Shown here: in pieces, positions 1 to 38,759 of the stretch
How positions within the stretch are numbered: position 1 is the stretch's first letter
How the letters are laid out: each line of letters opens with the position of its first letter
Origin: Escherichia coli
GTDB lineage: Bacteria > Pseudomonadota > Gammaproteobacteria > Enterobacterales > Enterobacteriaceae
Assembly: GCF_003334255.1 (NCBI RefSeq)
Contig: NZ_QOWU01000056.1
DNA: 38,759 nucleotides
Reading direction: 5' to 3' (one strand)
Program-made: the position numbers and the translations under genes
The notes under the pieces: model-generated
The model's database searches: none
Seen by the model: only the letters and a program-made list of their open reading frames with translations
Told to the model about the DNA's origin: nothing

Positions 1-72
1 CGTGTCAGTGGTGGCGCATTATAGGGAGTTATTCCGGCCTGACAAGAGGAAATTTAAAATAATTTTCTGACC
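1..72 (-). promoter_or_regulatory. rRNA operon P1 promoter with UP element, transcribing leftward out of the window (rrnC by synteny)
   Basis: Reverse complement of 1..68 reads AGAAAATTATTTTAAATTTCCTCTTGTCAGGCCGGAATAACTCCCTATAATGCGCCACCACTGACACG: A/T-rich UP element, -35 TTGTCA (40..45), 16-bp spacer, -10 TATAAT (18..23), GC-rich discriminator. Matches the rrn P1 architecture from memory. Confidence 0.8.
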
Positions 73-197
73 GCGCATTTTTTCAGCAAAAACCCCGTTA
101 ATGTGCCATAAAACAAGCAATTTGCCGTTTTTGCAACCGTAATCACACTTCCTGGTGGCATACTAAGGAGGAATAAAAAGAAAAAGGAAGATAAGTA

Positions 198-890
198 ATG
201 CCTTTAAGCGCACAACAGTTAGCTGCACAGAAAAACCTTTCGTATGTTCTGGCTGAGAAGCTGGCGCAACGGATCTTAAAAGGTGAATATGAACCCGGCA
301 CCATTTTGCCCGGTGAGATTGAGCTGGGCGAGCAATTTGGAGTGAGTCGTACAGCGGTACGCGAAGCGGTCAAAACGTTAACGGCAAAAGGGATGGTTTT
401 ACCGCGACCGCGAATTGGTACTCGGGTCATGCCACAATCGAACTGGAATTTTCTTGATCAGGAATTGCTTACCTGGTGGATGACAGAAGAGAACTTTCAT
501 CAGGTCATCGATCACTTTCTGGTTATGCGTATCTGTCTGGAGCCGCAAGCCTGCCTACTGGCAGCAACGGTTGGCACCGCGGAACAGAAAGCGCATCTCA
601 ATACGTTAATGGCCGAAATGGCGGCATTAAAAGAGAACTTTCGCCGTGAACGCTGGATCGAAGTCGATATGGCCTGGCATGAGCATATCTATGAAATGAG
701 CGCCAATCCGTTTTTGACCTCATTCGCCTCGCTATTCCATTCGGTTTATCACACTTACTTCACGTCAATTACCAGCGACACAGTGATAAAGCTGGATCTG
801 CATCAGGCGATTGTCGATGCGATTATCCAAAGCGATGGCGACGCGGCATTTAAAGCTTGTCAGGCGCTGCTACGCTCACCTGATAAGTGA
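198..890 (+). CDS. yieP: GntR-family transcriptional regulator YieP
   Basis: 230-aa ORF; N-terminal HTH region (GVSRTAVREAVKTLTAKG) typical of GntR/FadR family; synteny next to hsrA. Confidence 0.9.
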   Translation: MPLSAQQLAAQKNLSYVLAEKLAQRILKGEYEPGTILPGEIELGEQFGVSRTAVREAVKTLTAKGMVLPRPRIGTRVMPQSNWNFLDQELLTWWMTEENFHQVIDHFLVMRICLEPQACLLAATVGTAEQKAHLNTLMAEMAALKENFRRERWIEVDMAWHEHIYEMSANPFLTSFASLFHSVYHTYFTSITSDTVIKLDLHQAIVDAIIQSDGDAAFKACQALLRSPDK

Positions 891-912
891 TAACCCGATA
901 ACAGGACATTGA

Positions 913-2340
913 ATGAGCGATAAAAAGAAGCGCAGTATGGCGGGTTTGCCGTGGATCGCGGCGATGGCCTTCTTCATGCAGGCACTTGATGCCACTATTC
1001 TTAATACCGCCTTACCCGCAATCGCTCATAGCCTTAATCGTTCTCCTCTCGCGATGCAATCAGCCATCATCAGTTATACGCTGACGGTGGCGATGCTTAT
1101 TCCGGTAAGCGGATGGCTAGCCGATCGCTTCGGTACGCGTCGCATTTTTACCCTTGCCGTGAGTCTGTTCACATTGGGTTCTCTGGCCTGCGCACTTTCT
1201 AATTCGCTACCACAGCTGGTTGTCTTCCGGGTTATTCAGGGGATAGGCGGCGCAATGATGATGCCTGTTGCTCGGCTGGCCTTACTGCGCGCTTATCCTC
1301 GTAATGAACTTCTTCCAGTATTGAATTTTGTCGCCATGCCGGGTCTGGTGGGGCCAATTTTAGGCCCCGTTCTTGGCGGCGTGCTGGTCACCTGGGCAAC
1401 CTGGCACTGGATATTTTTAATCAATATCCCCATAGGTATTGCGGGCCTTCTTTACGCGCGCAAACATATGCCCAATTTCACCACCGCACGACGCAGATTC
1501 GATATCACTGGCTTTTTGCTGTTTGGCCTCAGCCTTGTTCTCTTCTCAAGCGGAATAGAGCTATTCGGGGAAAAGATTGTCGCCAGCTGGATTGCCTTGA
1601 CGGTAATTGTCACCAGCATCGGGTTACTGCTTCTCTATATTCTCCATGCACGACGCACGCCAAACCCATTAATTTCATTAGATTTATTTAAAACCCGCAC
1701 TTTCTCGATCGGTATCGTAGGCAATATTGCAACCCGTCTGGGGACCGGCTGTGTACCGTTCCTTATGCCATTGATGTTACAGGTAGGATTTGGTTATCAG
1801 GCGTTTATTGCTGGCTGTATGATGGCACCGACAGCGTTAGGTTCCATTATTGCAAAATCGATGGTTACCCAAGTCTTACGTCGTCTGGGCTATCGCCATA
1901 CGTTAGTGGGGATCACGGTGATTATTGGGCTAATGATCGCTCAGTTCTCTTTGCAATCACCAGCAATGGCTATATGGATGCTGATCTTGCCGTTGTTTAT
2001 ATTAGGGATGGCTATGTCGACGCAGTTTACCGCGATGAATACCATCACACTTGCCGATCTGACCGATGACAATGCCAGCAGCGGTAACAGTGTTCTGGCG
2101 GTCACGCAGCAACTGTCGATTAGTTTAGGCGTTGCTGTAAGTGCGGCCGTCCTTCGCGTTTATGAAGGAATGGAAGGCACAACGACTGTCGAACAATTCC
2201 ACTATACGTTTATCACAATGGGCATTATTACTGTTGCTTCAGCAGCAATGTTCATGCTTCTGAAAACAACCGATGGTAATAATTTGATCAAAAGACAGCG
2301 TAAATCTAAGCCGAACCGCGTTCCATCAGAATCGGAGTAA
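913..2340 (+). CDS. hsrA: MFS-family multidrug/efflux transporter HsrA (YieO)
   Basis: 475-aa ORF, highly hydrophobic with many predicted TM segments; position between yieP and rbsR. Confidence 0.9.
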
Positions 2341-3298
2341 GTTGTAATCGTTGTTGCTGAAGGGTCGGCTGGGTTATCCGATGGATGAGTACATCAATCG
2401 CCAGCTCCCCCAGTTCATCTTTCGGTTGGTGGATAGTGGTTAATGGTGGCGTCATAAAGCTTGCCAGTTCGATATCGTCATAGCCAATCACCGCGATATC
2501 CTGCGGAACCTGTAACTCTGCCTGATATAACGCCTGGTAAACGCCAACAGCCATAGCGTCATTTCCGGTAAAGACGGCCTGAGGACGCAGCGGATGTGAT
2601 AGCAGTTGGCGCATAGCGTCAAACCCGCCGTTAAATTCAAAATCACCAGTGACTTCATAGCCATCAGGAATGTTGAGACCCGCACGTTTCATCGCCGCCC
2701 GATAACCTTCCAACCGCAGGCGCGCCGGAGTTTTATCCAGCGGGCCGGTAATACAGGCGATACGGGTATGACCTTTATCGATCAGATATTGCGTTGCTAA
2801 GTCTCCGCCCAGCAACGAGTTATCCTGAATAAGATCGCTGTCGCCATCGAACGGAGCCCAGTCCATCATCACAGTAGGCACTGTCGGATAACGTTGCATG
2901 ATTTCACGCGAAGGTTGATGCGTTTCGGTGCACAGTAACAGCAAGCCATCAACGCGTTTTTGCATCAGCGTTTCCAGATTGCGATTCATCCGCTGTTCAT
3001 CGCCTTCGGTATTGCAAAGGACGAGACTATAACCGCGTTCGAAGCAGCTGCGTTCAACGCCACGCACCAGTTCTGAATAGAAAGGATTGGTACTGGCAGT
3101 GATCAACATGCCAATGGTATGTGTTTGATTGAGTTTGAGGCTACGCGCCAGAGCTGATGGCGCGTAATTGAGTTCTTTAATCGCCGCTTCAACTTTGGCG
3201 GTAATCGCTTCACTGACGAAGCGATCTTTATTGATAACGTGAGAAACTGTTGAGGTAGAAACGCCCGCCAGGCGGGCAACATCTTTCATTGTAGCCAA
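2306..3298 (-). CDS. rbsR: ribose operon repressor RbsR (LacI family)
   Basis: 330-aa ORF; N-terminal LacI-type HTH ([24 protein letters not shown]); immediately downstream of rbsK. Confidence 0.95.
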
Positions 3299-3301
3299 GC
3301 G

Positions 3302-4231
3302 TCACCTCTGCCTGTCTAAAAATGCGTCGATCTCTTCACGCCACGGTACGGAAGGTTGTGCGCCTTTACGTGTTACGGCAATCGCAGCGGCAGCATGGGC
3401 AAAACGAATCGCCTCTGGCAATGGTTTTTCTTCCAGCAATGCCGTGATTAACGCACCGTTAAAGGTATCTCCGGCAGCAATGGTATCGACAGCCTGCACC
3501 CGGAATCCAGGAACGCGCTGACCTTCACCATTCACGCTAGCCCATACACCACGACTTCCTAAAGTAATCAGTACAGTACGGATACCTTTTTCATGCAGTA
3601 CCTGCGCCGCCTTCGCTGCATCTTCATCATTTTCAACACGAATACCGGTGAGCTTTTCTGCTTCCGTTTCGTTTGGCGTAATAATGTCCACCAGCGCCAG
3701 CAGTTCGTCAGGAAGTTCGCGAGCCGGAGCCGGGTTAAGCGCAACGATAGTCTTATTTTGATGGGCGATTTTCGCCGCTGCCATCACACTTTCGAGTGGT
3801 GATTCCAGCTGCATTAATAATGCTGACGCGTTGGCAATACGCTCACGTTGCGCTTCCACCAGCGCCGGGGAAAGGGCAGCATTAGCGCCGGCATGAATAC
3901 CGATGACATTCTCACCTTCGCCATTAACAAAAATCAGCGCCACACCTGTTGATTCGCCTTTGATCACGCTGACCGGAGTAATATCAATGTTATCAGTGGC
4001 GAGCTGCTGGCGAACGCTCTCACCAATGCTGTCATCACCCGTACAGGCAATAAACGCGATATTCGCACCGCTACGCCCAGCAGCCACAGCCTGATTCGCG
4101 CCTTTGCCGCCAAATGCAACCTGATAGTGGTTACCGGTTACGGTTTCGCCTGGAGTAGGAAAAGATTGAAGATTAAGAATGTGGTCAGCATTAATGCTGC
4201 CAAGAACAACGAGGCTGCCTGCGTTTTGCAT
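3302..4231 (-). CDS. rbsK: ribokinase
   Basis: ORF track gives 318 aa from a GTG at 4258; recognised RbsK begins MQNAGSLVVLGSINADH at the ATG at 4231 (309 aa); PfkB-family motifs. Confidence 0.9.
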   Translation of the reverse strand: MQNAGSLVVLGSINADHILNLQSFPTPGETVTGNHYQVAFGGKGANQAVAAGRSGANIAFIACTGDDSIGESVRQQLATDNIDITPVSVIKGESTGVALIFVNGEGENVIGIHAGANAALSPALVEAQRERIANASALLMQLESPLESVMAAAKIAHQNKTIVALNPAPARELPDELLALVDIITPNETEAEKLTGIRVENDEDAAKAAQVLHEKGIRTVLITLGSRGVWASVNGEGQRVPGFRVQAVDTIAAGDTFNGALITALLEEKPLPEAIRFAHAAAAIAVTRKGAQPSVPWREEIDAFLDRQR

Positions 4232-4356
4232 ATTCGGGATGTCCATAAAATGCGCCACCGTGTTAGGGTGGCGCGTGCCCTGCTTTTCTTTATATTACAC
4301 GTTCATCTGTCGATGACGTATTTATGTCACCATCAGGTCATACAACCTGATTAAAA

Positions 4357-5247
4357 CTACTGCTTAACAACCAGTTTCAGATCAACCGGATACTTAGCCT
4401 GAACTTTCTCGCCTTTCAGCACTTTATCTGCGGTTTCGACGCCTTTCGCGCCAATCTGATCGGGTAGCTGAGCGATAGTCGCTGCTAGTTTGCCATCATT
4501 CACCGCTTTTTCGCCATCCGGTGTACCGTCAAATCCGACGACCATCACATCCGATTTACCGGCAGTTTGCAGTGCGCGCAGCGCGCCCAGCGCCATTTCA
4601 TCATTCTGCGCGAATACAGCCTGAACATCCGGATGAGCGGTCAACAGGTTCTGCATTACGTTCAAACCTTTAGTGCGATCAAAATCTGCTGGCTGGCTGG
4701 CAAGAACATTAAACTTGTGAGCAGCAACGGCCTGCTGGAAGCCTTCGCCACGTTCACGGGCTGCGGATGTACCAGCAATGCCTTGCAGCTCGATAACTTT
4801 GGCACCTTCACCCGCTTTCTTCGCGATGTAATCACCAGCGATTTTGCCGCCCAGTACGTTATCAGAAGCAATGTGGCTCACCACTTCACCTTTCGTTGCC
4901 TGGCGGTCAAGAGTGATAACCGGGATGTTCGCCTGGTTAGCCATCTTCACAGCATTACCCACTGCGTCGGAGTCGGTCGGGTTAATCAGCAGAATTTTTG
5001 TGCCGCGAACGGTTAAGTCCTGCACGTTCGCCAGCTCTTTCGCCGGGTTGTTCTGGGAGTCCAGCACCACCAGGTTATAGCCAAGTTTATCCGCCTCTTT
5101 CTGCGCGCCATCTTTCAGCGATACAAAGAACGGGTTGTTAAGCGTGGAGACCACCAGCGCGATGGTGTCTTTTGCCATCGCATTCGCACTGACGGTGGCG
5201 CTTAGCGCAACAGCGGAAACCAGGGTAGCCAGTTTTTTCATGTTCAT
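4357..5247 (-). CDS. rbsB: ribose ABC transporter periplasmic binding protein
   Basis: 296 aa starting [23 protein letters not shown] (signal peptide); ORF track has a 2-codon upstream extension. Confidence 0.93.
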
Positions 5248-5271
5248 ATTCAAGATGTCCTGTAGTCGTTA

Positions 5272-6237
5272 TTACTGCTTTTTGTTGTCTACCAGCACCG
5301 CCAGCAAAATCACCACCGCTTTGACGATCATCTGGTAATAGGAGGAAACACCTAACAAATTCAATCCATTATTAAGGAAGCCAAGAATTAATGCGCCGAT
5401 CAACGTCCCAACAATGCGACCTTTTCCGCCCGCCAGACTCGTACCGCCCAGAACCACCGCAGCAATAGCATCCAGCTCATAGCCAGTCCCCGCCGTGGGT
5501 TGTGCGGAGGAGAGACGCGCCACTTCAATGATCCCGGCCAGCGATGCCAGCAGACCACAAAGAGAATAGACGATGATTTTGATTTTATTGACGTTGATAC
5601 CAGAAAGACGCGTTGCCGCTTCGTTGCCGCCCAGCGCGTAGATGTAACGCCCCAGACGCGTGTGATGCAGCATGTACCAGGCCGCGAGGAAGACAATCCC
5701 CATGATCCAGACTGGCGTCGGTACGCCCAGCGGACGACCAATACCAAACCAGCCAAACAGATCGGCGTTCTCAGTAAAGCCGGTATTCACTGGGCTACCG
5801 TTGGTATAAACCATGGTCACGCCGCGCAGTAAAAGCATCATAACCAGCGTAGCGATAAACGCCTGGACGCGACCTTTCGCTACAATCACCCCGGTTACCG
5901 CACCAATTGCGGCACCTAACGCGAGAGCAGCAGCGACAGCCACCAGCGCATTGACTTCAATACCGACGATAGATGCAGCAACTGCGCCGGTCAGCGCCAA
6001 CAGAGAACCTACCGATAAGTCGATGCCCGACGTCAGGATCACCAGCGTCATCCCGACCGCCATAATGGCGTTCACTGAGGTTTGCTGGAGAATATTGAAT
6101 AAGTTATTGATGGTGAAAAAGTTCGGGCTTAACGTCGAGACAATCGCGATCAGCACCAGCAGAGCGATAAGCGATTTCTGCTCCATCAGCCACGCTTTCG
6201 TGAAATAACGGCGACCAGAGACAGTCTGGGTTGTCAT
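5272..6237 (-). CDS. rbsC: ribose ABC transporter permease
   Basis: 321-aa hydrophobic ORF between rbsA and rbsB. Confidence 0.95.
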   Translation of the reverse strand: MTTQTVSGRRYFTKAWLMEQKSLIALLVLIAIVSTLSPNFFTINNLFNILQQTSVNAIMAVGMTLVILTSGIDLSVGSLLALTGAVAASIVGIEVNALVAVAAALALGAAIGAVTGVIVAKGRVQAFIATLVMMLLLRGVTMVYTNGSPVNTGFTENADLFGWFGIGRPLGVPTPVWIMGIVFLAAWYMLHHTRLGRYIYALGGNEAATRLSGINVNKIKIIVYSLCGLLASLAGIIEVARLSSAQPTAGTGYELDAIAAVVLGGTSLAGGKGRIVGTLIGALILGFLNNGLNLLGVSSYYQMIVKAVVILLAVLVDNKKQ

Positions 6238-6241
6238 TTTT

Positions 6242-7747
6242 TTACTCCTGATTCACGCGATTAAGCTTGCCCACAGCGGCAGCCATTAACACTTCCTGGG
6301 TGGCCTGCTCACGAGTAAATTCCCCGCTGAGATGCCCTTCATGCATGACGATGATGCGATCGCTCATGCCTAATACTTCTGGCATCTCCGATGACACCAG
6401 AATGATGCTCAAGCCATCGGCTTTGAACTGGTTAATCAGTTGATAGATCTCTTTTTTCGCGCCGACATCTACGCCACGGGTAGGTTCATCAAGGATCAAC
6501 ACTTTGGGGCGTGTCATCAGACCGCGGGCAATCGCCACTTTTTGCTGATTGCCACCGGAAAGCAGACCAATTGCCTGTTCCATCGACGGAGTTTTCACAT
6601 TAAACAGACGAATGAAATCACTCACAGCCTGCTGTTCATCGGCATGCTTCAAACTGCCGCCAGCGCGGCTGAAGTAGCGCAGCGCTGTCAGCGACATGTT
6701 CTCTTTTACTGACATGCCCAACACTAAACCGTCACGTTTACGGTCTTCGGAGATATACACAATGCCGTTTGCCAGGCCATCCTGCGGTGAACGGGTAACG
6801 ACTTCATGCCCATCCAGGGTGACGTAACCGCTGGTGCGCGGTAGTGCGCCGTAGAGCACTTTCATCAGTTCGGTACGACCTGCGCCCATCAAACCAGAGA
6901 CGCCAAGAATTTCGCCTTTGCGTAAAGTAAAAGAGACATCGTTAACGCCAGGTCCGCAGAGATTATCGACTTTCAGGCGGATATCTCCCGGCGCTTTGTC
7001 CAGGTGCGGATATTGATCTTCCAGCTTGCGACCCACCATCATCTCAATCAGCGAATCTTCGGTCAGTGATGCCACTTCGCGCTCAGCAATAAATTGCCCA
7101 TCACGAAAAACGGTAACGTCATCGCAAATCTCGAAGATTTCTTTCATGCGGTGGGAGATATAGACAATACCGCGGCCTTGCGATTTCAGCTCGCGGATGA
7201 CGCGGAACAGGGATTCGGTTTCGGTATCGGTCAGCGCATCGGTCGGTTCATCCATAATGATGACTTTCGACTCAAAGCTCAGCACTTTGGCGATTTCAAC
7301 CATTTGCTGGTCACCGATGGAAAGATCGCCCACCAGCTTGTCGCTTTTAAAGCGCAGGTTAAGTTTAGCCAGCAATTTATCCGCTTCGGCATACATGGTT
7401 TTCCAGTCAATTTTGCCAAAGCGATTAACAAACTCACGACCGAGGAAAATGTTTTCGGCAATGGTCAACTGCGGGATCAGGTTCAGTTCCTGATGGATAA
7501 TCCCAATCCCGGCTTCCTGGGAAGATTTTGGCCCGGTAAATGTCGTTTCTTTCCCCAGCCATAAAAGCGTACCGGCATCGCGAGTATAGATGCCAGTAAG
7601 CACTTTCATCATGGTGGATTTACCCGCGCCGTTTTCGCCCACCAGCGCCATCACGCGGCCCGGATAGACATTTAACGCTGCGCCCGAGAGGGCTTTTACG
7701 CCCGGGAAGGCTTTATCGATGCCTTTAAGCTGAAGTAATGCTTCCAT
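6242..7747 (-). CDS. rbsA: ribose ABC transporter ATP-binding protein (duplicated ABC domains)
   Basis: 501-aa ORF with two Walker A motifs (GENGAGKST; GLMGAGRTE) and ABC signature LSGGNQQK. Confidence 0.95.
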
Positions 7748-7754
7748 GACGGCC

Positions 7755-8174
7755 TCAGAACGTCACGCCAGCACAGAGAATGATATTCGCATACGGAGAA
7801 CATTCTCCGCTGCGAATTACCGCCTGACTTTCTGCGGTTTGTTGTTTGAATTGTTCATGCGTGGTGTAACGAATTTCAATGGTATTTCCCTGGTGTTTTT
7901 GCAGCTGCTCAAGGTGAGTGAGCAACGTTTCGTGGAGTTGCGGATTATGGTGTTTGATCTCTTCCGCGATAATGGCCGCCTCGACCTGCATTTCATTTGT
8001 GACGACGCCCAGCACCTGCATAAAAGAAGGTACACCCTGGGTTAATGCCATATCGATACGCGTTGTACTTTTGGGGATGGGTAAACCAGCATCACACACC
8101 ACCAGCGTATCGGTATGTCCCAGACGGGAGATCACCGATGAAATATCAGAATTAAGAACGGTGCCTTTTTTCAT
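7755..8174 (-). CDS. rbsD: D-ribose pyranase
   Basis: 139 aa starting [22 protein letters not shown]; ORF track extends 12 codons upstream across the operator palindrome, which I consider non-coding. Confidence 0.9.
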
Positions 8175-8186
8175 TTTTTTCTCCAT

Positions 8187-8204
8187 CAGCGAAACGTTTC
8201 GCTG
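8187..8204. promoter_or_regulatory. Perfect 18-bp palindrome CAGCGAAACGTTTCGCTG just upstream of rbsD; probable RbsR operator
   Basis: Perfect dyad read directly from the sequence, 13 bp upstream of the rbsD start codon; LacI-family repressors bind such palindromes. A half-site-like copy (TCGAAACGTTTT) lies at ~8268..8280. Confidence 0.7.
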
Positions 8205-8340
8205 ACCCACAGTTTAATCCTGACTGAGTTGGGAAAACCATCGTGACGTTACGGAAATGTGATCAACCTCGAAACGTTTTACATGGTGATTAACCATGAA
8301 AACAAAAACGCCCCCTTATGAAGAAAGGAGGCGTCTGGCG

Positions 8341-10209
8341 TTAGATTTCGACCTGAGTACCCAGTTCGATAACCCTGTTTGGCGGGATTTCAAATTGATC
8401 TGGTGCACGCAGCGCATTACGTTGCAGCAGCAAGTACAGCTTGCCGCGCAGACGCAAATACCACGGGCGTTTGCCGAGGATCAACGACTCATGCGACATA
8501 AAGAAGGAGGTTTCCATCATCCGGCAACTTAATCCTTCCAGACCGCAGCGGTGGAAAACTTCTTCTACGTTTGGCGTTTCTCGCCAACCATAACTTGCCA
8601 CCACGCGCCAGAAAGTGGGCGACAGTTGTTCAATCTGTACCCGACGGACGTTATGGACATATGGAGCGTCTTCGGTGCGCAGAGTTAACAGAATCACCCG
8701 CTCATGCAATACCTTGTTATGTTTAAGGTTATGCATCAGCGCAAAGGGAATGACGTTGATTGCACGCGACATATACACCGCGGTCCCGGGCACGCGAACA
8801 GGCGGTGATTTCTCCAGCGAAGCAATCATCGCTTCCAGAGAGTTACCATGTTCATGCATCCGCCGCAGCAAGCGGAAACGCTCGCTCTTCCAGGTGGTCA
8901 TCACGATAAACATCACAGTACCGAGGCTCAATGGCAACCAGCCGCCGGAGAGCAGTTTATCGAGGTTAGCGGTGAACAATGGAATATCGACACAAAGGAA
9001 AGCAATCAGGATCAGCGCAACAAAATACTTATTCCAGTGCCAGTTCTGACGTGCCACGGTAGTCGAGAGAATAGACGTCAGCACCATGGTTCCGGTCACC
9101 GCAATCCCGTACGCCGCCGCCAGGTTGCTGGAGTGCTCAAAGCTGACAATCACAATCACGACCGCGACATAGAGCATCCAGTTCACAAACGGAATATAGA
9201 TTTGCCCTGACTCCATTTCGGAGGTGTGAATAATGCGCATCGGCGACAAATATCCCAGACGTACCGCCTGACGCGTCAATGAGAAGACGCCAGAGATAAC
9301 CGCCTGCGAGGCAATTACCGTCGCCAGTGCGGCGATGATCAGCAGCGGGATCAGCGCCCAGTCCGGTGCCAACAGGAAGAACGGGTTCTTAATCGCTTCC
9401 GGGTTCTTTAACAACAGCGCTCCCTGACCGAAGTAATTAAGGGTCAAGGAAGGTAATACGACGGTGAACCACGCCAGGCGAATAGGGAACTTACCAAAGT
9501 GCCCCATATCAGCATACAGCGCCTCGACCCCCGTAATCGACAACACCACTGCCCCTAATGCAATAAAAGAAACCGTTTTGTATTCAAGGAAGAAATGCAC
9601 CGCCCACATTGGATTCAGCGCATGCAGCACTTCCGGGTTAGCAATAATGCTACGTAACCCCAGTCCTGCCAGAATCAAAAACCAGGTCAGCATGATCGGC
9701 GCAAACAGCTTACCGACCATAGCCGTGCCATGTTTTTGAATCATAAATAATAAAGTGAGAACGATAATTGAGAGGGGAACTATCCAGGTATCCAGCTGCG
9801 GGGCGACGATTTCCAGACCTTCAATGGCTGACATCACCGAAATAGCGGGTGTTATGACGACTTCACCATAGAAAAAGCTGCCGCCGATTAGCCCCATAAT
9901 CACCAGCATTGATGTGGTTCGCGCCGACGTATTACGCCCGGCAAGCGACATCAACGTCAGGATCCCCCCCTCACCGGCGTTATCTGCCCGCATCACGAAG
10001 GTGAGATATTTAATGGAAACCACAAAGATTAGCAGCCAGAAGATCAGCGATAAAAAGCCAAACACGGCATCGCGTTCAACGCCAAAACCAAACTGGCCGG
10101 ACAAACATTCACGAAGTGTATATAACGGGCTGGTACCAATATCGCCGTAGACAACTCCAATCGCCGCGAGGGTAATCGCGGGCAATGATTGCTTATTATC
10201 AGTGCTCAT
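8341..10209 (-). CDS. kup: KUP-family potassium uptake transporter
   Basis: 622-aa ORF, hydrophobic N-terminal two-thirds plus hydrophilic C-terminal domain; synteny next to rbsD. Confidence 0.95.
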
Positions 10210-10431
10210 AGACTAGTCTTTCGTTGAAATATGAAATGTGTGCTTAGTCCCTTGGCCCACAAAAAAGCGCACAGTATGCACGATTAACGGCAAAATCGTA
10301 CTCCTAAATGCGGCCACATTAACCTGGCTCAAAGAAAAATACCCCCCCTTTGAGACTATTTTAGCCACCAGCAAGAAACGTCTATACTCGCAATTTACGC
10401 AGAACTTTTGACGAAAGGACGCCACTTCATT

Positions 10432-11928
10432 ATGGCTCACCCTCATTTATTAGCGGAAAGAATTTCCCGCCTGAGCAGTTCGTTGGAAAAGGGGCTTTAT
10501 GAACGTAGCCACGCCATCCGCTTGTGTTTATTAGCGGCATTAAGTGGTGAAAGTGTGTTCCTCCTTGGCCCGCCAGGTATTGCCAAAAGTTTGATCGCCC
10601 GGCGCTTAAAATTCGCCTTTCAGAATGCCCGCGCGTTTGAATATCTGATGACCCGCTTCTCCACGCCGGAAGAAGTTTTTGGTCCCCTTTCTATTCAGGC
10701 GCTAAAAGATGAAGGGCGCTATGAACGTTTAACCAGCGGTTACCTGCCGGAAGCAGAAATTGTCTTTCTGGATGAGATCTGGAAAGCGGGCCCGGCAATT
10801 CTTAATACCTTGCTCACCGCCATTAACGAGCGCCAGTTCCGCAACGGTGCACACGTAGAAAAAATCCCGATGCGTCTGCTGGTGGCGGCCTCCAACGAGC
10901 TGCCGGAAGCAGACAGCAGTCTGGAAGCGTTATATGACCGCATGCTGATTCGTCTGTGGTTAGATAAAGTGCAGGATAAAGCGAATTTCCGCTCCATGCT
11001 GACCAGTCAACAGGATGAAAACGACAATCCGGTTCCTGATGCCTTGCAGGTCACAGATGAAGAATATGAACGCTGGCAGAAAGAGATTGGTGAAATTACG
11101 CTGCCCGATCATGTATTTGAGCTGATTTTTATGCTGCGCCAGCAACTGGATAAATTACCGGATGCGCCTTATGTCTCGGATCGTCGCTGGAAAAAAGCGA
11201 TCCGATTATTGCAGGCCAGCGCCTTTTTTAGCGGTCGCAGTGCTGTTGCCCCGGTAGATCTCATTTTGCTGAAAGATTGCCTGTGGTATGACGCGCAAAG
11301 CCTGAATTTGATACAACAACAAATTGATGTATTGATGACCGGTCACGCCTGGCAACAGCAAGGGATGTTGACTCGCCTTGGCGCGATTGTGCAACGTCAC
11401 CTGCAACTCCAGCAGCAACAAAGCGATAAAACAGCCTTAACGGTAATTCGTCTGGGCGGCATTTTCAGCCGTCGTCAGCAGTATCAACTTCCTGTTAACG
11501 TTACTGCTTCCACTCTGACTCTACTGCTGCAAAAACCGTTAAAACTGCATGATATGGAAGTGGTTCATATCTCCTTTGAGCGTAGCGCGCTGGAACAGTG
11601 GCTGAGCAAAGGTGGTGAAATTCGCGGTAAACTGAACGGTATCGGCTTTGCCCAGAAACTGAATCTGGAAGTTGATAGCGCCCAACATCTTGTCGTTCGC
11701 GATGTAAGTTTACAAGGCAGTACGCTGGCACTTCCCGGTTCATCGGCTGAAGGTCTGCCTGGTGAAATAAAACAACAACTGGAAGAGCTTGAAAGCGACT
11801 GGCGCAAGCAACACGCTTTATTCAGCGAACAGCAAAAATGTCTGTTTATCCCTGGCGACTGGTTAGGTCGCATTGAAGCCAGCCTACAGGATGTCGGTGC
11901 ACAGATTCGCCAGGCACAACAATGCTAA
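10432..11928 (+). CDS. ravA: MoxR-family AAA+ ATPase RavA
   Basis: 498 aa starting [14 protein letters not shown]; Walker A GPPGIAKS; ORF track start is 8 codons upstream. Confidence 0.93.
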
Positions 11929-13373
11929 CGCTGGATACGCTTAATGTGATGCTGGCCGTCAGCGAAGAGGGATTGATCGAAGAGATGATCATCGCACTGC
12001 TGGCCTCACCGCAGCTGGCGGTCTTCTTTGAAAAATTCCCACGCCTGAAGGCGGCAATCACTGATGATGTTCCCCGCTGGCGTGAAGCGCTGCGCAGTCG
12101 GCTGAAAGATGCCCGAGTCCCGCCGGAACTCACCGAAGAGGTGATGTGCTATCAGCAAAGCCAGCTCCTCTCCACGCCACAGTTTATTGTGCAGCTACCA
12201 CAGATCCTGGACTTACTGCATCGTCTGAATTCTCCATGGGCAGAACAAGCCCGACAGTTGGTTGATGCTAACAGCACGATCACTTCAGCGTTACACACGC
12301 TTTTTCTCCAGCGTTGGCGTTTAAGTCTGATCGTGCAAGCAACGACGTTAAATCAACAGCTATTAGAAGAAGAACGCGAACAACTGTTGAGTGAAGTTCA
12401 GGAACGCATGACGCTGAGCGGACAACTTGAACCGATTCTCGCAGATAACAATACTGCAGCTGGTCGTCTGTGGGATATGAGCGCCGGTCAGCTTAAACGT
12501 GGCGACTATCAGTTGATTGTGAAATACGGTGAATTTCTTAACGAACAGCCGGAACTGAAACGCCTGGCAGAGCAGCTGGGGCGTTCTCGGGAAGCCAAAT
12601 CAATACCGCGCAACGATGCGCAGATGGAAACCTTCCGCACCATGGTGCGCGAACCGGCGACGGTTCCTGAGCAGGTTGATGGTCTGCAACAAAGCGATGA
12701 TATTTTACGTCTCCTGCCGCCAGAACTGGCGACACTAGGGATAACGGAACTGGAGTATGAGTTTTACCGTCGGCTGGTGGAAAAACAGTTGCTCACCTAT
12801 CGCCTGCACGGTGAGTCGTGGCGTGAAAAAGTGATCGAACGTCCGGTGGTACATAAAGATTACGATGAACAGCCGCGCGGGCCGTTTATTGTCTGTGTGG
12901 ATACTTCCGGCTCAATGGGCGGCTTTAATGAACAGTGTGCGAAAGCGTTCTGCCTGGCCTTGATGCGCATTGCTCTCGCAGAAAACCGGCGCTGCTATAT
13001 TATGCTATTTTCCACCGAGATCGTCCGTTATGAGCTTTCAGGCCCACAAGGCATCGAACAAGCAATCCGTTTTTTAAGCCAGCAGTTTCGTGGCGGCACC
13101 GATCTTGCCAGTTGTTTTCGCGCCATTATGGAACGCTTGCAAAGCAGGGAATGGTTTGATGCCGATGCGGTGGTGATTTCTGATTTTATCGCTCAGCGGT
13201 TGCCTGACGACGTGACGAGTAAAGTGAAAGAGCTGCAGCGGGTACATCAGCATCGCTTTCATGCCGTGGCGATGTCGGCACACGGCAAACCCGGCATCAT
13301 GCGCATTTTCGATCATATCTGGCGCTTTGATACCGGGATGCGAAGCCGCCTGCTCAGACGCTGGCGGCGATAA
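11922..13373 (+). CDS. viaA: VWA-domain protein ViaA
   Basis: 483-aa ORF overlapping the ravA stop by 7 nt; C-terminal VWA MIDAS-like motif (DTSGSM). Confidence 0.93.
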
Positions 13374-13377
13374 ATTA

Positions 13378-14370
13378 TTACAGCAGAGAAGGGACGCTCT
13401 CGCGAACAGCAGCTGGCCATACTCCACACTGAACCTGGCCGATATGCGGCAGTTGCAGCAGCAGCATAGTCAAACGAGACTGGCCGATACCGCCGCCGAT
13501 GGTCTGCGGCATTTCACCGCGCAGCAGCGCCTGATGCCACTCCAGCTCCAGGCGATCTTCGTCACCGGTCAGCGCCAGTTGATGCTTCAGCGTGTCGGCA
13601 TCTACACGGATCCCCATGGAGGAAAGCTCAAACGCATCTTCCAGTACCGGGTTCCACACCAGAATATCGCCGTTCAGACCCGCATGGCCCAGCTCTGACG
13701 GGGTGCTCCAGTCATCATAATCCGGTGCGCGCACGTCGTGGCGATGACCATCGCTCAGCTTGCCGCCAATCCCGACAAGGAATACCGCGCCAAGATCTTT
13801 CGCTATCGCCCGCTCACGCCCTTTGGCATCAAGATCCGGATAACGAGACAGTAACTCCTGGCTGTGTACGAAGTGGATCTGATCCGGCAGGAACGGTGCC
13901 AGGCCAAACTCTTCGCTAACCGCAGCTTCGGTTGCTTTAATTCCCGCCCAGATCGCCTCTACCGTGCTTTTCAGAGTCGAGAATTGACGCTCACCGTCGC
14001 CCATTACGCGTTCCCAGTCCCACTGGTCAACATAGACCGAGTGCAACGGAGAAAGACGGTCTTCATCGGGGCGAAGGGCTTTCATGTGCGTGTACAGCCC
14101 TTCGCCCGCGCTGAAGTCGTGTTGCCCTAAGGTCTGACGTTTCCACTTCGCCAGTGAATGAACCACTTCGAACTGGGCATCAGGCAGAGCTTTCACTTTT
14201 ACCTGCACCGCTTTTTCACAGCCCGACAAGTTATCCTGCGTGCCATCCCCCACACGGCTAAGAATCGGCGCCTGGACTTCGATCAGCCCCAGACGTTCTT
14301 CCAGTTGACGAGAAAAGTGAGATTTCACGAAGCTAATTTGACGTTGTTTGGCAATGTAAGCGGTTTTCAT
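13378..14370 (-). CDS. asnA: aspartate--ammonia ligase (asparagine synthetase A)
   Basis: 330-aa ORF starting [19 protein letters not shown]; divergent from asnC. Confidence 0.95.
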
Positions 14371-14390
14371 TTTTTATACTCCTGCGTCCT

Positions 14391-14410
14391 GTTGCTTATG
14401 ATTAAGCAAC
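14391..14410. promoter_or_regulatory. Inverted repeat GTTGCTTA-TGAT-TAAGCAAC in the asnA/asnC divergent promoter region (candidate AsnC site)
   Basis: Perfect 8-bp arms with a 4-bp spacer read from the sequence; assignment to AsnC is inference from position. Confidence 0.4.
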
Positions 14411-14521
14411 AAAAACCGACACACATGCAATAATCATTCAATAAAAAGCCTAACTCACTTTTGATTCATTAAAAAAGAAGGCTAAAATAGAATGAATCAT
14501 CAATCCGCATAAGAAAATCCT

Positions 14522-14980
14522 ATGGAAAATTATCTGATCGACAATCTGGACCGTGGCATCCTGGAAGCATTAATGGGCAATGCGCGCACCGCTTACGCCG
14601 AACTGGCGAAACAATTTGGCGTCAGTCCGGGGACGATTCACGTTCGAGTAGAGAAAATGAAGCAGGCGGGGATCATTACCGGGGCGCGTATTGATGTCAG
14701 CCCGAAGCAGCTCGGTTATGACGTAGGCTGCTTTATCGGCATTATATTAAAGAGCGCCAAAGACTACCCTTCCGCGCTGGCAAAGCTGGAAAGCCTTGAT
14801 GAAGTCACTGAAGCCTATTACACAACCGGCCACTACAGCATCTTTATAAAAGTGATGTGCCGTTCGATCGACGCTCTCCAGCATGTACTTATCAACAAGA
14901 TCCAAACAATTGATGAAATTCAGTCCACCGAGACATTGATCGTCCTGCAAAACCCGATCATGCGTACCATCAAGCCCTGA
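14522..14980 (+). CDS. asnC: Lrp/AsnC-family transcriptional regulator AsnC
   Basis: 152-aa ORF, Lrp/AsnC-like HTH; divergent from asnA. Confidence 0.95.
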   Translation: MENYLIDNLDRGILEALMGNARTAYAELAKQFGVSPGTIHVRVEKMKQAGIITGARIDVSPKQLGYDVGCFIGIILKSAKDYPSALAKLESLDEVTEAYYTTGHYSIFIKVMCRSIDALQHVLINKIQTIDEIQSTETLIVLQNPIMRTIKP

Positions 14981-15001
14981 TCGGCTTTTTTAATCCCATA
15001 C

Positions 15002-15041
15002 TTTTCCACAGGTAGATCCCAACGCGTTCACAGCGTACAAT
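15002..15041 (+). promoter_or_regulatory. mioC promoter with DnaA box (TTTTCCACA, 15002..15010) and -10 TACAAT (15036..15041)
   Basis: DnaA-box-like 9-mer and -10 hexamer read from the sequence upstream of mioC; DnaA-regulated mioC transcription into oriC is established knowledge. Confidence 0.6.
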
Positions 15042-15069
15042 ACGCCACTCTTAATAAAGGTGGCGGTTT

Positions 15070-15513
15070 ATGGCAGATATCACTCTTATCAGCGGCAGCA
15101 CCCTCGGCGGTGCCGAATATGTAGCAGAACACCTGGCTGAAAAGCTGGAAGAGGCGGGTTTTACCACCGAAACGCTGCACGGTCCGCTGTTAGAAGATTT
15201 ACCTGCCTCAGGGATCTGGCTGGTTATCAGCTCCACCCACGGTGCCGGAGATATTCCGGACAACCTTTCTCCTTTCTATGAAGCATTGCAGGAACAGAAG
15301 CCCGATCTTTCTGCAGTCCGCTTTGGCGCAATCGGTATTGGCAGTCGTGAATATGACACCTTTTGTGGGGCTATCGATAAACTCGAGGCAGAACTCAAAA
15401 ATTCCGGTGCAAAACAGACAGGCGAAACACTGAAGATCAACATTCTTGATCACGACATTCCGGAAGATCCGGCAGAAGAATGGCTGGGATCGTGGGTTAA
15501 TTTACTCAAATAA
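15070..15513 (+). CDS. mioC: flavodoxin-like FMN-binding protein MioC
   Basis: 147-aa ORF immediately flanking oriC, transcribed toward it. Confidence 0.95.
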   Translation: MADITLISGSTLGGAEYVAEHLAEKLEEAGFTTETLHGPLLEDLPASGIWLVISSTHGAGDIPDNLSPFYEALQEQKPDLSAVRFGAIGIGSREYDTFCGAIDKLEAELKNSGAKQTGETLKINILDHDIPEDPAEEWLGSWVNLLK

Positions 15514-15529
15514 GTATACAGATCGTGCG

Positions 15530-15805
15530 ATCTACTGTGGATAACTCTGTCAGGAAGCTTGGATCAACCGGTAGTTATCCAAAGAACAACTGTTGTTCAG
15601 TTTTTGAGTTGTGTATAACCCCTCATTCTGATCCCAGCTTATACGGTCCAGGATCACCGATCATTCACAGTTAATGATCCTTTCCAGGTTGTTGATCTTA
15701 AAAGCCGGATCCTTGTTATCCACAGGGCAGTGCGATCCTAATAAGAGATCACAATAGAACAGATCTCTAAATAAATAGATCTTCTTTTTAATACCCAGGA
15801 TCCCA
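15530..15805. other. oriC: chromosomal replication origin oriC
   Basis: DnaA boxes R4 (15536..15544, TGTGGATAA), R3 (15575..15583, TTATCCAAA), R2 (15610..15618, TGTGTATAA), R5/M (15661..15669, TCATTCACA), R1 (15716..15724, TTATCCACA); three AT-rich 13-mers at 15738..15750, 15753..15765, 15769..15781; ~14 GATC sites in ~290 bp; BamHI site 15798..15803; mioC/gidA flanks. Confidence 0.97.
15738..15795. repeat. oriC DNA-unwinding element: three tandem 13-mers (GATCTnTTnTTTT family, here on minus strand) plus AT cluster
   Basis: CTAATAAGAGATC / AATAGAACAGATC / AAATAAATAGATC read directly from the sequence. Confidence 0.9.
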
Positions 15806-15891
15806 GGTCTTTCTCAAGCCGACAAAGTTGAGTAGAATCCACGGCCCGGGCTTCAATCCATTTTCATACCGCGTTATGCGAGGCAATCACC

Positions 15892-17781
15892 ATGTTTTAT
15901 CCGGATCCTTTTGACGTCATCATCATTGGCGGGGGTCATGCAGGCACCGAGGCCGCGATGGCCGCGGCGCGTATGGGTCAACAGACTCTGCTTTTGACAC
16001 ACAATATCGACACTCTGGGGCAGATGAGCTGCAACCCGGCGATCGGCGGTATTGGGAAGGGACATCTGGTAAAAGAAGTGGATGCACTCGGCGGTCTGAT
16101 GGCGAAAGCGATCGATCAGGCGGGTATCCAGTTTAGGATACTAAACGCAAGCAAAGGACCGGCGGTTCGCGCTACCCGAGCTCAGGCGGATCGTGTGCTC
16201 TACCGTCAGGCGGTACGTACGGCGCTGGAGAACCAACCGAACCTGATGATCTTCCAGCAGGCGGTTGAAGATCTTATTGTCGAAAACGATCGCGTGGTCG
16301 GTGCTGTTACCCAAATGGGACTGAAGTTCCGTGCCAAAGCCGTCGTGCTCACCGTTGGGACGTTCCTCGACGGTAAAATTCATATCGGTCTGGATAATTA
16401 CAGCGGTGGCCGTGCTGGTGATCCGCCGTCCATTCCGCTTTCTCGCCGTTTGCGTGAACTGCCGCTGCGCGTTGGTCGTCTGAAAACCGGGACACCACCG
16501 CGTATTGATGCTCGAACCATCGACTTTAGCGTACTGGCGCAACAGCATGGCGATAACCCAATGCCGGTATTCTCGTTTATGGGCAATGCGTCCCAGCATC
16601 CCCAGCAGGTGCCGTGTTATATCACTCATACCAACGAGAAAACCCATGATGTGATCCGCAGTAACCTCGATCGTAGCCCAATGTACGCAGGGGTGATCGA
16701 AGGTGTCGGCCCACGCTACTGCCCGTCGATCGAAGACAAAGTCATGCGCTTCGCCGACAGAAATCAGCATCAGATCTTCCTTGAACCGGAAGGACTGACC
16801 TCTAATGAAATTTATCCGAACGGTATCTCCACCAGCCTGCCGTTCGATGTGCAGATGCAAATCGTCCGCTCTATGCAGGGGATGGAAAACGCGAAGATCG
16901 TGCGTCCGGGTTATGCCATTGAGTATGACTTCTTCGATCCTCGCGACCTGAAACCGACGCTGGAGAGCAAGTTTATCCAGGGGCTGTTCTTTGCTGGTCA
17001 GATTAACGGCACTACCGGTTACGAAGAAGCCGCTGCGCAAGGTTTGCTGGCCGGTCTTAACGCTGCCCGTCTGTCTGCTGACAAAGAAGGTTGGGCTCCG
17101 GCACGTTCTCAGGCGTATCTCGGCGTACTAGTTGATGACCTGTGCACTTTAGGAACCAAAGAACCGTATCGTATGTTTACTTCGCGCGCAGAATATCGTC
17201 TGATGCTACGCGAAGATAATGCGGATCTGCGTTTGACTGAAATCGGTCGTGAACTGGGCCTGGTGGATGACGAACGTTGGGCGCGCTTTAACGAGAAACT
17301 TGAGAATATCGAGCATGAGCGTCAGCGTCTGAAATCGACCTGGGTAACCCCGTCGGCGGAAGCTGCAGCCGAAGTGAATGCTCACCTGACTGCGCCGCTT
17401 TCCCGTGAAGCCAGTGGTGAAGATCTGCTGCGTCGTCCGGAAATGACTTATGAAAAATTAACCACGCTGACGCCGTTTGCCCCTGCGTTGACAGACGAAC
17501 AGGCGGCGGAACAGGTTGAGATTCAGGTTAAATACGAAGGTTATATCGCGCGCCAGCAAGATGAGATCGAAAAGCAGCTGCGTAACGAGAACACCCTGCT
17601 ACCCGCGACACTGGATTACCGCCAGGTATCCGGTCTTTCTAACGAAGTGATCGCCAAACTTAACGATCACAAACCAGCCTCTATCGGCCAAGCTTCGCGT
17701 ATTTCTGGCGTCACGCCTGCGGCCATCTCCATTCTGCTGGTGTGGCTGAAAAAACAGGGTATGCTGCGTCGTAGCGCATAA
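15892..17781 (+). CDS. mnmG: tRNA uridine 5-carboxymethylaminomethyl modification enzyme MnmG (GidA)
   Basis: 629-aa ORF starting [22 protein letters not shown] (FAD-binding GxGxxG). Confidence 0.96.
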
Positions 17782-17844
17782 CGCATTAAAAATGCCTGGT
17801 AAGCACCCGCTTACCAGGCAACGCATCAAGAACAGGTAATCACC

Positions 17845-18468
17845 GTGCTCAACAAACTCTCCTTACTGCTGAAAGACGCAGGTATTTCGCTTACCGATCA
17901 CCAGAAAAACCAGCTTATTGCCTACGTGAATATGCTGCATAAATGGAACAAAGCGTACAACCTGACTTCGGTCCGCGATCCTAATGAGATGCTGGTACGC
18001 CATATTCTCGATAGCATTGTGGTGGCACCGTATCTGCAAGGTGAACGGTTTATCGATGTCGGCACCGGACCAGGACTGCCAGGCATTCCACTCTCTATCG
18101 TGCGTCCTGAAGCCCATTTCACTCTGTTGGATAGCCTTGGTAAACGCGTGCGTTTCCTTCGTCAGGTGCAACATGAGCTTAAACTGGAGAATATTGAACC
18201 AGTACAGAGCAGGGTAGAAGAGTTTCCTTCAGAGCCGCCATTTGATGGCGTAATTAGCCGCGCTTTTGCCTCTCTGAACGATATGGTGAGCTGGTGCCAC
18301 CATCTTCCTGGTGAGCAAGGCCGTTTCTACGCGCTGAAAGGGCAAATGCCGGAAGATGAAATCGCTTTGTTGCCCGAAGAATATCAGGTCGAATCAGTGG
18401 TTAAACTTCAGGTTCCAGCCCTGGATGGCGAACGTCATCTGGTGGTGATTAAAGCAAATAAAATTTAA
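17845..18468 (+). CDS. rsmG: 16S rRNA m7G527 methyltransferase RsmG (GidB)
   Basis: 207-aa ORF (GTG start) with SAM-binding motif [10 protein letters not shown]; downstream of mnmG. Confidence 0.95.
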
Positions 18469-18554
18469 TTTTTATCAAAAAAATCATAAAAAATTGACCG
18501 GTTAGACTGTTAACAACAACCAGGTTTTCTACTGATATAACTGGTTACATTTAA

Positions 18555-18600
18555 CGCCACGTTCACTCTTTTGCATCAACAAGATAACGTGGCTTTTTTT
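18555..18600 (+). terminator. rho-independent terminator after rsmG
   Basis: Stem GCCACGTT (18556..18563) / AACGTGGC (18586..18593) followed by a 7-T run. Confidence 0.65.
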
Positions 18601-18964
18601 GGTAAGCAGAAAATAAGTCATTAGTGAAAATATCAGTCTGCTAAAAATCGGCGCTAAGAACCATCATTGGCTGTTAAAACATTATTAAAAATGTCAATGG
18701 GTGGTTTTTGTTGTGTAAATGTCATTTATTAAAACAGTATCTGTTTTTAGACTGAAATATCATAAACTTGCAAAGGCATCATTTGCCAAGTAAATAAATA
18801 TGCTGTGCGCGAACATGCGCAATATGTGATCTGAAGCACGCTTTATCACCAGTGTTTACGCGTTATTTACAGTTTTTCATGATCGAACAGGGTTAGCAGA
18901 AAAGTCGCAATTGTATGCACTGGAAAAATATTTAAACATTTATTCACCTTTTGGCTACTTATTG

Positions 18965-18992
18965 TTTGAAATCACGGGGGCGCACCGTATAA
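18965..18992 (+). promoter_or_regulatory. atp (unc) operon major promoter upstream of atpI
   Basis: -35 TTGAAA (18965..18970), 16-bp spacer, -10 TATAAT (18987..18992), about 95 bp upstream of atpI. Confidence 0.7.
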
Positions 18993-19084
18993 TTTGACCG
19001 CTTTTTGATGCTTGACTCTAAGCCTTAAAGAAAGTTTTATACGACACGCGGCATACCTCGAAGGGAGCAGGAGTGAAAAACGTG

Positions 19085-20289
<1,205 letters not shown>

Positions 20290-20317
20290 TTTACCAACAC
20301 TACTACGTTTTAACTGA

Positions 20318-20592
<275 letters not shown>

Positions 20593-20636
20593 TAAAGAGC
20601 AATATCAGAACGTTAACTAAATAGAGGCATTGTGCT

Positions 20637-21107
20637 GTGAATCTTAACGCAACAATCCTCGGCCAGGCCATCGCGTTTGTCCTGTTCGTTCTGTTCTGCA
20701 TGAAGTACGTATGGCCGCCATTAATGGCAGCCATCGAAAAACGTCAAAAAGAAATTGCTGACGGCCTTGCTTCCGCAGAACGAGCACATAAGGACCTTGA
20801 CCTTGCAAAGGCCAGCGCGACCGACCAGCTGAAAAAAGCGAAAGCGGAAGCCCAGGTAATCATCGAGCAGGCGAACAAACGCCGCTCGCAGATTCTGGAC
20901 GAAGCGAAAGCTGAGGCAGAACAGGAACGTACTAAAATCGTGGCCCAGGCGCAGGCGGAAATTGAAGCCGAGCGTAAACGTGCCCGTGAAGAGCTGCGTA
21001 AGCAAGTTGCTATCCTGGCTGTTGCTGGCGCCGAGAAGATCATCGAACGTTCCGTGGATGAAGCTGCTAACAGCGACATCGTGGATAAACTTGTCGCTGA
21101 ACTGTAA
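20637..21107 (+). CDS. atpF: F0F1 ATP synthase subunit b
   Basis: 156-aa ORF (GTG start), N-terminal TM helix followed by long charged coiled coil. Confidence 0.96.
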
Positions 21108-21121
21108 GGAGGGAGGGGCTG

Positions 21122-21655
21122 ATGTCTGAATTTATTACGGTAGCTCGCCCCTACGCCAAAGCAGCTTTTGACTTTGCCGTCGAACACCAAAGTGTAGAAC
21201 GCTGGCAGGACATGCTGGCGTTTGCCGCCGAGGTAACCAAAAACGAACAAATGGCAGAGCTTCTCTCTGGCGCGCTTGCGCCAGAAACGCTCGCCGAGTC
21301 GTTTATCGCAGTTTGTGGTGAGCAACTGGACGAAAACGGTCAGAACCTGATTCGGGTTATGGCTGAAAATGGTCGTCTTAACGCGCTCCCGGATGTTCTG
21401 GAGCAGTTTATTCACCTGCGTGCCGTGAGTGAGGCTACCGCTGAGGTAGACGTCATTTCCGCTGCCGCACTGAGTGAACAACAGCTCGCGAAAATTTCTG
21501 CTGCGATGGAAAAACGTCTGTCACGCAAAGTTAAGCTGAATTGCAAAATCGATAAGTCTGTAATGGCAGGCGTTATCATCCGAGCGGGTGATATGGTCAT
21601 TGATGGCAGCGTACGCGGTCGTCTTGAGCGCCTTGCAGACGTCTTGCAGTCTTAA
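21122..21655 (+). CDS. atpH: F0F1 ATP synthase subunit delta
   Basis: 177-aa ORF; operon position. Confidence 0.96.
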
Positions 21656-21667
21656 GGGGACTGGAGC

Positions 21668-23209
21668 ATGCAACTGAATTCCACCGAAATCAGCGAACTG
21701 ATCAAGCAGCGCATTGCTCAGTTCAATGTTGTGAGTGAAGCTCACAACGAAGGTACTATTGTTTCTGTAAGTGACGGTGTTATCCGCATTCACGGCCTGG
21801 CCGATTGTATGCAGGGTGAAATGATCTCCCTGCCGGGTAACCGTTACGCTATCGCACTGAACCTCGAGCGCGACTCTGTAGGTGCGGTTGTTATGGGTCC
21901 GTACGCTGACCTTGCCGAAGGCATGAAAGTTAAGTGTACTGGCCGTATCCTGGAAGTTCCGGTTGGCCGTGGCCTGCTGGGCCGTGTGGTTAACACTCTG
22001 GGTGCACCAATCGACGGTAAAGGTCCGCTGGATCACGACGGCTTCTCTGCTGTAGAAGCAATCGCTCCGGGCGTTATCGAACGTCAGTCCGTAGATCAGC
22101 CGGTACAGACCGGTTATAAAGCCGTTGACTCCATGATCCCAATCGGTCGTGGTCAGCGTGAATTGATCATCGGTGACCGTCAGACAGGTAAAACCGCACT
22201 GGCTATCGATGCCATCATCAACCAGCGCGATTCCGGTATCAAATGTATCTATGTCGCTATCGGCCAGAAAGCGTCCACCATTTCTAACGTGGTACGTAAA
22301 CTGGAAGAGCACGGCGCACTGGCTAACACCATCGTTGTGGTAGCAACCGCGTCTGAATCCGCTGCACTGCAATACCTGGCACCGTATGCCGGTTGCGCAA
22401 TGGGCGAATACTTCCGTGACCGCGGTGAAGATGCGCTGATCATTTACGATGACCTGTCTAAACAGGCTGTTGCTTACCGTCAGATCTCCCTGCTGCTCCG
22501 TCGTCCGCCAGGACGTGAAGCATTCCCGGGCGACGTTTTCTACCTCCACTCTCGTCTGCTGGAGCGTGCTGCACGTGTTAACGCCGAATACGTTGAAGCC
22601 TTCACCAAAGGTGAAGTGAAAGGGAAAACCGGTTCTCTGACCGCACTGCCGATTATCGAAACTCAGGCGGGTGACGTTTCTGCGTTCGTTCCGACCAACG
22701 TAATCTCCATTACCGATGGTCAGATCTTCCTGGAAACCAACCTGTTCAACGCCGGTATTCGTCCTGCGGTTAACCCGGGTATTTCCGTATCCCGTGTTGG
22801 TGGTGCAGCACAGACCAAGATCATGAAAAAACTGTCCGGTGGTATCCGTACCGCTCTGGCACAGTATCGTGAACTGGCAGCGTTCTCTCAGTTTGCATCC
22901 GACCTTGACGATGCAACACGTAAGCAGCTTGACCACGGTCAGAAAGTGACCGAACTGCTGAAACAGAAACAGTATGCGCCGATGTCCGTTGCGCAGCAGT
23001 CTCTGGTTCTGTTCGCAGCAGAACGTGGTTACCTGGCGGATGTTGAACTGTCGAAAATTGGCAGCTTCGAAGCCGCTCTGCTGGCTTACGTCGACCGTGA
23101 TCACGCTCCGTTGATGCAAGAGATCAACCAGACCGGTGGCTACAACGACGAAATCGAAGGCAAGCTGAAAGGCATCCTCGATTCCTTCAAAGCAACCCAA
23201 TCCTGGTAA
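21668..23209 (+). CDS. atpA: F0F1 ATP synthase subunit alpha
   Basis: 513-aa ORF with Walker A GDRQTGKT. Confidence 0.98.
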
Positions 23210-23259
23210 CGTCTGGCGGCTTGCCTTAGGGCAGGCCGCAAGGCATTGAGGAGAAGCTC

Positions 23260-25532
<2,273 letters not shown>

Positions 25533-25552
25533 CGCCTTAATCGGAGGGTGAT

Positions 25553-25972
25553 ATGGCAATGACTTACCACCTGGACGTCGTCAGCGCAGAGCAACAAATG
25601 TTCTCTGGTCTGGTCGAGAAAATCCAGGTAACGGGTAGCGAAGGTGAACTGGGGATCTACCCTGGCCACGCACCGCTGCTCACCGCCATTAAGCCTGGTA
25701 TGATTCGCATCGTGAAACAGCACGGTCACGAAGAGTTTATCTATCTGTCTGGCGGCATTCTTGAAGTGCAGCCTGGCAACGTGACCGTTCTGGCCGACAC
25801 CGCAATTCGCGGCCAGGATCTCGACGAAGCGCGAGCCATGGAAGCGAAACGTAAGGCTGAAGAGCACATTAGCAGCTCTCACGGCGACGTAGATTACGCT
25901 CAGGCGTCTGCGGAACTGGCCAAAGCGATCGCGCAGCTGCGCGTTATCGAGTTGACCAAAAAAGCGATGTAA
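25553..25972 (+). CDS. atpC: F0F1 ATP synthase subunit epsilon
   Basis: 139-aa [22 protein letters not shown]. Confidence 0.97.
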
Positions 25973-25990
25973 CACCGGCTTGAAAAGCAC

Positions 25991-26028
25991 AAAAGCCAGT
26001 CTGGAAACAGGCTGGCTTTTTTTTGCGC
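25991..26028 (+). terminator. rho-independent terminator of the atp operon
   Basis: AAAAGCCAGTCTG-GAAA-CAGGCTGGCTTTTTTTT: near-perfect stem with tetraloop and 8-T run. Confidence 0.85.
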
Positions 26029-26324
26029 GTGTGACCCGTCCTGAATAGCGTTCACATAGATCCTGCTGATATAAAACCCCCCTGTTTTCCTGTTTATTCA
26101 TTGATCGAAATAAGAGCAAAAACATCCACCTGACGCTTAAATTAAGGTACTGCCTTAATTTTCTGCAGACAAAAGGCGTGACGATGGTCGAAAATGGCGC
26201 TTTCGTCAGCGGGGATAATCCGTTATTGAACAATTTATCCTCTGTCCATTTCACGATGAAAAAAATGTAGTTTTTTCAAGGTGAAGCGGTTTAAATTCGT
26301 TCTCAAATTACAGTCAGGACGCGT

Positions 26325-27695
26325 ATGTTGAATAATGCTATGAGCGTAGTGATCCTTGCCGCAGGCAAAGGCACGCGCATGTATTCCGATCTTCCGAAAG
26401 TGCTGCATACCCTTGCCGGGAAAGCGATGGTTCAGCATGTCATTGATGCTGCGAATGAATTAGGCGCAGCGCACGTTCACCTGGTGTACGGTCACGGCGG
26501 CGATCTGCTAAAACAGGCGCTGAAAGACGACAACCTTAACTGGGTGCTTCAGGCAGAGCAGCTGGGTACGGGTCATGCAATGCAGCAGGCCGCACCTTTC
26601 TTTGCCGATGATGAAGACATTTTAATGCTCTACGGCGACGTGCCGCTGATCTCTGTCGAAACACTCCAGCGTCTGCGTGATGCTAAACCGCAGGGTGGCA
26701 TTGGTCTGCTGACGGTGAAACTGGATGATCCGACCGGTTATGGACGTATCACCCGTGAAAACGGCAAAGTTACCGGCATTGTTGAGCACAAAGATGCCAC
26801 CGACGAGCAGCGTCAGATTCAGGAGATCAACACCGGCATTCTGATTGCCAACGGCGCAGATATGAAACGCTGGCTGGCGAAGCTGACCAACAATAATGCT
26901 CAGGGCGAATACTACATCACCGACATTATTGCGCTGGCGTATCAGGAAGGGCGTGAAATCGTCGCCGTTCATCCGCAACGTTTAAGCGAAGTAGAAGGCG
27001 TGAATAACCGCCTGCAACTCTCCCGTCTGGAGCGTGTTTATCAGTCCGAACAGGCTGAAAAACTGCTGTTAGCAGGCGTTATGCTGCGCGATCCAGCGCG
27101 TTTTGATCTGCGTGGTACGCTAACTCACGGGCGCGATGTTGAAATTGATACTAACGTTATCATCGAGGGCAACGTGACTCTCGGTCATCGCGTGAAAATT
27201 GGCACCGGTTGCGTGATTAAAAACAGCGTGATTGGCGATGATTGCGAAATCAGTCCGTATACCGTTGTGGAAGATGCGAATCTGGCAGCGGCCTGTACCA
27301 TTGGCCCGTTTGCCCGTTTGCGTCCTGGTGCTGAGTTGCTGGAAGGTGCTCACGTCGGTAACTTCGTTGAGATGAAAAAAGCGCGTCTGGGTAAAGGCTC
27401 GAAAGCTGGTCATCTGACTTACCTGGGCGATGCGGAAATTGGCGATAACGTTAACATCGGCGCGGGAACCATTACCTGCAACTACGATGGTGCGAATAAA
27501 TTTAAGACCATTATCGGCGACGATGTGTTTGTTGGTTCCGACACTCAGCTGGTGGCCCCGGTAACAGTAGGCAAAGGCGCGACCATTGCTGCGGGTACAA
27601 CTGTGACGCGTAATGTCGGCGAAAATGCATTAGCTATCAGCCGTGTGCCGCAGACTCAGAAAGAAGGCTGGCGTCGTCCGGTAAAGAAAAAGTGA
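26325..27695 (+). CDS. glmU: bifunctional GlcNAc-1-P uridyltransferase / GlcN-1-P acetyltransferase
   Basis: 456-aa ORF; N-terminal nucleotidyltransferase motif (LAAGKGTRM) and C-terminal hexapeptide-repeat region. Confidence 0.97.
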
Positions 27696-27856
27696 TTCTG
27701 GCCGGCTAACCCGGTCACATGGGATGAGGAGATAACATAATCTCCCTCCCACAAGCAGTAACTATAAAAATAACCCCACTCTCTACAAGGCTCGGGGCGC
27801 CCGAAAAAACGGGCATACAGGTTGACCGACAACGATATAAATCGGAATCAAAAACT
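27696..27856 (+). promoter_or_regulatory. glmU-glmS intergenic region: site of glmUS mRNA processing and sRNA (GlmZ)-dependent activation of glmS translation
   Basis: Position only; the function is established knowledge for E. coli, not derived from the sequence. Confidence 0.5.
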
Positions 27857-29686
27857 ATGTGTGGAATTGTTGGCGCGATCGCGCAACGTGATGTAGCAGA
27901 AATCCTTCTTGAAGGTTTACGTCGTCTGGAATACCGCGGATATGACTCTGCCGGTCTGGCCGTTGTTGATGCAGAAGGTCATATGACCCGCCTGCGTCGC
28001 CTCGGTAAAGTCCAGATGCTGGCACAGGCAGCGGAAGAACATCCTCTGCATGGCGGCACTGGTATTGCTCACACTCGCTGGGCGACCCACGGTGAACCTT
28101 CAGAAGTGAATGCGCATCCGCATGTTTCTGAACACATTGTGGTGGTGCATAACGGCATCATCGAAAACCATGAACCGCTGCGTGAAGAGCTAAAAGCGCG
28201 TGGCTATACCTTCGTTTCTGAAACCGACACCGAAGTGATTGCCCATCTGGTGAACTGGGAGCTGAAACAAGGCGGGACTCTGCGTGAGGCCGTTCTGCGT
28301 GCTATCCCGCAGCTGCGTGGTGCGTACGGTACAGTGATCATGGACTCCCGTCACCCGGATACCCTGCTGGCGGCACGTTCTGGTAGTCCGCTGGTGATTG
28401 GCCTGGGGATGGGCGAAAACTTTATCGCTTCTGACCAGCTGGCGCTGTTGCCGGTGACCCGTCGCTTTATCTTCCTTGAAGAGGGCGATATTGCGGAAAT
28501 CACTCGCCGTTCGGTAAACATCTTCGATAAAACTGGCGCGGAAGTAAAACGTCAGGATATCGAATCCAATCTGCAATATGACGCGGGCGATAAAGGCATT
28601 TACCGTCACTACATGCAGAAAGAGATCTACGAACAGCCGAACGCGATCAAAAACACCCTTACCGGACGCATCAGCCACGGTCAGGTTGATTTAAGCGAGC
28701 TGGGACCGAACGCCGACGAACTGCTGTCGAAGGTTGAGCATATTCAGATCCTCGCCTGTGGTACTTCTTATAACTCCGGTATGGTTTCCCGCTACTGGTT
28801 TGAATCGCTAGCAGGTATTCCGTGCGACGTCGAAATCGCCTCTGAATTCCGCTATCGCAAATCTGCCGTGCGTCGTAACAGCCTGATGATCACCTTGTCA
28901 CAGTCTGGCGAAACCGCGGATACCCTGGCTGGCCTGCGTCTGTCGAAAGAGCTGGGTTACCTTGGTTCACTGGCAATCTGTAACGTTCCGGGTTCTTCTC
29001 TGGTGCGCGAATCCGATCTGGCGCTAATGACCAACGCGGGTACAGAAATCGGCGTGGCATCCACTAAAGCATTCACCACTCAGTTAACTGTGCTGTTGAT
29101 GCTGGTGGCGAAGCTGTCTCGCCTGAAAGGTCTGGATGCCTCCATTGAACATGACATCGTGCATGGTCTGCAGGCGCTGCCGAGCCGTATTGAGCAGATG
29201 CTGTCTCAGGACAAACGCATTGAAGCGCTGGCAGAAGATTTCTCTGACAAACATCACGCGCTGTTCCTGGGCCGTGGCGATCAGTACCCAATCGCGCTGG
29301 AAGGCGCATTGAAGTTGAAAGAGATCTCTTACATTCACGCTGAAGCCTACGCTGCTGGCGAACTGAAACACGGTCCGCTGGCGCTAATTGATGCCGATAT
29401 GCCGGTTATTGTTGTTGCACCGAACAACGAATTGCTGGAAAAACTGAAATCCAACATTGAAGAAGTTCGCGCGCGTGGCGGTCAGTTGTATGTCTTCGCC
29501 GATCAGGATGCGGGTTTTGTAAGTAGCGATAACATGCACATCATCGAGATGCCGCATGTGGAAGAGGTGATTGCACCGATCTTCTACACCGTTCCGCTGC
29601 AGCTGCTGGCTTACCATGTCGCGCTGATCAAAGGCACCGACGTTGACCAGCCGCGTAACCTGGCAAAATCGGTTACGGTTGAGTAA
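27857..29686 (+). CDS. glmS: glutamine--fructose-6-phosphate aminotransferase
   Basis: 609-aa ORF starting MCGIVGAI (Ntn-hydrolase Cys after Met removal); ends ...AKSVTVE. Confidence 0.98.
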
Positions 29687-29692
29687 TAAATG

Positions 29693-29722
29693 GATGCCCT
29701 GCGTAAGCGGGGCATTTTTCTT
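29693..29722 (+). terminator. rho-independent terminator after glmS
   Basis: Stem ATGCCCTG / CGGGGCAT followed by a T-run. Confidence 0.7.
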
Positions 29723-29782
29723 CCTGTTATGTTTTTAATCAAACATCCTGCCAACTCCATGTGACAAACCGTCATCTTCGGC

Positions 29783-29811
29783 TACTTTTTCTCTGTCACA
29801 GAATGAAAATT
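29783..29811 (+). promoter_or_regulatory. upstream PhoB-binding pho boxes of the pstS promoter
   Basis: Direct CTGTCAC (29783..29789) and CTGTCAT (29805..29811) repeats about 11 bp-phased with the downstream boxes. Confidence 0.6.
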
Positions 29812-29893
29812 TTTCTGTCATCTCTTCGTTATTAATGTTTGTAATTGACTGAATATCAACGCTTATTTAAATCAGACTGAAGACTTTATCTCT

Positions 29894-29933
29894 CTGTCAT
29901 AAAACTGTCATATTCCTTACATATAACTGTCAC
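29894..29933 (+). promoter_or_regulatory. core pho boxes of the pstS promoter
   Basis: CTGTCATAAAACTGTCATA (29894..29912) matches the pho-box consensus CTGTCATA(A/T)A(A/T)CTGTCA(C/T); a second box ends in CTGTCAC at ~29927..29933. Confidence 0.85.
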
Positions 29934-29981
29934 CTGTTTGTCCTATTTTGCTTCTCGTAGCCAACAAACAATGCTTTATGA

Positions 29982-31040
<1,059 letters not shown>

Positions 31041-31048
31041 TAAAACTC

Positions 31049-31085
31049 CAGGCCGGGTACGGTGTTTTACGCCGCATCCGGCATT
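31049..31085 (-). repeat. REP (repetitive extragenic palindromic) element between pstS and pstC
   Basis: GGCCGGGTACGGTGTTTTACGCCGCATCCGGCA resembles the REP consensus in reverse orientation. Confidence 0.7.
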
Positions 31086-31123
31086 ACAAAATGACTTTGT
31101 AAACGCGTTTAACTGAAGAGTAA

Positions 31124-32976
<1,853 letters not shown>

Positions 32977-32994
32977 TATTGCTGACACGGTTTT

Positions 32995-33032
32995 CCCCTC
33001 ACCCTAACCCTCTCCCCAGAGGGGCGAGGGGA
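32995..33032. repeat. GC-rich imperfect palindrome (CCCTCACCCTAACCCTCTCCCCAGAGGGGCGAGGGGAC), possibly a boxC-type intergenic repeat
   Basis: Read from the sequence in the pstA-pstB spacer; family assignment is tentative and from memory. Confidence 0.35.
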
Positions 33033-33074
33033 CCGACCGAGCGCCTTTTTGACTCTGTACACGGTTAACACTTT

Positions 33075-33108
33075 GCCGGATGCGGCGTGAACGCCTGATC
33101 CGGCCTAC
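33075..33108 (+). repeat. REP element between pstA and pstB
   Basis: GCCGGATGCGGCGTGAACGCCTGATCCGGCCTAC is a near-canonical REP sequence. Confidence 0.85.
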
Positions 33109-33119
33109 GGTAAGCCTGA

Positions 33120-33932
<813 letters not shown>

Positions 33933-33946
33933 TTCAGGAGTGCGTT

Positions 33947-34672
33947 ATGGACAGTCTCAATCTTAATAAACATATTTCCGGCCAGTTCAACGCCGAACTG
34001 GAAAGTATCCGCACGCAGGTGATGACCATGGGCGGCATGGTGGAGCAGCAGCTTTCTGATGCAATCACCGCGATGCATAACCAGGACAGCGATCTGGCGA
34101 AGCGCGTGATCGAAGGCGACAAGAACGTCAACATGATGGAAGTGGCGATCGATGAAGCCTGCGTGCGCATTATCGCCAAACGTCAGCCGACGGCGAGCGA
34201 CCTGCGACTGGTTATGGTGATCAGTAAAACCATTGCCGAGCTGGAGCGTATTGGCGACGTGGCGGACAAAATCTGCCGTACTGCGCTGGAGAAATTCTCC
34301 CAGCAGCATCAGCCGTTGCTGGTAAGTCTGGAGTCGCTGGGCCGTCATACCATCCAGATGCTGCACGACGTGCTGGACGCGTTCGCGCGGATGGACATTG
34401 ACGAAGCGGTACGTATTTATCGTGAAGATAAAAAAGTCGATCAGGAATACGAAGGTATTGTTCGTCAACTGATGACCTACATGATGGAAGATTCGCGCAC
34501 TATTCCGAGCGTACTTACCGCGCTGTTCTGTGCGCGTTCAATCGAACGTATCGGCGACCGCTGCCAGAATATTTGTGAGTTTATCTTCTACTACGTGAAG
34601 GGTCAGGATTTCCGTCATGTAGGCGGTGATGAGCTGGATAAACTGCTGGCGGGAAAAGATAGCGACAAATAA
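33947..34672 (+). CDS. phoU: phosphate signalling negative regulator PhoU
   Basis: 241 aa starting [20 protein letters not shown]; ORF track has a 6-codon upstream extension. Confidence 0.93.
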
Positions 34673-34681
34673 TTCACCAGA

Positions 34682-34711
34682 CAAATCCCAATAACTTAAT
34701 TATTGGGATTT
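34682..34711 (+). terminator. hairpin terminator after phoU
   Basis: CAAATCCCAATAA-CTT-AATTATTGGGATTTG: 13-bp near-perfect stem followed by an AT-rich tract. Confidence 0.7.
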
Positions 34712-34867
34712 GTTATATATAACTTTATAAATTCCTAAAATTACACAAAGTTAATAACTGCGAGCATGGTCATATTTTTATCAATAGCGCATTGCTATTT
34801 TCTCTGCACGCAATTAAATTAATTTCCGAACCTGGATGTTCGTTATAAAAACCATTAATAAATGACT

Positions 34868-38759
<3,892 letters not shown>

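Follow-up and report, generated by a model that had tools for sequence, protein, structure and literature searches.

At the rrnB P1 promoter of Escherichia coli, RNA polymerase binds the UP element through the C-terminal domains of its alpha subunits (alpha-CTD), Fis bound at -71 acts through alpha-CTD, and the open complex is short-lived. At the proP P2 promoter the Fis site lies at -41. Fis is cited as a class II activator of proP P2 (McLeod et al. 1999, as cited in PMC4784862), a promoter that is RpoS-dependent according to the title of McLeod et al. as given there (PMC4784862). Three to five Fis sites have been reported per rrn promoter, gel shifts with a ~500-bp rrnC fragment gave the number of Fis sites as first described, and in a fis mutant the activity of all seven rrn promoters is lowered (PMC4696680).

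We analyzed a stretch of E. coli DNA of 38,759 nucleotides (contig NZ_QOWU01000056.1), referred to here as the window. Its positions 1..~197 almost certainly constitute the control region common to the leftward rrnC operon and the rightward yieP-hsrA operon, with rrnC P1, its UP element and its Fis region. This feature is already known from the same organism and the same locus: the yieP-rrsC intergenic region of E. coli K-12 MG1655 differs from it at the strain level only. The main finding therefore re-identifies one of the best-studied bacterial promoters and is without discovery value. Its practical use is to show where the window lies in the E. coli chromosome and how it is oriented: rrnC P1 marks one end, and oriC is found ~15.5 kb in.

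Like rrnB P1, to which it is identical from -68 to +9 (core, discriminator, UP element and start site), the promoter has candidate Fis centers at -71 and -102, which are those of rrnB sites I and II, and is followed by a tandem P2 promoter ~120 bp downstream and then by a boxA leader. Unlike rrnB, it has unrelated sequence upstream of -68, a third candidate Fis site at -122 and no consensus site at -143. The upstream neighbors differ as well: here it is the divergent yieP promoter, whereas at rrnB it is the end of the co-oriented murI. The yieP promoter in turn resembles proP P2: each lacks a good -35 hexamer and has a Fis-like site across the -35 position; in contrast to proP P2, Fis binding at the yieP site is a prediction from sequence only.

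rrnC P1 at the end of the window

The preliminary description of this DNA had read an rrn P1 architecture on the minus strand of positions 1..68, and all of the elements that it named were found at the places it gave them, as follows.

Window 45..40, minus strand: P1 -35 hexamer TTGTCA, with a 16-bp spacer to the -10 (promoter scan)
Window 23..18, minus strand: P1 -10 hexamer TATAAT (promoter scan and alignment of the MG1655 rrn P1 regions)
Window 17..10, minus strand: discriminator GCGCCACC, G+C-rich (7/8 G+C), read directly
Window 9, minus strand: rrnC P1 transcription start (+1, A), from the identity of rrnB, rrnA and rrnC P1 and the 8-nt discriminator
Window 68..46, minus strand: A/T-rich UP element, in rrn sense AGAAAATTATTTTAAATTTCCTC, from ungapped identity to rrnB and rrnA through -68

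For the comparison of P1 we took the DNA upstream of each of the seven MG1655 rrn operons and anchored it on the P1 -10 hexamer. Window 77..1 proved to be the same as rrnB, rrnA and rrnC P1 (-68..+9) at every base, and the UP element (window 46..68, 74% A+T) has the sequence of the rrnB P1 UP element. Relative to rrnC of K-12 MG1655, a single substitution (T for C at -83) was found over -200..+9. Transcription from P1 starts at the A at window 9, which is 9 bp from the -10 as in rrnB P1; with +1 at this position, window position 1 corresponds to +9 of the P1 transcript and the window thus begins inside the transcribed region. This assignment of +1 was independently validated, since the same numbering places our Fis scan exactly on the published rrnB centers at -71, -102 and -143.

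The P1 hexamers match the consensus at 11 of 12 positions and form the sole sigma-70-like site that the promoter scan returned in the first kilobase. The scan alone proves nothing, since one site was found and 1.3 are expected from shuffled sequence at the scan threshold, which is not above chance; the decisive evidence is the sequence identity.

Identity with rrnB P1 suggests that growth rate, ppGpp/DksA and iNTP also regulate rrnC P1, which would make it a canonical growth-rate-regulated sigma-70 rRNA promoter. In such a promoter, the near-consensus core, the suboptimal 16-bp spacer, the G+C-rich discriminator and the start 9 bp from the -10 would give rise to a short-lived open complex and, through it, to sensitivity to iNTP, ppGpp and DksA. 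The alpha-CTDs of RNA polymerase would bind the UP element, and Fis dimers bound further upstream, the proximal one at -71, would activate via alpha-CTD. The distal end of the rrnC Fis array would fall inside the yieP promoter.

The rRNA operon to the left of the window

The leftward extension of the window was read from other genomes. Every one of the 5426 complete E. coli genomes has a match to the first 900 bases, with at least 80% of the query covered in 5424 of them and many matches at 100% identity. The genome NZ_CP060083 matches window 1..900 at 100% identity. Here the promoter scan located a P2 (TTGACT-16-TATTAT) downstream of P1, at 119 bp from the P1 -10; boxA TGCTCTTTAACAA is present to the left of window position 1, and the 5' end of the 16S gene lies 292 nt from P1 +1. 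The annotated gene order in this genome is 16S, tRNA-Glu, 23S, 5S, tRNA-Asp and tRNA-Trp, followed by hdfR, and Rfam returned SSU, LSU, 5S and tRNA matches in the operon. It had been proposed that an rRNA operon begins immediately left of the window, divergent from yieP, and that extending the sequence would reveal its P2 and 16S gene. Both were found in a genome identical over 1..900, within a complete rrnC operon, and MG1655 has the same yieP-rrsC arrangement with the same flanking genes. The operon can be identified as rrnC specifically from its gene order, namely the tRNA-Glu spacer, the distal tRNA-Asp and tRNA-Trp, and the flanking yieP and hdfR; aspT and trpT have been described as coming after rrnC (PMC5179076).

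Many draft contigs (loci L010-L127) end 120-380 nt upstream of yieP. We attribute these ends to assemblies breaking at the repeated rrn P1/leader sequence, and such breaks may explain the window's own start inside P1.

The divergent yieP promoter

On the opposite strand, the following features were placed.

Window 198..890, plus strand: coding sequence of yieP, which opens the yieP-hsrA operon and encodes a regulator of the FadR/GntR family (ORF list and annotations)
Window 171, plus strand: yieP transcription start, with a 27-nt 5' UTR (RACE distance from PMC11340327 and the ATG at 198)
Window 156..164, plus strand: yieP extended -10 TGgCATACT (TG at -15/-14 and hexamer at -12..-7 relative to the RACE start)

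By 5' RACE, yieP transcription has been shown to begin 27 nt ahead of the start codon (Bianco et al., 2024, PMC11340327); this start, at window 171, is 162 bp from P1 +1. The conserved element TGGCATACT occupies -15..-7 relative to this start, and no hexamer passed the promoter scan as a yieP -35. These features point to a weak promoter of the extended -10 type that lacks a -35. A sigma-54 promoter, which the conserved TGGCAT might suggest, was rejected by inspection, as GG and not GC is found 10 bp downstream and the RACE start fits the extended -10 exactly.

Sensitivity to 6S RNA goes with promoters that combine an extended -10 with a weak -35. The yieP mRNA is increased 2.9-fold in a 6S RNA mutant (PMC2848244), which fits the extended -10 promoter class. 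YieP has been reported to activate its own promoter 2.4-fold, and a ChIP signal was detected upstream of yieP (PMC11340327).

Genomic SELEX has placed an RpoH-holoenzyme peak in the yieP-rrsC spacer at window ~116, at a resolution that does not allow one of the two promoters to be singled out (PMC5493296). The transporter gene 3' of yieP (913..2340) is named mdtD by PGAP in NZ_CP060083 and hsrA in MG1655, and its 3' end overlaps the convergent rbsR (2306..3298) by 35 bp.

Fis sites in the upstream activating region

Positions ~73..150 had been described as A/T-rich sequence that would hold the Fis sites of the rrn upstream activating region and overlap the yieP promoter area. The term is fair but not extreme: the A/T content of window 73..150 is moderately high, at 60% against a window mean of 49%, which is in the top 6.8% of 78-bp windows. 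Fis sites were sought using a 15-bp consensus together with the rrnB site centers (-71, -102 and -143) from PMC2885671, with rrnB serving as a positive control. The scan of rrnB returned exactly -143, -102 and -71, plus a presumably spurious site at -22; this false positive of the consensus, which matches 5/5 critical positions inside the core promoter, occurs in rrnB and the window alike. Searching window ~70..150 yielded three candidates: the site at -71 fits the consensus in full, that at -102 nearly so, and that at -122 less well.

Window 73..87, minus strand: predicted equivalent of Fis site I, center -71, in rrn sense GCTGAAAAAATGCGC, 10/11 consensus and 5/5 critical positions
Window 104..118, minus strand: predicted Fis site II-like sequence, center -102, GCTTGTTTTATGGCA, with A instead of C at +7
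Window 124..138, minus strand: predicted Fis-like site, centered at rrn -122 and yieP -40, in rrn sense GGTTGCAAAAACGGC, 8/11 consensus and 4/5 critical positions, with G/C ends; instead it may bind YieP or some different activator

The -102 site, centered as rrnB site II is, matches 10/11 positions overall and 4/5 critical positions and was returned by a relaxed scan in which one critical mismatch was allowed, while the -122 site has its mismatch at critical position +3 in E. coli. No consensus match corresponding to the -143 site of rrnB was found in the window by either the strict or the relaxed scan. Transfer of the rrnB Fis sites to the window by identity was ruled out, as rrnC diverges upstream of -68, where its sequence is unrelated to that of the other six MG1655 rrn operons. 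One strict Fis site per 130 bp arises in ~12% of shuffles, and the case for the Fis sites therefore rests on positional conservation and not on a single-sequence match. The -102 and -122 assignments in particular are predictions from a degenerate consensus that also gives false positives.

Intervals of 31 and 20 bp, or ~3 and 2 helical turns, separate the centers at -71, -102 and -122, so that all three predicted centers would lie on one helical face. The rrnC fragment used for the published gel shifts (PMC4696680) reaches ~-208 and covers window 1..~217. These gel shifts point to three or more Fis sites within -60 to -208, so that the array must extend into the yieP promoter area. An array at -71, -102 and -122 is most likely, although we infer the exact positions beyond -71. 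The proposal of Fis sites within ~73..150 is thus largely supported by the consensus sites together with the gel shifts and the fis-mutant effect (PMC4696680), the positions at rrnC being predicted. The overlap with the yieP promoter is supported by the RACE start at 171: the -122 Fis-like site spans -47..-33 relative to yieP and is contained in the yieP core (-47..+1, window 124..171).

Conservation and spacing across Enterobacterales

Orthologous yieP loci were found in a species-representative genome collection by means of a degenerate nucleotide pattern derived from the helix-turn-helix peptide of YieP. The comparison set consisted of the 40 Enterobacterales taxa with enough upstream sequence; these are phylogenetically related, so the counts given below overstate independence. 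They include Escherichia, Citrobacter, Enterobacter, Leclercia, Kluyvera, Pluralibacter and Siccibacter as well as Shimwellia, Serratia, Yersinia, Rahnella, Rouxiella and Acerihabitans, with YieP identity down to 64%. A divergent rrn P1 core was present upstream of yieP in 40/40 taxa. Mean pairwise identity among the 40 taxa was as follows.

P1 -10 and discriminator (window 10..23): 0.98
P1 -35: 0.80
-71 Fis site: 0.69, with the G/C ends and A-tract at ~0.9
yieP TGGCATACT: 0.86
Shine-Dalgarno: 0.75
Window 88..155: 0.40-0.50

In every one of the 40 taxa, 130-132 bp separate the P1 -10 from the yieP TGn-10 (sd 0.66), whereas the yieP -10-to-ATG segment, which is three-fold shorter, ranges from 39 to 53 bp (sd 3.5). 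The two promoters have therefore stayed equally far apart, to +/-1 bp, in taxa ranging from Escherichia to Yersinia and Rahnella, although the intervening sequence diverged nearly to saturation. A sequence counted as a Fis-like site in the 40 taxa if its ends were G/C and it matched no fewer than 4/5 critical positions and 8/11 positions overall. A site centered at -71 was found in 40/40 taxa and one centered exactly at -122 in 25/40; shuffles gave an expectation of ~0.5 taxa per position in each case. The fixed inter-promoter spacing and the -122/-40 site, of which no mention was found in the literature searched, are a minor new observation that leaves the classification of the locus unchanged.

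In the rrnD-yrdA spacer of MG1655 (locus L008, positions 378 and 567), yrdA is likewise divergent, and its start codon is at -189 from rrnD P1 +1. This is the exact distance of the yieP ATG from rrnC P1 and may be a coincidence.

Coupling of the two promoters

The preliminary description had also raised the possibility that the two divergent promoters are coupled. Fis binding and activation at rrnC P1 and autoactivation by YieP are taken from the literature, whereas we infer cross-talk between the promoters; judged from the sequence, coupling is a plausible hypothesis. We tentatively propose that rrnC P1 and yieP may form a single, anciently fixed bidirectional module, in which the Fis-like site at -122/-40 and/or P1 supercoiling would wire the YieP regulon (rydC/cfa, sdaC, yohJK) to rRNA growth-rate control. 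Fis bound at rrn -122 would activate rrnC P1 distally and yieP in a class II-type manner, and/or negative supercoiling generated by P1 would drive yieP, with the result that yieP would be expressed under growth-rate control. We consider such a mechanism possible, with the balance leaning against it.

The conserved spacing of the -10 elements in all 40 taxa, set against the variable -10-to-ATG distance and the low identity of the intervening DNA, argues for a module of this kind. However, the same spacing is expected if the 130 bp are simply packed with independent sites, and the relatedness of the taxa inflates the counts. The recurrence of a Fis-like site exactly at -122 in 25/40 taxa, where it is centered at yieP -40, is consistent with class II activation as documented for Fis at proP P2, and the yieP promoter, having no -35, is likely to be activator-dependent. 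Yet the E. coli match at -122 is only 8/11, with the mismatch at critical +3, and Salmonella fis-mutant RNA-seq and Fis ChIP-seq tables have no entry for yieP locus tags, listing nothing between rbsR (STM3886) and STM3893, the expected place of yieP. In the literature searched, yieP and Fis were mentioned together only incidentally. If coupling is true, it would link YieP, a recently characterized metabolic and membrane regulator, to the control of ribosome synthesis, and it would provide a natural case of an extremely strong promoter acting on a weak divergent neighbor.

The block at -122 could instead be YieP's own operator. According to this alternative, the conserved block at ~120..138 and/or window 101..115 is an activating operator for YieP and not a Fis site, the rrnC Fis array ends nearer to P1, and the two promoters are independent neighbors crowded into a short spacer. 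Both the 2.4-fold positive autoregulation and the ChIP signal upstream of yieP (PMC11340327) speak for an operator, but with the published motif atTTGTaTGAcaAAT no convincing one was found in the yieP-rrsC spacer, where only weak or half-site matches were obtained. The best of these is the following.

Window 101..115, minus strand: weak predicted YieP-motif match TGTTTTATGGCACAT, 17/25, overlapping the -102 Fis-like site

This whole-motif match is centered at yieP -63, a class I activator position; its score, however, compares with 19-22 for validated sdaC sites, and ~0.14 such matches are expected by chance in the region. At window 120..124, the conserved ATTTG is the first half of the published motif, but 120..134 matches a half-site only. 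Moreover, going by the gel shifts, the rrnC fragment carries three or more Fis sites, which requires sites beyond -71 and -102. We therefore regard a YieP operator in place of the distal Fis sites as unlikely. Where the motif match at 101..115 lies over the -102 Fis-like site, competition or cooperation between YieP and Fis is possible.

It is practically inconceivable that P1 resembles a sigma-70 promoter by chance or is a pseudo-promoter, for example a remnant without an operon: although the generic promoter scan gives no more sites than shuffled sequence, such an origin is already refuted by the 77 consecutive bases identical to rrnB and rrnA P1 and by the full rrn operon that adjoins in every genome examined, and the P1 core is kept beside yieP in 40 taxa.

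Other features of the window

The gap between mioC and mnmG (window 15514..15891) is the place of oriC; it contains 37 GATC per kb, compared with 5.8 window-wide, and DnaA-box matches at 15536, 15610 and 15716. The rrnC operon has been described as lying ~16 kb from oriC and as the only rrn operon that does not co-localize with the others (PMC5110994). A full-length match to the enterobacterial sRNA STnc410 (Rfam RF02060, 188 bits) was found at window 26084..26241 on the minus strand, in the atpC-glmU spacer and antisense to the flanking genes. Compared with strain G1/2, the window shows only 4 substitutions up to position 38682 and then runs out of register in bglB (~38683..38759); the G1/2 bglB is annotated as frameshifted, and the window and G1/2 therefore differ by an indel there.

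Follow-up and report, generated by a model that had tools for sequence, protein, structure and literature searches.

The genes hsrA and rbsR of Escherichia coli face each other and share their 3′ ends, and the question raised by this locus is how such an overlap came about and whether it does anything for the two genes that carry it. It was addressed here for a window of 38,759 nucleotides, meaning the whole stretch of DNA analysed (contig NZ_QOWU01000056.1 of assembly GCF_003334255.1), for which a first-pass annotation had reported a 35-bp tail-to-tail overlap of hsrA (+) and rbsR (−) and had concluded that each transcript must run into the opposing gene, with transcriptional interference or antisense effects as possible consequences. 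The features at this end of the window are the following.

198–890, + strand: yieP, placed from the ORF list and the annotation, a GntR/FadR-family regulator and first gene of the yieP-hsrA operon (PMC11340327)
913–2340, + strand: hsrA (yieO), 475 aa, a 14-TM DHA2-type MFS transporter, with its TAA stop at 2338–2340
2306–3298, − strand: rbsR, 330 aa, the LacI/PurR-family ribose repressor, with a TTG start at 3298–3296 and a TAG stop at 2308–2306
2306–2340, both strands: the 35-bp tail-to-tail coding overlap, read from the sequence
2308–2337, + strand: the lineage-specific C-terminal extension of HsrA (residues 466–475), outside the family profile and antisense to the RbsR C-terminus

The overlap is limited to the two 3′ ends, and both stop codons sit within it, the TAG of rbsR reading 'cta' on the + strand at 2306–2308. 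The share of hsrA consists of its 11 final sense codons and its stop, and that of rbsR of its 10 final sense codons, part of the 11th, and its stop. Codon phase across the overlap sets hsrA position 1 opposite rbsR position 1, hsrA position 2 opposite rbsR position 3 and hsrA position 3 opposite rbsR position 2.

The stretch belongs to the E. coli chromosome, as a 1.1-kb probe over the junction matched 5,417 of 5,426 complete genomes at 95–100% identity. The gene order yieP, hsrA, rbsR, rbsK, rbsB ... kup, ravA, viaA, asnA is that of strain MG1655 in reversed orientation, and coordinates were converted as window = 3941525 − MG1655 coordinate; the conversion was valid at hsrA and viaA alike, revealing zero net indel between the two. 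In the MG1655 RefSeq annotation, rbsR lies at 3938227–3939219 (+) and hsrA at 3939185–3940612 (−), with the same 35-bp overlap, and the hsrA/rbsR and ravA/viaA overlaps were both identical in a second RefSeq genome. A shorter, 95-nt probe of the junction was found in 5,394 of the 5,426 complete E. coli genomes at an identity of at least 95%. Both genes were annotated under this probe in 11 of 12 sampled rows, the remaining row being a partial (66%) match with hsrA only.

Both reading frames are genuine conserved genes with orthologues in 80 species. RbsR matched the NCBIfam equivalog NF007743 with 697 bits over residues 1–330 of the 330-position profile, and PurR aligned up to RbsR residue 329, so that the RbsR C-terminus is part of the conserved LacI/PurR core. 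The sequence of PDB entry 9ny7 is identical to RbsR. HsrA matched the NCBIfam MdtD subfamily NF007799 (MdtD-type DHA2 MFS; 459 bits) over residues 13–465 of its 475 residues; Pfam MFS_1 covers residues 17–406 and ends before the NF007799 match does. It is the tail, the last 10 residues of HsrA, that coincides with the overlap.

The first-pass annotation had named one circumstance that would undo the overlap, a misassigned stop codon. Both stops were read in the sequence itself, both ORFs are long, and the curated-family matches of their products extend to the protein ends or close to them. The reading of the overlap as an annotation or sequencing artefact, by a misplaced stop or an assembly frameshift, has next to no probability, since it is at odds not only with the directly legible stops but also with the same sequence class in 5,394 complete E. 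coli genomes, with the recurrence of the 35-bp overlap in independently assembled genomes of 34 other species, and with tblastn alignments of HsrA that reach residue 475 in Citrobacter and Salmonella. With ORFs, sequence and MG1655 annotation in agreement, the 35-bp overlap of hsrA and rbsR is real. Like the overlap of ravA and viaA, it is already known from the E. coli reference annotation, and neither is surprising.

The first-pass annotation had further proposed that related genomes be checked for preservation of the overlap. For this comparison, species-representative genomes were scanned with HsrA, which yielded 80 Enterobacteriaceae loci, and hsrA stops were placed by walking from 45 codons upstream. 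In 80 of 80 species representatives hsrA and rbsR were convergent and essentially free of a spacer, with values between a gap of 3 nt and an overlap of 53 nt. The following classes were observed, with the window included in the counts.

2–3 nt gap, n = 8: Kluyvera, Phytobacter
4-nt overlap, n = 26: many genera, the commonest state other than 35 nt, with the stops overlapping as TTAA, CTAA, TTAG or CTAG
9-nt overlap, n = 6: mainly Kosakonia
24-nt overlap, n = 1: K. oryzendophytica (Kosakonia oryzendophytica), TGA changed to GGA
35-nt overlap, n = 35: Escherichia, Salmonella, Citrobacter, Intestinirhabdus, Enterobacter, Leclercia
53-nt overlap, n = 5: Lelliottia, Huaxiibacter, rbsR TAG changed to TTG or TCG, adding 6 codons

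The exact 35-bp overlap was thus preserved in 34 other species representatives, while the remaining representatives differed in spacing. Stop losses of later date were seen on either gene, in Lelliottia, where rbsR gained 6 codons, and in Kosakonia oryzendophytica.

A neighbour-joining tree was computed from the DNA of both genes outside the junction and rooted at its midpoint. Every 35- and 53-nt case fell into one clade, in which the 53-nt cases were nested as a derived state; this implies a single origin of the long overlap and no reversal. The polarity from 4 nt to 35 nt is inferred from this midpoint-rooted tree and from the many genera in which the 4-nt form occurs, which suggest that the short form is the older one.

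Aligning the junctions on the rbsR stop revealed how the classes differ. In the 4-nt class, hsrA ends in ...cac aag ccT TAA or ...cac aag aaa gcT TAG, the His codon 'cac' lying 5 or 8 nt from the rbsR stop, and HsrA terminates as ...KERHK(K)A. The 35-nt class reads ...cac aaa cCT AAA CCG ..., where this distance is 4 or 10 nt, and the 9-nt class, mainly Kosakonia, uses the third frame, the distance being 6 nt. These spacings show that a 1-nt length change in an A-rich run of lysine codons moved the hsrA frame. The old hsrA stop persists in the window out of frame, as cTAA at 2306–2309. Antisense to rbsR, in the frame of hsrA, stops occur once per 13 codons on average (median 8), and an extension of 11 codons is therefore of the length expected by chance.

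Owing to the codon phase in the overlap, no third position of rbsR can change synonymously without replacing a residue of the HsrA tail. Constraint at these sites was assessed in a protein-guided codon alignment of 39 species of the overlap clade and 41 other species, with Met and Trp codons excluded. In the overlap clade, the third-position diversity of rbsR was 0.25 in the last 11 codons against 0.43 gene-wide, the lowest value of 320 windows, whereas in the other lineages it was 0.45 in the last 11 codons and 0.45 gene-wide, ranking 166 of 320. Comparison with random sets of 10 codons in the overlap clade gave p ~0.0014, a value based on 10 informative codons and uncorrected for phylogeny. 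The same result was obtained with a smaller set lacking 10 species, which were set apart by an N-terminal length difference.

The third base of the codon for Leu(−11) of RbsR forms the hsrA stop. This residue was encoded by CTT or CTC in 40 of 40 species of the overlap clade, and by CTG (17), CTC (9), CTT (7) or other codons (4) elsewhere. CTT and CTC are the sole Leu codons at this position that yield an hsrA stop, TAA or TGA. This pattern suggests a mild dual-coding cost on rbsR and possibly selection holding the hsrA stop in place; it does not imply that the tail itself is important. It also shows that tail or stop is not entirely neutral, and the constraint signal fits a reading of the overlap as a pure by-product less well.

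Transcription across the junction was considered on both strands. A pattern scan for an intrinsic terminator (hairpin plus T-run) found none near 2306–2340 on either strand, and 151-nt folds computed per strand and compared with shuffled sequences revealed no unusual stability at the junction (z −1.14 and −0.14). A bidirectional intrinsic terminator at the hsrA/rbsR junction was accordingly rejected, as the scan gave no site and the folds were unremarkable. Within the first 14.6 kb, strong intrinsic terminators were present only after rbsB and kup. An Rfam scan of the whole window placed no RNA family near the hsrA/rbsR or the ravA/viaA overlap. A coding overlap without a spacer and without an intrinsic terminator means that each mRNA must run into the partner gene.

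Published data on Rho-dependent termination and on 3′ ends in MG1655 (Adams et al. 2021, PMC7815308) were placed on the window. They contain a bicyclomycin-sensitive Rho termination region named 'antisense rbsR' at MG1655 3938923 (−), which corresponds to window position ~2602 (+), with a score of 2.78 and p 7.6e-6. This adds one feature to those given above.

2550–2650 (approximate), + strand: Rho termination region of the hsrA-strand transcript, ~262 nt past the hsrA stop (PMC7815308)

The published Rho regions have a resolution of hundreds of nucleotides. On the + strand, C exceeds G at 2450–2549 and 2600–2749, and these patches are compatible with a Rho loading region. A further Rho region on the same strand lies within hsrA (MG1655 3940281 (−), window 1244 (+), score 2.16; PMC7815308). 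On the strand of rbsR, the same source lists a Rho region within rbsR (MG1655 3938387 (+), window 3138 (−), score 3.77) and a Term-seq 3′ end within rbsR just past a hairpin (MG1655 3938325 (+), window 3200 (−)). Both lie early in rbsR, and they should limit the rbs transcription that reaches the junction; no rbs-strand 3′ end inside hsrA is listed in the supplements of Adams et al. 2021 (PMC7815308). The claim that transcripts read through into the opposing gene is therefore upheld as far as it follows from a 35-bp coding overlap without spacer or intrinsic terminator, and the Rho region antisense to rbsR agrees with it in part.

The 35-bp overlap of hsrA and rbsR is likely to be a convergent overlap of the ordinary kind that arose from a shifted hsrA stop, with Rho-dependent termination taking place inside the opposing gene. 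The junction would have been without an intergenic spacer throughout the Enterobacteriaceae, and the 4-nt stop/stop state was probably ancestral. The ancestor shared by Escherichia, Salmonella, Citrobacter, Enterobacter, Leclercia and Lelliottia would have undergone a length change of 1 nt in the A-rich lysine codons at the end of hsrA, which threw the old stop out of frame. Translation would then have gone on for another 11 codons, on the strand antisense to the last, conserved beta-strand region of RbsR, as far as the next in-frame stop. The extension of HsrA would have been retained since then, with a mild added constraint on rbsR synonymous sites, and we infer a neutral origin of the overlap. 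The transcript of each operon would end inside the opposing gene, on the hsrA strand by Rho-dependent termination ~260 nt into antisense rbsR according to the published data; Rho-dependent termination may operate on both strands.

Two other readings give the overlap a function, and both draw on the evidence above. The C-terminal extension of HsrA might be adaptive, for instance as a tail that serves regulation, targeting or stability in the cytoplasm, with the overlap kept for the sake of ~10 residues. The extension ends at an identical stop position throughout the clade (40 of 40 species) despite near-saturated synonymous divergence, the synonymous variability of rbsR drops to about half opposite the tail in this clade only, and both changes seen at Leu(−11) preserve the stop, from TAA to TGA. 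What makes this reading doubtful is the tail itself, which lies beyond the family profile and in which most of the free positions are variable (K-P-[NST]-[RPH]-[VA]-[PQ]-S-[EK]-[SQPR]-[EG]), while its seemingly fixed residues are set by the RbsR amino acids via the codon phase. Moreover, the tail is absent from many genera, that of Kosakonia differs, and the constraint test comprised few sites and no phylogenetic correction.

The other functional reading concerns the transcripts rather than the tail. In a working convergent excludon, ribose-induced transcription of rbs would proceed into hsrA from its 3′ side, and vice versa, which would lower expression of the partner via polymerase collision or RNase III cleavage of the duplex and would tie ribose use to the YieP-HsrA efflux module; yieP-hsrA has been described as an operon adjoining the rbs operon (PMC11340327). 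The forced overlap of the transcripts, the ~260 nt that the hsrA-strand transcript covers antisense to rbsR until Rho ends it (PMC7815308) and the spacer-free convergent layout in 80 of 80 species speak for it. Of 58 MG1655 RNA-seq samples, 50% or more support each of the 165 convergent excludons of the E. coli 'excludome', and rbsR-hsrA is one of them (ExcludonFinder, PMC12288877). The criterion of ExcludonFinder is the overlap of coverage-defined transcript ends (PMC12288877), however, which any expressed pair with overlapping coding regions satisfies, so that this listing is automatic. Full-text literature searches found no report of reciprocal expression, RNase III processing or a phenotype at the rbsR/hsrA junction. 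A spacing that varies from −3 to +53 nt among genera argues that no particular overlap is required; the Rho region and the Term-seq 3′ end early in rbsR should curb rbs read-through to hsrA, and Rho curtails the antisense extension from the hsrA side. We regard a working excludon as quite unlikely, and the term 'excludon' fits rbsR-hsrA only as a description of transcript overlap. Very improbable, in our assessment, is the more far-reaching view that the junction is a conserved regulatory device, in which ribose-induced rbs transcription and YieP-activated hsrA transcription would be antagonistic and the low synonymous variation of rbsR would reflect selection on the tail, the stop position or an RNA duplex, and not just on RbsR. 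The ordinary convergent overlap with a shifted hsrA stop is thus retained as the preferred reading.

The second overlap in the window, which the first-pass annotation had put at 7 nt and had taken to suggest translational coupling, is co-directional. Its features are the following.

10432–11928, + strand: ravA, a MoxR-type AAA+ ATPase of 498 aa, with its ATG at 10432 from the annotated length of 1497 nt and its TAA stop at 11926–11928
11922–13373, + strand: viaA, the VWA-domain partner of RavA, 483 aa
11922–11928, + strand: the ravA stop/viaA start overlap ATGCTAA, 7 nt, read from the sequence
11912–11914, + strand: AGG, a weak Shine-Dalgarno-like motif that lies inside ravA, 8–10 nt before the ATG of viaA, and is kept in five genera in the form cAGGc

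The ravA frame ends at 11928 and the ATG of viaA is at 11922, viaA lying in the +1 frame relative to ravA. The MG1655 RefSeq annotation (viaA 3928152–3929603, ravA 3929597–3931093) has the same 7-nt overlap and confirms its extent. The corresponding junctions of four other genera are given below.

Citrobacter: ATGcTGA, 7 nt
Cronobacter: ATGcTGA, 7 nt
Klebsiella: ATGA, 4 nt
Buttiauxella: TAATG, 1 nt

The frame relation of viaA to ravA was constant across these four junctions, and ViaA has 483 aa in most of the best 120 homologues. A misannotated viaA start was considered and rejected on the basis of this length and of the conserved N-terminus and junction.

RavA and ViaA interact, forming a complex. 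Their genes are co-directional (+), with no room for a promoter between them, and the literature regards them as a single operon controlled by sigma-S and Fnr (PMC9973319). Short overlaps have been tied to termination-reinitiation coupling and are enriched among genes for subunits of heteromeric complexes (Huber et al. 2023, PMC10666635). The known operon, the interacting products and a stop/start overlap kept at 7, 4 or 1 nt make coupling a reasonable prediction, and the 7-nt overlap most likely supports translational coupling of ravA and viaA by termination-reinitiation.

For biology at large these findings are of little import, as convergent and stop/start overlaps are common and the hsrA/rbsR pair is already catalogued. 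The comparative work provides a clean, traceable case of the birth and change of an overlap, with a measurable cost at the synonymous sites of the partner. Two practical points follow from it: an 'excludon' listing, being automatic for expressed pairs with overlapping coding regions, is to be read with caution, and editing of the last 11 rbsR codons alters the HsrA tail or its stop.

Comparison with known systems places both overlaps in established classes. With termination-reinitiation pairs (PMC10666635), ravA/viaA shares co-transcription, interacting products, a constant relative frame and a weak upstream Shine-Dalgarno sequence. Its 7 nt are rarer than 4 or 1 nt but fall inside the −8 to +10 nt class of that study, and coupling of ravA and viaA is predicted. 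With Rho-terminated convergent transcripts (PMC7815308, which cites older genome-wide work with bicyclomycin), the hsrA/rbsR junction shares a bicyclomycin-sensitive region antisense to rbsR, downstream of hsrA, and the lack of an intrinsic terminator, and similar Rho regions flank the viaA/asnA junction (PMC7815308); it differs in that such termination is documented at this junction for the hsrA strand only.

With excludons (PMC12288877), the junction has in common the convergent genes and the listing of the pair, and its transcripts are predicted to overlap. The defining trait of that class is reciprocal repression together with RNase III processing, whereas rbsR-hsrA was assigned to it by transcript overlap alone, and here the transcript overlap would be a by-product of the coding overlap and not of a long 3′ UTR. 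The closest likeness is to the convergent overlapping gene pairs, of which E. coli has ~75 (PMC4161906) and which are generally ascribed to 3′ extension following stop loss (PMC2716372). As in those pairs (PMC4161906, PMC2716372), two bona fide genes on opposite strands share their 3′ ends alone, a stop has moved, and 4-nt stop/stop and longer forms coexist among relatives. Nothing essential sets hsrA/rbsR apart from this class, the hsrA event being a 1-nt frame change instead of a point mutation of the stop.

The start of rbsR is tightly packed against rbsK, and the 5′ part of the gene carries a perfect hairpin:

3138-3225, minus strand: stretch of rbsR holding the perfect hairpin GATCGCTTCGTCAGTGAAGCGATT, which lies about 75-95 nt into the gene
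3296-3304, minus strand: junction with the annotated rbsR start codon TTG, 3 nt past the rbsK TGA stop

In MG1655, a Term-seq 3′ end maps to window position 3200, immediately past this hairpin, and a Rho termination region with a score of 3.77 is located within rbsR at window position 3138 (PMC7815308). The hairpin, the Term-seq 3′ end and the Rho region suggest premature termination or processing within rbsR, by which both RbsR synthesis and read-through toward hsrA would be lowered. As a separate observation, TTG is a rare start codon; a GAGG is found approximately 5 nt upstream of it, and an ATG follows three codons downstream.

Matching of probes across the hsrA/rbsR junction against 5,426 complete E. 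coli genomes revealed a few dozen genomes without most or all of the junction, about 30 as judged with the 95-nt probe and about 70 with the 1.1-kb probe; for one ETEC strain, the 1.1-kb probe matched over 75 nt only. The rbs-hsrA region of these genomes has presumably undergone deletions or insertions.

Among the E. coli genomes sampled, the NCBI pipeline labels hsrA (913-2340) as 'mdtD: multidrug transporter subunit MdtD', because the protein exceeds the cutoff of subfamily model NF007799 (459 bits vs 426). This gene, hsrA (yieO), is distinct from the mdtD of the mdtABCD operon, and the label is a misleading carry-over.

Two database records were found to be odd. A single Salmonella Infantis record (P0007, among the best ViaA homologues) is a 785-aa protein with RavA domains joined to ViaA, probably because a frameshift or a sequencing error merged the two frames where ravA and viaA overlap. 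The assembly recorded as Chryseobacterium sp. 18061 includes an hsrA-rbsR locus of Enterobacteriaceae type (L035), nearly identical to the one in Citrobacter sp. 18056 (L027), which stems from the same project; the Chryseobacterium record is probably mislabelled or contaminated.

Two further features lie elsewhere in the window:

26084-26241, minus strand: enterobacterial sRNA STnc410 (Rfam, 188 bits)
13371-13380, viaA on plus, asnA on minus strand: the two stop codons, TAAattaTTA, with a 4-nt gap

STnc410, located upstream of glmU and close to where the atp operon ends, was the sole Rfam match at gathering score in a scan of the whole window. The viaA/asnA pair is a second convergent junction without a spacer, the gap being 2-3 nt in Klebsiella, Buttiauxella, Cronobacter and Citrobacter. 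In MG1655, antisense 3′ ends and Rho regions are reported on either side of it, at 3928243 (+) and 3928440 (+) inside viaA and at 3928016 (-) inside asnA (PMC7815308), and the published excludome list also includes asnA-viaA (PMC12288877).

Follow-up and report, generated by a model that had tools for sequence, protein, structure and literature searches.

The stem-loop between rbsB and rbsK of Escherichia coli is the 3′ end of the small RNA RbsZ and very probably a leaky terminator

Results

The junction analyzed here lies between rbsB, encoding the ribose-binding protein, and rbsK, encoding ribokinase, in a stretch of 38,759 nt of E. coli DNA (contig NZ_QOWU01000056.1 of assembly GCF_003334255.1), hereafter the window, in which both genes and all other features of Table 1 are read from the minus strand. 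The rbsB stop codon TAG occupies 4359..4357 and the rbsK ATG 4231..4229, leaving a spacer of 125 nt that holds two hairpins, one immediately after the rbsB stop codon and the other, the subject of this study, ending 20 nt before the rbsK AUG (4231). At the place of the first, a TCAGG...CCTGA hairpin with a variable inner sequence was recognized by eye in most Enterobacteriaceae spacers. A Shine-Dalgarno-like triplet, GGA, stands at 4244..4242 before rbsK, and GGAC is kept approximately 10 nt upstream of the rbsK ATG in the alignment of related loci described below (alignment A1). An open reading frame at 3302..4258 with a GTG start was rejected as an artefact, the annotated rbsK start being 4231.

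Table 1. Features at the rbsB-rbsK junction (window coordinates)
Feature	Position	Strand	Basis or detail
rbsB CDS (ribose-binding protein), upstream gene	4357..5247	-	mapped MG1655 and RefSeq annotation
Full-length rbsZ, b4804, 234 nt	4247..4480	-	exact match to NC_000913.3 3937045..3937278
Upstream 8-bp hairpin AUCAGGUU-GUAU-GACCUGAU, inside the RbsZ body	4332..4351	-	MFE and centroid structures
RybB-seed complementary site	4276..4296	-	core AAAGAAAAGCAG at 4291..4280; pairs with RybB nt 1-22, one bulge
RbsZ/rbsDACB terminator stem-loop	4252..4274	-	minus-strand sequence, fold energy, pair probabilities, covariation
Short tail AUUUUAU	4245..4251	-	mapped and annotated 3′ end at 4247, the final U of the run
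rbsK CDS (ribokinase), downstream gene	3302..4231	-	MG1655 annotation transferred to window coordinates

The window is collinear with positions 3,933,000-3,940,000 of MG1655 at all sampled 40-mers, and a 301-nt query around the hairpin found 100% identity in many RefSeq E. coli chromosomes, in each case between annotated rbsB and rbsK. The spacer was present in 5,399 of 5,426 complete E. coli genomes, with at least 99% identity in 5,300 records. A GC-rich extragenic palindrome 3′ of a periplasmic binding-protein gene stands in the classic location of a REP element, and it could accordingly be proposed that the hairpin is a dispersed palindrome of this type which stabilizes the upstream mRNA. 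Identity as a REP element is refuted by copy number, in that the hairpin occurs once in the window and, for a 135-nt spacer query, the median number of places in an E. coli genome is one; moreover, the RepRanger table of REP elements and RITs labels rbsZ as RIT and not REP, and across Enterobacterales the element keeps its orthology and gene context, unlike a dispersed repeat. We therefore give this explanation practically no credence.

Read on the minus strand, the 5′ arm of the stem, GCGCCACC (4274..4267), and the 3′ arm, GGUGGCGC (4259..4252), form eight perfect pairs, seven of them G-C, around a 7-nt loop, CUAACAC (4266..4260). The stem is followed by A4251, UUUU at 4250..4247, A4246 and U4245, that is, by four consecutive U and five U in seven bases, a tract that is short and passes simple scans. 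An earlier sequence-only reading of the window had described a perfect 8-bp GC-rich stem at 4252..4274 followed by AUUUUAU, and its coordinates proved exact. The hairpin alone has a fold energy of -15.2 kcal/mol, each of its pairs has a probability of 0.98-1.0 in the local ensemble, and it was the first-ranked terminator-like site in a 12-kb scan. Under a strict criterion (a perfect stem of at least 8 bp with at least 7 G-C pairs, a loop of 3-8 nt and 4 or more T among the 7 bases that follow) two sites were counted in the 38.7-kb window, against zero in 40 shuffles that preserved dinucleotides, and the fold of the rbsB-rbsK spacer had a z of -3.67 and was better than those of all 200 of its own shuffles. 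These results confirm that the hairpin is no chance feature.

Two further terminator-like structures were seen in the window. One, the other site under the strict criterion, is at 17793..17820 on the minus strand and reads TGCCTGGTAAGC-GGGT-GCTTACCAGGCA followed by TTTTTAAT. The other is a 12-pair hairpin, AGACGCCTCC...GGGGGCGTTT, at 8306..8336 on the minus strand, followed by TTGTTTT and positioned just 3′ of a 622-aa open reading frame (8341..10209, kup) and upstream of rbsD.

The identity of the element is given by the MG1655 annotation. NC_000913.3 annotates at 3937045..3937278 the ncRNA rbsZ (b4804, "small regulatory RNA RbsZ"), all 234 nt of which are identical to window positions 4480..4247 on the minus strand, with the flanking rbsB and rbsK collinear as well. 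The RNA starts inside the rbsB coding sequence and ends in the hairpin plus UUUU (...GGUGGCGCAUUUU / ...GCGCCACCCUAACACGGUGGCGCAUUUU), and the hairpin is thus the terminal stem-loop of a known sRNA. Bar et al. 2021 (PMC8175672) list RbsZ from 3,937,045 to 3,937,278 in the class "intergenic in operon". In Shigella flexneri, Peng et al. 2011 obtained a northern band of approximately 230 nt from between rbsB and rbsK, which they named cssrG and whose 3′ boundary was drawn from the prediction of a Rho-independent terminator. As the RbsZ terminator the hairpin is already known, and in E. coli there is nothing new in it. It looks unannotated in typical records because RefSeq (PGAP) annotations mostly give rbsB and rbsK only. 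RbsZ has no family in Rfam 15: a search of the whole window at gathering thresholds gave no family at the hairpin, and a permissive scan of 4150..4550 gave only chance-level matches (GibS, 18 bits against a gathering score of 115, and adapt33_2). The sole match at gathering thresholds was elsewhere, a full-length match to the enterobacterial sRNA STnc410 (RF02060) at 26084..26241 on the minus strand, with 188 bits against a gathering score of 50.

The 3′ end of the RNA has also been mapped. Supplementary file 1 of Adams et al. 2021 (eLife, PMC7815308) gives curated Term-seq 3′ ends of MG1655 under three growth conditions, and among these is an end at 3937278 on the plus strand, with flanks TAATATAAAGAAAAGCAGGGCACGCGCCACCCTAACACGGTGGCGCATTTT|ATGGACATCC, which corresponds to window position 4247, the fourth U of the tract. 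Scores at this coordinate were 84,576 and 107,544 among the matches listed, and the coordinate prefix was present three times. When the published coordinate is placed on the window the mapped end is inside the U tract, 5 nt past the stem. The sequence-only reading had proposed Term-seq as a check and expected 3′ ends at approximately 4245; a strong end at 4247 had in fact already been published. The supplementary list of regions of Rho termination includes none whose coordinate begins with 393727, which is weak negative evidence. A weaker Term-seq 3′ end (score 1,296) was reported in the same source at 3937163 on the plus strand, equivalent to window position 4362 on the minus strand, five nt before the end of the rbsB stop codon. 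This second end could be the upstream product of the cleavage that makes the 5′ end of RbsZ-S, which would then measure approximately 115 nt.

Directly 5′ of the stem is a site complementary to the seed of the sRNA RybB, whose sequence was taken from the MG1655 annotation. The core AAAGAAAAGCAG, which has a single exact match in the window, is perfectly complementary to RybB nt 5-16. The duplex over 4296..4276, with one bulged A, has an energy of -23.7 kcal/mol, the second best of 7,746 31-nt tiles from both strands (mean -8.6, sd 3.2). Pairing was scored with the seed only, RNAduplex of full-length RbsZ against RybB giving very long interior loops that were uninformative. The 3′ boundary of the box is 2 nt before the stem, which it does not invade, and the arrangement is therefore the usual one of sRNAs derived from 3′UTRs, a seed and then a terminator. 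The best RybB-seed duplex of the window (-25.6 kcal/mol) was found at 23241..23271 on the plus strand, across the start codon (23260) of a 287-aa open reading frame; it depends on G.U pairs, is interrupted by an internal loop, and probably arose by chance.

Related loci were collected by a scan for RbsB with one genome per species, which gave 80 Enterobacterales loci, with the rbsK start anchored on the motif LVVLGSIN. In alignment A1 a GC-rich hairpin is found 18-27 nt upstream of the rbsK ATG in approximately 60 distinct sequences. When a 10-pair version of the stem was scored over these sequences, 92% of cells were paired and 8 of the 10 pairs had compensatory changes on both sides, as exemplified by GCGCCGUCA/UGACGGCGC in Phytobacter and GCGCCGC/GCGGCGC in Cedecea-like and Serratia sequences. 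These figures were not equalled in any of 500 shuffles, and the paired fraction fell to 31-58% when the partner columns were displaced by 1-3. A GCGCCAC/GUGGCGC stem is near-invariant (columns 26-33 and 51-58; e.g. loci L060, L075, L029 and L077). In the complete spacers of 23 Enterobacteriaceae the hairpin stem was the only consensus helix detected by RNAalifold, and AAGAAAAG, the RybB box, was invariant in all 23; a RybB seed duplex of -18 kcal/mol or better was obtained in approximately 49 of the 60 sequences.

Conservation of the U-run was a different matter. The longest T-run in the 8 nt past the stem was 4 in 8 of the 60 sequences, 3 in 16, 2 in 19 and 1 in 17, so that 36 of the 60 related species have a post-stem run of at most two U. 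Tails without a U-run include CUCUCAGAUG in Enterobacter, where the sequence at the site is CUCUCAGA, ACUCAAAC in Cedecea, and ACUUUGAC in Salmonella and Citrobacter. Klebsiella has GCUUUCC at the site. In Dickeya, Serratia marcescens, Pseudescherichia vulneris and Yersinia nurmii the stem is kept at the same distance from rbsK without the RybB box, and in Dickeya, Serratia and Pseudescherichia the U-run is missing as well, with the stem still 18-27 nt from the rbsK AUG.

Some spacers have been remodelled by inserted sequence. That of Pectobacterium betavasculorum (L064:2388-2660) carries an insert of approximately 190 nt (...AATCCCCAGGAGCTTACACAAGTAAGTGACTGGGGTGAG...) upstream of a retained RbsZ-like box and stem, and this insert resembles an ERIC-type repeat and is a candidate for one. 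In several Yersinia species (L071, L073, L074, L076) other inserted palindromic sequence stands in place of the module.

Discussion

The evidence from structure, annotation and the published 3′ end makes it very probable that the hairpin with its AUUUU is a Rho-independent-type terminator, leaky in action, which forms the common 3′ end of the rbsDACB mRNA and of the sponge sRNA RbsZ. In E. coli the stem and AUUUU would terminate a fraction of transcripts, or at least set their 3′ end, and the released rbsDACB mRNA and RbsZ would both carry the RybB box and the terminal stem-loop. RbsZ itself comprises a 234-nt form from a promoter inside rbsB and a shorter RbsZ-S processed from the rbsB 3′UTR, with a shared 3′ end. 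The box of 12-15 nt directly 5′ of the stem pairs with the 5′ seed of RybB, an envelope-stress sRNA, a pairing through which RbsZ sponges RybB and reduces its level. ProQ and Hfq, chaperones that bind RNA 3′ ends, are expected to use the terminal stem-loop and its short U tail as their handle, direct contact being presumed, and the structure may also block 3′ exonucleases.

Published accounts of RbsZ are consistent with such a role. RbsZ is described as arising from the rbsB 3′UTR and sponging RybB, its overexpression resulting in less RybB and more ompC mRNA. RbsZ-S is reported to be processed from the rbsDACB/rbsB transcript and the longer RbsZ to come from a separate promoter, and removal of RybB by RbsZ is reported to relieve the repression of rbsB (bioRxiv 10.1101/2023.08.28.555190). 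Inactivation of RybB by RbsZ is described as Hfq-dependent and as involving RNase III, while ProQ on the same duplex blocks degradation. RbsZ is also reported as a ProQ target and as an RNA whose level responds to RhsFI in EHEC, the RbsZ-RybB contact is stated to have been recovered by TRIC-seq, and for the RNA in cells northern blots and RIL-seq have been published.

Termination at the hairpin must be incomplete, since rbsK and rbsR can be reached only by transcription through it. The 20-nt gap between the stem and rbsK is too short to house a separate rbsK promoter, and no promoter-like site was found in it. In addition, a dCas9 roadblock in rbsB lowers rbsK mRNA (PMC10342112), a polar effect that indicates co-transcription through the hairpin; this CRISPRi polarity was the only result found in the literature on termination efficiency or on rbsB/rbsK transcript ratios. 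The transcripts not ended at the hairpin would run on into rbsK and rbsR. A short U tail is expected of a leaky terminator and of a 3′ end associated with ProQ rather than one purely of the Hfq type, and the AUUUU tail may fit both descriptions. The proportions in which 3′ ends come from true termination and from exonucleolytic trimming, and the efficiency of termination, are matters on which we can only infer.

An alternative explanation is that the 3′ end at 4247 results mainly from processing, in which transcripts read through, are cut downstream and are then trimmed by exonucleases back to the GC-rich stem, a course of events that is compatible with some termination. This corresponds to the second option of the sequence-only reading, in which the hairpin is a 3′ stabilizer, here of rbsDACB and RbsZ. 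Three observations speak for processing: E. coli has a weak U-run (AUUUUAU), and most genera with the stem have none; the distance of 18-27 nt between stem and rbsK AUG is maintained even where U-run and RybB box are both absent; and rbsK needs transcription through the hairpin (PMC10342112). Against it, the E. coli 3′ end is within the U-run and 5 nt past the stem, as intrinsic termination predicts, and two published surveys (RepRanger; Peng et al. 2011) class the hairpin as a Rho-independent terminator. We regard processing as the main source of this end as unlikely, but it stays live because Term-seq cannot separate termination from trimming and because the U-run is poorly conserved.

Another explanation would be a regulated attenuator that adopts either a terminator or an antiterminator fold in response to a signal (e.g. 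ribose, a protein or an sRNA) and so sets the expression of rbsK and rbsR relative to rbsDACB. The location would suit such a device, with a highly expressed gene for a binding protein before the hairpin and further genes after it, and Enterobacter-type sequences have a short alternative hairpin, GUGGCAUACGCCAC, that overlaps the 5′ arm. In E. coli, by contrast, the terminator pairs form almost without competition in the ensemble, and with the 3′ arm blocked the best fold reaches only -4.5 kcal/mol as against -18.7 kcal/mol. The consensus of the 23 Enterobacteriaceae contains no conserved alternative helix, no Rfam family reaches threshold, and the RybB site stops short of the stem, leaving pairing with the sRNA outside it. 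A switch of this kind is therefore highly improbable, and the attenuator suggested by the sequence-only reading, insofar as regulated switching was meant, finds no support given an alternative fold 14 kcal/mol weaker. What held of that reading was 3′-end formation with partial termination; what it missed was the sRNA RbsZ with its RybB box. Differential expression of rbsB and rbsK through the hairpin, which it also proposed, is a putative consequence.

If the preferred reading of a leaky terminator is correct, a single terminator does three jobs: it ends the abundant rbsDACB message, releases a sponge for RybB, and lets polymerase through to rbsK and rbsR. RbsZ would in this way link ribose uptake to envelope-stress control via RybB.

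The comparison across species raises a separate question about what is conserved. Since the U-run is poorly conserved, canonical intrinsic termination cannot be the conserved property of the stem, and since the stem persists in species with neither RybB box nor U-run, its conservation is not explained by a sponge or a terminator role. Tentatively, the stem may be an old primary element to which termination and the RybB sponge are later additions, a possibility that we put forward as a doubtful one. Were it true, in most Enterobacterales the stem could act as a barrier to 3′ exonucleases, as the end-point, bound by a protein (e.g. ProQ), of a processed rbsB 3′UTR, or as a non-canonical terminator without a U-tract, and E. 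coli would have acquired its AUUUU tail in its own lineage. Conservation from Escherichia to Pantoea, Erwinia and Pectobacterium extends to the RybB box and the stem but not to the U-run, and one may ask by what route the 3′ ends of RbsZ-like RNAs arise in those genera.

Among known systems, the E. coli element studied here is the same thing as RbsZ (b4804; Melamed et al. 2020), earlier described in Shigella as cssrG. RaiZ, SdhX, MalH, CpxQ and NarS are reported to resemble RbsZ in having a seed a few nt 5′ of the terminator hairpin of the parental mRNA, in occurring as a long and a processed short form, and in binding ProQ and/or Hfq. Unlike these RNAs, RbsZ is positioned within an operon, with rbsK starting 16 nt past its 3′ end, so that its terminator must be read through, and it sponges another sRNA rather than mainly targeting mRNAs. 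Other sponges of RybB, FtsO among them, are likewise described as pairing with the RybB 5′ seed and lowering the level or activity of RybB, but they have different genomic origins and a different formation of the 3′ end; compared with FtsO, overexpression of RbsZ is reported to have the stronger effect on RybB and on ompC mRNA. The REP elements between malE and malF are intra-operon stabilizer hairpins. Like the RbsZ stem they are stable stem-loops 3′ of a periplasmic binding-protein gene, and in both cases the structure could shield the upstream mRNA segment, to the advantage of the binding protein over distal genes, whereas the RbsZ stem differs in being single-copy, in having a U-run with a mapped 3′ end, and in its sRNA function.

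Follow-up and report, generated by a model that had tools for sequence, protein, structure and literature searches.

Results

Genomic context of the rbs regulatory region

We analyzed a 38,759-nucleotide stretch of Escherichia coli DNA (contig NZ_QOWU01000056.1), hereafter called the window. Its minus strand carries kup, rbsD, rbsA, rbsC, rbsB, rbsK and rbsR, as assigned by the RefSeq annotation of MG1655. Positions 7700..8400 are 100% identical to E. coli K-12 MG1655, and the region is present in 5412 of 5426 complete E. coli genomes. The features considered in this study are the following, with the evidence for each given in brackets.

10209..8341, minus strand: kup (annotation)
8306..8336, minus strand: intrinsic terminator of kup, a 12-pair stem followed by a T run (terminator scan)
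8268..8283, no strand assigned: second RbsR-type site (O2), decayed in Escherichia (10-mer repeat, comparison with other genera)
8255..8276, minus strand: CRP-type site, a 22-mer reading CGT-TTCGA-GGTTGA-TCACA-TTT (conservation, geometry, literature)
8211..8216, minus strand: putative -10 hexamer TAAACT (conservation)
8186..8205, no strand assigned: primary RbsR operator rbsO (O1), a perfect 20-bp dyad, TCAGCGAAACGTTTCGCTGA (sequence, published oligonucleotide, conservation)
8181..8185, minus strand: Shine-Dalgarno region of rbsD, TGGAG (6-10 nt upstream of the ATG at 8174)
7755..8174, minus strand: rbsD coding sequence, D-ribose pyranase of 139 aa (RefSeq annotation of MG1655)
2306..3298, minus strand: rbsR, last gene of the operon, encoding the cognate repressor of the LacI family (annotation and PDB match)

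The copies of the operator repeat described below sit within one 166-bp intergenic region, and the kup terminator forms the far-side boundary of the rbs regulatory region. A cognate repressor gene of the LacI family is linked to the operon, with rbsR located at its end. The RbsR protein encoded in the window matches the chains of PDB 9ny7/9ny8, named 'Ribose operon repressor', with 735 bits, and its next closest structural relative is PurR with 321 bits.

The window further spans the atp operon, glmUS, pstSCAB-phoU and bglGFB, and it includes the mioC-mnmG intergenic gap (about 15514..15891), which is the site of the chromosomal origin oriC in E. coli K-12 according to the literature. The only Rfam match in the window is a full-length copy of the enterobacterial sRNA STnc410 (26084..26241, minus strand, 188 bits), which is placed between the genes atpC and glmU and has the opposite orientation to atp and glmU.

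The palindrome upstream of rbsD is the published operator rbsO

An earlier note, made from the sequence, had described a perfect 18-bp palindrome in front of rbsD. This palindrome, CAGCGAAACGTTTCGCTG, is found exactly at 8187..8204, and the perfect symmetry extends beyond 18 bp to 20 bp, with the arms TCAGCGAAAC and GTTTCGCTGA meeting at zero spacer. The dyad is centred at 8195.5, between C8195 and G8196 of the plus strand, and thus contains a central CpG. Even-length palindromes of about 16-20 bp with a central CpG are the form expected of operators of the LacI/GalR family, and this is the form displayed by O1. Only 0.02 matches to the 18-mer with up to three mismatches are expected by chance, as estimated from the shuffled window. 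One further match with three mismatches was observed at 35285..35302 and was dropped, since it lies inside bglG. The edge of the dyad is located at -13 from the annotated ATG at 8174, in agreement with the distance of 13 bp given previously, and the 12 nt between the 18-mer and this ATG include the Shine-Dalgarno sequence GGAG.

The interpretation of the palindrome as a LacI-family operator for RbsR was confirmed by comparison with the published operator, as had been proposed beforehand. The 30-mer rbsO oligonucleotide that was crystallised with RbsR, GTGGGTCAGCGAAACGTTTCGCTGATGGAG, is identical to positions 8210..8181 of the window on the minus strand (bioRxiv 10.1101/2025.04.02.646877). The same 2025 preprint presents structures at 2.1 Å of RbsR with ribose and of RbsR with its operator, deposited as PDB 9ny7/9ny8. 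The match of the rbsR product in the window to these chains lends additional support to the assignment, as does the invariance of the 16-bp core described below. It has also been reported in the literature that a reporter carrying the cloned wild-type rbsDACBK operator was made for assays with wild-type RbsR, and that Serratia RbsR shifts an rbsD probe that is released by ribose. Neither of the two findings that the earlier note had set against its own reading, an RbsR footprint mapping elsewhere or an annotated rbsD start upstream of the palindrome, was encountered. Mauzy and Hermodson are said to have mapped, in 1992, the footprint of RbsR to the O1 dyad, overlapping the transcription start. 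E. coli K-12 is, to our knowledge, the only species that has been footprinted.

Comparative footprint of the promoter region across Enterobacterales

The comparison was based on one genome per species and included 80 Enterobacteriaceae rbsD loci, with RbsD proteins that are 86-99% identical. Column conservation was calculated for 75 species, leaving out the group of E. coli, E. albertii and E. whittamii, and showed a background of about 0.4-0.8. The list of protein homologues contained only close Enterobacteriaceae, and the representatives at 50% identity mostly skipped the intermediate families.

Four islands of conservation were identified in the 75 species, corresponding to O1, the -10 hexamer, a CRP half-site and O2. 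The O1 island consists of the core AGCGAAACGTTTCGCT (8203..8188), of which all 16 columns are invariant in 75 of 75 species, and Dickeya has this core as well. The C...G pair at the ends of the 18-bp dyad (8204/8187) is found only in Escherichia, and other genera keep only the 16-bp core. O1 falls between the conserved -10-like motif TAnACT (8216..8211) and the Shine-Dalgarno sequence.

The motif AAACGTTT occurs twice upstream of rbsD in all 80 Enterobacteriaceae loci. The two copies are separated by 78 bp in 6 loci, by 79 bp in 46 loci and by 80 bp in 28 loci, so that O2 is present in every locus at 78-80 bp from O1; in Dickeya the distance is 81 bp. The O2 island, CGAAACGTTTCGA (8281..8269), comprises 13 invariant columns, and a G is found at 8282 in 95% of the species, whereas the flanks of O2 and the spacer of the CRP site vary. 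Outside Escherichia, the minus strand at O2 reads [A/T/C]GCGAAACGTTTCGA, which is a full RbsR-type palindrome holding a perfect 12-bp palindrome, CGAAACGTTTCG. In 71 species O2 shares 14-15 of 16 positions with the O1 core, and both half-sites are close to O1, as compared to 11-12 of 16 positions in Escherichia. The difference is located in the far half, which reads GTAAAAC in Escherichia (the window and loci L002-L006) and GCGAAAC elsewhere, such that two adjacent and otherwise invariant bases are changed. At -5/-6 from the centre, O1 and the O2 of other genera thus carry G and C, as part of GCGAAAC.

Of the outgroups that were followed, only Dickeya was informative. In Dickeya ananatis (Pectobacteriaceae), O2, the CRP site, a -10 hexamer reading TACACT and O1 are all kept, with O2 and O1 81 bp apart, and the sequence in between has diverged. 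The region upstream of rbsD in Photobacterium damselae (L083) has a different layout, and no second site is present 80 bp away. In this locus (1400..1440), ATCGAAACGTTTGCGT is directly followed by AATCGTTTCGAT, about 96 bp upstream of the ATG, and the two operator halves resemble those of PurR (GCAAAC) and of RbsR (TCGAAAC), respectively. Two other outgroups were discarded, P0125 because it is a noisy Enterobacter-like assembly and P0142 because it is not in an rbs context.

One locus labelled 'Escherichia sp. ESNIH1' (L080) has an intact O2. Its O2, O1 and CRP-region strings are nearly identical to those of Pseudescherichia vulneris (L079) and not to those of Escherichia, and the genus label of this entry looks outdated.

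CRP-type site and promoter elements

A CRP-type site (TTCGA-N6-TCACA), whose weaker half is also the promoter-side half of O2, reads TGTGAtcaaccTCGAA on the plus strand (8258..8273) and is centred at 8265.5. This site matches the CRP consensus TGTGA-N6-TCACA at 8 of 10 positions, with one perfect half (TGTGA, 8258..8262). Matches of that quality are no rarer than expected by chance in the window (17 found versus 16.0 expected), and the assignment to CRP is therefore based on conservation, geometry and the literature. The two pentamers are conserved around a free 6-bp spacer: in the 75 species TTCGA and (GA)TCACA do not vary, and four spacer columns have conservation values of 0.44-0.81. These four variable columns directly precede the invariant half-site island GATCACA (8264..8258). 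The centres of O2 and of the CRP site are 10 bp apart in 81 of 81 sequences, and in 71 of 81 sequences the CRP centre is separated by 49.5 bp from the first base of the -10 hexamer. The CRP site would thus be located at -61.5, a class I position, if the hexamer occupies -12..-7. In the literature, the activity of the rbsD promoter is reported to rise with external cAMP, and the rbs genes are listed among the targets of CRP feed-forward loops.

The putative -10 hexamer is conserved as T(0.87) A(1.0) n A(1.0) C(0.95) T(1.0) in the 75 species, which suggests a transcription start near 8204/8203. The start and all position numbers given here are derived from this hexamer; on this scale the centre of O1 would lie at about +9.5 and the centre of O2, at 8275.5, at about -71.5. 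A scan of 8100..8400 with the sigma-70 consensus identified no promoter and no consensus -35, and the absence of the latter is taken as typical of a promoter that depends on CRP or another activator.

Near-complete conservation in the 75 species was also seen for a further block at 8231..8242, located between the CRP site and the -10 hexamer. Its minus-strand sequence is GATGGTTTTCCC in E. coli and GATGGTTTTCTG in other genera. The bases T-G-G-T-T at 8240..8236 all have conservation values of 1.00, and the TG at 8232/8231 (0.96-0.97) is replaced by CC in E. coli. The block occupies the place of a -35 element, yet has only 0-2 of 6 matches to TTGACA. A contact for the alpha-CTD or for sigma, or a site for another factor, are possibilities.

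The second RbsR-type site in E. coli

The earlier note had also pointed to a related sequence upstream of the palindrome, at approximately 8268..8280, and this was found as TCGAAACGTTTT at 8269..8280. It shares with O1 the exact 10-mer CGAAACGTTT (8270..8279), at a distance of 80 bp from centre to centre. The 10-mer occurs three times in the window as compared to 0.10 expected, and all copies are intergenic: two are part of the palindrome and one is located at O2. A looser 12-mer with up to two mismatches was not enriched in the window (5 found versus 2.36 expected). The similarity of O2 to the operator is more than chance.

The E. coli O2, which reads TGTAAAACGTTTCGAG on the minus strand, is identical to the O1 core at 11 of 16 positions, and the two half-sites are not both close to O1, as the far half GTAAAAC is without the invariant C and G. 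Since these two otherwise invariant bases have been lost, O2 of E. coli is probably weak or vestigial, and most of its remaining conservation is probably due to the CRP site. We infer that the second site in E. coli is mainly a CRP site, combined with what is left of a decayed second operator. The core is kept together with one intact half-site, and RbsR may still bind weakly to them. Only one RbsR operator is annotated for the rbs operon of E. coli (one paper), which is consistent with a decayed O2 in this species and makes any function of O2 a putative one. Thus, the suggestion that this sequence is a possible auxiliary site holds in part. A conserved and full RbsR-type palindrome is present at this position in other genera, but the far half of the Escherichia site is without two invariant bases, and the part that E. 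coli retains coincides with the CRP-type site, which had been missed.

A third operator-like site inside rbsD was considered and rejected. This half-site, CGAAACGTTGCT (7921..7932, minus strand), covers codons 81-85 of rbsD, 269 bp downstream of O1. Its conservation at synonymous sites is 0.94-0.95, and the third-codon positions are conserved at 0.88-1.00, with ACG used for Thr and TTG for Leu. The site is not unique in the gene, since several other five-codon windows of rbsD reach the same conservation, and 12-mer matches of comparable quality are expected by chance, for which reasons it was judged unsupported.

Discussion

Proposed regulation of the rbs promoter

We consider it highly probable that O1 is rbsO, that the promoter is dependent on cAMP-CRP acting from a class I site, and that the O2 of E. 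coli is a decayed second RbsR operator that overlaps with the CRP site. A dimer of RbsR, encoded at the end of the rbsDACBKR operon, sits on rbsO symmetrically around the central CpG; the binding of RbsR to O1 and the role of ribose as inducer are established in the literature. O1 would span roughly +1 to +20, just downstream of the putative -10 hexamer TAAACT. As the operator would begin at about the transcription start, bound RbsR would sterically block the RNA polymerase. The affinity of RbsR for the operator is lowered by D-ribose, and the operon is thereby induced. With no usable -35, the promoter would depend on cAMP-CRP, with CRP on TTCGA-N6-TCACA centred at 8265.5, putatively -61.5, and activating from the class I position as in lac. 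The sequence at 8269..8280 would represent the promoter-side half and the core of O2, whose own centre is 10 bp upstream of that of the CRP site.

In most Enterobacterales, a near-perfect O2 would share the TTCGA half with CRP. RbsR bound to O2 would most plausibly exclude CRP, since both would use the same major groove, and anti-activation would thereby be added to the steric block at O1. The exclusion of CRP by O2-bound RbsR is the reading that we prefer for most Enterobacterales. The sequence, the identity of O1 with published rbsO, the pattern of conservation and the relative spacing of the sites are observations, whereas the occupancy of the CRP site, the binding of RbsR to O2 in any species and the competition between RbsR and CRP are all predicted steps of this model.

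A broader scenario, which we put forward tentatively as a possibility and not as the expected outcome, is that the rbs promoters of Enterobacterales contain two full RbsR operators, of which the upstream one competes with class I CRP through a common half-site. In Escherichia, the change from CG to TA at 8281/8280 would have disabled the far half, thereby uncoupling RbsR from CRP and shifting the rank of ribose in the sugar hierarchy relative to Salmonella, Klebsiella and Enterobacter.

Alternative interpretations

The O2 of E. coli (8268..8283) could instead be a working auxiliary operator, with RbsR dimers looping over 80 bp for stronger repression, as LacI does with O1 and O3. This would agree with the fact that 10 bp of the operator core are repeated exactly within one 166-bp intergenic region, with the O1-O2 spacing that is kept at 78-81 bp across Enterobacterales, and with a layout that resembles lac, where the operators are at +11 and -82 and CRP at -61.5. 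However, the fixed spacing is fully accounted for by the geometry of the promoter, in which O2 and CRP are always 10 bp apart and, in 71 of 81 sequences, 49.5 bp separate CRP from the -10 hexamer. Moreover, RbsR is predominantly a dimer down to 10 nM (bioRxiv 10.1101/2025.04.02.646877), and a chimera with the regulatory domain of RbsR showed no dependence on operator spacing and hence no looping (one paper). With only one annotated operator, and with a far half in E. coli that lacks two bases found to be invariant in 75 other species, we regard looping as improbable, although it is the strongest of the alternatives.

A second alternative is that O2 is unrelated to RbsR in any species and is a plain CRP site, of which the weaker half resembles the operator by chance. 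The motif TTCGA-N6-TCACA with its variable spacer is indeed a CRP-type pattern at the place of a class I activator, and the promoter is cAMP-dependent. But the five invariant columns CGAAA (8281..8277) and the G at 8282, present in 95% of the species, fall outside of the 22-bp CRP site, and CRP alone can therefore not explain the O2 island. Together with the common half, these columns form the 12-bp palindrome within a site that shares 14-15 of 16 positions with the O1 core. At -5/-6, this site has the G and C by which the O1 half-site departs from the PurR consensus. An additional argument is that a RegPrecise-derived table lists 17 RbsR sites in 11 enterobacterial regulons from 12 genomes. 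These numbers also suggest that second sites have probably already been catalogued for some of the genomes. All in all, a CRP site without any relation to RbsR seems very unlikely.

It is even harder to believe that the palindrome acts mainly as RNA, in the form of a hairpin at the 5' end of the rbsD leader that affects mRNA stability or translation near the Shine-Dalgarno sequence. With a start near 8204, the leader would open with a 7-bp hairpin ending 3 nt before GGAG, and folding of 55 nt gave a minimum free energy of -10.4 kcal/mol. This value is no better than for shuffled controls (z = -1.54; 15 of 200 shuffles were as good). All 16 bases of the core are invariant, including those of the loop, and no compensatory changes were observed; such strict invariance is the signature of a protein-binding site and not of an RNA stem. 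In addition, the direct binding of RbsR has been visualised by crystallography (bioRxiv 10.1101/2025.04.02.646877). A leader hairpin is at most a by-product.

Finally, we dismiss as next to impossible that the palindrome is coding sequence of a longer RbsD of 151 aa starting at GTG 8210, for although a mechanical open reading frame (7755..8210, minus strand) runs through the palindrome and N-terminally extended RbsD proteins of 141-201 aa have been called in public protein collections, the RefSeq start is the ATG at 8174, this ATG is preceded by a conserved GGAG, the distance from the operator to the ATG ranges from 20 to 28 nt across the loci and is not confined to multiples of three, and in 39 of 81 sequences just 4 codons upstream of the ATG are open. 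The earlier note had considered the longer frame an artefact, and this view is upheld by the annotated start and by an upstream frame that varies widely between species. The ATG start was found in 80 of 80 related loci, and in the TGGAG region 4 of 5 columns are invariant in the 75 species, the remaining position, 8182, being an A in 0.80. The extended calls, such as the 141-aa call in L082, are the same artefact.

An in-frame ATG is located inside the dyad at 8184..8186 on the minus strand, four codons upstream of the rbsD start (CTG ATG GAG AAA AAA ATG). It is replaced by GTG in other genera, and gene callers sometimes start there, as in the 141-aa call. This codon and GTG 8210 are together a source of the extended RbsD entries.

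Significance

O1 is already known at atomic resolution, and the main site is a textbook operator that offers nothing new by itself. It serves as a positive control for the calling of operators and reading-frame artefacts from sequence alone. The comparative data suggest that the model organism may be the exception, since every other enteric genus sampled keeps a near-perfect second RbsR-type site fused to the CRP site. If functional, this arrangement would represent a compact natural case of a repressor and an activator with a common half-site, and the lineage-specific loss of O2 could explain why a single operator is annotated. We found no description in the searchable literature of a second RbsR site, of the shared O2/CRP half-site or of the decay of O2 in Escherichia. 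Overall, the locus contains an ordinary and correctly read feature, with a small comparative footnote.

Comparison with known operators

With respect to rbsO of the E. coli rbsDACBKR operon, nothing differs: O1 has the same sequence, the same repressor gene and the same operon context. The RbsR regulog of Enterobacteriales in RegPrecise (Ravcheev et al. 2014) is a comparative-genomics catalogue of the same motif.

The organization of the rbs promoter also resembles that of lac. The lac promoter has its primary operator O1 at +11, a class I CRP site at -61.5 and the auxiliary operator O3 at -82. As in lac, the primary LacI-family operator of rbs is located just downstream of the putative start, the candidate class I CRP site is 49.5 bp from the -10 hexamer, and a second operator-like site is found upstream of CRP. 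Unlike in lac, O2 of rbs is only 10 bp from the CRP centre, measured from centre to centre, and has a pentamer in common with it, for which reason exclusion is expected and not binding side by side. LacI is a tetramer, whereas RbsR is dimeric and shows no signs of looping, and O2 is nearly as good as O1 in most genera, whereas O3 of lac is very weak.

At the level of the motif, there is a resemblance to the operator of PurR. The PUR box, ACGCAAACGTTTGCGT, is like O1 a 16-bp dyad around AAACGTTT with a central CpG. The PurR consensus has C and G at -5/-6 (CGCAAAC), whereas O1 and the O2 of other genera read G and C (GCGAAAC), and cross-binding of PurR was rejected on this basis. In Ravcheev et al. 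2014, PurR is described as a paralogue that arose from RbsR, and the RbsR and PurR motifs are reported to differ at branch-specific positions (Figure 8 of that study). The two regulators also differ in their response to ligands according to the same source, in that RbsR binds to DNA without its ligand, whereas PurR binds with its corepressor.

Follow-up and report, generated by a model that had tools for sequence, protein, structure and literature searches.

A base-for-base K-12 oriC between mioC and mnmG in a 38,759-base stretch of Escherichia coli DNA

Does the spacer between mioC and mnmG in this E. coli DNA hold the intact and single chromosomal origin of replication of its strain, and does anything in it depart from the oriC of K-12? 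An earlier note on the 38,759-base stretch analysed here (the window, for short) had placed a canonical oriC at 15530-15805, with five DnaA boxes, three AT-rich 13-mers and a dense cluster of GATC sites.

Identity, boundaries and setting of the element

Alignment with the K-12 oriC, which the earlier note had proposed as a check, yielded 100% identity to E. coli K-12 MG1655 over a 331-base query (15500-15830), with many other strains likewise identical, and thus bears out its description of a textbook element that is not novel. From 5963 to 17314 there are zero differences from K-12 MG1655, and it is this absence of any difference that justifies the word intact, which the note had used on appearance. 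The two findings that it had named as speaking against an origin, a poor alignment to known oriC and DnaA boxes missing on an exact motif search, were looked for, and neither turned up. By megablast, the oriC query was matched in 5425 of 5426 complete E. coli genomes, on the chromosome in every case and on a plasmid in none; the plasmid records of the E. coli collection offered no place for the 331-base query. The one complete genome without a megablast match might be a mislabelled record, have a gap in its assembly or carry an engineered origin. Genomes that seemed to carry a duplicated or disrupted oriC, as judged by two matching places per genome or by matches of <80% coverage, were rejected as such, the start of the record lying inside oriC in these linearised assemblies. 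Judging from the sequence, we conclude that this part of the window is almost certainly the intact, single chromosomal oriC of an E. coli strain closely related to K-12. Base for base, it reads as the K-12 oriC, an origin already known and with nothing novel about it, and this identity leaves no room for a novel reading of the origin itself. Replication would presumably start from this copy as it does from the K-12 oriC.

With respect to boundaries, the curated origin_of_replication feature of NC_000913.3 (oriC, 3925744-3925975, 232 bp) is an exact reverse-complement string match to 15550-15781 (-) of the window. This curated 232-bp K-12 feature leaves out both DnaA box R4 (15536-15544) and the AT-cluster (15782-15793), so the boundaries drawn in the earlier note describe the functional element better than the database does; in PGAP-annotated E. 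coli genomes, only mioC is listed under the oriC match, with no origin feature. The minimal oriC occupies 15536..15781 (-) and is 100% identical to K-12, comprising a DnaA-oligomerisation region (15536-15737) and a duplex-unwinding element (15738-15781). Bounded by the L 13-mer and R4, both included, it measures 246 bp here, and the minimal oriC of E. coli has been described as 245 bp with 11 GATC sites (PMC5742627), the count of 11 being given elsewhere as well (PMC10380432). The conventional left-to-right map of oriC corresponds to the minus strand of the window, the order on the plus strand being R4-R3-R2-R5M-R1-13-mers. The claim that boxes and 13-mers stand in the expected order between the two genes therefore holds, but the plus strand runs through that order in reverse, from right to left.

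The flanking genes are those of K-12. The mioC ORF (15070..15513, +) is identical to its K-12 counterpart and is transcribed towards and through oriC, and the mnmG (gidA) ORF (15892..17781, +), with one mismatch to K-12, is transcribed away from it. Annotation transfer from K-12 also placed asnA at 13378-14370 (-), asnC at 14522-14980 and rsmG at 17845-18468, followed by the atp operon; the native K-12 order asnA-asnC-mioC-oriC-mnmG-rsmG-atp is kept, and the location between mioC and mnmG given in the earlier note is confirmed by the same transfer. Within the 38.8 kb, the cumulative G-C curve falls from the window start, bottoms out at 15924, some 120-140 bp from the oriC element, and then climbs, the G-C skew being -0.034 on the left of this minimum and +0.046 on its right. 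The change of sign in GC skew that had been anticipated near this locus is thus already seen inside the window.

Beyond the origin, 69 substitutions in 35,830 comparable bases separate the window from MG1655, 4 of them in the first 31,296 bases. The other 65 of the 69 fall in 31297-35596, a segment covering pstC, pstA, pstB, phoU and bglG, and this cluster has the look of a patch brought in by recombination, the background being otherwise K-12-like. The window closes with 76 bases (38684-38759) of the left end of IS1 (GGTGATGCTGCCAACTTACTG...), which interrupts bglB, and NZ_CP048821.1 has the same junction, where the annotation gives a truncated bglB beside an IS1B transposase; because of this IS1 end, the tail of the window matches many places per genome, plasmids included. 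At the other end, positions 1-50 (-) carry TTGTCAGGCCGGAATAACTCCCTATAATGCGCCACCACTGACACG, which we take to be an rrn P1-type promoter, and the 5' end of the K-12 rrnC 16S rRNA lies 284 bp beyond the window start. Given an rrn promoter at one end and IS1 at the other, the window probably represents an entire contig of a short-read assembly, interrupted by a repeat at either end. Rfam gave a single match in the window, to the enterobacterial sRNA STnc410 at 26084-26241 (-), full length with 188 bits; it lies between atpC and glmU and runs antisense to the genes on both sides. In or adjoining oriC, the Rfam and tRNA scans gave nothing.

Binding sites, unwinding element and GATC clustering

The whole 38,759-base window was searched for the DnaA-box consensus TTATNCACA, exactly or with 1 mismatch, and the origin was then mapped site by site. 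All five DnaA 9-mers listed in the earlier note are present, but exact agreement with the consensus is limited to R1, R2 and R4, R3 and R5M having one mismatch each. The high-affinity box R4 (15536-15544, -, TTATCCACA) forms the right edge of the origin, R2 (15610-15618, -, TTATACACA) lies in the middle of the DnaA-oligomerisation region, and R1 (15716-15724, +, TTATCCACA), likewise of high affinity, adjoins the unwinding element, such that these three exact boxes mark the right edge, the centre and the left edge of a DnaA-binding region of ~190 bp. R3 (15575-15583, +, TTATCCAAA) overlaps the sites C2 and C3 described below, and R5M is found at 15661-15669 (+, TCATTCACA). Among the 4 exact matches to TTATNCACA in the 38.8-kb window, 3 (R4, R2 and R1) are thus confined to 189 bp. 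The sole exact match outside oriC (TTATTCACA, 9225-9233, -) is situated inside kup and, as a single match, is compatible with chance.

R3 has been superseded by C2 and C3. Current models comprise 11-12 DnaA sites, including the low-affinity sites tau1/2, I1-3 and C1-3, and the Leonard/Grimwade model leaves R3 out of its 11 sites (PMC6070618, PMC5716108). What the earlier note had called a full set of DnaA boxes is therefore complete with regard to the five classical boxes, but it understates the number of sites in these models. To locate the low-affinity sites, the published rule was applied, in which four 9-mers stand 2 bp apart and the right array is oriented like R4 (PMC6070618, PMC6727663). 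By this 2-bp spacing, the right array would span 15548..15589 (-), with predicted sites C1 at 15548-56 (TTCCTGACA), I3 at 15559-67 (TTGATCCAA), C2 at 15570-78 (ATAACTACC) and C3 at 15581-89 (TTGTTCTTT), all on the minus strand. The left array, R5M included, would extend over 15628..15669 (+), with tau2 predicted at 15650-58, I1 at 15639-47 and I2 at 15628-36, all on the plus strand. These site names follow in part those reportedly used by Rozgaja et al. 2011. The right-array 9-mers agree with TTATNCACA at 4-5 of 8 positions, and the 9-mers that the spacing rule yields in both gaps (R1-R2 and R2-R4) match 3-7 of 8. Because the sequence is identical to K-12, the predicted sites are necessarily the K-12 sites, their exact frames and names being inferred.

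A combined promoter and terminator scan around oriC returned no more sites than shuffled sequences did. It includes a promoter-like site at 15811..15838 (+, TTCTCA-16-TAGAAT), found by consensus and directed into mnmG/gidA, away from oriC; its position is compatible with the known gidA promoter, an assignment that is tentative in view of the shuffles. In the oriC motif map, the strict IHF consensus WATCAAnnnnTTR had no match. A candidate core of the primary IHF site is nevertheless present under a relaxed consensus at 15685..15696 (-, ATCAACAACCTG), between R1 and R5M, the interval in which the IHF-binding site (IBS) of the K-12 oriC has been reported (PMC5742627). A candidate Fis site is offered by a palindrome at 15584..15598 (GAACAACAGTTGTTC), located between R2 and R3, which fits the Fis consensus GnnYAnnnnnTRnnC (PMC10380432) on both strands. 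This 15-mer overlaps the derived C3 site by 6 bp, and a Fis site between R2 and C3 has been described (PMC6070618).

The duplex-unwinding element (15738..15781, -) holds the three tandem AT-rich 13-mers that the earlier note had reported, and they are indeed found next to R1: 13-mer R at 15738-15750 (GATCTCTTATTAG), M at 15753-15765 (GATCTGTTCTATT) and L at 15769-15781 (GATCTATTTATTT), all on the minus strand and each with 1-2 mismatches to GATCTnTTnTTTT. On its T-rich strand, TT[A/G]T motifs occur at 15741-44, 15751-54 and 15771-74, and its A+T content is 73% vs. 49% for the window. Flanking the L 13-mer and outside the minimal oriC is the AT-cluster (15782..15793, -, TATTAAAAAGAA), an exact match to the published element (PMC9198467). 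Nearest-neighbour energies rank the 13-mers together with the AT-cluster (15738-15793) second in instability among all 56-bp duplexes of the window (z = 4.1, top 0.06%), and in the mioC-mnmG spacer no 44-mer is less stable than 15751-15794. Two other segments, both with 84-91% A+T, are as unstable as the oriC unwinding element or less stable still, namely 34690-34757, the phoU-bglG spacer upstream of bglG, and 18442-18497, which runs from the 3' end of rsmG (CDS end 18468) into the rsmG-atpI spacer; owing to these two, low duplex stability alone does not single out the origin. Window-wide, neither 13-mer-like strings (GATCTnTTnTTTT with up to 3 mismatches, 120 vs. 104 expected) nor DnaA-box-like strings with 1 mismatch (37 vs. 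30 expected) are enriched, and the evidence from motifs accordingly lies in their local clustering and arrangement.

GATC sites are densely clustered in the origin, with 12 fully inside 15530-15805, 13 if the straddler at the left edge (15529-15532) is included, and 11 in the minimal origin (15536-15781), as published. The leftmost GATC, in conventional orientation, is part of a BamHI site (GGATCC, 15798..15803) that we take to be position 1 of the classical oriC numbering. By expectation, such a stretch would have 1.0-1.6 sites (Poisson P ~1e-7), and counts per 276 bp peaked at 7 in 200 shuffles and likewise at 7 in the rest of the real window. The clustering that the earlier note had described as about 14 GATC in ~290 bp is real, but a count of 14 is obtained in 15521-15805 (285 bp), a span that begins ~9 bp to the left of the start it had given, with 12 inside.

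GATC is also over-represented across the window as a whole (223 observed vs. 152 +/- 11 in shuffles). Without oriC, the window has 5.44 GATC per kb (observed/expected 1.39); for three 50-kb control regions far away in K-12, the figures are 3.62, 4.28 and 4.42 (observed/expected 0.93-1.14). This excess is the one feature here that textbook knowledge does not fully account for. The enrichment is strongest in mioC (6 in 444 bp) and mnmG (21 in 1890 bp), and enrichment in the two genes directly flanking oriC has already been published for Dam-positive bacteria (PMC4786541). That the window-wide excess might reflect a SeqA-binding or sequestration domain of tens of kb, wider than these two genes, strikes us as rather unlikely. 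A local group of 6 GATC in 153 bp is found at 14866-15018, where asnC ends and the mioC promoter region follows, with a terminator-like hairpin (14972-14987) near the asnC end and, at the mioC promoter, a DnaA box (15002..15010, +, TTTTCCACA) to which we would assign a role in the repression of mioC by DnaA. Collectively, the features of 14866-15018 are consistent with DnaA- and methylation-controlled transcription of mioC into oriC, and repression of mioC by DnaA is on record (PMC10380432).

Constraint on the origin, rival readings and proposed order of events

Origins from >30 Enterobacterales genera were collected by a DNA-pattern scan of species-representative genomes, with the R5M-tau2 segment as seed, and aligned. 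Counting the window, the alignment comprises 113 distinct sequences, of which the remaining 112 come from genomes of other Enterobacterales. The identity of the 112 orthologous origins to the window ranges from 51 to 96%, with a median of 70%. Conservation is higher in site columns than in spacers (0.81 vs. 0.62, seed excluded; Mann-Whitney p = 3e-9), as exemplified by values of 0.98 for R1 and R4, 0.93 for R2, 0.90 for R3 and 0.94 for 13-mer R, vs. 0.61 for the spacer from 13-mer R to R1, 0.44 for that from R1 to the IHF site and 0.42 for the C1 region. The left array (R5M, tau2, I1 and I2) reaches 0.85-1.0, the values for R5M and tau2 being biased because these two sites seeded the scan. Of the 11 GATC sites in the minimal origin, nine persist in 83% or more of the 113 sequences; the GATCs at 15708, 15562 and 15529 vary freely and are kept in 36-42%. 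Across the aligned origins, the stretch delimited by the L 13-mer and R4 keeps a length of 243-248 bp. Among E. coli alleles, six of the more divergent ones, taken from a listing that spans the spread, had no change in R1, R2, R4, R5M, tau2, I1 or I2; the changes that they did have affected spacers, C1, the middle of the Fis 15-mer, the overlap of R3 with C3, the IHF core and a single 13-mer base.

Three other explanations of this stretch have to be weighed against a single chromosomal oriC. One is that short motifs coincide by chance in AT-rich intergenic DNA, given that mismatched 9-mers and 13-mers are common, with window-wide counts near the shuffle expectation. However, 12-14 GATC sites where 200 shuffles gave at most 7, three of the window's four exact DnaA boxes within 189 bp, 100% identity to the K-12 oriC and conservation with fixed spacing across >30 genera reduce its probability to a vanishing level. 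Slightly less far-fetched, yet still highly improbable, is a regulatory cluster of DnaA boxes, resembling datA (DnaA-ATP hydrolysis) or DARS (DnaA reactivation), or belonging to DnaA-controlled promoters of mioC and gidA. Such clusters also pair DnaA boxes with IHF or Fis sites (PMC5742627), and the mioC promoter does have a DnaA box at 15002-15010; yet the three tandem 13-mers and the AT-cluster, both present here, are lacking in datA and DARS, which map elsewhere on the chromosome (datA at 94.7 min; PMC5742627) and not in the mioC-mnmG spacer. The unusually unstable duplex next to R1, the position at the skew switch and the identity to an element both annotated and experimentally defined as oriC also point away from a regulatory cluster.

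An ectopic, cloned or redundant copy of oriC, whether on a minichromosome, as an engineered extra origin or through an assembly artefact, is the least improbable of the three and in our estimate still very unlikely. It gains some room from the shortness of the window, apparently one draft contig ending in repeats (rrn promoter at 1-50, IS1 at 38684-38759), from which copy number and genome-wide position are not visible for that reason. Against it, the native K-12 order extends for 15.5 kb on the left of the element and for 23 kb on its right, with 4 differences in the first 31 kb, and the skew minimum falls at the element; in addition, the oriC query has no place on any E. coli plasmid record, and the genomes with two matching places turned out to be assemblies linearised at oriC. 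A single chromosomal oriC thus remains the reading that we prefer, and its value here is that of an annotation anchor only. It fixes a K-12-like E. coli lineage and a chromosome position of 84.6 min, and sets the direction of replication through each gene of the window. The strain's origin carries no variant able to affect the control of initiation, and the observation opens no new testable biology.

If this oriC works as the identical K-12 sequence does, on the literature of which each protein-binding and unwinding step below is modelled, the high-affinity boxes R1, R2 and R4 would be occupied by DnaA for most of the cell cycle (PMC6070618, PMC6727663). As DnaA-ATP rises, the right array would be filled inward from R4 through C1, I3, C2 and C3, with displacement of Fis; binding of IHF between R1 and R5M would then bend the DNA, enabling the DnaA bound at R1 to load R5M and thereafter tau2, I1 and I2 (PMC6070618, PMC6727663). 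The left DnaA-ATP oligomer, together with IHF, is expected to open the 13-mers M and R, with the T-rich single strand held by the DnaA oligomer via TT[A/G]T(T) motifs, while the L 13-mer, the AT-cluster and the right DnaA subcomplex would widen the bubble, upon which two DnaB helicases would be loaded with DnaC to give bidirectional replication (PMC5742627, PMC9198467). After firing, the GATC sites, 11 in the minimal origin and others flanking it, would be hemimethylated and likely bound by SeqA; sequestered in this way, the origin would be out of reach of DnaA and Dam during part of the cycle, and re-initiation would be prevented (PMC5742627, PMC10380432). Transcription of mioC into oriC and of gidA/mnmG away from it would be expected to modulate initiation, with the passage of mioC transcription through oriC probably repressed before initiation (PMC10380432).

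Comparison with known systems

The closest known system is the oriC of E. coli K-12 MG1655, which has the same bases over 15500-15830, the same flanking genes and orientation, and the same boxes, 13-mers, AT-cluster and GATC sites. There is no difference in the element itself, the differences elsewhere amounting to the 69 substitutions in 35.8 kb and the IS1 in bglB. The origins of other Enterobacterales, among them those of Citrobacter, Enterobacter, Klebsiella/Raoultella, Serratia, Yersinia, Pantoea, Erwinia, Dickeya and Pectobacterium, share the architecture and the 243-248 bp span from the L 13-mer to R4, with R1, R2, R3 and R4 conserved at 0.90-0.98 and most GATC sites kept in 83-100% of sequences, but they differ in overall sequence (51-96% identity), with spacers that vary freely. 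Like oriC, datA and DARS1/DARS2 group 9-mer DnaA boxes together with sites for IHF and/or Fis, and DnaA oligomers form on them (PMC5742627). Unlike oriC, they have no AT-rich 13-mer unwinding element and load no helicase; situated at other map positions, they regulate the nucleotide state of DnaA and do not start replication.

Follow-up and report, generated by a model that had tools for sequence, protein, structure and literature searches.

The spacer between rsmG and atpI raises a simple question: what occupies the 616 bp of non-coding DNA that separates rsmG from the genes of ATP synthase? The ATP synthase operon is among the most highly expressed in E. coli, and most accounts present its transcriptional control as simple, with growth rate as the main determinant. 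In the stretch of DNA analysed here (38.7 kb, referred to as the window), the spacer spans positions 18469-19084, has a GC content of 35.7 % compared with 51 % for the whole window, and is the longest stretch lacking a long ORF, in keeping with its description in the first-pass annotation as a long, AT-rich, non-coding region. The gene order is mioC, oriC, mnmG (15892-17781), rsmG (17845-18468), atpI (19085-19465) and atpB, and the spacer is located 2.4 kb from oriC. RefSeq places the end of rsmG at 18468 and the start of atpI at the ATG at 19085, the GTG at 19073 being the mechanical ORF start for atpI. The spacer of E. coli K-12 MG1655 matches that of the window at 100 % identity, and of 5426 complete E. 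coli genomes, 5425 carry one copy of the region, with 95-100 % identity. The spacer is free of annotated features both in RefSeq and in the curated K-12 record NC_000913.3. Window positions (w) convert to NC_000913.3 as 3941525 - w and to U00096.2 as 3939548 - w, the two reference versions being offset by 1977 bp. The features discussed below are listed in Table 1.

Table 1. Positions of sequence features in the rsmG-atpI spacer, in window coordinates
Feature	Position	Strand	Sequence and remarks
Block A	18472-18482		TTATCAAAAAA, directly 3' of the rsmG stop codon; smoothed conservation at least 82 % (62 sequences)
Block B	18509-18517		TGTTAACAA, single ArcA-half-site-like motif
Blocks C-D	18550-18588		Four motifs, TTAAC / TnAC / TTnTC / TAAC, with exact 11-bp spacing
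rsmG intrinsic terminator	18556-18600	+	Stem GCCACGTT/AACGTGGC followed by T7
Block E	18611-18648		aaaatAgTcAac...GAAAATATCAG.ctGCTAAAAaT; 79 % pairwise identity (distant pairs); 38 nt in 62/62
ArcA box	18671-18688	+	CTGTTAAAACATTATTAA, pair of direct repeats at 11-bp spacing; centre at about -320 relative to the predicted transcriptional start site (TSS)
Block F remainder	18689-18709		Invariant ATGTCAAT (18691-18698) and GGTTTTT (18703-18709)
Block H	18756-18772		aataTCA.aa.gaTgaa; IHF-like core at 18758-18770
Weak promoter-like pair	18768-18804	+	TTGCAA (18768-18773)-17-TAAATA (18791-18796); published 5' end at 18799-18804
CRP site	18825-18840		TGTGATCTGAAGCACG, in block I (18812-18845)
Block J	18855-18878		tTT.cgcg..aTTtGCa.TTTTg; within the 77-nt segment 18846-18922
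Upstream A/T-rich block	18923-18965	+	GAAAAATATTTAAACATTTATTCACCTTTTGGCTACTTATTG, UP-element-like at best; ~95 % column conservation
Main atp promoter	18966-18993	+	-35 TTGAAA (18966-18971), 16-bp spacer, -10 TATAAT (18988-18993)
atp 5' UTR	19000-19084	+	Shine-Dalgarno GGAGCAGGAG; ~90-97 % conserved

The beginning of the spacer contains the rsmG terminator. A stem of 8 bp, GCCACGUU/AACGUGGC (18556-18563 / 18586-18593), with an inner extension, forms a G+C-rich hairpin that is directly followed by a U-tract of seven residues (18594-18600), as is characteristic of intrinsic terminators; the predicted fold has a free energy of -14.9 kcal/mol (z = -3.0 versus shuffled sequences). The gid/rsmG terminator proposed in the first-pass annotation is confirmed as a sequence feature. 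The hairpin was missed by a simple scanner because the loop limit of that scanner was 3-8 nt. A T-run at this position is seen in only some genera, and the Term-seq tables examined show no 3' end anywhere in the spacer, the terminator U-tract included. Short RNAs reported by the Ozoline group from the 'atpI/rsmG intergenic space' (3922927-3922928, minus strand) convert to window positions 18597-18598, within the U-tract, and we infer that these are fragments of the rsmG 3' end.

The same part of the spacer carries the first of a series of conserved blocks. Block B has the consensus tgTtaAaAa, and its distances to blocks A and C are constant. Blocks C-D overlap the E. coli terminator hairpin; the conserved C residues of the four motifs fall at alignment columns 96, 107, 118 and 129, and TTACATTTAAC is kept in Erwiniaceae. 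As the 11-bp spacing is that used by ArcA-type regulators, blocks C-D could possibly represent a multi-repeat site for a regulator of the OmpR/ArcA type.

At the atpI end of the spacer, the main atp promoter matches the sigma-70 consensus at 11 of 12 positions, with hexamers close to TTGACA and TATAAT and a spacer within the 16-18 bp range. It was the sole consensus match between 18300 and 19300, and in a position-weight scan of the aligned sequences it was both the top-scoring promoter and the only one present in 62/62 species. The first-pass annotation had recognized this near-consensus promoter, which is real, with coordinates (18965..18992) that were off by one. The position of the -10 hexamer predicts a TSS near 19000, in agreement with the start reportedly mapped in the 1980s, 73 nt before the GTG at 19073. 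The table of Romero et al. (2014) holds no entry for a TSS at ~19000, and the SMRT-Cappable-seq and Kim 2012 supplements hold no TSS entries for the spacer.

The A/T-rich block directly upstream of the promoter is kept in relatives with only 47-60 % AtpI identity. Its invariant A/T-rich part corresponds to about -78 to -56, upstream of the UP position, and the sequence at 18941-18962, where a canonical UP element (-59 to -38) would be A/T-rich, reads TATTCACCTTTTGGCTACTTAT; on sequence grounds we would describe the block as UP-like at best. Consensus scans of this region revealed a minus-strand ArcA-like box (18934-18948, inside the upstream block) with a match in 35/62 species, an FNR-like TTGTTTGAAATCAC (18962-18975) that overlaps the -35 hexamer, and an 8/9 match to the DnaA box, TTATTCACC (18940-18948), in 57/62 species. 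Overall, the matches to the FNR, IHF and DnaA consensus sequences were weak or overlapped the promoter. Ravcheev et al. (2007) referred to candidate sites for FNR and ArcA upstream of atp that were conserved but unpublished.

Between the terminator and the promoter lie some 350 bp for which the sequence alone had suggested no role. We retrieved the rsmG neighbourhood from 80 species and extracted the spacer where both flanking genes were present, and 62 Enterobacteriaceae sequences were aligned over 632 columns. The length of the spacer proved to be 612-621 bp in 61 of the 62 Enterobacteriaceae, from Escherichia to Klebsiella, Cedecea and Atlantibacter, and 597 bp in the remaining one; GC content was 34-39 % throughout the species compared. 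The promoter-proximal 160 bp showed ~90-97 % conservation. The first-pass annotation had named the lack of a conservation signal beyond the known atp promoters as a result that would refute it, and such a signal is present: 132 of the 361 columns in 18600-18960 have a majority base at 90 % or more, and 85 at 98 % or more, across the 62 Enterobacteriaceae sequences.

This conservation is arranged in discrete blocks. Blocks E (18611-18648), F (18672-18709) and I (18812-18845) retain 79-80 % pairwise identity between distant pairs, while the segments between them show 31-36 % compared with a random expectation of 25-27 %. The lengths of the variable segments are nevertheless fixed. The segment 18773-18811 measures 39 nt and the segment 18846-18922 measures 77 nt in 62/62 sequences, and the alignment is free of gap columns between 18752 and 19077. 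Further upstream, the distance from ATGTCAAT to the CRP site is 133-135 bp in Enterobacteriaceae, and that from GAAAATAT to ATGTCAAT is 64-67 bp. Of the 47 sequences scored for the distance from TTTAAC to GAAAATAT, 43 have 75-77 bp and four have 65-66 bp. Conserved blocks other than the published CRP and ArcA sites described below include E (GAAAATATCAG..GCTAAAAAT), the part of F to the right of the ArcA box (ATGTCAAT..GGTTTTT), and G, H, J and K. An IHF-like WATCAANNNNTTR, with one mismatch at most, is found at the block H column in 32/62 species. The minus strand of block F reads TTGACA-15-TAACAT in 43/62 species, E. coli not being among them. No conserved match to the strict Fis consensus was detected in the spacer across the 62 sequences. 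The AA/TT periodicity spectrum showed no peak at 10-11 bp, which argues against intrinsic curvature as the explanation of the fixed spacing, and phased A-tract curvature was rejected as its cause on this basis.

Two of the blocks correspond to published regulator-binding sites. The centre of the CRP site, at 18832.5, is approximately -167.5 from the predicted TSS at 19000, and the site matches TGTGA-N6-TCACA at 8 of 10 core positions; a match with two mismatches or fewer occurs at the same column in 62/62 sequences. The genomic SELEX of Shimada et al. (2011) gave a CRP peak between atpIBEFHAGDC and gidB; its box, CGTGCTTCAGATCACA at 3.92072 Mb, converts to 18825-18840. The same study reported that an atpI promoter fragment, with primers spanning 18566-19084, was less active in a crp mutant, a result that applies to the whole fragment and is not site-specific. 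In a Footprint-seq preprint of 2026, taTGTGAtctgaaGCACGctt appears at 3922697, and the in vitro Kd inferred for it is 2.2 nM. The CRP site is 161 bp away from the -10 hexamer in 62/62 Enterobacteriaceae sequences; Erwiniaceae show a distance of 160-161 bp, and 161-162 bp are found in two distant relatives with 60 % and 47 % AtpI identity, which were reached via AtpI representatives and contig look-up. In one of these two relatives the whole spacer is only 364 bp long, and the distance is still kept. To within ~1 bp, the CRP centre coincides with one of the in-phase positions given by -61.5 minus n x 10.5. In the consensus scan of the 62 sequences, no additional CRP site closer to the promoter was conserved.

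The ArcA box consists of TGTTA at 18672 and TATTA at 18683, that is, two repeats at the 11-bp spacing expected of an ArcA operator, and its TGTTAA is invariant in the 62 sequences. Park et al. (2013) (PMC3798270) described an ArcA box ctgttaaaacattattaa (motif 3920874(-), 13 bits) and assigned to atpI the peaks seen at 3920795 and 3920826 (U00096.2) in ChIP-chip and ChIP-seq. These peaks convert to window positions 18753 and 18722, 40-80 bp off the box, and their enrichment is low, at 3.2-3.3 (PMC3798270). In addition, Panyukov and Ozoline (2013) (PMC3661553) included atpI/rsmG (3920739, 440 bp; window 18370-18809) among 78 'promoter islands', and H-NS binding of this island was present in two of the data sets that they compared. 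The first-pass annotation had regarded 18600-18960 as lacking an assigned function, and this view has to be revised, as the CRP site, the ArcA box and the H-NS-bound island (to 18809) have all been published there.

Romero et al. (2014) listed two weak TAP-enriched 5' ends of class II, meaning that they had no link to a leading edge of transcription. They convert to 18639, inside block E, the core of which is kept in Erwiniaceae, and to 18799-18804 (3920744-3920749, U00096.2). The weak promoter-like pair TTGCAA-17-TAAATA ahead of the latter was read from the sequence and is not conserved. The weak 5' ends at 18639 and 18799-18804 could mean that some of the sites serve other promoters.

It should be noted that the constant length of the spacer is not shared by its neighbour. 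In the genomes compared, the mnmG-rsmG gap (63 bp in E. coli) spans 53-118 bp except in two species, in which the genes overlap by 4 bp; this one short gap is the sole neutral control for the indel rate. The mioC-mnmG gap that contains oriC measures 375-381 bp in the same species. In Erwiniaceae (n=5) the rsmG-atpI spacer is 711-825 bp long, with the extra DNA mostly placed right after rsmG, where the Erwiniaceae have their own terminators, and blocks C, E, F and I persist together with the promoter. The only internal change in Erwiniaceae is an additional 10-12 bp between blocks H and I, approximately one helical turn, and the distance from ATGTCAAT to the CRP site is 145-146 bp in Erwiniaceae and L084. 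A shift by one turn fits a face-of-helix constraint.

Taken together, we consider it likely that the spacer combines the 3' end of the mnmG-rsmG transcript with an extended, phase-constrained regulatory region at which multiple factors act on the atp promoter. The first ~130 bp would represent the 3' end of the mnmG-rsmG transcript, terminated in E. coli at 18556-18600, and ~18509-19084 would constitute the extended cis-regulatory region of the main sigma-70 promoter of atpIBEFHAGDC. Several DNA-binding proteins would occupy fixed positions upstream of this promoter: CRP at approximately -167.5 as an activator, ArcA at approximately -320 for anaerobic control, and H-NS on the AT-rich upstream part, alongside at least four further invariant blocks. 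The proteins would be held on defined faces of the helix, because the distances are fixed to within 1-2 bp, the intervening DNA is near-random in sequence and the shift between families amounts to one turn. Bending or looping of the upstream DNA could then bring it together with RNA polymerase in a single stereospecific complex, and such a complex would adjust atp transcription to the carbon source, to oxygen and to the growth rate. We infer from these sequence comparisons that the distal sites may act on the atp promoter via a phased, higher-order complex of this kind. Bacterial regulators seldom bind as far upstream as -167.5 (CRP) or -320 (ArcA), which counts against the phased model.

A more far-reaching proposal, which we put forward tentatively and consider possible rather than probable, is that the ~530 bp upstream of the atp promoter form one stereospecific, enhanceosome-like assembly whose geometry was frozen before the split of Enterobacteriaceae and Erwiniaceae. 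CRP and ArcA would then be two parts only, the invariant blocks would bind one or more factors so far not associated with ATP synthase, and all parts together would bring about growth-rate control of the operon. The blocks named in this proposal are GAAAATATCAG..GCTAAAAAT, ATGTCAAT..GGTTTTT, the 11-bp TTAAC array and ATTTGCA.TTTT.

The rsmG-atpI spacer is also a published, standard landing pad for large insertions, and insertions of 7 kb are tolerated there. Strain UMNF18 carries a natural IS91-family element in the spacer at ~18793. The tolerance of large insertions indicates that the distal part of the spacer is not essential in the laboratory.

An independent small gene in the middle of the spacer, either an sRNA starting from ~18639 or a peptide starting from the ATG at 18691 (MS[IM]KGF...), could also account for the conservation of blocks E-G. 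The published TAP-enriched 5' end at 18639 lies directly downstream of the invariant GAAAATAT, and the ATG at 18691 is invariant in 62/62 sequences and in 4/5 Erwiniaceae, with the first six codons similar between species. However, the ORF that begins there is 6-26 aa long and stops at differing places, block G is conserved even in species in which the ORF ends before it, conservation does not drop at third codon positions relative to the first two, and no Shine-Dalgarno sequence precedes the ATG. This small ORF was rejected as a gene on account of its variable length and lack of codon periodicity; a genuine small protein should remain open across species and show codon-like conservation, and neither was observed. 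Likewise, neither a conserved hairpin nor a terminator was found downstream of 18639, no helix with covariation was detected across the 62 sequences, and nothing in the spacer is recorded in Rfam, the curated K-12 record or the Term-seq tables. An sRNA gene would be expected to have a promoter and a terminator of its own and a conserved structure or known family; the terminator, the structure and the family are missing. Given these observations we regard a small gene as unlikely, and the first-pass suggestion of an sRNA or small ORF in this region finds no support in covariation, Rfam family or codon signal.

Two related candidates were also discarded. An Rfam search of 17500-20000 at a permissive threshold returned only two chance-level matches, both to eukaryotic families, and an all-against-all search of the 62-sequence alignment for stacked covarying pairs returned only A/T/G-U noise in conserved columns. 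A large structured RNA was thus rejected as the reason for the fixed spacer lengths, in view of the lack of compensatory pairs at fixed columns and of an Rfam match. The 61-aa and 74-aa ORFs, which the first pass had described as overlapping atpI or lacking supporting signals, are spurious: they are interrupted by stop codons in ~92-94 % of 67 species and are intact in four or five.

The proximity of oriC suggests another reading, namely that the array of fixed spacings is a chromosome-level element, a platform for a nucleoid or replication protein, and is not concerned with transcription control. The alternation of blocks and fixed-length spacers does match that of the neighbouring oriC gap (375-381 bp), H-NS binding has been published, and the DnaA-like 8/9 match recurs in 57/62 species. 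Yet an array of DnaA boxes, as expected of an oriC-like element, is absent; the single 8/9 match, at 18940, is a weak box in the promoter-proximal block. Just one GATC is conserved, inside the CRP site, and the two blocks with published binding are bound by CRP and ArcA, which are ordinary metabolic regulators. Furthermore, spacing is tightest with respect to the atp -10 hexamer, and 7-kb insertions are tolerated. Such a platform is, in our judgement, very unlikely.

Finally, we give hardly any credence to the notion that the spacer is a 'promoter island' of horizontally acquired AT-rich DNA, with cryptic starts, H-NS silencing and no specific function, which is largely refuted by the conservation data: atpI/rsmG is listed among the 78 H-NS-bound islands (PMC3661553) and short RNAs were reported by the same group, but the spacer lies between core genes, its blocks and length are conserved across at least two families (Enterobacteriaceae, Erwiniaceae and beyond), the opposite of recent acquisition, the sigma-70 scan found few promoter-like sites in it, and the short RNAs at the terminator U-tract are more simply explained as rsmG 3'-end fragments.

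We return, therefore, to an extended and phased regulatory region of the atp promoter as the preferred reading. Much of the spacer is already explained by the terminator, the promoter and the published binding of CRP, ArcA and H-NS. What is new here is the architecture of blocks at fixed spacing and the set of invariant motifs, which together represent a modest lead. Should the distal sites indeed work as a single phased complex, the atp promoter would be regulated over a long range and in dependence on geometry, which is rare in bacteria, and the invariant motifs, of which there are at least four, would be ready baits for new regulators. Insertions into this supposedly 'neutral' landing pad move the conserved sites for CRP and ArcA away from the promoter, with possible effects on atp regulation.

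Comparison with known systems shows which parts of this arrangement have precedents. The spacer resembles the promoter islands (PMC3661553) in being listed as one of the 78, in its AT-richness and in its binding of H-NS, and differs from them in that it is not horizontally acquired DNA and shows deep conservation and specific regulator sites. Multi-repeat ArcA operators (PMC3798270) provide a closer parallel, as TGTTA/TATTA repeats 11 bp apart are found under a ChIP peak; the four-repeat array at 18550-18588 and the promoter-adjacent ArcA-like box may share this design. The atp site differs from these operators in its low enrichment (3.2-3.3), its modest motif score of 13 bits and the position of the box, 320 bp upstream and not over the promoter.

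The oriC architecture shares with the spacer an alternation of blocks and spacers and a conserved length (375-381 bp at oriC; 612-621 bp here). In contrast to oriC, the spacer lacks a DnaA-box array, AT-rich 13-mers and a GATC cluster, and its spacing is anchored at the promoter. We know of no replication function for the rsmG-atpI spacer.

Promoters of the rrnB P1 type are growth-rate regulated and carry an UP element and phased Fis sites upstream. The atp promoter shares with rrnB P1 the near-consensus hexamers, the sub-optimal 16-bp spacer, an A/T-rich block directly upstream, further upstream protein sites at fixed helical phase, and very high, growth-rate-linked expression. In contrast to rrnB P1, its A/T-rich block is located at approximately -78 to -56, whereas a canonical UP element would occupy -59 to -38; it has no conserved strict Fis match, and its sites extend to -320 and further, the identified factors being CRP and ArcA. 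Class I CRP sites usually lie in the range from -61.5 to about -103.5. Like the class I and class III CRP promoters acs P2 and malE/malK, the atp promoter combines a high-affinity CRP site, helical phase and reduced activity in a crp mutant. It differs from them in the position of the site, at -167.5, and in having no second conserved proximal CRP site, and action from such a distance would, hypothetically, depend on bending of the intervening DNA.

The 5' UTR of the atp operon, between the predicted TSS near 19000 and atpI, contains a second promoter-like pair (table below), which is retained in all 62 Enterobacteriaceae species aligned. The pair could be a minor downstream promoter; alternatively, it could be conserved on account of the UTR itself. 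The TSS table of Romero et al. 2014 (U00096.2) includes two weak 5' ends within the rsmG–atpI spacer, and among the entries covered here none lies near 3920548, the position of the predicted main atp start.

Promoter-like pairs and candidate regulator sites in the rsmG–atpI spacer
Feature	Position	Strand	Location	Remark
TTGACA-15-TAACAT, promoter-like	18671-18697	minus	block F	
ArcA-like box	18934-18948	minus	~-59	
FNR-like, TTGTTTGAAATCAC	18962-18975		overlapping -35 of atp promoter	consensus match
TTGACT-17-TTTTAT, promoter-like	19012-19040		inside atp 5' UTR	second to main promoter

Published Term-seq tables record a strong RNA 3' end at NC_000913.3 3922387(-), corresponding to window position 19138, which is 53 nt inside atpI at approximately codon 18. 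This 3' end implies a short RNA of ~140 nt starting at the atp promoter. The RNA fold around position 19138 is not unusually stable (z = +1.3). Upstream initiation of atpI at the GTG at 19073 would give an AtpI protein of 130 aa. Sequence comparison supports the RefSeq start, which gives 126 aa, because the position of the GTG is occupied by GTA in most species and the ATG at 19085 is conserved.

Further upstream, the minus strand of the conserved block F carries its promoter-like pair in 43 of the 62 species, with scores of up to 10.2; the E. coli sequence has TAACAG in place of TAACAT. The pair overlaps the ArcA box and might act as a promoter directed leftward, albeit one with a poor spacer of 15 bp. 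Only one of 5426 complete E. coli genomes, that of strain UMNF18, has a split spacer, owing to an IS91-family element of ~1.8 kb (a transposase and a hypothetical CDS; 3325-5150 of the UMNF18 locus) at window position ~18793, in the variable stretch that separates block H from the CRP site.

In the species used for the spacer comparison, the neighbouring oriC-bearing mioC–mnmG gap (window 15514-15891) measures 375-381 bp (458-463 bp in Erwiniaceae), and the mnmG–rsmG gap (window 17782-17844) ranges from 53 to 118 bp, with a 4 bp overlap of the two genes in two species.

At the main atp promoter, the FNR-like site is found with two or fewer mismatches in 43/62 species; the ArcA-like box is present in 35/62. 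Ravcheev et al. 2007 mention candidate sites for FNR and ArcA upstream of atp, conserved but unpublished, and the two sites identified here are probably those candidates.

Follow-up and report, generated by a model that had tools for sequence, protein, structure and literature searches.

A long open reading frame antisense to atpA in Escherichia coli is almost certainly a non-coding by-product of atpA codon bias

Long open reading frames (ORFs) on the strand opposite to annotated bacterial genes have been read both as statistical by-products and as genuine genes. On one side, long frame -1 ORFs were described by Merino et al. in 1994, as related by Mir et al. (2012; PMC3454372), who in section 11 of their paper also cite the observation of Silke (1997) that highly expressed genes statistically cause such ORFs; Mir et al. 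themselves hold that codon bias does not account for all long frame -1 ORFs (PMC3454372). Opposite-strand "shadow ORFs" are one class of spurious ORF catalogued in AntiFam (PMC3308159). On the other side stand candidates for genuine antisense overlapping genes, among them olg1 and olg2 of Pseudomonas aeruginosa, which lie in frame -1 and are backed by RNA-seq, Ribo-seq and mass spectrometry (Kreitmeier et al. 2022; PMC8850804). In E. coli K-12, the genome-wide translation-reporter screen PIRT-Seq has yielded more than 200 putative new coding sequences together with their host genes (PMC12350097).

Here we analyse a 559-codon ORF that runs antisense to atpA, the gene for the alpha subunit of the F1 ATP synthase, in a 38,759-nucleotide stretch of E. 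coli DNA (contig NZ_QOWU01000056.1; hereafter the window) carrying the plus-strand gene array mnmG-rsmG-atpIBEFHAGDC-glmUS-pstSCAB-phoU. An earlier sequence-only reading had called attention to the length of this frame and to similar frames over neighbouring genes, and had taken them for shadow ORFs caused by codon bias. For the atpA frame, every test that we applied (reading frame, codon counts, dependence on expression class and lack of conservation) supports that reading, and we hold it to be almost certain that the ORF is a non-coding by-product of the codon bias of atpA.

The ORF listing of the window confirms the 559-codon frame at 21521..23200 on the minus strand, with a TTG start at 23200 and a TGA stop at 21523-21521. 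The complete stop-free span is somewhat longer, reaching over 578 codons (21524..23257, minus strand), with an antisense TGA triplet at either end (21521-21523 and 23258-23260). The former is the reverse complement of atpH codon 134, the only TCA in that gene, and thus terminates the ORF; the latter corresponds to a sense-strand TCA triplet overlapping the atpG ATG. Relative to atpA (21668..23209, plus strand, 513 codons) the ORF lies at offset 0, that is in frame -1, each antisense triplet lying exactly opposite a single atpA codon. The same alignment holds for the last 45 codons of atpH (21122..21655, plus strand), the gene for the delta subunit. It exceeds the 513 codons of atpA because atpH and atpA share one frame across a 12-nt spacer that contains no antisense stop. 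The ORF thus lies wholly inside bona fide genes of the opposite strand. The region 21400-23300 was matched in 5,424 of 5,426 complete E. coli genomes at an identity of at least 98.9%, and in these 5,424 genomes the RefSeq annotation of the region consists of atpH, atpA and atpG, with nothing antisense. Among the 5,428 places matched, a single one was non-chromosomal: NZ_CP134388.1, a 28,451-bp record of E. coli TUM11352 labelled as a plasmid, holds the 3' half of atpA together with atpG once more, adjoining tnaB, and may represent a chromosomal fragment or an assembly artefact.

In a codon-aligned antisense frame the stops TAA, TAG and TGA can arise only opposite the sense codons TTA (Leu), CTA (Leu) and TCA (Ser), respectively. 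These are codons that, after Ikemura and Sharp & Li, are decoded by minor tRNAs in E. coli. None of the three occurs among the 513 codons of atpA, and the opposite strand is open through the whole gene for that reason. The 46 Leu codons of atpA comprise 37 CTG, four CTC, three CTT and two TTG, and its 32 Ser codons comprise 16 TCC, 11 TCT, two AGC, two AGT and one TCG. We infer that selection on codon usage is the cause of the open frame. Under this mechanism, translational selection in the highly expressed atpA would drive Leu towards CTG and Ser towards TCC and TCT, would thereby purge exactly the three minor codons TTA, CTA and TCA, and would leave the opposite strand readable from end to end; the open run is prolonged by another 46 codons through the in-frame atpH and the stop-free spacer.

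The sequence-only reading had noted that the frame lacks a start context, and the case proved stronger than stated. No ATG occurs in frame anywhere in the 559 codons, because atpA uses no CAT codon, and none of the four TTG or GTG codons within the first 120 codons is preceded by a Shine-Dalgarno sequence. A scan of 21300-23500 for promoter and terminator consensus sequences gave counts at or below those expected from shuffled sequence; the single promoter-like site detected, where 1.5 were expected, is located inside the ORF. The absence of recognisable domains was likewise borne out, as scans of the 559-aa translation against Pfam and NCBIfam gave nothing even when the thresholds were lax, and a look-up of its exact sequence, in the TTG-start form, among about 15 billion proteins was negative. 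The one description that did not hold was that of a low-complexity composition. The antisense peptide is skewed rather than simple: it is rich in Thr (11.1%), Phe (8.6%), Cys (4.5%), Gln and Asn and poor in Lys (1.1%), Pro (0.5%), Trp and Met (0%), while its entropy of 3.98 bits per residue is close to that of AtpA (4.05) and its fraction of low-entropy windows is equal.

How surprising the length of the ORF appears depends on the null model. In random sequence of the composition of the window, about 1.5e-8 such ORFs would be expected; with the AtpA residues held fixed and synonymous codons chosen uniformly, the probability of encountering no antisense stop is 2.3e-11, and with the average codon usage of the window it is 2.5e-5. 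The picture changes when codons are drawn from genes of the same expression class, the probability rising to 0.016 with the usage of the other atp genes, 0.069 with that of atpD alone, 0.079 with that of the atp, pst and phoU genes together, and 0.09 with that of the ribosomal, tuf, fus, rpo and sec genes of strain MG1655. Such expression-matched nulls predict 2.4-4.0 antisense stops in atpA, and the corresponding probabilities of observing none (0.016-0.09) are lowish for one gene and unremarkable only when it is considered that many highly expressed genes are candidates. The length of the ORF is thus beyond naive chance yet unremarkable under a highly-expressed-gene null: given the residues and codon usage of the host, the excess is significant under the naive nulls only. 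Permutation of codons within atpA was uninformative, there being no stop-generating codon in the gene that could be moved.

Two MG1655 regions served as a same-genome control. There, open runs in the aligned antisense frame reach 991 codons in rpoB, 844 in rpoC and 528 in fusA, and they span all 394 codons of both tufA and tufB as well as many ribosomal-protein genes. Longer shadows than the one over atpA thus exist in the genome, namely those over rpoB and rpoC. The combined rate of TTA, CTA and TCA is 3.97 per 1000 codons in the MG1655 genes for the translation and transcription machinery, against 31.5 per 1000 codons in the weakly expressed gsp, chiA, birA, coaA and yjaZ.

The same dependence on codon usage is visible within the window. 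In every strongly biased gene (mnmG, atpH, atpA, atpG, atpD, atpC, pstS, pstC, pstA, pstB and phoU) the longest antisense open run lies in the aligned frame, extending over 328 codons in mnmG, 514 in atpA, 190 in atpG, 197 in atpD, 140 in atpC, 289 in pstC, 208 in pstA, 258 in pstB and 203 in phoU, whereas the weakly biased genes at the ends of the window contain 8-24 TTA, CTA or TCA codons each and have their longest antisense run outside the aligned frame. The further shadows named in the sequence-only reading were all found in the ORF listing, on the minus strand: 299 aa over mnmG (16141..17040), 245 aa over atpF and atpH (20744..21481), 206 aa over atpD (24939..25559), 252 aa over pstC (31217..31975), 212 aa over pstA (32350..32988), 264 aa over pstB (33105..33899), a gene that is also devoid of TTA, CTA and TCA, and 181 aa over phoU (33923..34468). 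All are codon-aligned with their host genes except the one over atpF and atpH, which is aligned over 360 nt of atpH and lies at offset 2 over 364 nt of atpF. The codon-bias explanation proposed for these frames accordingly stands for the aligned ones and fails for the atpF half of the latter; the aligned shadows over mnmG, atpD, atpH, pstCAB and phoU have the same trivial cause as that over atpA.

Two open stretches of about 120-141 codons in the window, both at offset 2 on the minus strand and hence not aligned, are left unexplained by the TTA/CTA/TCA rule. One is the atpF portion just mentioned (20744-21107) and the other is a second antisense ORF over pstA (32646..33071). Both look like ordinary chance ORFs, since non-aligned runs of comparable length (for example 151, 149 and 132 codons) occur elsewhere in the window. 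A different kind of feature underlies part of a 241-aa antisense ORF at 25529..26254. Within it, in the spacer between atpC and glmU and opposite in orientation to the atp and glm genes, we found a full-length Rfam match to STnc410, an enterobacterial sRNA family (26084-26241, minus strand; 188 bits against a gathering score of 50), so that what part of this "shadow" overlaps is an sRNA locus instead of a protein-coding gene. Upstream of mnmG (15892), three DnaA-box matches (TTATCCACA, TTATACACA and again TTATCCACA) are clustered at 15536-15724, between that gene and an ORF ending at 15513, and the cumulative GC skew of the window reaches its minimum at 14-16 kb; judged from these sequence features, the cluster is consistent with the chromosomal origin oriC.

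Frame-specific conservation, which the sequence-only reading had named as evidence that would speak against a shadow ORF, was sought by comparisons of frame openness, of peptide identity, of variation within E. coli and of OLGenie-style substitution ratios, and none was found. We compiled 80 gammaproteobacterial atpA loci with 73-96% protein identity, of which 78 full-length orthologues were scored for openness. Of the 78, 16 have a fully open aligned frame on the antisense strand, all of them with a GC3 of at least 0.61; none of the 56 orthologues with GC3 below 0.6 does. Even the nearest relatives, with 95-96% AtpA identity, carry 1-7 antisense stops: one each in Mangrovibacter, Brenneria and Pseudescherichia vulneris and seven each in Klebsiella sp. 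and Yersinia. Across loci, the fraction of Leu and Ser codons that generate antisense stops in atpA follows that in atpD (rho = 0.96) and atpG (rho = 0.95) and falls with GC3 (rho = -0.91). At 0.230 it lies between the values for atpD (0.265) and atpG (0.203), so that atpA shows no depletion of its own; of 15 loci with an open atpA frame, 14 have an open atpD and 13 an open atpG. E. coli atpA is unusual solely in being open at a GC3 of 0.54, an exception that suggests, for this species, codon selection linked to expression and not GC content as the cause.

At the peptide level, AtpA has a median identity of 0.84 over 55 gap-free orthologues, and its antisense counterpart one of 0.50. The antisense value exceeds a null obtained by permuting the synonymous codons of each orthologue among sites with the same residue (0.435; median z = 4.5). 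We rejected this excess as evidence for coding, because atpD and atpG, in which stops already interrupt the E. coli antisense frame, show an equal or larger one (0.088 for atpA against 0.103 for atpD at paired loci), and because it fades out (z < 1.5) in the most divergent loci. Both features indicate synonymous divergence that is not yet saturated, and not antisense coding.

Within the species, we compared atpA among eight divergent E. coli strains, all of which encode an identical AtpA protein (WP_001176745.1). The 42 distinct variant codons are consequently all synonymous in the sense frame, and 38 of them alter the antisense peptide, including such radical replacements as R>W, C>R, E>K, G>R and N>Y. 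The share of variants that are also synonymous in the antisense frame (4 of 42, or 9.5%) is what would be expected without constraint on the antisense peptide, the corresponding figure over all possible sense-synonymous single changes being 8.1%. Antisense stops are created by none of the 42 variants, although uniform mutation would lead one to expect about 2.7 (P ~0.06), an absence that selection against rare codons predicts equally well.

OLGenie-style ratios were pooled over 12 Enterobacterales pairs that have one reference in common. For atpA, dNN/dNS was 0.55 (CI 0.31-0.92), nominally below 1, and dSN/dSS was 0.85 (CI 0.68-1.12); the corresponding values were 0.82 and 1.04 for atpD, and 1.22 and 0.57 (0.43-0.81) for atpG. 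As atpG returns a "significant" dSN/dSS despite its broken frame, these ratios evidently leave 1 without coding and are unreliable in frame -1. The comparison was also stratified by codon position and by transition or transversion. The deficit of transversions at position 3 is similar in atpA (0.47) and in the controls (0.57) and is thus an effect of codon bias. At position 1 the transversion stratum gave an NN/NS ratio of 0.50 for atpA against 1.09 for the controls, but when distinct sites were counted the comparison became 11/264 versus 15/254 (p = 0.42). The nominal signal is explained by pseudo-replication, the 12 pairs sharing one reference, together with the exchangeability of the AtpA residues involved: the changes counted as "NS" are conservative exchanges between Ala and Ser, Ser and Thr, or Gln and Glu, whereas NN-type codons mostly encode Leu, Ile, Val, Phe and Met. 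The ratio of 0.55 was therefore rejected as a sign of purifying selection, and after stratification and distinct-site counting no constraint peculiar to the antisense frame is left.

These results bear on the possibility that the frame, or part of it, is a genuine antisense overlapping gene, transcribed and translated from a start codon other than ATG and encoding a young, Escherichia-restricted protein comparable to those proposed in EHEC or to olg1 and olg2. Several observations could be read in its favour: all eight divergent E. coli strains keep the frame uninterrupted and retain the same TTG; olg1 and olg2 are likewise in frame -1 and measure about 1-1.5 kb (PMC8850804); a naive synonymous resampling of the kind used for those genes returns 2.3e-11 here; the pooled dNN/dNS is nominally below 1; and Mir et al. 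(PMC3454372) consider codon bias insufficient for some long frame -1 ORFs. Against this, the frame has neither an in-frame ATG nor a Shine-Dalgarno sequence at the TTG and GTG codons of its first 120 codons, there is no enrichment of promoter-like sites, neither a domain nor a deposited homologue was found, polymorphism within E. coli, with its radical replacements, equals the expectation without constraint, and the frame is broken in the nearest genera. The expression-matched null accounts for the length, which rpoB and rpoC surpass, and the dNN/dNS signal vanishes once distinct sites are counted. Nor do published surveys, which bear indirectly on the antisense translation that the sequence-only reading had also named as refuting evidence, lend support: the PIRT-Seq table of new coding sequences (PMC12350097, S.Table2) has no entry in atpA, atpD, atpH or atpG, the main text of an antisense overlapping-gene survey of E. 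coli mentions no atp gene (bioRxiv 10.1101/2020.11.18.388249), and our literature search for an antisense product of atpA returned nothing relevant. We therefore consider a genuine gene very improbable and infer that the frame opposite atpA is untranslated. A weaker variant, in which some antisense segment is translated at a low level from a non-canonical start, whether as pervasive translation or as a very young proto-gene, and contributes slightly to the absence of TTA, CTA and TCA, seems to us just as hard to credit; what room there is for it comes from the lack of stop-creating polymorphisms (0 of 42 against about 2.7 expected, P ~0.06).

It could also be argued that the frame is open through mutational or GC-content bias and not through expression-linked translational selection. 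Across species the relation of openness to GC3 is indeed strong (rho = -0.91 for the stop-generating fraction), and every other fully open orthologue has a GC3 of at least 0.61 and belongs to loci where atpD and atpG tend to be open too. For the orthologues of Pseudomonas and Xanthomonadales this explanation is right. It is not right for E. coli atpA, whose GC3 is only 0.54, a range in which none of the 56 other orthologues is open; furthermore, weakly expressed E. coli genes are 8-fold richer in TTA, CTA and TCA than highly expressed ones in the same genome and the same window, so that the depletion is specific to a gene class and not compositional. As an account of the E. coli frame we thus give compositional bias next to no credence and retain codon selection linked to the high expression of atpA.

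Set beside the described systems, the ORF resembles the frame -1 shadow ORFs of highly expressed genes (Merino 1994; Silke 1997; Mir 2012; AntiFam) in all respects: it is fully overlapped by a real gene from which TTA, CTA and TCA are missing, its length scales with the codon bias of the host, and it has no independent conservation, start signals or homologues. We see no substantive difference from these, the atpA case being merely long (559 or 578 codons, depending on the boundaries) and aided by the frame of atpH. Shadow ORFs of this kind are an already known phenomenon, of which the present one is a textbook case without sign of independent function. With olg1 and olg2 and the antisense genes of E. 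coli O157:H7 (PMC9927249) it has in common that it is long, antisense to an annotated gene and taxonomically restricted and, in the case of olg1 and olg2, that it lies in frame -1 and is of similar length. Those candidates, however, come with antisense transcription start sites, Ribo-seq signal, peptides detected by mass spectrometry and reported purifying selection. In the atpA frame, start signals are absent and constraint is undetectable, and the biased codon usage of its highly expressed host explains how long it is. The hosts of olg1 and olg2 (tle3 and PA1383) are, unlike atpA, not housekeeping genes of the highly expressed class.

The antisense ORF of atpA is accordingly a negative result, and neither its annotation nor its pursuit as a gene is warranted. 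Its wider significance lies in how readily it mimics a positive one. Synonymous resampling with uniform or genome-average codons makes this non-coding ORF look wildly significant (2e-11 to 2e-5), and the value obtained here with a "Frameshift"-type uniform-codon test (P = 2.3e-11) is of the order quoted for olg1 and olg2 (p < 1e-10; PMC8850804). Resampling of this type does not discriminate where the host gene is strongly codon-biased, and claims of antisense overlapping genes in such hosts need expression-matched nulls and control genes.

Follow-up and report, generated by a model that had tools for sequence, protein, structure and literature searches.

The glmU-glmS spacer of Escherichia coli as the GlmZ-activated leader of glmS

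The short spacer between glmU and glmS raises the question of how it contributes to glmS expression, and in particular whether it is the mRNA leader on which the small RNA GlmZ acts in Escherichia coli. We hold with very high confidence that it is the GlmZ-activated glmS leader, working by an anti-antisense mechanism. Four points rest on the present analysis: the spacer is identical to that of K-12, E. coli genomes carry a near-identical glmZ, the leader pairs with GlmZ in co-folds, and its fold masks the ribosome-binding site in part. RNase E cleavage, dependence on Hfq, the compensatory mutations and translation in vitro come from published experiments on an identical sequence. Activation of glmS by GlmZ is already known, and nothing new was found beyond one conserved hairpin, SL3.

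The glmUS locus, its processing and glmZ

The window (the whole stretch of DNA analysed, 38,759 nt) contains the glmU open reading frame at 26325..27695, ending in the stop codon TGA at 27693-27695, and the glmS open reading frame at 27857..29686. The leader sits between the two genes in the glmUS operon, with the following features.

27696..27856, + strand: glmU-glmS spacer, the glmS 5' leader, exactly 161 nt
27857..27859, + strand: glmS start codon (open reading frame list and RefSeq annotation)

An earlier note on this DNA had described a 161-bp spacer directly 5' of glmS, and both its coordinates and its gene names were borne out by the open reading frames and the RefSeq annotation, which also places the same sequence between glmU and glmS in other E. 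coli genomes. Of 5426 complete E. coli genomes, 5425 have a match of at least 95% identity to a 361-nt query with the spacer at its centre, and genes annotated glmU and glmS flank it in every case. The spacer and 6451 nt around it show no difference from E. coli K-12 MG1655, and over 38,682 aligned nt the window as a whole has 99.72% identity with K-12 3902766-3941524 (reverse complement). Apart from four, the differences are confined to the pst/bgl end, past position 31,000 of the window. The window therefore has the same sequence, genes and 161-nt spacer length as the K-12 glmUS region in which this control was described (Kalamorz 2007; Urban and Vogel 2008; Göpel, Khan and Görke 2014); the residues that pair with GlmZ, the RNase E site and the Hfq motifs are shared as well.

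Other features of the window were recorded in passing. Its final 77 nt (38683-38759) do not align to K-12 bglB and match the end of an IS1 element (median copy number 10 per genome), which indicates an IS1 insertion in bglB of this strain. By K-12 annotation, oriC lies at 15550-15781 between mioC and mnmG, and the sRNA RbsZ lies at 4247-4480 (- strand), overlapping the rbsB 3' end; RbsZ was unreported by the Rfam gathering-threshold scan of the window. A strong intrinsic terminator with an 11-bp stem and a T-run stands at 29692-29717, right behind the glmS stop codon, in an area that we take to be the attTn7 region.

The glmZ gene had been said to be elsewhere, and the same Rfam scan found no glmZ match in the 38.7-kb window. 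The sole hit was a full-length match (188 bits) to the enterobacterial sRNA STnc410 at 26084-26241 (- strand), in the atpC-glmU intergenic region and antisense to the glmUS promoter/leader area. As a positive control, the scan recovered GlmZ (RF00083, 218 bits) and GlmY (RF00128, 146 bits) at their own K-12 loci, and the negative result for glmZ in the window is therefore meaningful. In K-12, glmZ is located between aslA and hemY, approximately 73 kb from glmS. The 207-nt gene is present with at least 99% identity in 5425 of 5426 E. coli genomes, and CP060083, which of the complete genomes is nearest to the window, has a 100% identical copy at the expected hemY-aslA position. Judged from this closest genome and the near-universal identity, glmZ is near-certainly present in the genome from which the window comes.

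Upstream of the GlmZ site, the spacer and its 5' border contain a processing site, a candidate Hfq site and two hairpins.

27693..27695, + strand: main RNase E cleavage at the glmU stop codon, between AAAAAGUGA and UUCU (literature-mapped on identical sequence)
27699..27717, + strand: SL1, hairpin just 3' of the cleavage site
27720..27751, + strand: SL2, GA-rich/CU-rich hairpin (from folds)
27766..27774, + strand: A-rich tract AAA-AAU-AAC, candidate (ARN)3 site for the Hfq distal face (read from sequence)

The mapped cleavage sequence is present in the window, and the cleavage itself is known from published work: the joint glmUS transcript is cut by RNase E at the stop codon of glmU (Joanny 2007, PMC1885654; Salmonella cDNA 5' ends; review), which generates the 5' end of the monocistronic glmS mRNA. 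Minor 5' ends were mapped between CACAU and GGG (27720/27721; band b) and in a GC-rich stretch (Joanny 2007, PMC1885654). The glmU stop codon is TGA in the window and K-12 and TAA in divergent E. coli strains (L007-L011), so the cleavage site tolerates both. In the five divergent E. coli strains compared, spacer substitutions cluster in SL1 and one or two adjoin the hairpin SL4 (below); the stretch from 27805 to the AUG is unchanged, and the final 75 nt of the spacer show no variation.

Hfq binds the glmS leader with a Kd of ~30 nM, and two (ARN)x motifs are footprinted, one of them essential for activation (Salim 2012). Two candidate tracts of this kind lie upstream of the pairing site in the window: AAA-AAU-AAC, whose column identity is 0.77 across 27 Enterobacterales, and a second A-run, the A6 loop of SL4. 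These are candidates for ARN-1 and ARN-2 of Salim 2012, with a putative assignment as to which is which.

GlmZ pairing and the ribosome-binding site

The leader (-161..+21) was co-folded with full-length GlmZ, giving 7 + 8 bp of intermolecular pairing that match the published pairs exactly. The earlier note had proposed base-pairing with GlmZ, to be abandoned if the leader had no complementarity to it, and the duplex was recovered at the following positions.

27817..27823, + strand: GlmZ half-site 1, ACAGGUU (glmS -40..-34), pairing with GlmZ 163-169 (co-fold)
27828..27835, + strand: GlmZ half-site 2, GACAACGA (glmS -29..-22), pairing with GlmZ 150-157 (co-fold)

The glmS mRNA from about -41 to -19 is thus complementary to the single-stranded GlmZ linker (nt 150-157 and 163-169). 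Activation is lost with the leader mutations G-36C and C-27G and regained with GlmZ C165G and G155C (Urban and Vogel 2008, PMC2267818). These bases correspond to window positions 27821 (G-36) and 27830 (C-27), both inside the predicted duplex, and GlmZ has G at position 155 and C at 165, as stated by the same authors.

The pairing was also evaluated with an accessibility-corrected scan (IntaRNA-like, own code), in which the hybridisation energy is combined with the cost of opening both RNAs, over the entire leader (-161..+40) and the entire GlmZ. The published duplex ranked first at -8.8 kcal/mol (-19.2 for hybridisation, +7.8 for opening the leader and +2.6 for opening GlmZ), with the runner-up at -4.9 kcal/mol. 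RNAduplex on the full leader and full GlmZ returned an unrealistic 160-nt duplex because intramolecular structure is left out of its model, and it was discarded for the co-fold and the accessibility-corrected scan.

By raw energy the site is unremarkable. At -19.2 kcal/mol, its duplex with the GlmZ linker falls among the best 0.5% of 32-nt windows, and 43 independent places on both strands of the window (77 kb) are equal or better, so complementarity to GlmZ alone is not decisive. The strongest match by raw energy (-28.3 kcal/mol over 20 bp, G-U pairs included; ~25170-25198, - strand) is antisense to atpD and was judged to be a chance match. Those 43 places are the argument for regarding the glmS match too as a coincidence, in a spacer that serves only as a processing or stability region. 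Against it, compensatory mutations at exactly these bases restore activation, GlmZ and Hfq activate glmS translation ~15-fold in vitro (Urban and Vogel 2008, PMC2267818), and the site comes first after accessibility correction and has conserved cores. A chance match is already refuted by the published genetics, and we give it practically no weight. What marks the site out is its rank among initiation regions (it is the best GlmZ-linker match among the window's 34 translation-initiation regions), its accessibility rank, its position in a hairpin arm, its conservation and the published genetics.

The leader was then considered for a structure that hides the ribosome-binding site, which the earlier note had proposed to look for by folding. 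A partly masking hairpin was found in the minimum free energy (MFE) fold.

27815..27862, + strand: imperfect inhibitory hairpin, 5' arm 27815-27836 and 3' arm 27841-27862 (MFE fold)
27843..27847, + strand: Shine-Dalgarno (SD) region CGGAA, with GGA at -13..-11 (27844-27846; read from sequence)

The 5' arm overlaps the GlmZ site and the 3' arm spans the SD and the AUG, so that, as predicted, the leader has a hairpin that partially hides both the SD and the start codon. Leader folding is somewhat better than that of shuffled sequence (z = -2.5). When 27817-27835 was held single-stranded to imitate bound GlmZ, the mean unpaired probability of -20..+13 rose from 0.50 to 0.70-0.73 across three construct lengths, and the predicted unpaired probability of the SD is ~0.6 even when GlmZ is absent. 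In these models, masking of the ribosome-binding site is partial and covers the start codon besides the SD, which fits with basal glmS translation being enough for growth when GlmZ is lacking (Göpel et al. review).

The earlier note had described the region as cleaved, with GlmZ unmasking the ribosome-binding site. The published pairing and the hairpin uphold the unmasking, with two refinements: the masking is partial and includes the AUG, and the cut does not depend on GlmZ. Cleavage by RNase E at the stop codon of glmU is described as constitutive and independent of GlmZ, which acts later, on the monocistronic glmS mRNA.

Conservation of the leader and the SL3 hairpin

Leaders from other bacteria were collected by scanning species-representative genomes with a degenerate pattern for glmS codons 1-13, which yielded 120 loci (34 Enterobacterales and 86 other Proteobacteria); the pattern lies within the coding sequence, and the leader is therefore unbiased by the search. 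Enterobacterales leaders share the order A-rich tract, SL3, SL4, CAGG(U), variable linker, GAC(A)(A/U)C, optional SL5, GGA and AUG. Two of these elements are located in the window as follows.

27774..27797, + strand: SL3, CCCCACUCUCUACAAGGCUCGGGG (CCCCACTCTCTACAAGGCTCGGGG), hairpin with a 4-bp stem and a 16-nt loop (glmS -83..-60; from conservation)
27799..27814, + strand: SL4, GCCCG-AAAAAA-CGGGC, with an A-rich loop (per-species folds)

A motif resembling the GlmZ site is present in 29 of 34 Enterobacterales and in 3 of 86 others, in agreement with a published remark that the GlmZ/glmS pairing is apparently conserved. The half-site 1 core CAGG is invariant or nearly so across genera, the half-site 2 core GAC(A) is conserved, and the SD GGA is present in all of the aligned leaders (27/27). 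Mean column identities across these 27 Enterobacterales are 0.68 and 0.74 for the two GlmZ half-sites, 0.79 for the SD, 0.44 for SL4 and 0.93 for SL3.

SL5 is an extra covarying hairpin that separates the GACA(A/U)C motif from the SD in most Enterobacterales other than Escherichia (L028, L038, L041, L035, L083 and others); Escherichia has none. SL4 is missing in at least one genome (L047). On a MAFFT alignment, in which indels throw SL4 and SL5 out of register, RNAalifold recovers no stem but that of SL3, and per-species folds were used instead. In these folds the SL4 and SL5 stems have many sequences that differ between genera yet remain complementary, which indicates RNA structure. For the genera with SL5, simple folding predicted no hairpin joining the GlmZ site to the SD. 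Outside Escherichia, keeping the putative site blocked hardly altered the accessibility of the ribosome-binding site, in leaders modelled on their own. The picture of SD unmasking is thus computationally clear only for Escherichia, as far as these models go.

Conserved blocks could also act as DNA, either as a promoter for glmS within the spacer or as an operator bound by a protein. In several genera -10-like hexamers are found in an AT-rich block just before SL3 (TATAAT in Pantoea), one promoter-like match is found at 27714-27741, and a glmS-specific promoter was not fully excluded by Joanny 2007 (PMC1885654). That study found no promoter in the spacer, and the 3 promoter-like matches found compare with 4.2 expected from shuffled sequence, nothing above chance. 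The compensatory changes in the SL4 and SL5 stems are typical of RNA structure, and in Arsenophonus the SL3 stem is altered on both sides (CCCAA...UUGGG). A role of the conserved part as DNA is accordingly considered very improbable.

SL3 is the best-conserved part of the leader, above the GlmZ site. The 24-mer is unchanged in 20 genomes from several families (Enterobacter, Klebsiella, Pluralibacter, Siccibacter, Shimwellia, Pantoea, Dickeya and Edwardsiella) and occurs with 1-7 edits in 13 further genomes (Yersinia, Serratia, Photorhabdus, Xenorhabdus, Providencia, Morganella, Arsenophonus and others). Among the genomes sampled, 33 of the 34 Enterobacterales have the SL3 core and none of the 86 other bacteria does, and SL3 is confined to the same clade as GlmY and GlmZ. 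In two loci, a MAG (L127) and Erwinia persicina (L107), SL3 is at about -215 and not at about -95, with ~120 nt inserted before the GlmZ site, so the spacing from SL3 to the GlmZ site is variable. No Rfam family matched SL3 at the gathering score or at E up to 10. The literal SL3 sequence was not found in the searchable literature, nor was any description or function of SL3; Joanny 2007 (PMC1885654) mentions that the spacer has 'some sequence homology' in close relatives.

Several identities for SL3 were tried and rejected. It is not a repeated element, as each E. coli genome has one copy. The CsrA SELEX consensus is RUACARGGAUGU. SL3 does not qualify as a CsrA site, its GG being unconserved (Morganella, Xenorhabdus) and its loop having GGC instead of GGA. 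Nor does it mimic the GlmZ site, since the additional A in the ACAAGG form breaks the pairing. Complementarity of the SL3 loop to GlmZ and GlmY was no better than that of shuffled loops (fraction 0.22).

The loop hexamer UCUACA (27782-27787) is complementary to UGUGGA of glmS codons 2-3 (27860-27865), a match with a rough chance estimate of ~0.03 before correction for multiple testing. The sequence TGTGGAATT, glmS codons 2-4 TGT-GGA-ATT (27860-27868), is the same in 34 of 34 Enterobacterales including synonymous sites, and codons 6-10 vary. The TGT-GGA-ATT codons are also common in Vibrio and Alteromonadales, both of which have no SL3, and the support that they give to loop-codon pairing is therefore weak. 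Pairing of the SL3 loop with codons 2-3, perhaps in repression or in GlmZ-driven remodelling, is offered as a weak idea.

Conservation suggests that SL3 is functional, in a role that the published model does not explain. Tentatively, it may be an uncharacterised functional RNA element such as a platform for a protein or Hfq, a 5' stabiliser or a loop-to-start pseudoknot; we regard this as possible and well short of probable.

The conserved blocks and hairpins, SL3 above all, also recall a cis-acting riboswitch or ribozyme that senses glucosamine-6-phosphate (GlcN6P) directly, and the Gram-positive glmS ribozyme (RF00234) is a close functional analogue, with post-transcriptional GlcN6P feedback on the same enzyme via the mRNA leader. 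That ribozyme is a self-cleaving, metabolite-bound RNA whose mechanism is unrelated to that of the glmS leader, and the spacer contains no sequence or structure match to it, or to any other Rfam family, at the gathering score or at E up to 10. In-line probing of the E. coli spacer with Glc6P or GlcN6P gave no structural change or self-cleavage (personal communication in Joanny 2007, PMC1885654), and the literature assigns GlcN6P sensing to RapZ (PMC7073468). Direct sensing by the spacer is largely refuted, with only the faintest likelihood left to it.

Mechanism and related systems

Under the preferred reading, that of a leader activated by GlmZ, 27815-27836 of the glmS mRNA pairs imperfectly with 27841-27862 and partly hides the SD and AUG. 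When GlcN6P is scarce, full-length GlmZ builds up, and its linker (nt 150-157 and 163-169) pairs with 27828-27835 and 27817-27823, respectively, aided by Hfq on the upstream A-rich (ARN)x motifs. The freed ribosome-binding site then allows more translation, and the mRNA is stabilised ('anti-antisense').

The rpoS leader (DsrA, RprA, ArcZ) is the paradigm of the anti-antisense mechanism: there too the ribosome-binding site is hidden in a leader hairpin whose 5' arm is bound by an sRNA together with Hfq, and upstream (ARN)x Hfq sites are required. It differs in its gene and its sRNAs, and the glmS leader arises from RNase E processing of an operon and not from a promoter. GlmZ, unlike the sRNAs of the rpoS leader, is controlled by regulated decay (RapZ, GlmY) and not by transcription.

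The role of SL3, once found, would complete the mechanism, and it could explain regulation in the genera with no predicted simple SD-masking hairpin. The control of glmS is a textbook example both of activation by an sRNA and of genes in one operon being expressed differently, and with GlmZ control recorded the annotation gains a level of regulation. The supply of GlcN6P for peptidoglycan and LPS synthesis is set by the GlmZ/GlmY/RapZ circuit, which also confers intrinsic resistance to GlmS inhibitors.

Follow-up and report, generated by a model that had tools for sequence, protein, structure and literature searches.

The Escherichia coli pstS promoter and a putative distal module of PhoB-like half-sites upstream of its core

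The pstS (phoS) promoter is defined by two tandem pho boxes plus a -10 element. In the E. coli DNA analysed here (a stretch of 38,759 nucleotides, hereafter called the window) two further CTGTCAY heptamers, H1 and H3, are located upstream of these boxes (Table 1), which raises the question of whether they belong to the promoter or are only a remnant or a resemblance. On both strands of the 38.8-kb window CTGTCAY is matched exactly ten times, and five of these matches fall in a stretch of 141 bp at the promoter. An initial annotation made from the sequence alone had described the arrangement as four phased pho boxes, and all the heptamers it named were indeed found with exactly the strings and at the places it gave.

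The locus and its core promoter

The 501 bases around the heptamers match E. coli K-12 MG1655 with 100% identity, and there they are annotated as the glmS-pstS junction. pstS is the first gene of pstSCAB-phoU, and pstC and pstA follow it in the window. Window positions were mapped to NC_000913.3 by the relation genome = 3911525 + (30000 - window), derived from the intergenic length and the published pstS coordinates (3910484-3911525). As a check of this map, the published PhoB peak in rbsK at 3937206 falls on window position 4319 and adjoins a matrix match at 4325-4342. Inside rbsK two PhoB-matrix matches of opposite orientation overlap (window 4312-4342), and the intragenic ChIP-seq peak at this place has been reported as transcriptionally inert (Fitzgerald 2023). 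Six-frame translation of the glmS-pstS intergenic region (ORFs of at least 20 aa) gave only short mechanical ORFs with no peptide support, and 29600-30050, scanned against Rfam with a permissive E-value, returned three sub-threshold chance matches only and no known RNA.

Pho boxes were defined as units of 18-22 bp with two CTGTCAT-like heptamers as direct repeats 11 bp apart. They were scored with an 18-column log-odds matrix built from 58 of the 59 PhoB ChIP-seq sites in Table 1 of Fitzgerald 2023, the pstS site being excluded. The scan with a PhoB matrix, proposed as a check together with the initial annotation, was significant for the core. Box 1 (29895-29912, 23.3 bits, p = 3e-11) is the top match in the window and scores above every site of the training set, box 2 (29917-29934, 15.6 bits, 0.19 expected per window) scores at about the median of the bound sites, and both are the best untrained matches in the window. 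In the species comparison described below, the first half-site of box 1 reads TGTCAT in 44 of 47 species and the last half-site of box 2 reads TGTCAC in 43 of 47. The core boxes are near-invariant in the stack of 48 sequences, and the -10 hexamer is invariant (mean information 1.98 bits). A sigma-70 consensus scan of the + strand found no -35/-10 pair, which is as expected since the promoter is PhoB-dependent, and gave no support for a separate constitutive promoter. The start of pstS transcription would lie about 7 bp downstream of the -10 hexamer.

Published data on PhoB binding and expression are available for this site. Fitzgerald 2023 reported pstS as the most enriched PhoB ChIP-seq region (score 38, the highest in the table) and as the only region still bound by PhoB at high phosphate, with pstS RNA at 239,097 in the wild type and 310 in delta-phoB (~770-fold by RNA-seq, ~900-fold by qRT-PCR). 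The centre of the ChIP-seq peak (3911600) maps to window 29925, inside the core and downstream of box 1, and box 1 is itself the MEME site of this top peak (Fitzgerald 2023). The published PhoB ChIP-exo peaks (Choudhary 2020) map to window 29855-29896 and 29941-29976. These two peaks flank the core boxes (29894-29934) instead of covering them. They may show where the exonuclease stopped at either side of a single large complex of PhoB and RNA polymerase, or they may reflect a coordinate convention. In the published summary tables, the distal units at 29793-29836 lie outside both ChIP-exo peaks and the ChIP-seq centre, although such tables would be compatible with a weak, cooperative occupancy of these units.

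The core does not differ from the E. coli pstS (phoS) promoter as reportedly defined by Makino et al. 1988 and Kimura et al. 1989, with the same two boxes, a 10-bp gap to the -10 and no -35. The core is the textbook pstS promoter, intact, and already known biology. For this part the description as the strongest Pho-regulon promoter, known and intact, is borne out by the matrix scores together with the published occupancy and PhoB dependence. The retrievable definition of the promoter ends at the two boxes and excludes 29793-29836, and reviews and ChIP papers give only CTGTCATAAAACTGTCAT for pstS. In the definition reportedly given by Kimura in 1989, the promoter comprises two pho boxes and the -10. 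The searchable literature (Kimura 1989 and Spira & Yagil 1999 were outside the search) has no description of a distal or looping site for PhoB at pstS, and the label of known biology does not extend to the distal part.

Table 1. Features of the glmS-pstS region and of related sites. Positions refer to the window unless a locus is named.
Feature	Position	Strand	Details
rbsK PhoB-matrix match	4312-4329	-	15.5 bits
rbsK PhoB-matrix match	4325-4342	+	16.0 bits; site belonged to the matrix training set
glmS end	29686		glmS-pstS intergenic length 313 bp
glmS intrinsic terminator	29692-29717	+	11-pair stem, then T run; left intergenic boundary
Conserved block	29761-29785	+	GTGACAAACCGTCATCTTCGGCTAC; alignment of 26 genera; mean 0.81 bits for 29761-29775
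Distal unit 1 (H1 CTGTCAC-AGAA, H2 TGAAAAT-TTTT)	29793-29814	+	Weak, pho-box-like; 8.8 bits
Heptamer H1, CTGTCAC	29793-29799	+	Exact string
Distal unit 2 (H3 CTGTCAT-CTCT, H4 TCGTTAT-TAAT)	29815-29836	+	7.5 bits; H3 strong, H4 decayed
Heptamer H3, CTGTCAT	29815-29821	+	Exact string
Spacer, distal module to core	29837-29893		Length conserved, sequence not, except for the IHF-like motif
IHF-like motif	29842-29854	-	+ strand reads TAATTGACTGAAT; consensus WATCAANNNNTTR on - strand; genome 3,911,671-3,911,683
Core pho box 1, CTGTCAT-AAAA-CTGTCAT(A)	29894-29912	+	Two consensus half-sites; 23.3 bits
Core heptamer CTGTCAT	29894-29900	+	Exact string
Core heptamer CTGTCAT	29905-29911	+	Exact string
Core pho box 2, CTTACAT-ATAA-CTGTCAC(C)	29916-29934	+	At the -35 position; 15.6 bits
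Core heptamer CTTACAT	29916-29922	+	Exact string
Core heptamer CTGTCAC	29927-29933	+	Exact string
-10 hexamer TATTTT	29944-29949	+	10 bp after the last heptamer (end 29933); no -35 consensus
Shine-Dalgarno AGGAG of pstS	29990-29994	+	CAGGAGACATTATG; invariant across all aligned genera
pstS CDS, 346 aa	30000-31040	+	ORF list; RefSeq annotation of the identical K-12 locus
Mean column information (48-sequence stack), bits			H1 1.56, H2 1.71, H3 1.16, H4 1.15; spacer 0.60; core 1.70
lpf-type inverted pho box	L001 2933-2950	-	At -178 from the pstS ATG in L088, L089, L041 and L046
lpf-type IHF-like motif AATCA-N5-TTA	L001 2977-2989		Between the inverted pho box and the core

The upstream heptamers and their conservation

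Each of the two upstream heptamers is the 5′ half of a weak unit with a poor 3′ half (TGAAAAT at 29804 and TCGTTAT at 29826). The resulting four distal half-sites, H1 to H4, start at 29793, 29804, 29815 and 29826, keep an 11-bp register and map to 3,911,689-3,911,732 of the genome. Spacing is 11-11-11 bp in the core and 22 bp between the upstream heptamers, and distances of 79 and 101 bp separate the two clusters. The phasing of roughly 11 or 22 bp that had been proposed for the whole array is thus found inside each cluster but not between them: 79 and 101 bp are both 2 bp beyond a multiple of 11, and therefore the four repeats are not all in one register. The number of boxes also has to be qualified, since the core alone makes up two boxes with four half-sites and the upstream heptamers are halves of weak units. 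To speak of four pho boxes is defensible only if two of them are taken as strong and two as weak.

When tested as single sites with the matrix, the distal units failed. Scores of 8.8 bits (29794) and 7.5 bits (29816) are not significant, with 13-23 such matches expected per window, and both lie under the 10th percentile (10.8 bits) of the ChIP-bound sites. Two 18-mers 22 bp apart that both score at least 7.5 bits are found in the window only at 29794 outside the core registers, and such tandem pairs occurred in 0 of 60 random windows. For the heptamers themselves, the 207 bp from glmS to the core were shuffled 100,000 times with dinucleotides preserved: 82 of the 100,000 shuffles (p ~8e-4) contained two or more + strand heptamers, and 4 (p ~4e-5) contained two or more with a spacing of 11n. 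Because these counts are so low, the clustering of the heptamers exceeds chance. As PhoB sites the upstream repeats therefore do not pass the single-site test, but they do pass the tandem test and the test of conservation across genera.

For the latter, one genome per species with PstS was taken, giving 80 Enterobacterales loci. In 47 of the 80 species the matrix placed a PhoB-like site, scoring 8 bits or more, at precisely 101 bp upstream of core box 1 (the -101 site). Its median is 11.2 bits, and distal sites of 12-15 bits are present, for example, in Lelliottia, Phytobacter and Kosakonia. These species include members of Enterobacter, Citrobacter, Klebsiella, Raoultella, Kluyvera, Leclercia, Lelliottia and Kosakonia and also span Phytobacter, Yokenella, Trabulsiella, Siccibacter, Franconibacter, Atlantibacter and Pluralibacter; among the 80 loci, those of Serratia, Yersinia, Cedecea and Buttiauxella are without the distal site. 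Beside the 47 species with 101 bp between H1 and the core, 2 have a distance of 102 bp, whereas E. albertii and an Escherichia sp. have 90 bp. The -79 site, which had no role in the selection of species, has a median of 10.6 bits and reaches at least 7 bits in 36 of the 47 species, as compared to 0.05% of spacer offsets. Matrix matches at -110/-111 in Pseudescherichia vulneris and Escherichia sp. ESNIH1 were rejected, as they lie in the last codons of glmS and are not the module.

H1 reads TGTCAY in 41 of the 47 species, H2 reads (G/T)AAAAT in 43 and H4 reads TGTCAY in 25. The conserved TGTCA cores are 33 bp apart and have the same orientation as the core. The ungapped stack gives the consensus TGTCAyAaAAAgAAAATtTt.ctGaaAt.t.a.tGTCAt, followed by tTAac....TGaT. 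TGTCAT at H3 was found in E. coli and in no other species compared. In E. coli, H3 has been gained and H4 has decayed to TCGTTAT, the position at which other genera have a strong half-site. From the alignment, H1 is the ancestral heptamer and H3 an E. coli novelty, and the shift from H4 to H3 looks like a compensated turnover by exactly one 11-bp step in which the register was kept. H2 is as invariant as the core boxes though off the TGTCA consensus. This hints at another constraint or another protein, and it may reflect selection that keeps the half-site weak, or a role for another factor or an A-tract bend. In other genera the conserved block at 29761-29785 reads ATGACAAnCTGTCATCTTCAGCTAC and is partly palindromic (ATGACA-N3-TGTCAT); it is out of the 11-bp register, since it lies 24-26 bp upstream of H1. 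Taken across genera, these comparisons indicate that the upstream repeats head a conserved distal module of four half-sites (29793-29836) and are not noise.

The spacer between module and core contains a motif, TAAC-N4-TGAT, that is the reverse complement of the IHF consensus and has 2 mismatches in K-12. At the aligned position at most 2 mismatches were found in 45 of 48 sequences and at most 1 in 29 of 48, compared to a background of 2.6% of the other spacer positions, and the motif is perfect in E. albertii and in cryptic-clade sequences. It emerged from the alignment only: a search of K-12 for the IHF consensus with at most 1 mismatch gave none in the spacer and 34 in the window, where 33 are expected. 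The shorter spacer of E. albertii and the Escherichia sp. (90 vs 101 bp) results from an 11-bp indel equivalent to window 29856-29866, and the helical phase is kept because 11 bp make up one helical turn.

Alternative upstream regions within E. coli

Of 5,426 complete E. coli genomes, 3,066 (57%) contained a query covering the module (29745-29892) and 2,360 (43%) did not. In the E. coli variants inspected, all substitutions were located in the spacer and none in H1-H4; strain DETEC-P793 has six, all of them in the spacer. In four module-less strains that were inspected, the segment is replaced by the lpf (long polar fimbria; lpf-O113-type) operon, with the glmS terminator included in the replacement (window 29687-29891 versus positions 2864-3004 of lpf-type locus L001 and 2812-3112 of L003). 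Homology to K-12 resumes a few bases upstream of core box 1 (~29890-29895) in the module-less strains examined, and the DNA upstream of the core in those strains is the 3′ flank of the lpf operon. The module is thus dispensable in the sense of replacement, as 43% of the E. coli genomes have replaced it.

At -178 from the pstS ATG the lpf flank encloses a pho box in inverted orientation that scores 18.7 bits (p = 1e-7 per position). This box and, after it, an IHF-like motif lie in the stretch from the lpf terminator hairpin to the core boxes. Inverted boxes of 17.2-18.7 bits accompanied by AATCA-N5-TTA were found both in E. coli (three strains) and in Enterobacter (two species). The lpf-type loci of E. 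coli and Enterobacter have the same layout and different sequences, and LpfD is only 34% identical between them. In two unrelated upstream contexts, then, an upstream pho box is followed first by an IHF-like motif and next by the core. Alternatively, the lpf-type inverted pho box could act on the lpf side, by driving transcription there or by blocking it.

A full Tn7 (tnsABCDE and a class 2 integron with dfrA1-sat2-aadA1) was observed 100 bp after the glmS stop in E. coli VE-F5. Its junction corresponds to 29786-29790, 3 bp upstream of H1 (positions 10461 and 24533 of locus L087). Among the best 8 of 54 genomes with both halves of the junction query, the halves are ~79 bp further apart, and the Tn7 end in those 8 is at the canonical site in the glmS terminator, ~25 bp after glmS. 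VE-F5 is an exception, since the Tn7 end is canonical in those 8 genomes. The canonical site lies upstream of the module, and the module accordingly stays attached to pstS in natural and engineered Tn7-carrying genomes.

Possible functions of the distal module

We consider it probable that the locus is a PhoB-dependent pstSCAB-phoU promoter that consists of the core and of a separate low-affinity distal module tuning its induction. Sequence and matrix scores, together with published ChIP data and the literature, establish the core step, that is PhoB binding and recruitment to the -10. Phosphorylated PhoB dimers are arranged head-to-tail on the two tandem boxes (29894-29934), which replace a -35 element, and core-bound PhoB~P recruits sigma-70 RNA polymerase to the -10 hexamer at 29944-29949. 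The distal module, which starts 101 bp upstream of the core, would form two low-affinity pho-box-like units, strong-weak plus strong-weak in K-12. Extra dimers of PhoB would be taken up there only through cooperativity or when PhoB~P is high. The IHF-like site has kept its distance and its helical phase to the core, and a bend at this site may then fold the distal PhoB back onto the core complex. In this way the module would adjust pstS induction in its threshold, its steepness or its ceiling and would not be required for induction, and the lpf flank as a replacement again offers an upstream pho box plus an IHF-like motif. We infer this role of the distal module from its PhoB-like conserved letters, the fixed distance that preserves phase, the compensated turnover and the convergent layout of the lpf-type loci; counted against it were the low scores in K-12, the missing ChIP signal, the fact that many strains dispense with the module, and the invariance of H2 despite its non-consensus sequence. 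That pstS, the best-studied Pho promoter, has an undescribed second tier is a more far-reaching claim, which we put forward as possible and quite tentative. This tier would be a distal PhoB cluster and an IHF bend, kept across Enterobacteriaceae at a fixed distance from the core that preserves phase, and E. coli would be polymorphic for it with two non-homologous versions.

An origin of the upstream heptamers by chance in AT-rich intergenic DNA could be suspected, as single-site matches of this strength are expected many times per window and the total count of CTGTCAY in the window is not above expectation. However, this is ruled out by the shuffles, above all those with 11n spacing, by the tandem pair missing from all random windows, and by a position kept in 47 species next to a spacer that diverged freely; it deserves practically no credence. 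More serious is the explanation that only the core boxes matter in E. coli and that the upstream heptamers of K-12 are a functionless, decaying remnant of an ancestral site. The low single-site scores would fit with this, as would the lack of ChIP-exo and ChIP-seq signal over the heptamers, the decayed H4, the two mismatches of the IHF-like motif in K-12 and the large share of E. coli genomes that are without the module and show no obvious harm. Yet E. coli gained a perfect CTGTCAT as H3 at a distance of exactly 11 bp from the H4 that it lost, which resembles compensated turnover and not decay, substitutions within the species spare H1-H4, module-less genomes gained another strong upstream pho box, and the tandem pair is statistically unusual in K-12 by itself. 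We therefore regard a mere remnant as rather unlikely.

The conserved block could also belong to another DNA-binding protein or be an intrinsic A-tract bend, with the TGTCA letters a mere resemblance. H2 and the surrounding A-runs, invariant like the core and off the PhoB consensus, speak for this, and so does the partly palindromic conserved block just upstream (29761-29785). Both conserved TGTCAY cores are nevertheless in the 11-bp register and oriented like the core boxes, the unselected -79 unit is PhoB-like in most of the species, GAAA-type second halves are found among ChIP-bound PhoB sites, and the lpf-type replacement brings an unmistakable pho box, which makes this explanation improbable. 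Very improbable, in our view, is that the distal module is a second PhoB-dependent promoter (P2), in which the units would substitute for a -35 and the conserved TA(A/T)C about 9 bp downstream would form part of a -10. The layout resembles that of the core, with a tandem unit, a gap of 9-10 bp and a conserved T-A start at 29842. However, the proposed -10 lacks conservation at its last position (K-12 has TAATTG), the equally conserved TGAT four bases further on suits IHF and not a -10, a second promoter would need neither the strict 101-bp distance nor an 11-bp indel, and the sigma-70 scan was blank on the + strand.

A distal module that tunes the core would have partial counterparts in known systems. 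Multi-box Pho promoters are known from ugpB (multiple pho boxes) and phoB (two PhoB sites), and complex PhoP operators with 2, 4 or 6 repeat units from Streptomyces and Mycobacterium. These share with pstS the arrays of 11-bp direct repeats of unequal strength, with weak units beside strong ones, for dimers of the OmpR/PhoB family arranged head-to-tail. In multi-box promoters the extra units adjoin the core array, whereas the distal units at pstS are 57 bp off, with a conserved spacer length and the IHF-like motif in between. At ompF, OmpR occupies the proximal sites F1-F3 and the distal site F4 with IHF in between, and a loop has been proposed. By analogy, pstS may be similar to ompF in having a regulator of the same family, a proximal activating array, a distal site of lower affinity on the same strand and an IHF-like site between them, and the effect would be expected to grade with regulator concentration as well. 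The distal distance is ~100 bp at pstS vs ~260 bp at ompF, looping at pstS is only what we infer, and pstS is not known to be repressed when PhoB~P is high. Secondary citations, which refer to Spira & Yagil 1999 and Taschner 2006, name IHF as a second regulator of the pstS promoter.

The promoter itself is textbook knowledge, and the window is confirmed to carry it intact. The distal module would be a modestly interesting addition that leaves the classification of the locus unchanged, and the added value is comparative: a conserved distal module, a fixed spacing and an IHF-like motif, with an lpf-type alternative that is likewise undescribed in the searchable literature. Should the module bind PhoB, this would account for the occupancy of pstS, which is the strongest among Pho promoters and the sole one seen at high phosphate, would give the reported effect of IHF on pst a mechanistic place, and would predict allele-dependent Pho signalling in lineages with and without the lpf operon. 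If the tentative reading as a second tier is true, the module would set the induction threshold or ceiling of pstS, and the whole Pho response would be affected via the feedback of Pst flux on PhoR. Strains of E. coli, of which 57% have the ancestral direct-repeat module and 43% the lpf flank with its inverted high-affinity pho box, could then differ heritably in phosphate sensing.

Follow-up and report, generated by a model that had tools for sequence, protein, structure and literature searches.

The pstA-pstB spacer of Escherichia coli: a probable stack of catalogued interspersed repeats with a polymorphic BoxC insertion at the pstA stop codon

BoxC is a dispersed intergenic repeat that numbers some 20-30 copies in an E. 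coli genome. It has since also been named the PIT element and the TMECO intrastrand-triplex motif (Holder et al., 2015, PMC4666352, who cite Bergler 1992 and Bachellier 1996; Hoyne et al., 2000). Holder et al. counted 23 TMECO motifs in MG1655, reported the motif in more than 260 genomes and saw no link to transposons, phages or plasmids; its copies are spread genome-wide without functional association (PMC4666352). The same authors presented in vitro evidence that TMECO forms an intrastrand triplex, for which the C-rich strand needs acidic pH (PMC4666352). One of their motifs, TMECO 19, is placed by their Supplementary Table S2 between pstB (128 nt off) and pstA (19 nt off) and is described as lying in the 'middle of operon pstS/C/A/B-phoU' (PMC4666352).

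The second kind of repeat that bears on this locus is the REP element. We take the E. coli Y-type REP consensus to be an imperfect palindrome of about 34 nt, GCCGGATGCGGCGTGAACGCCTTATCCGGCCTAC, with an asymmetric CTAC tail, dispersed in hundreds of copies through a genome. REPs also occur inside transcribed operons, as in the classic cases of malE-malF and hisJ-hisQ, and pst is like these. REP hairpins are established 3'-exonuclease barriers (PMC6061677), and palindromes after pstS have been proposed to protect the pstS mRNA of E. coli from ribonucleases (PMC2605767, citing Aguena et al. 2002). These two sources, the latter for pstS, support the suggestion made by a sequence-only reading of the present DNA that REPs in operons stabilise upstream mRNA. 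A different effect was reported by Liang et al. (2015), as represented in PMC12306157: when fewer than 16 nt separate a REP from a stop codon, translation of the upstream gene is lowered.

We analysed a window of 38,759 nucleotides, the whole stretch of E. coli DNA under study (contig NZ_QOWU01000056.1). Gene order was mapped on the annotation of NZ_CP025859.1, which is 100% identical across a 351-bp pstA-pstB query. By this mapping, the whole stretch is E. coli chromosome around oriC, with the order yieP-mdtD-rbs-kup-ravA-asnA-mioC-(oriC)-mnmG-atp-glmUS-pstSCAB-phoU-bgl; the pst gene names are those that RefSeq gives to E. coli DNA that is identical or nearly so. On the annotated genome, the oriC slot (the mnmG-mioC gap) corresponds to about 15517-15894, some 17 kb from pst, and the direction of pst transcription is that of replication. 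The atpC-glmU spacer holds a full-length Rfam match to STnc410, an sRNA of enterobacteria (188 bits; 26084-26241, minus strand) that runs antisense to the direction of the flanking atpC and glmU genes. The features of the pst region are as follows.

30000-31040, plus strand: pstS (ORF list).
31046-31088, minus strand: REP of the pstS-pstC spacer, somewhat degenerate (pattern scan, RNA fold).
31127-32086, plus strand: pstC (ORF list).
32086-32976, plus strand: pstA, with its stop codon TGA at 32974-32976 (ORF list; RefSeq annotation of matching genomes).
32967-32974, plus strand: left direct-repeat copy of ACACGGTT, at the end of pstA and also in empty alleles.
32975-33066, plus strand: BoxC-carrying 92-bp insertion, its placement ambiguous within the 8-bp repeat (coverage classes, filled/empty alignment).
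32985-32992, plus strand: internal copy of ACACGGTT, within the left outer arm of BoxC.
32990-33044, plus strand: stretch of about 55 bp conserved among E. coli BoxC copies (alignment of nine copies).
32994-33032, plus strand: BoxC/PIT/TMECO core, type A, the plus strand being the C-rich, mRNA-sense strand; blocks 32994-33004, loop TAA, 33008-33017, loop AGA, 33021-33032.
33059-33066, plus strand: right direct-repeat copy of ACACGGTT, resembling a target-site duplication.
33075-33108, plus strand: canonical Y-type REP with CTAC tail (33/34 consensus matches; RNA fold).
33110-33138, minus strand: putative decayed Z-type REP, tail-to-tail with the Y-type REP (consensus, Salmonella likeness, Rfam naRNA4).
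33144-33161, plus strand: Shine-Dalgarno sequence (GAGGA) and ATG start of pstB, a stretch that outgroups keep and that the repeats leave intact.
33159-33932, plus strand: pstB (ORF list).

We read the pstA-pstB spacer as three enterobacterial interspersed repeats of known kinds, stacked up stepwise, in which the REPs would serve as decay barriers and BoxC would be a near-neutral passenger; we put the probability of this reading at roughly 0.8. The spacer runs for 182 bp (32977-33158) from the end of pstA at 32976 to the start of pstB at 33159. The sequence-only reading had described within it a GC-rich imperfect palindrome followed by a canonical REP, and both are there, at 32994-33032 and 33075-33108; a third hairpin at 33110-33138 had been left out. 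The palindrome itself, which had been delimited as 32995-33032, is real, its two 11-nt arms (32994-33004 and 33022-33032) being complementary at 10 of 11 positions (91%). As a description of the segment, however, a palindrome falls short, since the sequence is a three-block motif with a core at about 32990-33044 that sits inside a 92-bp insertion. The motif, TCCCCTCACCC-TAA-CCCTCTCCCC-AGA-GGGGCGAGGGGA, consists of two pyrimidine blocks and one purine block separated by 3-nt loops and fits the E. coli consensus; the loop on the G-rich strand reads TTA and the copy is of type A. No match to its 25-mer core arose in 100 shuffles of the window. Judged by its motif, the GC-rich element is the BoxC repeat, and the pst copy is TMECO 19 of Holder et al. 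and hence already catalogued.

Its relatives are dispersed throughout the genome. A blastn search of 5426 complete E. coli genomes with positions 32975-33058 returned a median of 17 and a maximum of 29 places per genome, so that the segment is not unique to pst; uniqueness is what the sequence-only reading had named as the outcome that would count against it. E. coli copies for comparison were drawn from MG1655. The element recurs in the spacers fimH-gntP, tusA-zntA, tauD-hemB, adk-hemH, aaeR-tldD, frlR-yhfS, fabI-ycjD, yihR-yihS and yjdP-phnP, and a further one adjoins argE. When the pst copy was aligned with eight other E. coli copies, the nine shared a core of about 55 nt, (T)TTTCCCCTCACCCTAACCCTCTCCCCNNNGGGGCGAGGGGACYGTYCG, beyond which the flanks diverge. 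In its 37-nt three-block G/C-rich type A motif, its copy-number range and its intergenic place, the pst copy is the same as BoxC/TMECO as published and no different in kind. What the present comparison adds is that the 92-bp insertion is clean and has an 8-bp repeat on its flanks, that its absence is ancestral and that it changes the pstA stop codon.

Outside E. coli, the 21-mer CCCTCACCCYRRCCCTCTCCC is repeated many times in unrelated Proteobacteria and metagenome-assembled genomes (MAGs), always followed by its purine complement among the matches listed. The loci examined in Mitsuaria chitosanitabida hold at least 84 copies, and MAG GL140_5 holds at least 29, these within a conserved element of about 130 nt; further matches among those listed come from Contendobacter, Afipia, Hyphomicrobiales and Deltaproteobacteria MAGs. 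A motif of this exactness recurs in different bacterial classes, and its wide occurrence agrees with the count of more than 260 genomes given by Holder et al.

The REP elements of the locus are of uneven preservation. The Y-type REP at 33075-33108 differs from the consensus that we assume at 1 of 34 positions, found no match in 100 shuffles of the window and, queried as 33072-33110, occupies at least 40 BLAST places in each of the 5426 genomes. With BoxC at a median of 17 places per genome, these counts bear out the earlier description of the spacer as a compound of dispersed repeats. The Y-type REP is extragenic yet transcribed, being situated past the pstA stop and before the pstB start within the pstSCAB-phoU unit. 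The REP that had also been noted between pstS and pstC is likewise present, at 31046-31088; it stands in inverted orientation, in which it reads GCCGGATGCGGCGTAAAACACCGTACCCGGCCTGG, and forms a hairpin of -21.4 kcal/mol.

The third hairpin, whose paired arms the repeat search placed at 33114-33138, agrees in inverted orientation with the Z1 consensus, again as we assume it to read, at 24 of 29 positions; read directly, it agrees at 19 of the 29. It resembles the genuine REP that Salmonella carries at the same position (GTAGGCCTGATAAGCGTAGCGCCATCAGGCA, as against GTAAGCCTGATTAGCGAAGTGCATCAGGCA in empty E. coli alleles). The Rfam model naRNA4, a nucleoid-associated RNA that derives from a REP cluster, aligns below threshold at 33063-33105 (minus strand), 33074-33139 (plus strand) and 31051-31087 (plus strand), with E values from 0.00014 to 0.074; the second of these alignments spans both spacer REPs with E = 0.012, below the gathering score. 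Because of the Z1 match, the Salmonella resemblance and the naRNA4 alignment, we read the third hairpin as a decayed Z-type REP which, together with the Y-type REP, would make up a minimal BIME-like pair. The locus resembles REP and BIME systems in its textbook Y-type REP, its somewhat degenerate REP between pstS and pstC, and an inverted Z-like REP with which the Y-type REP may approximate a minimal BIME. It departs from such systems in that the Z-like member is by this reading decayed, is locus-specific by BLAST (median of 2 places with E values up to 10) and is joined to the tail of its partner by a single nucleotide. No Rfam family reached its gathering score in the pst region, and a match of Antizyme_FSE to BoxC (E = 1.1) is a chance match.

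The spacer between pstS and pstC (31041-31126) contains a stable palindrome just past pstS in every genome examined, and these palindromes are not homologous: E. coli has one REP, Salmonella two REPs, Klebsiella two REP-like palindromes and Citrobacter JGM124 a plain hairpin. Such a pattern suggests selection for structure over sequence.

All of these elements are predicted to fold stably as RNA. The BoxC hairpin has a folding energy of -27.5 kcal/mol (z = -2.5), the Y-type REP -20.8 kcal/mol (z = -3.64), the Z-like REP -13.2 kcal/mol (z = -3.4) and the pstS-pstC REP the energy given above (z = -3.93); for the whole pstA-pstB spacer, z = -3.73. The folding covered Watson-Crick pairs only. Judging from gene order, it is the C-rich form of BoxC that is present both in the pst mRNA and in the template of the lagging strand, and given the acidic pH that this strand requires for a triplex, plain hairpins are the likelier RNA structures.

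We considered whether the compound could be an intra-operon terminator or attenuator, or an internal promoter for pstB-phoU. Such a role is brought to mind by a run of five T residues (33046-33050) 3' of the BoxC hairpin, and BIMEs can attenuate transcription (Espeli et al. 2001, as cited in PMC6061677). The run, however, begins 6 nt beyond the end of the BoxC stem and is embedded in a loop in the fold of the full spacer; a consensus scan of 32977-33158 found neither a terminator-like nor a sigma-70 promoter-like site; and pstB and phoU still need expression from the operon. We therefore regard this explanation as very improbable. A canonical intrinsic terminator in particular was rejected, the scan being negative and the U tract not immediate to the hairpin.

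The BoxC segment is polymorphic among E. coli strains. We called a genome filled when it covered at least 80% of the 351-bp spacer query in a megablast search, and 2099 of the 5426 complete genomes (39%) were filled by this threshold; in the remaining genomes sampled, the query was matched in two pieces spanning 92 bp less. The BoxC insertion is missing in about 61% of the E. coli genomes sequenced. Aligned with each other, filled and empty alleles differ by a clean indel of 92 bp. Empty alleles read AATAAACACGGTTAACAC, and filled alleles read AATAA-ACACGGTT-GATATTGCTG-ACACGGTT-TTCCCC...GACTCTGT-ACACGGTT-AACAC. We assign the internal ACACGGTT to the left arm of BoxC because GCACGGTTTTCCCC occupies the corresponding position in the argE copy. 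The insertion opens with 11 nt, GATATTGCTGA, that are similar to GAGATTGCTGA, the sequence by which the argE and adk-hemH copies are extended on the left.

The insertion falls within the stop codon of pstA, which changes from TAA in empty to TGA in filled alleles; the T of the new stop codon comes from ancestral sequence and the GA from the insertion, and the PstA protein (...KNKHG) is unchanged. In the database, four PstA homologues are 403-514 aa long, two of them with ABC-transporter ATPase domains; these long homologues are either PstA-PstB read-through fusions or assembly or annotation errors.

The polarity of the indel can be read from four outgroups. Their pstA-pstB spacers measure 86 bp in Salmonella, 47 bp in Klebsiella, 46 bp in C. 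freundii and 45 bp in Citrobacter sp. JGM124; BoxC is absent from this spacer in all four, and in each pstA ends ...AAACACGGTTAA, with the TAA stop of the empty allele. Outgroups that lack BoxC and carry TAA make the empty state ancestral and the insertion derived, and on this comparison the first event at pst is a gain. The inserted segment is at least 99% identical in 1965 records (84-bp query), a near-identity that points to a recent insertion. It is found on at least two flanking haplotypes, one like that of the window and O157 and one like that of K-12. We also searched for an intermediate allele in which pstA is joined directly to the BoxC core, and the best matches were the normal filled allele in two pieces.

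An alternative account, following Holder et al., takes the polymorphism as instability: BoxC DNA would form a triplex that stalls replication, deletion between the 8-bp repeats would recur, and many empty alleles would be secondary precise deletions. Holder et al. link the motif to instability and report that the TMECO 19 region in 56 genomes was unchanged in 20, lacked the motif in 9 and was mutated in 27 (PMC4666352). Loss of this kind would leave no trace, as a deletion between the ACACGGTT copies would restore the ancestral sequence exactly and be indistinguishable from it by sequence, so that some empty alleles may be secondary. Within the motif, the pst BoxC copy of GF66.1 lacks 12 bp (ACCCTAACCCTC) between two CCCTC repeats, a slippage deletion which indicates that the BoxC motif does decay. 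The four empty outgroups with TAA argue, however, that at least the first event was an insertion, and it is the C-rich strand, whose triplex requires acidic pH (Holder et al., PMC4666352), that has mRNA sense and serves as the lagging template. Instability as the explanation of the polymorphism is accordingly, in our estimate, unlikely.

How the segment arrived is a separate question. With a mobile element of the MITE kind the insertion has in common that it is short and non-coding, belongs to a dispersed family and has on its flanks an 8-bp direct repeat that resembles a target-site duplication. Unlike in MITEs, the 'duplicated' 8-mer ACACGGTT recurs inside the element. A repeat search of the spacer found no inverted repeats at the insertion ends, those within the insertion being internal and chiefly the BoxC arms. 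To our knowledge, BoxC has no cognate transposase. At other BoxC sites, moreover, the alleles differ in another way. At adk-hemH and at tauD-hemB the BoxC allele, present in full length in 2915 and 3601 of the 5426 genomes, respectively, alternates with a different, plain-hairpin allele, and beside argE, where 285 of the 5426 genomes have BoxC, it alternates with a REP allele. At these three sites the whole intergenic segment is replaced, without a simple indel and without duplication. We rejected the interpretation of the pst copy as a MITE on the grounds that it has no terminal inverted repeats and that clean indels are missing at adk-hemH, tauD-hemB and argE.

The 8-mer at the target site, ACACGGTT, is the same as the one internal to the element, an identity for which we estimate a chance of about 0.1% per given 8-mer within about 90 bp. 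That such an identity is improbable by chance hints at a microhomology-based insertion, and a possible donor would carry GATATTGCTGACACGGTT. A bolder version of this idea would have BoxC mobile now or recently, and not merely unstable, with the pst copy as an insertion caught in the act through microhomology or template switch, and with the series of filled and empty alleles able to shift the stoichiometry of PstA, PstB and PhoU and the set point of the Pho regulon between lineages; we hold this extended proposal to be quite doubtful.

The insertion also alters the distance between the stop codon and the nearest hairpins. In empty alleles the Y-type REP starts 6 nt past the pstA stop, and in filled alleles it starts 98 nt past the stop, with the BoxC hairpin about 11 nt past it. 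Under the 16-nt rule, this shift in REP distance could make filled and empty alleles differ in PstA output, so that the neutrality of the BoxC insertion is putative. The same rule touches the pstS-pstC REP, whose RNA hairpin begins 11 nt past the pstS stop: PstS would be lowered and not raised, which tempers the suggestion of the sequence-only reading that REPs contribute to a high ratio of PstS to PstCAB. Any such link can concern the pstS-pstC REP only, and not the pstA-pstB compound.

These distances are also the starting point for an explanation by selection, in which the BoxC insertion would be a regulatory change that retunes PstA translation or the ratio of pstSCA to pstB-phoU mRNA. A stable hairpin of -27.5 kcal/mol close to the pstA stop, a REP that in empty alleles stands 6 nt past TAA, within the range of less than 16 nt reported in PMC12306157 to lower translation, and an allele common enough to reach 39% of genomes speak for it. 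The near-invariant sequence of the insertion, however, fits a recent origin as well as it fits selection, BoxC copies across the genome are free of functional association in the account of Holder et al. (PMC4666352), and other BoxC slots are equally polymorphic. We consider a selected change unlikely. Since most E. coli genomes (about 61%) and the four outgroups do without the BoxC copy, it is not a required part of pst regulation, and we read it as a near-neutral passenger with no pst-specific role.

Taken together, the stepwise stacking of known repeats that we prefer would have proceeded as follows. The locus would have begun with a short spacer of about 46 bp, as in Klebsiella and Citrobacter. 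A Z-type REP would then have been gained at the position common to Salmonella and E. coli, and would have decayed in E. coli, where a Y-type REP would later have been added tail-to-tail with it. Finally, as the comparison with the outgroups shows, a subset of E. coli gained the 92-bp BoxC segment exactly at the pstA stop, with duplication of ACACGGTT and conversion of TAA to TGA. As operon transcription crosses the spacer, each of the three elements would form a hairpin in the RNA. Those of the REPs probably serve as decay barriers in pst: by blocking 3'-to-5' exonucleases they would let decay intermediates that end there (pstSCA, and pstS in the case of the pstS-pstC spacer) persist longer than the sequence downstream. 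BoxC would be one more stable hairpin.

The three catalogued repeats, one BoxC and two REP hairpins by our reading, are selfish-looking, and the finding is real but ordinary. The kinds of element and the BoxC copy were already known, and the earlier interpretation of the spacer is partly supported. The new details are minor: the clean insertion with its 8-bp repeat, its polarity, the stop codon change, the decayed second REP as we read it and the allele frequencies. They nevertheless correct a possible misreading, in that the presence and absence of BoxC at pst reflect an insertion on an ancestral empty site and not simply instability or deletion. With both filled and empty alleles common, E. 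coli offers a natural experiment on whether a stop-proximal hairpin or REP affects expression within pst, an operon that sets the Pho-regulon signal.
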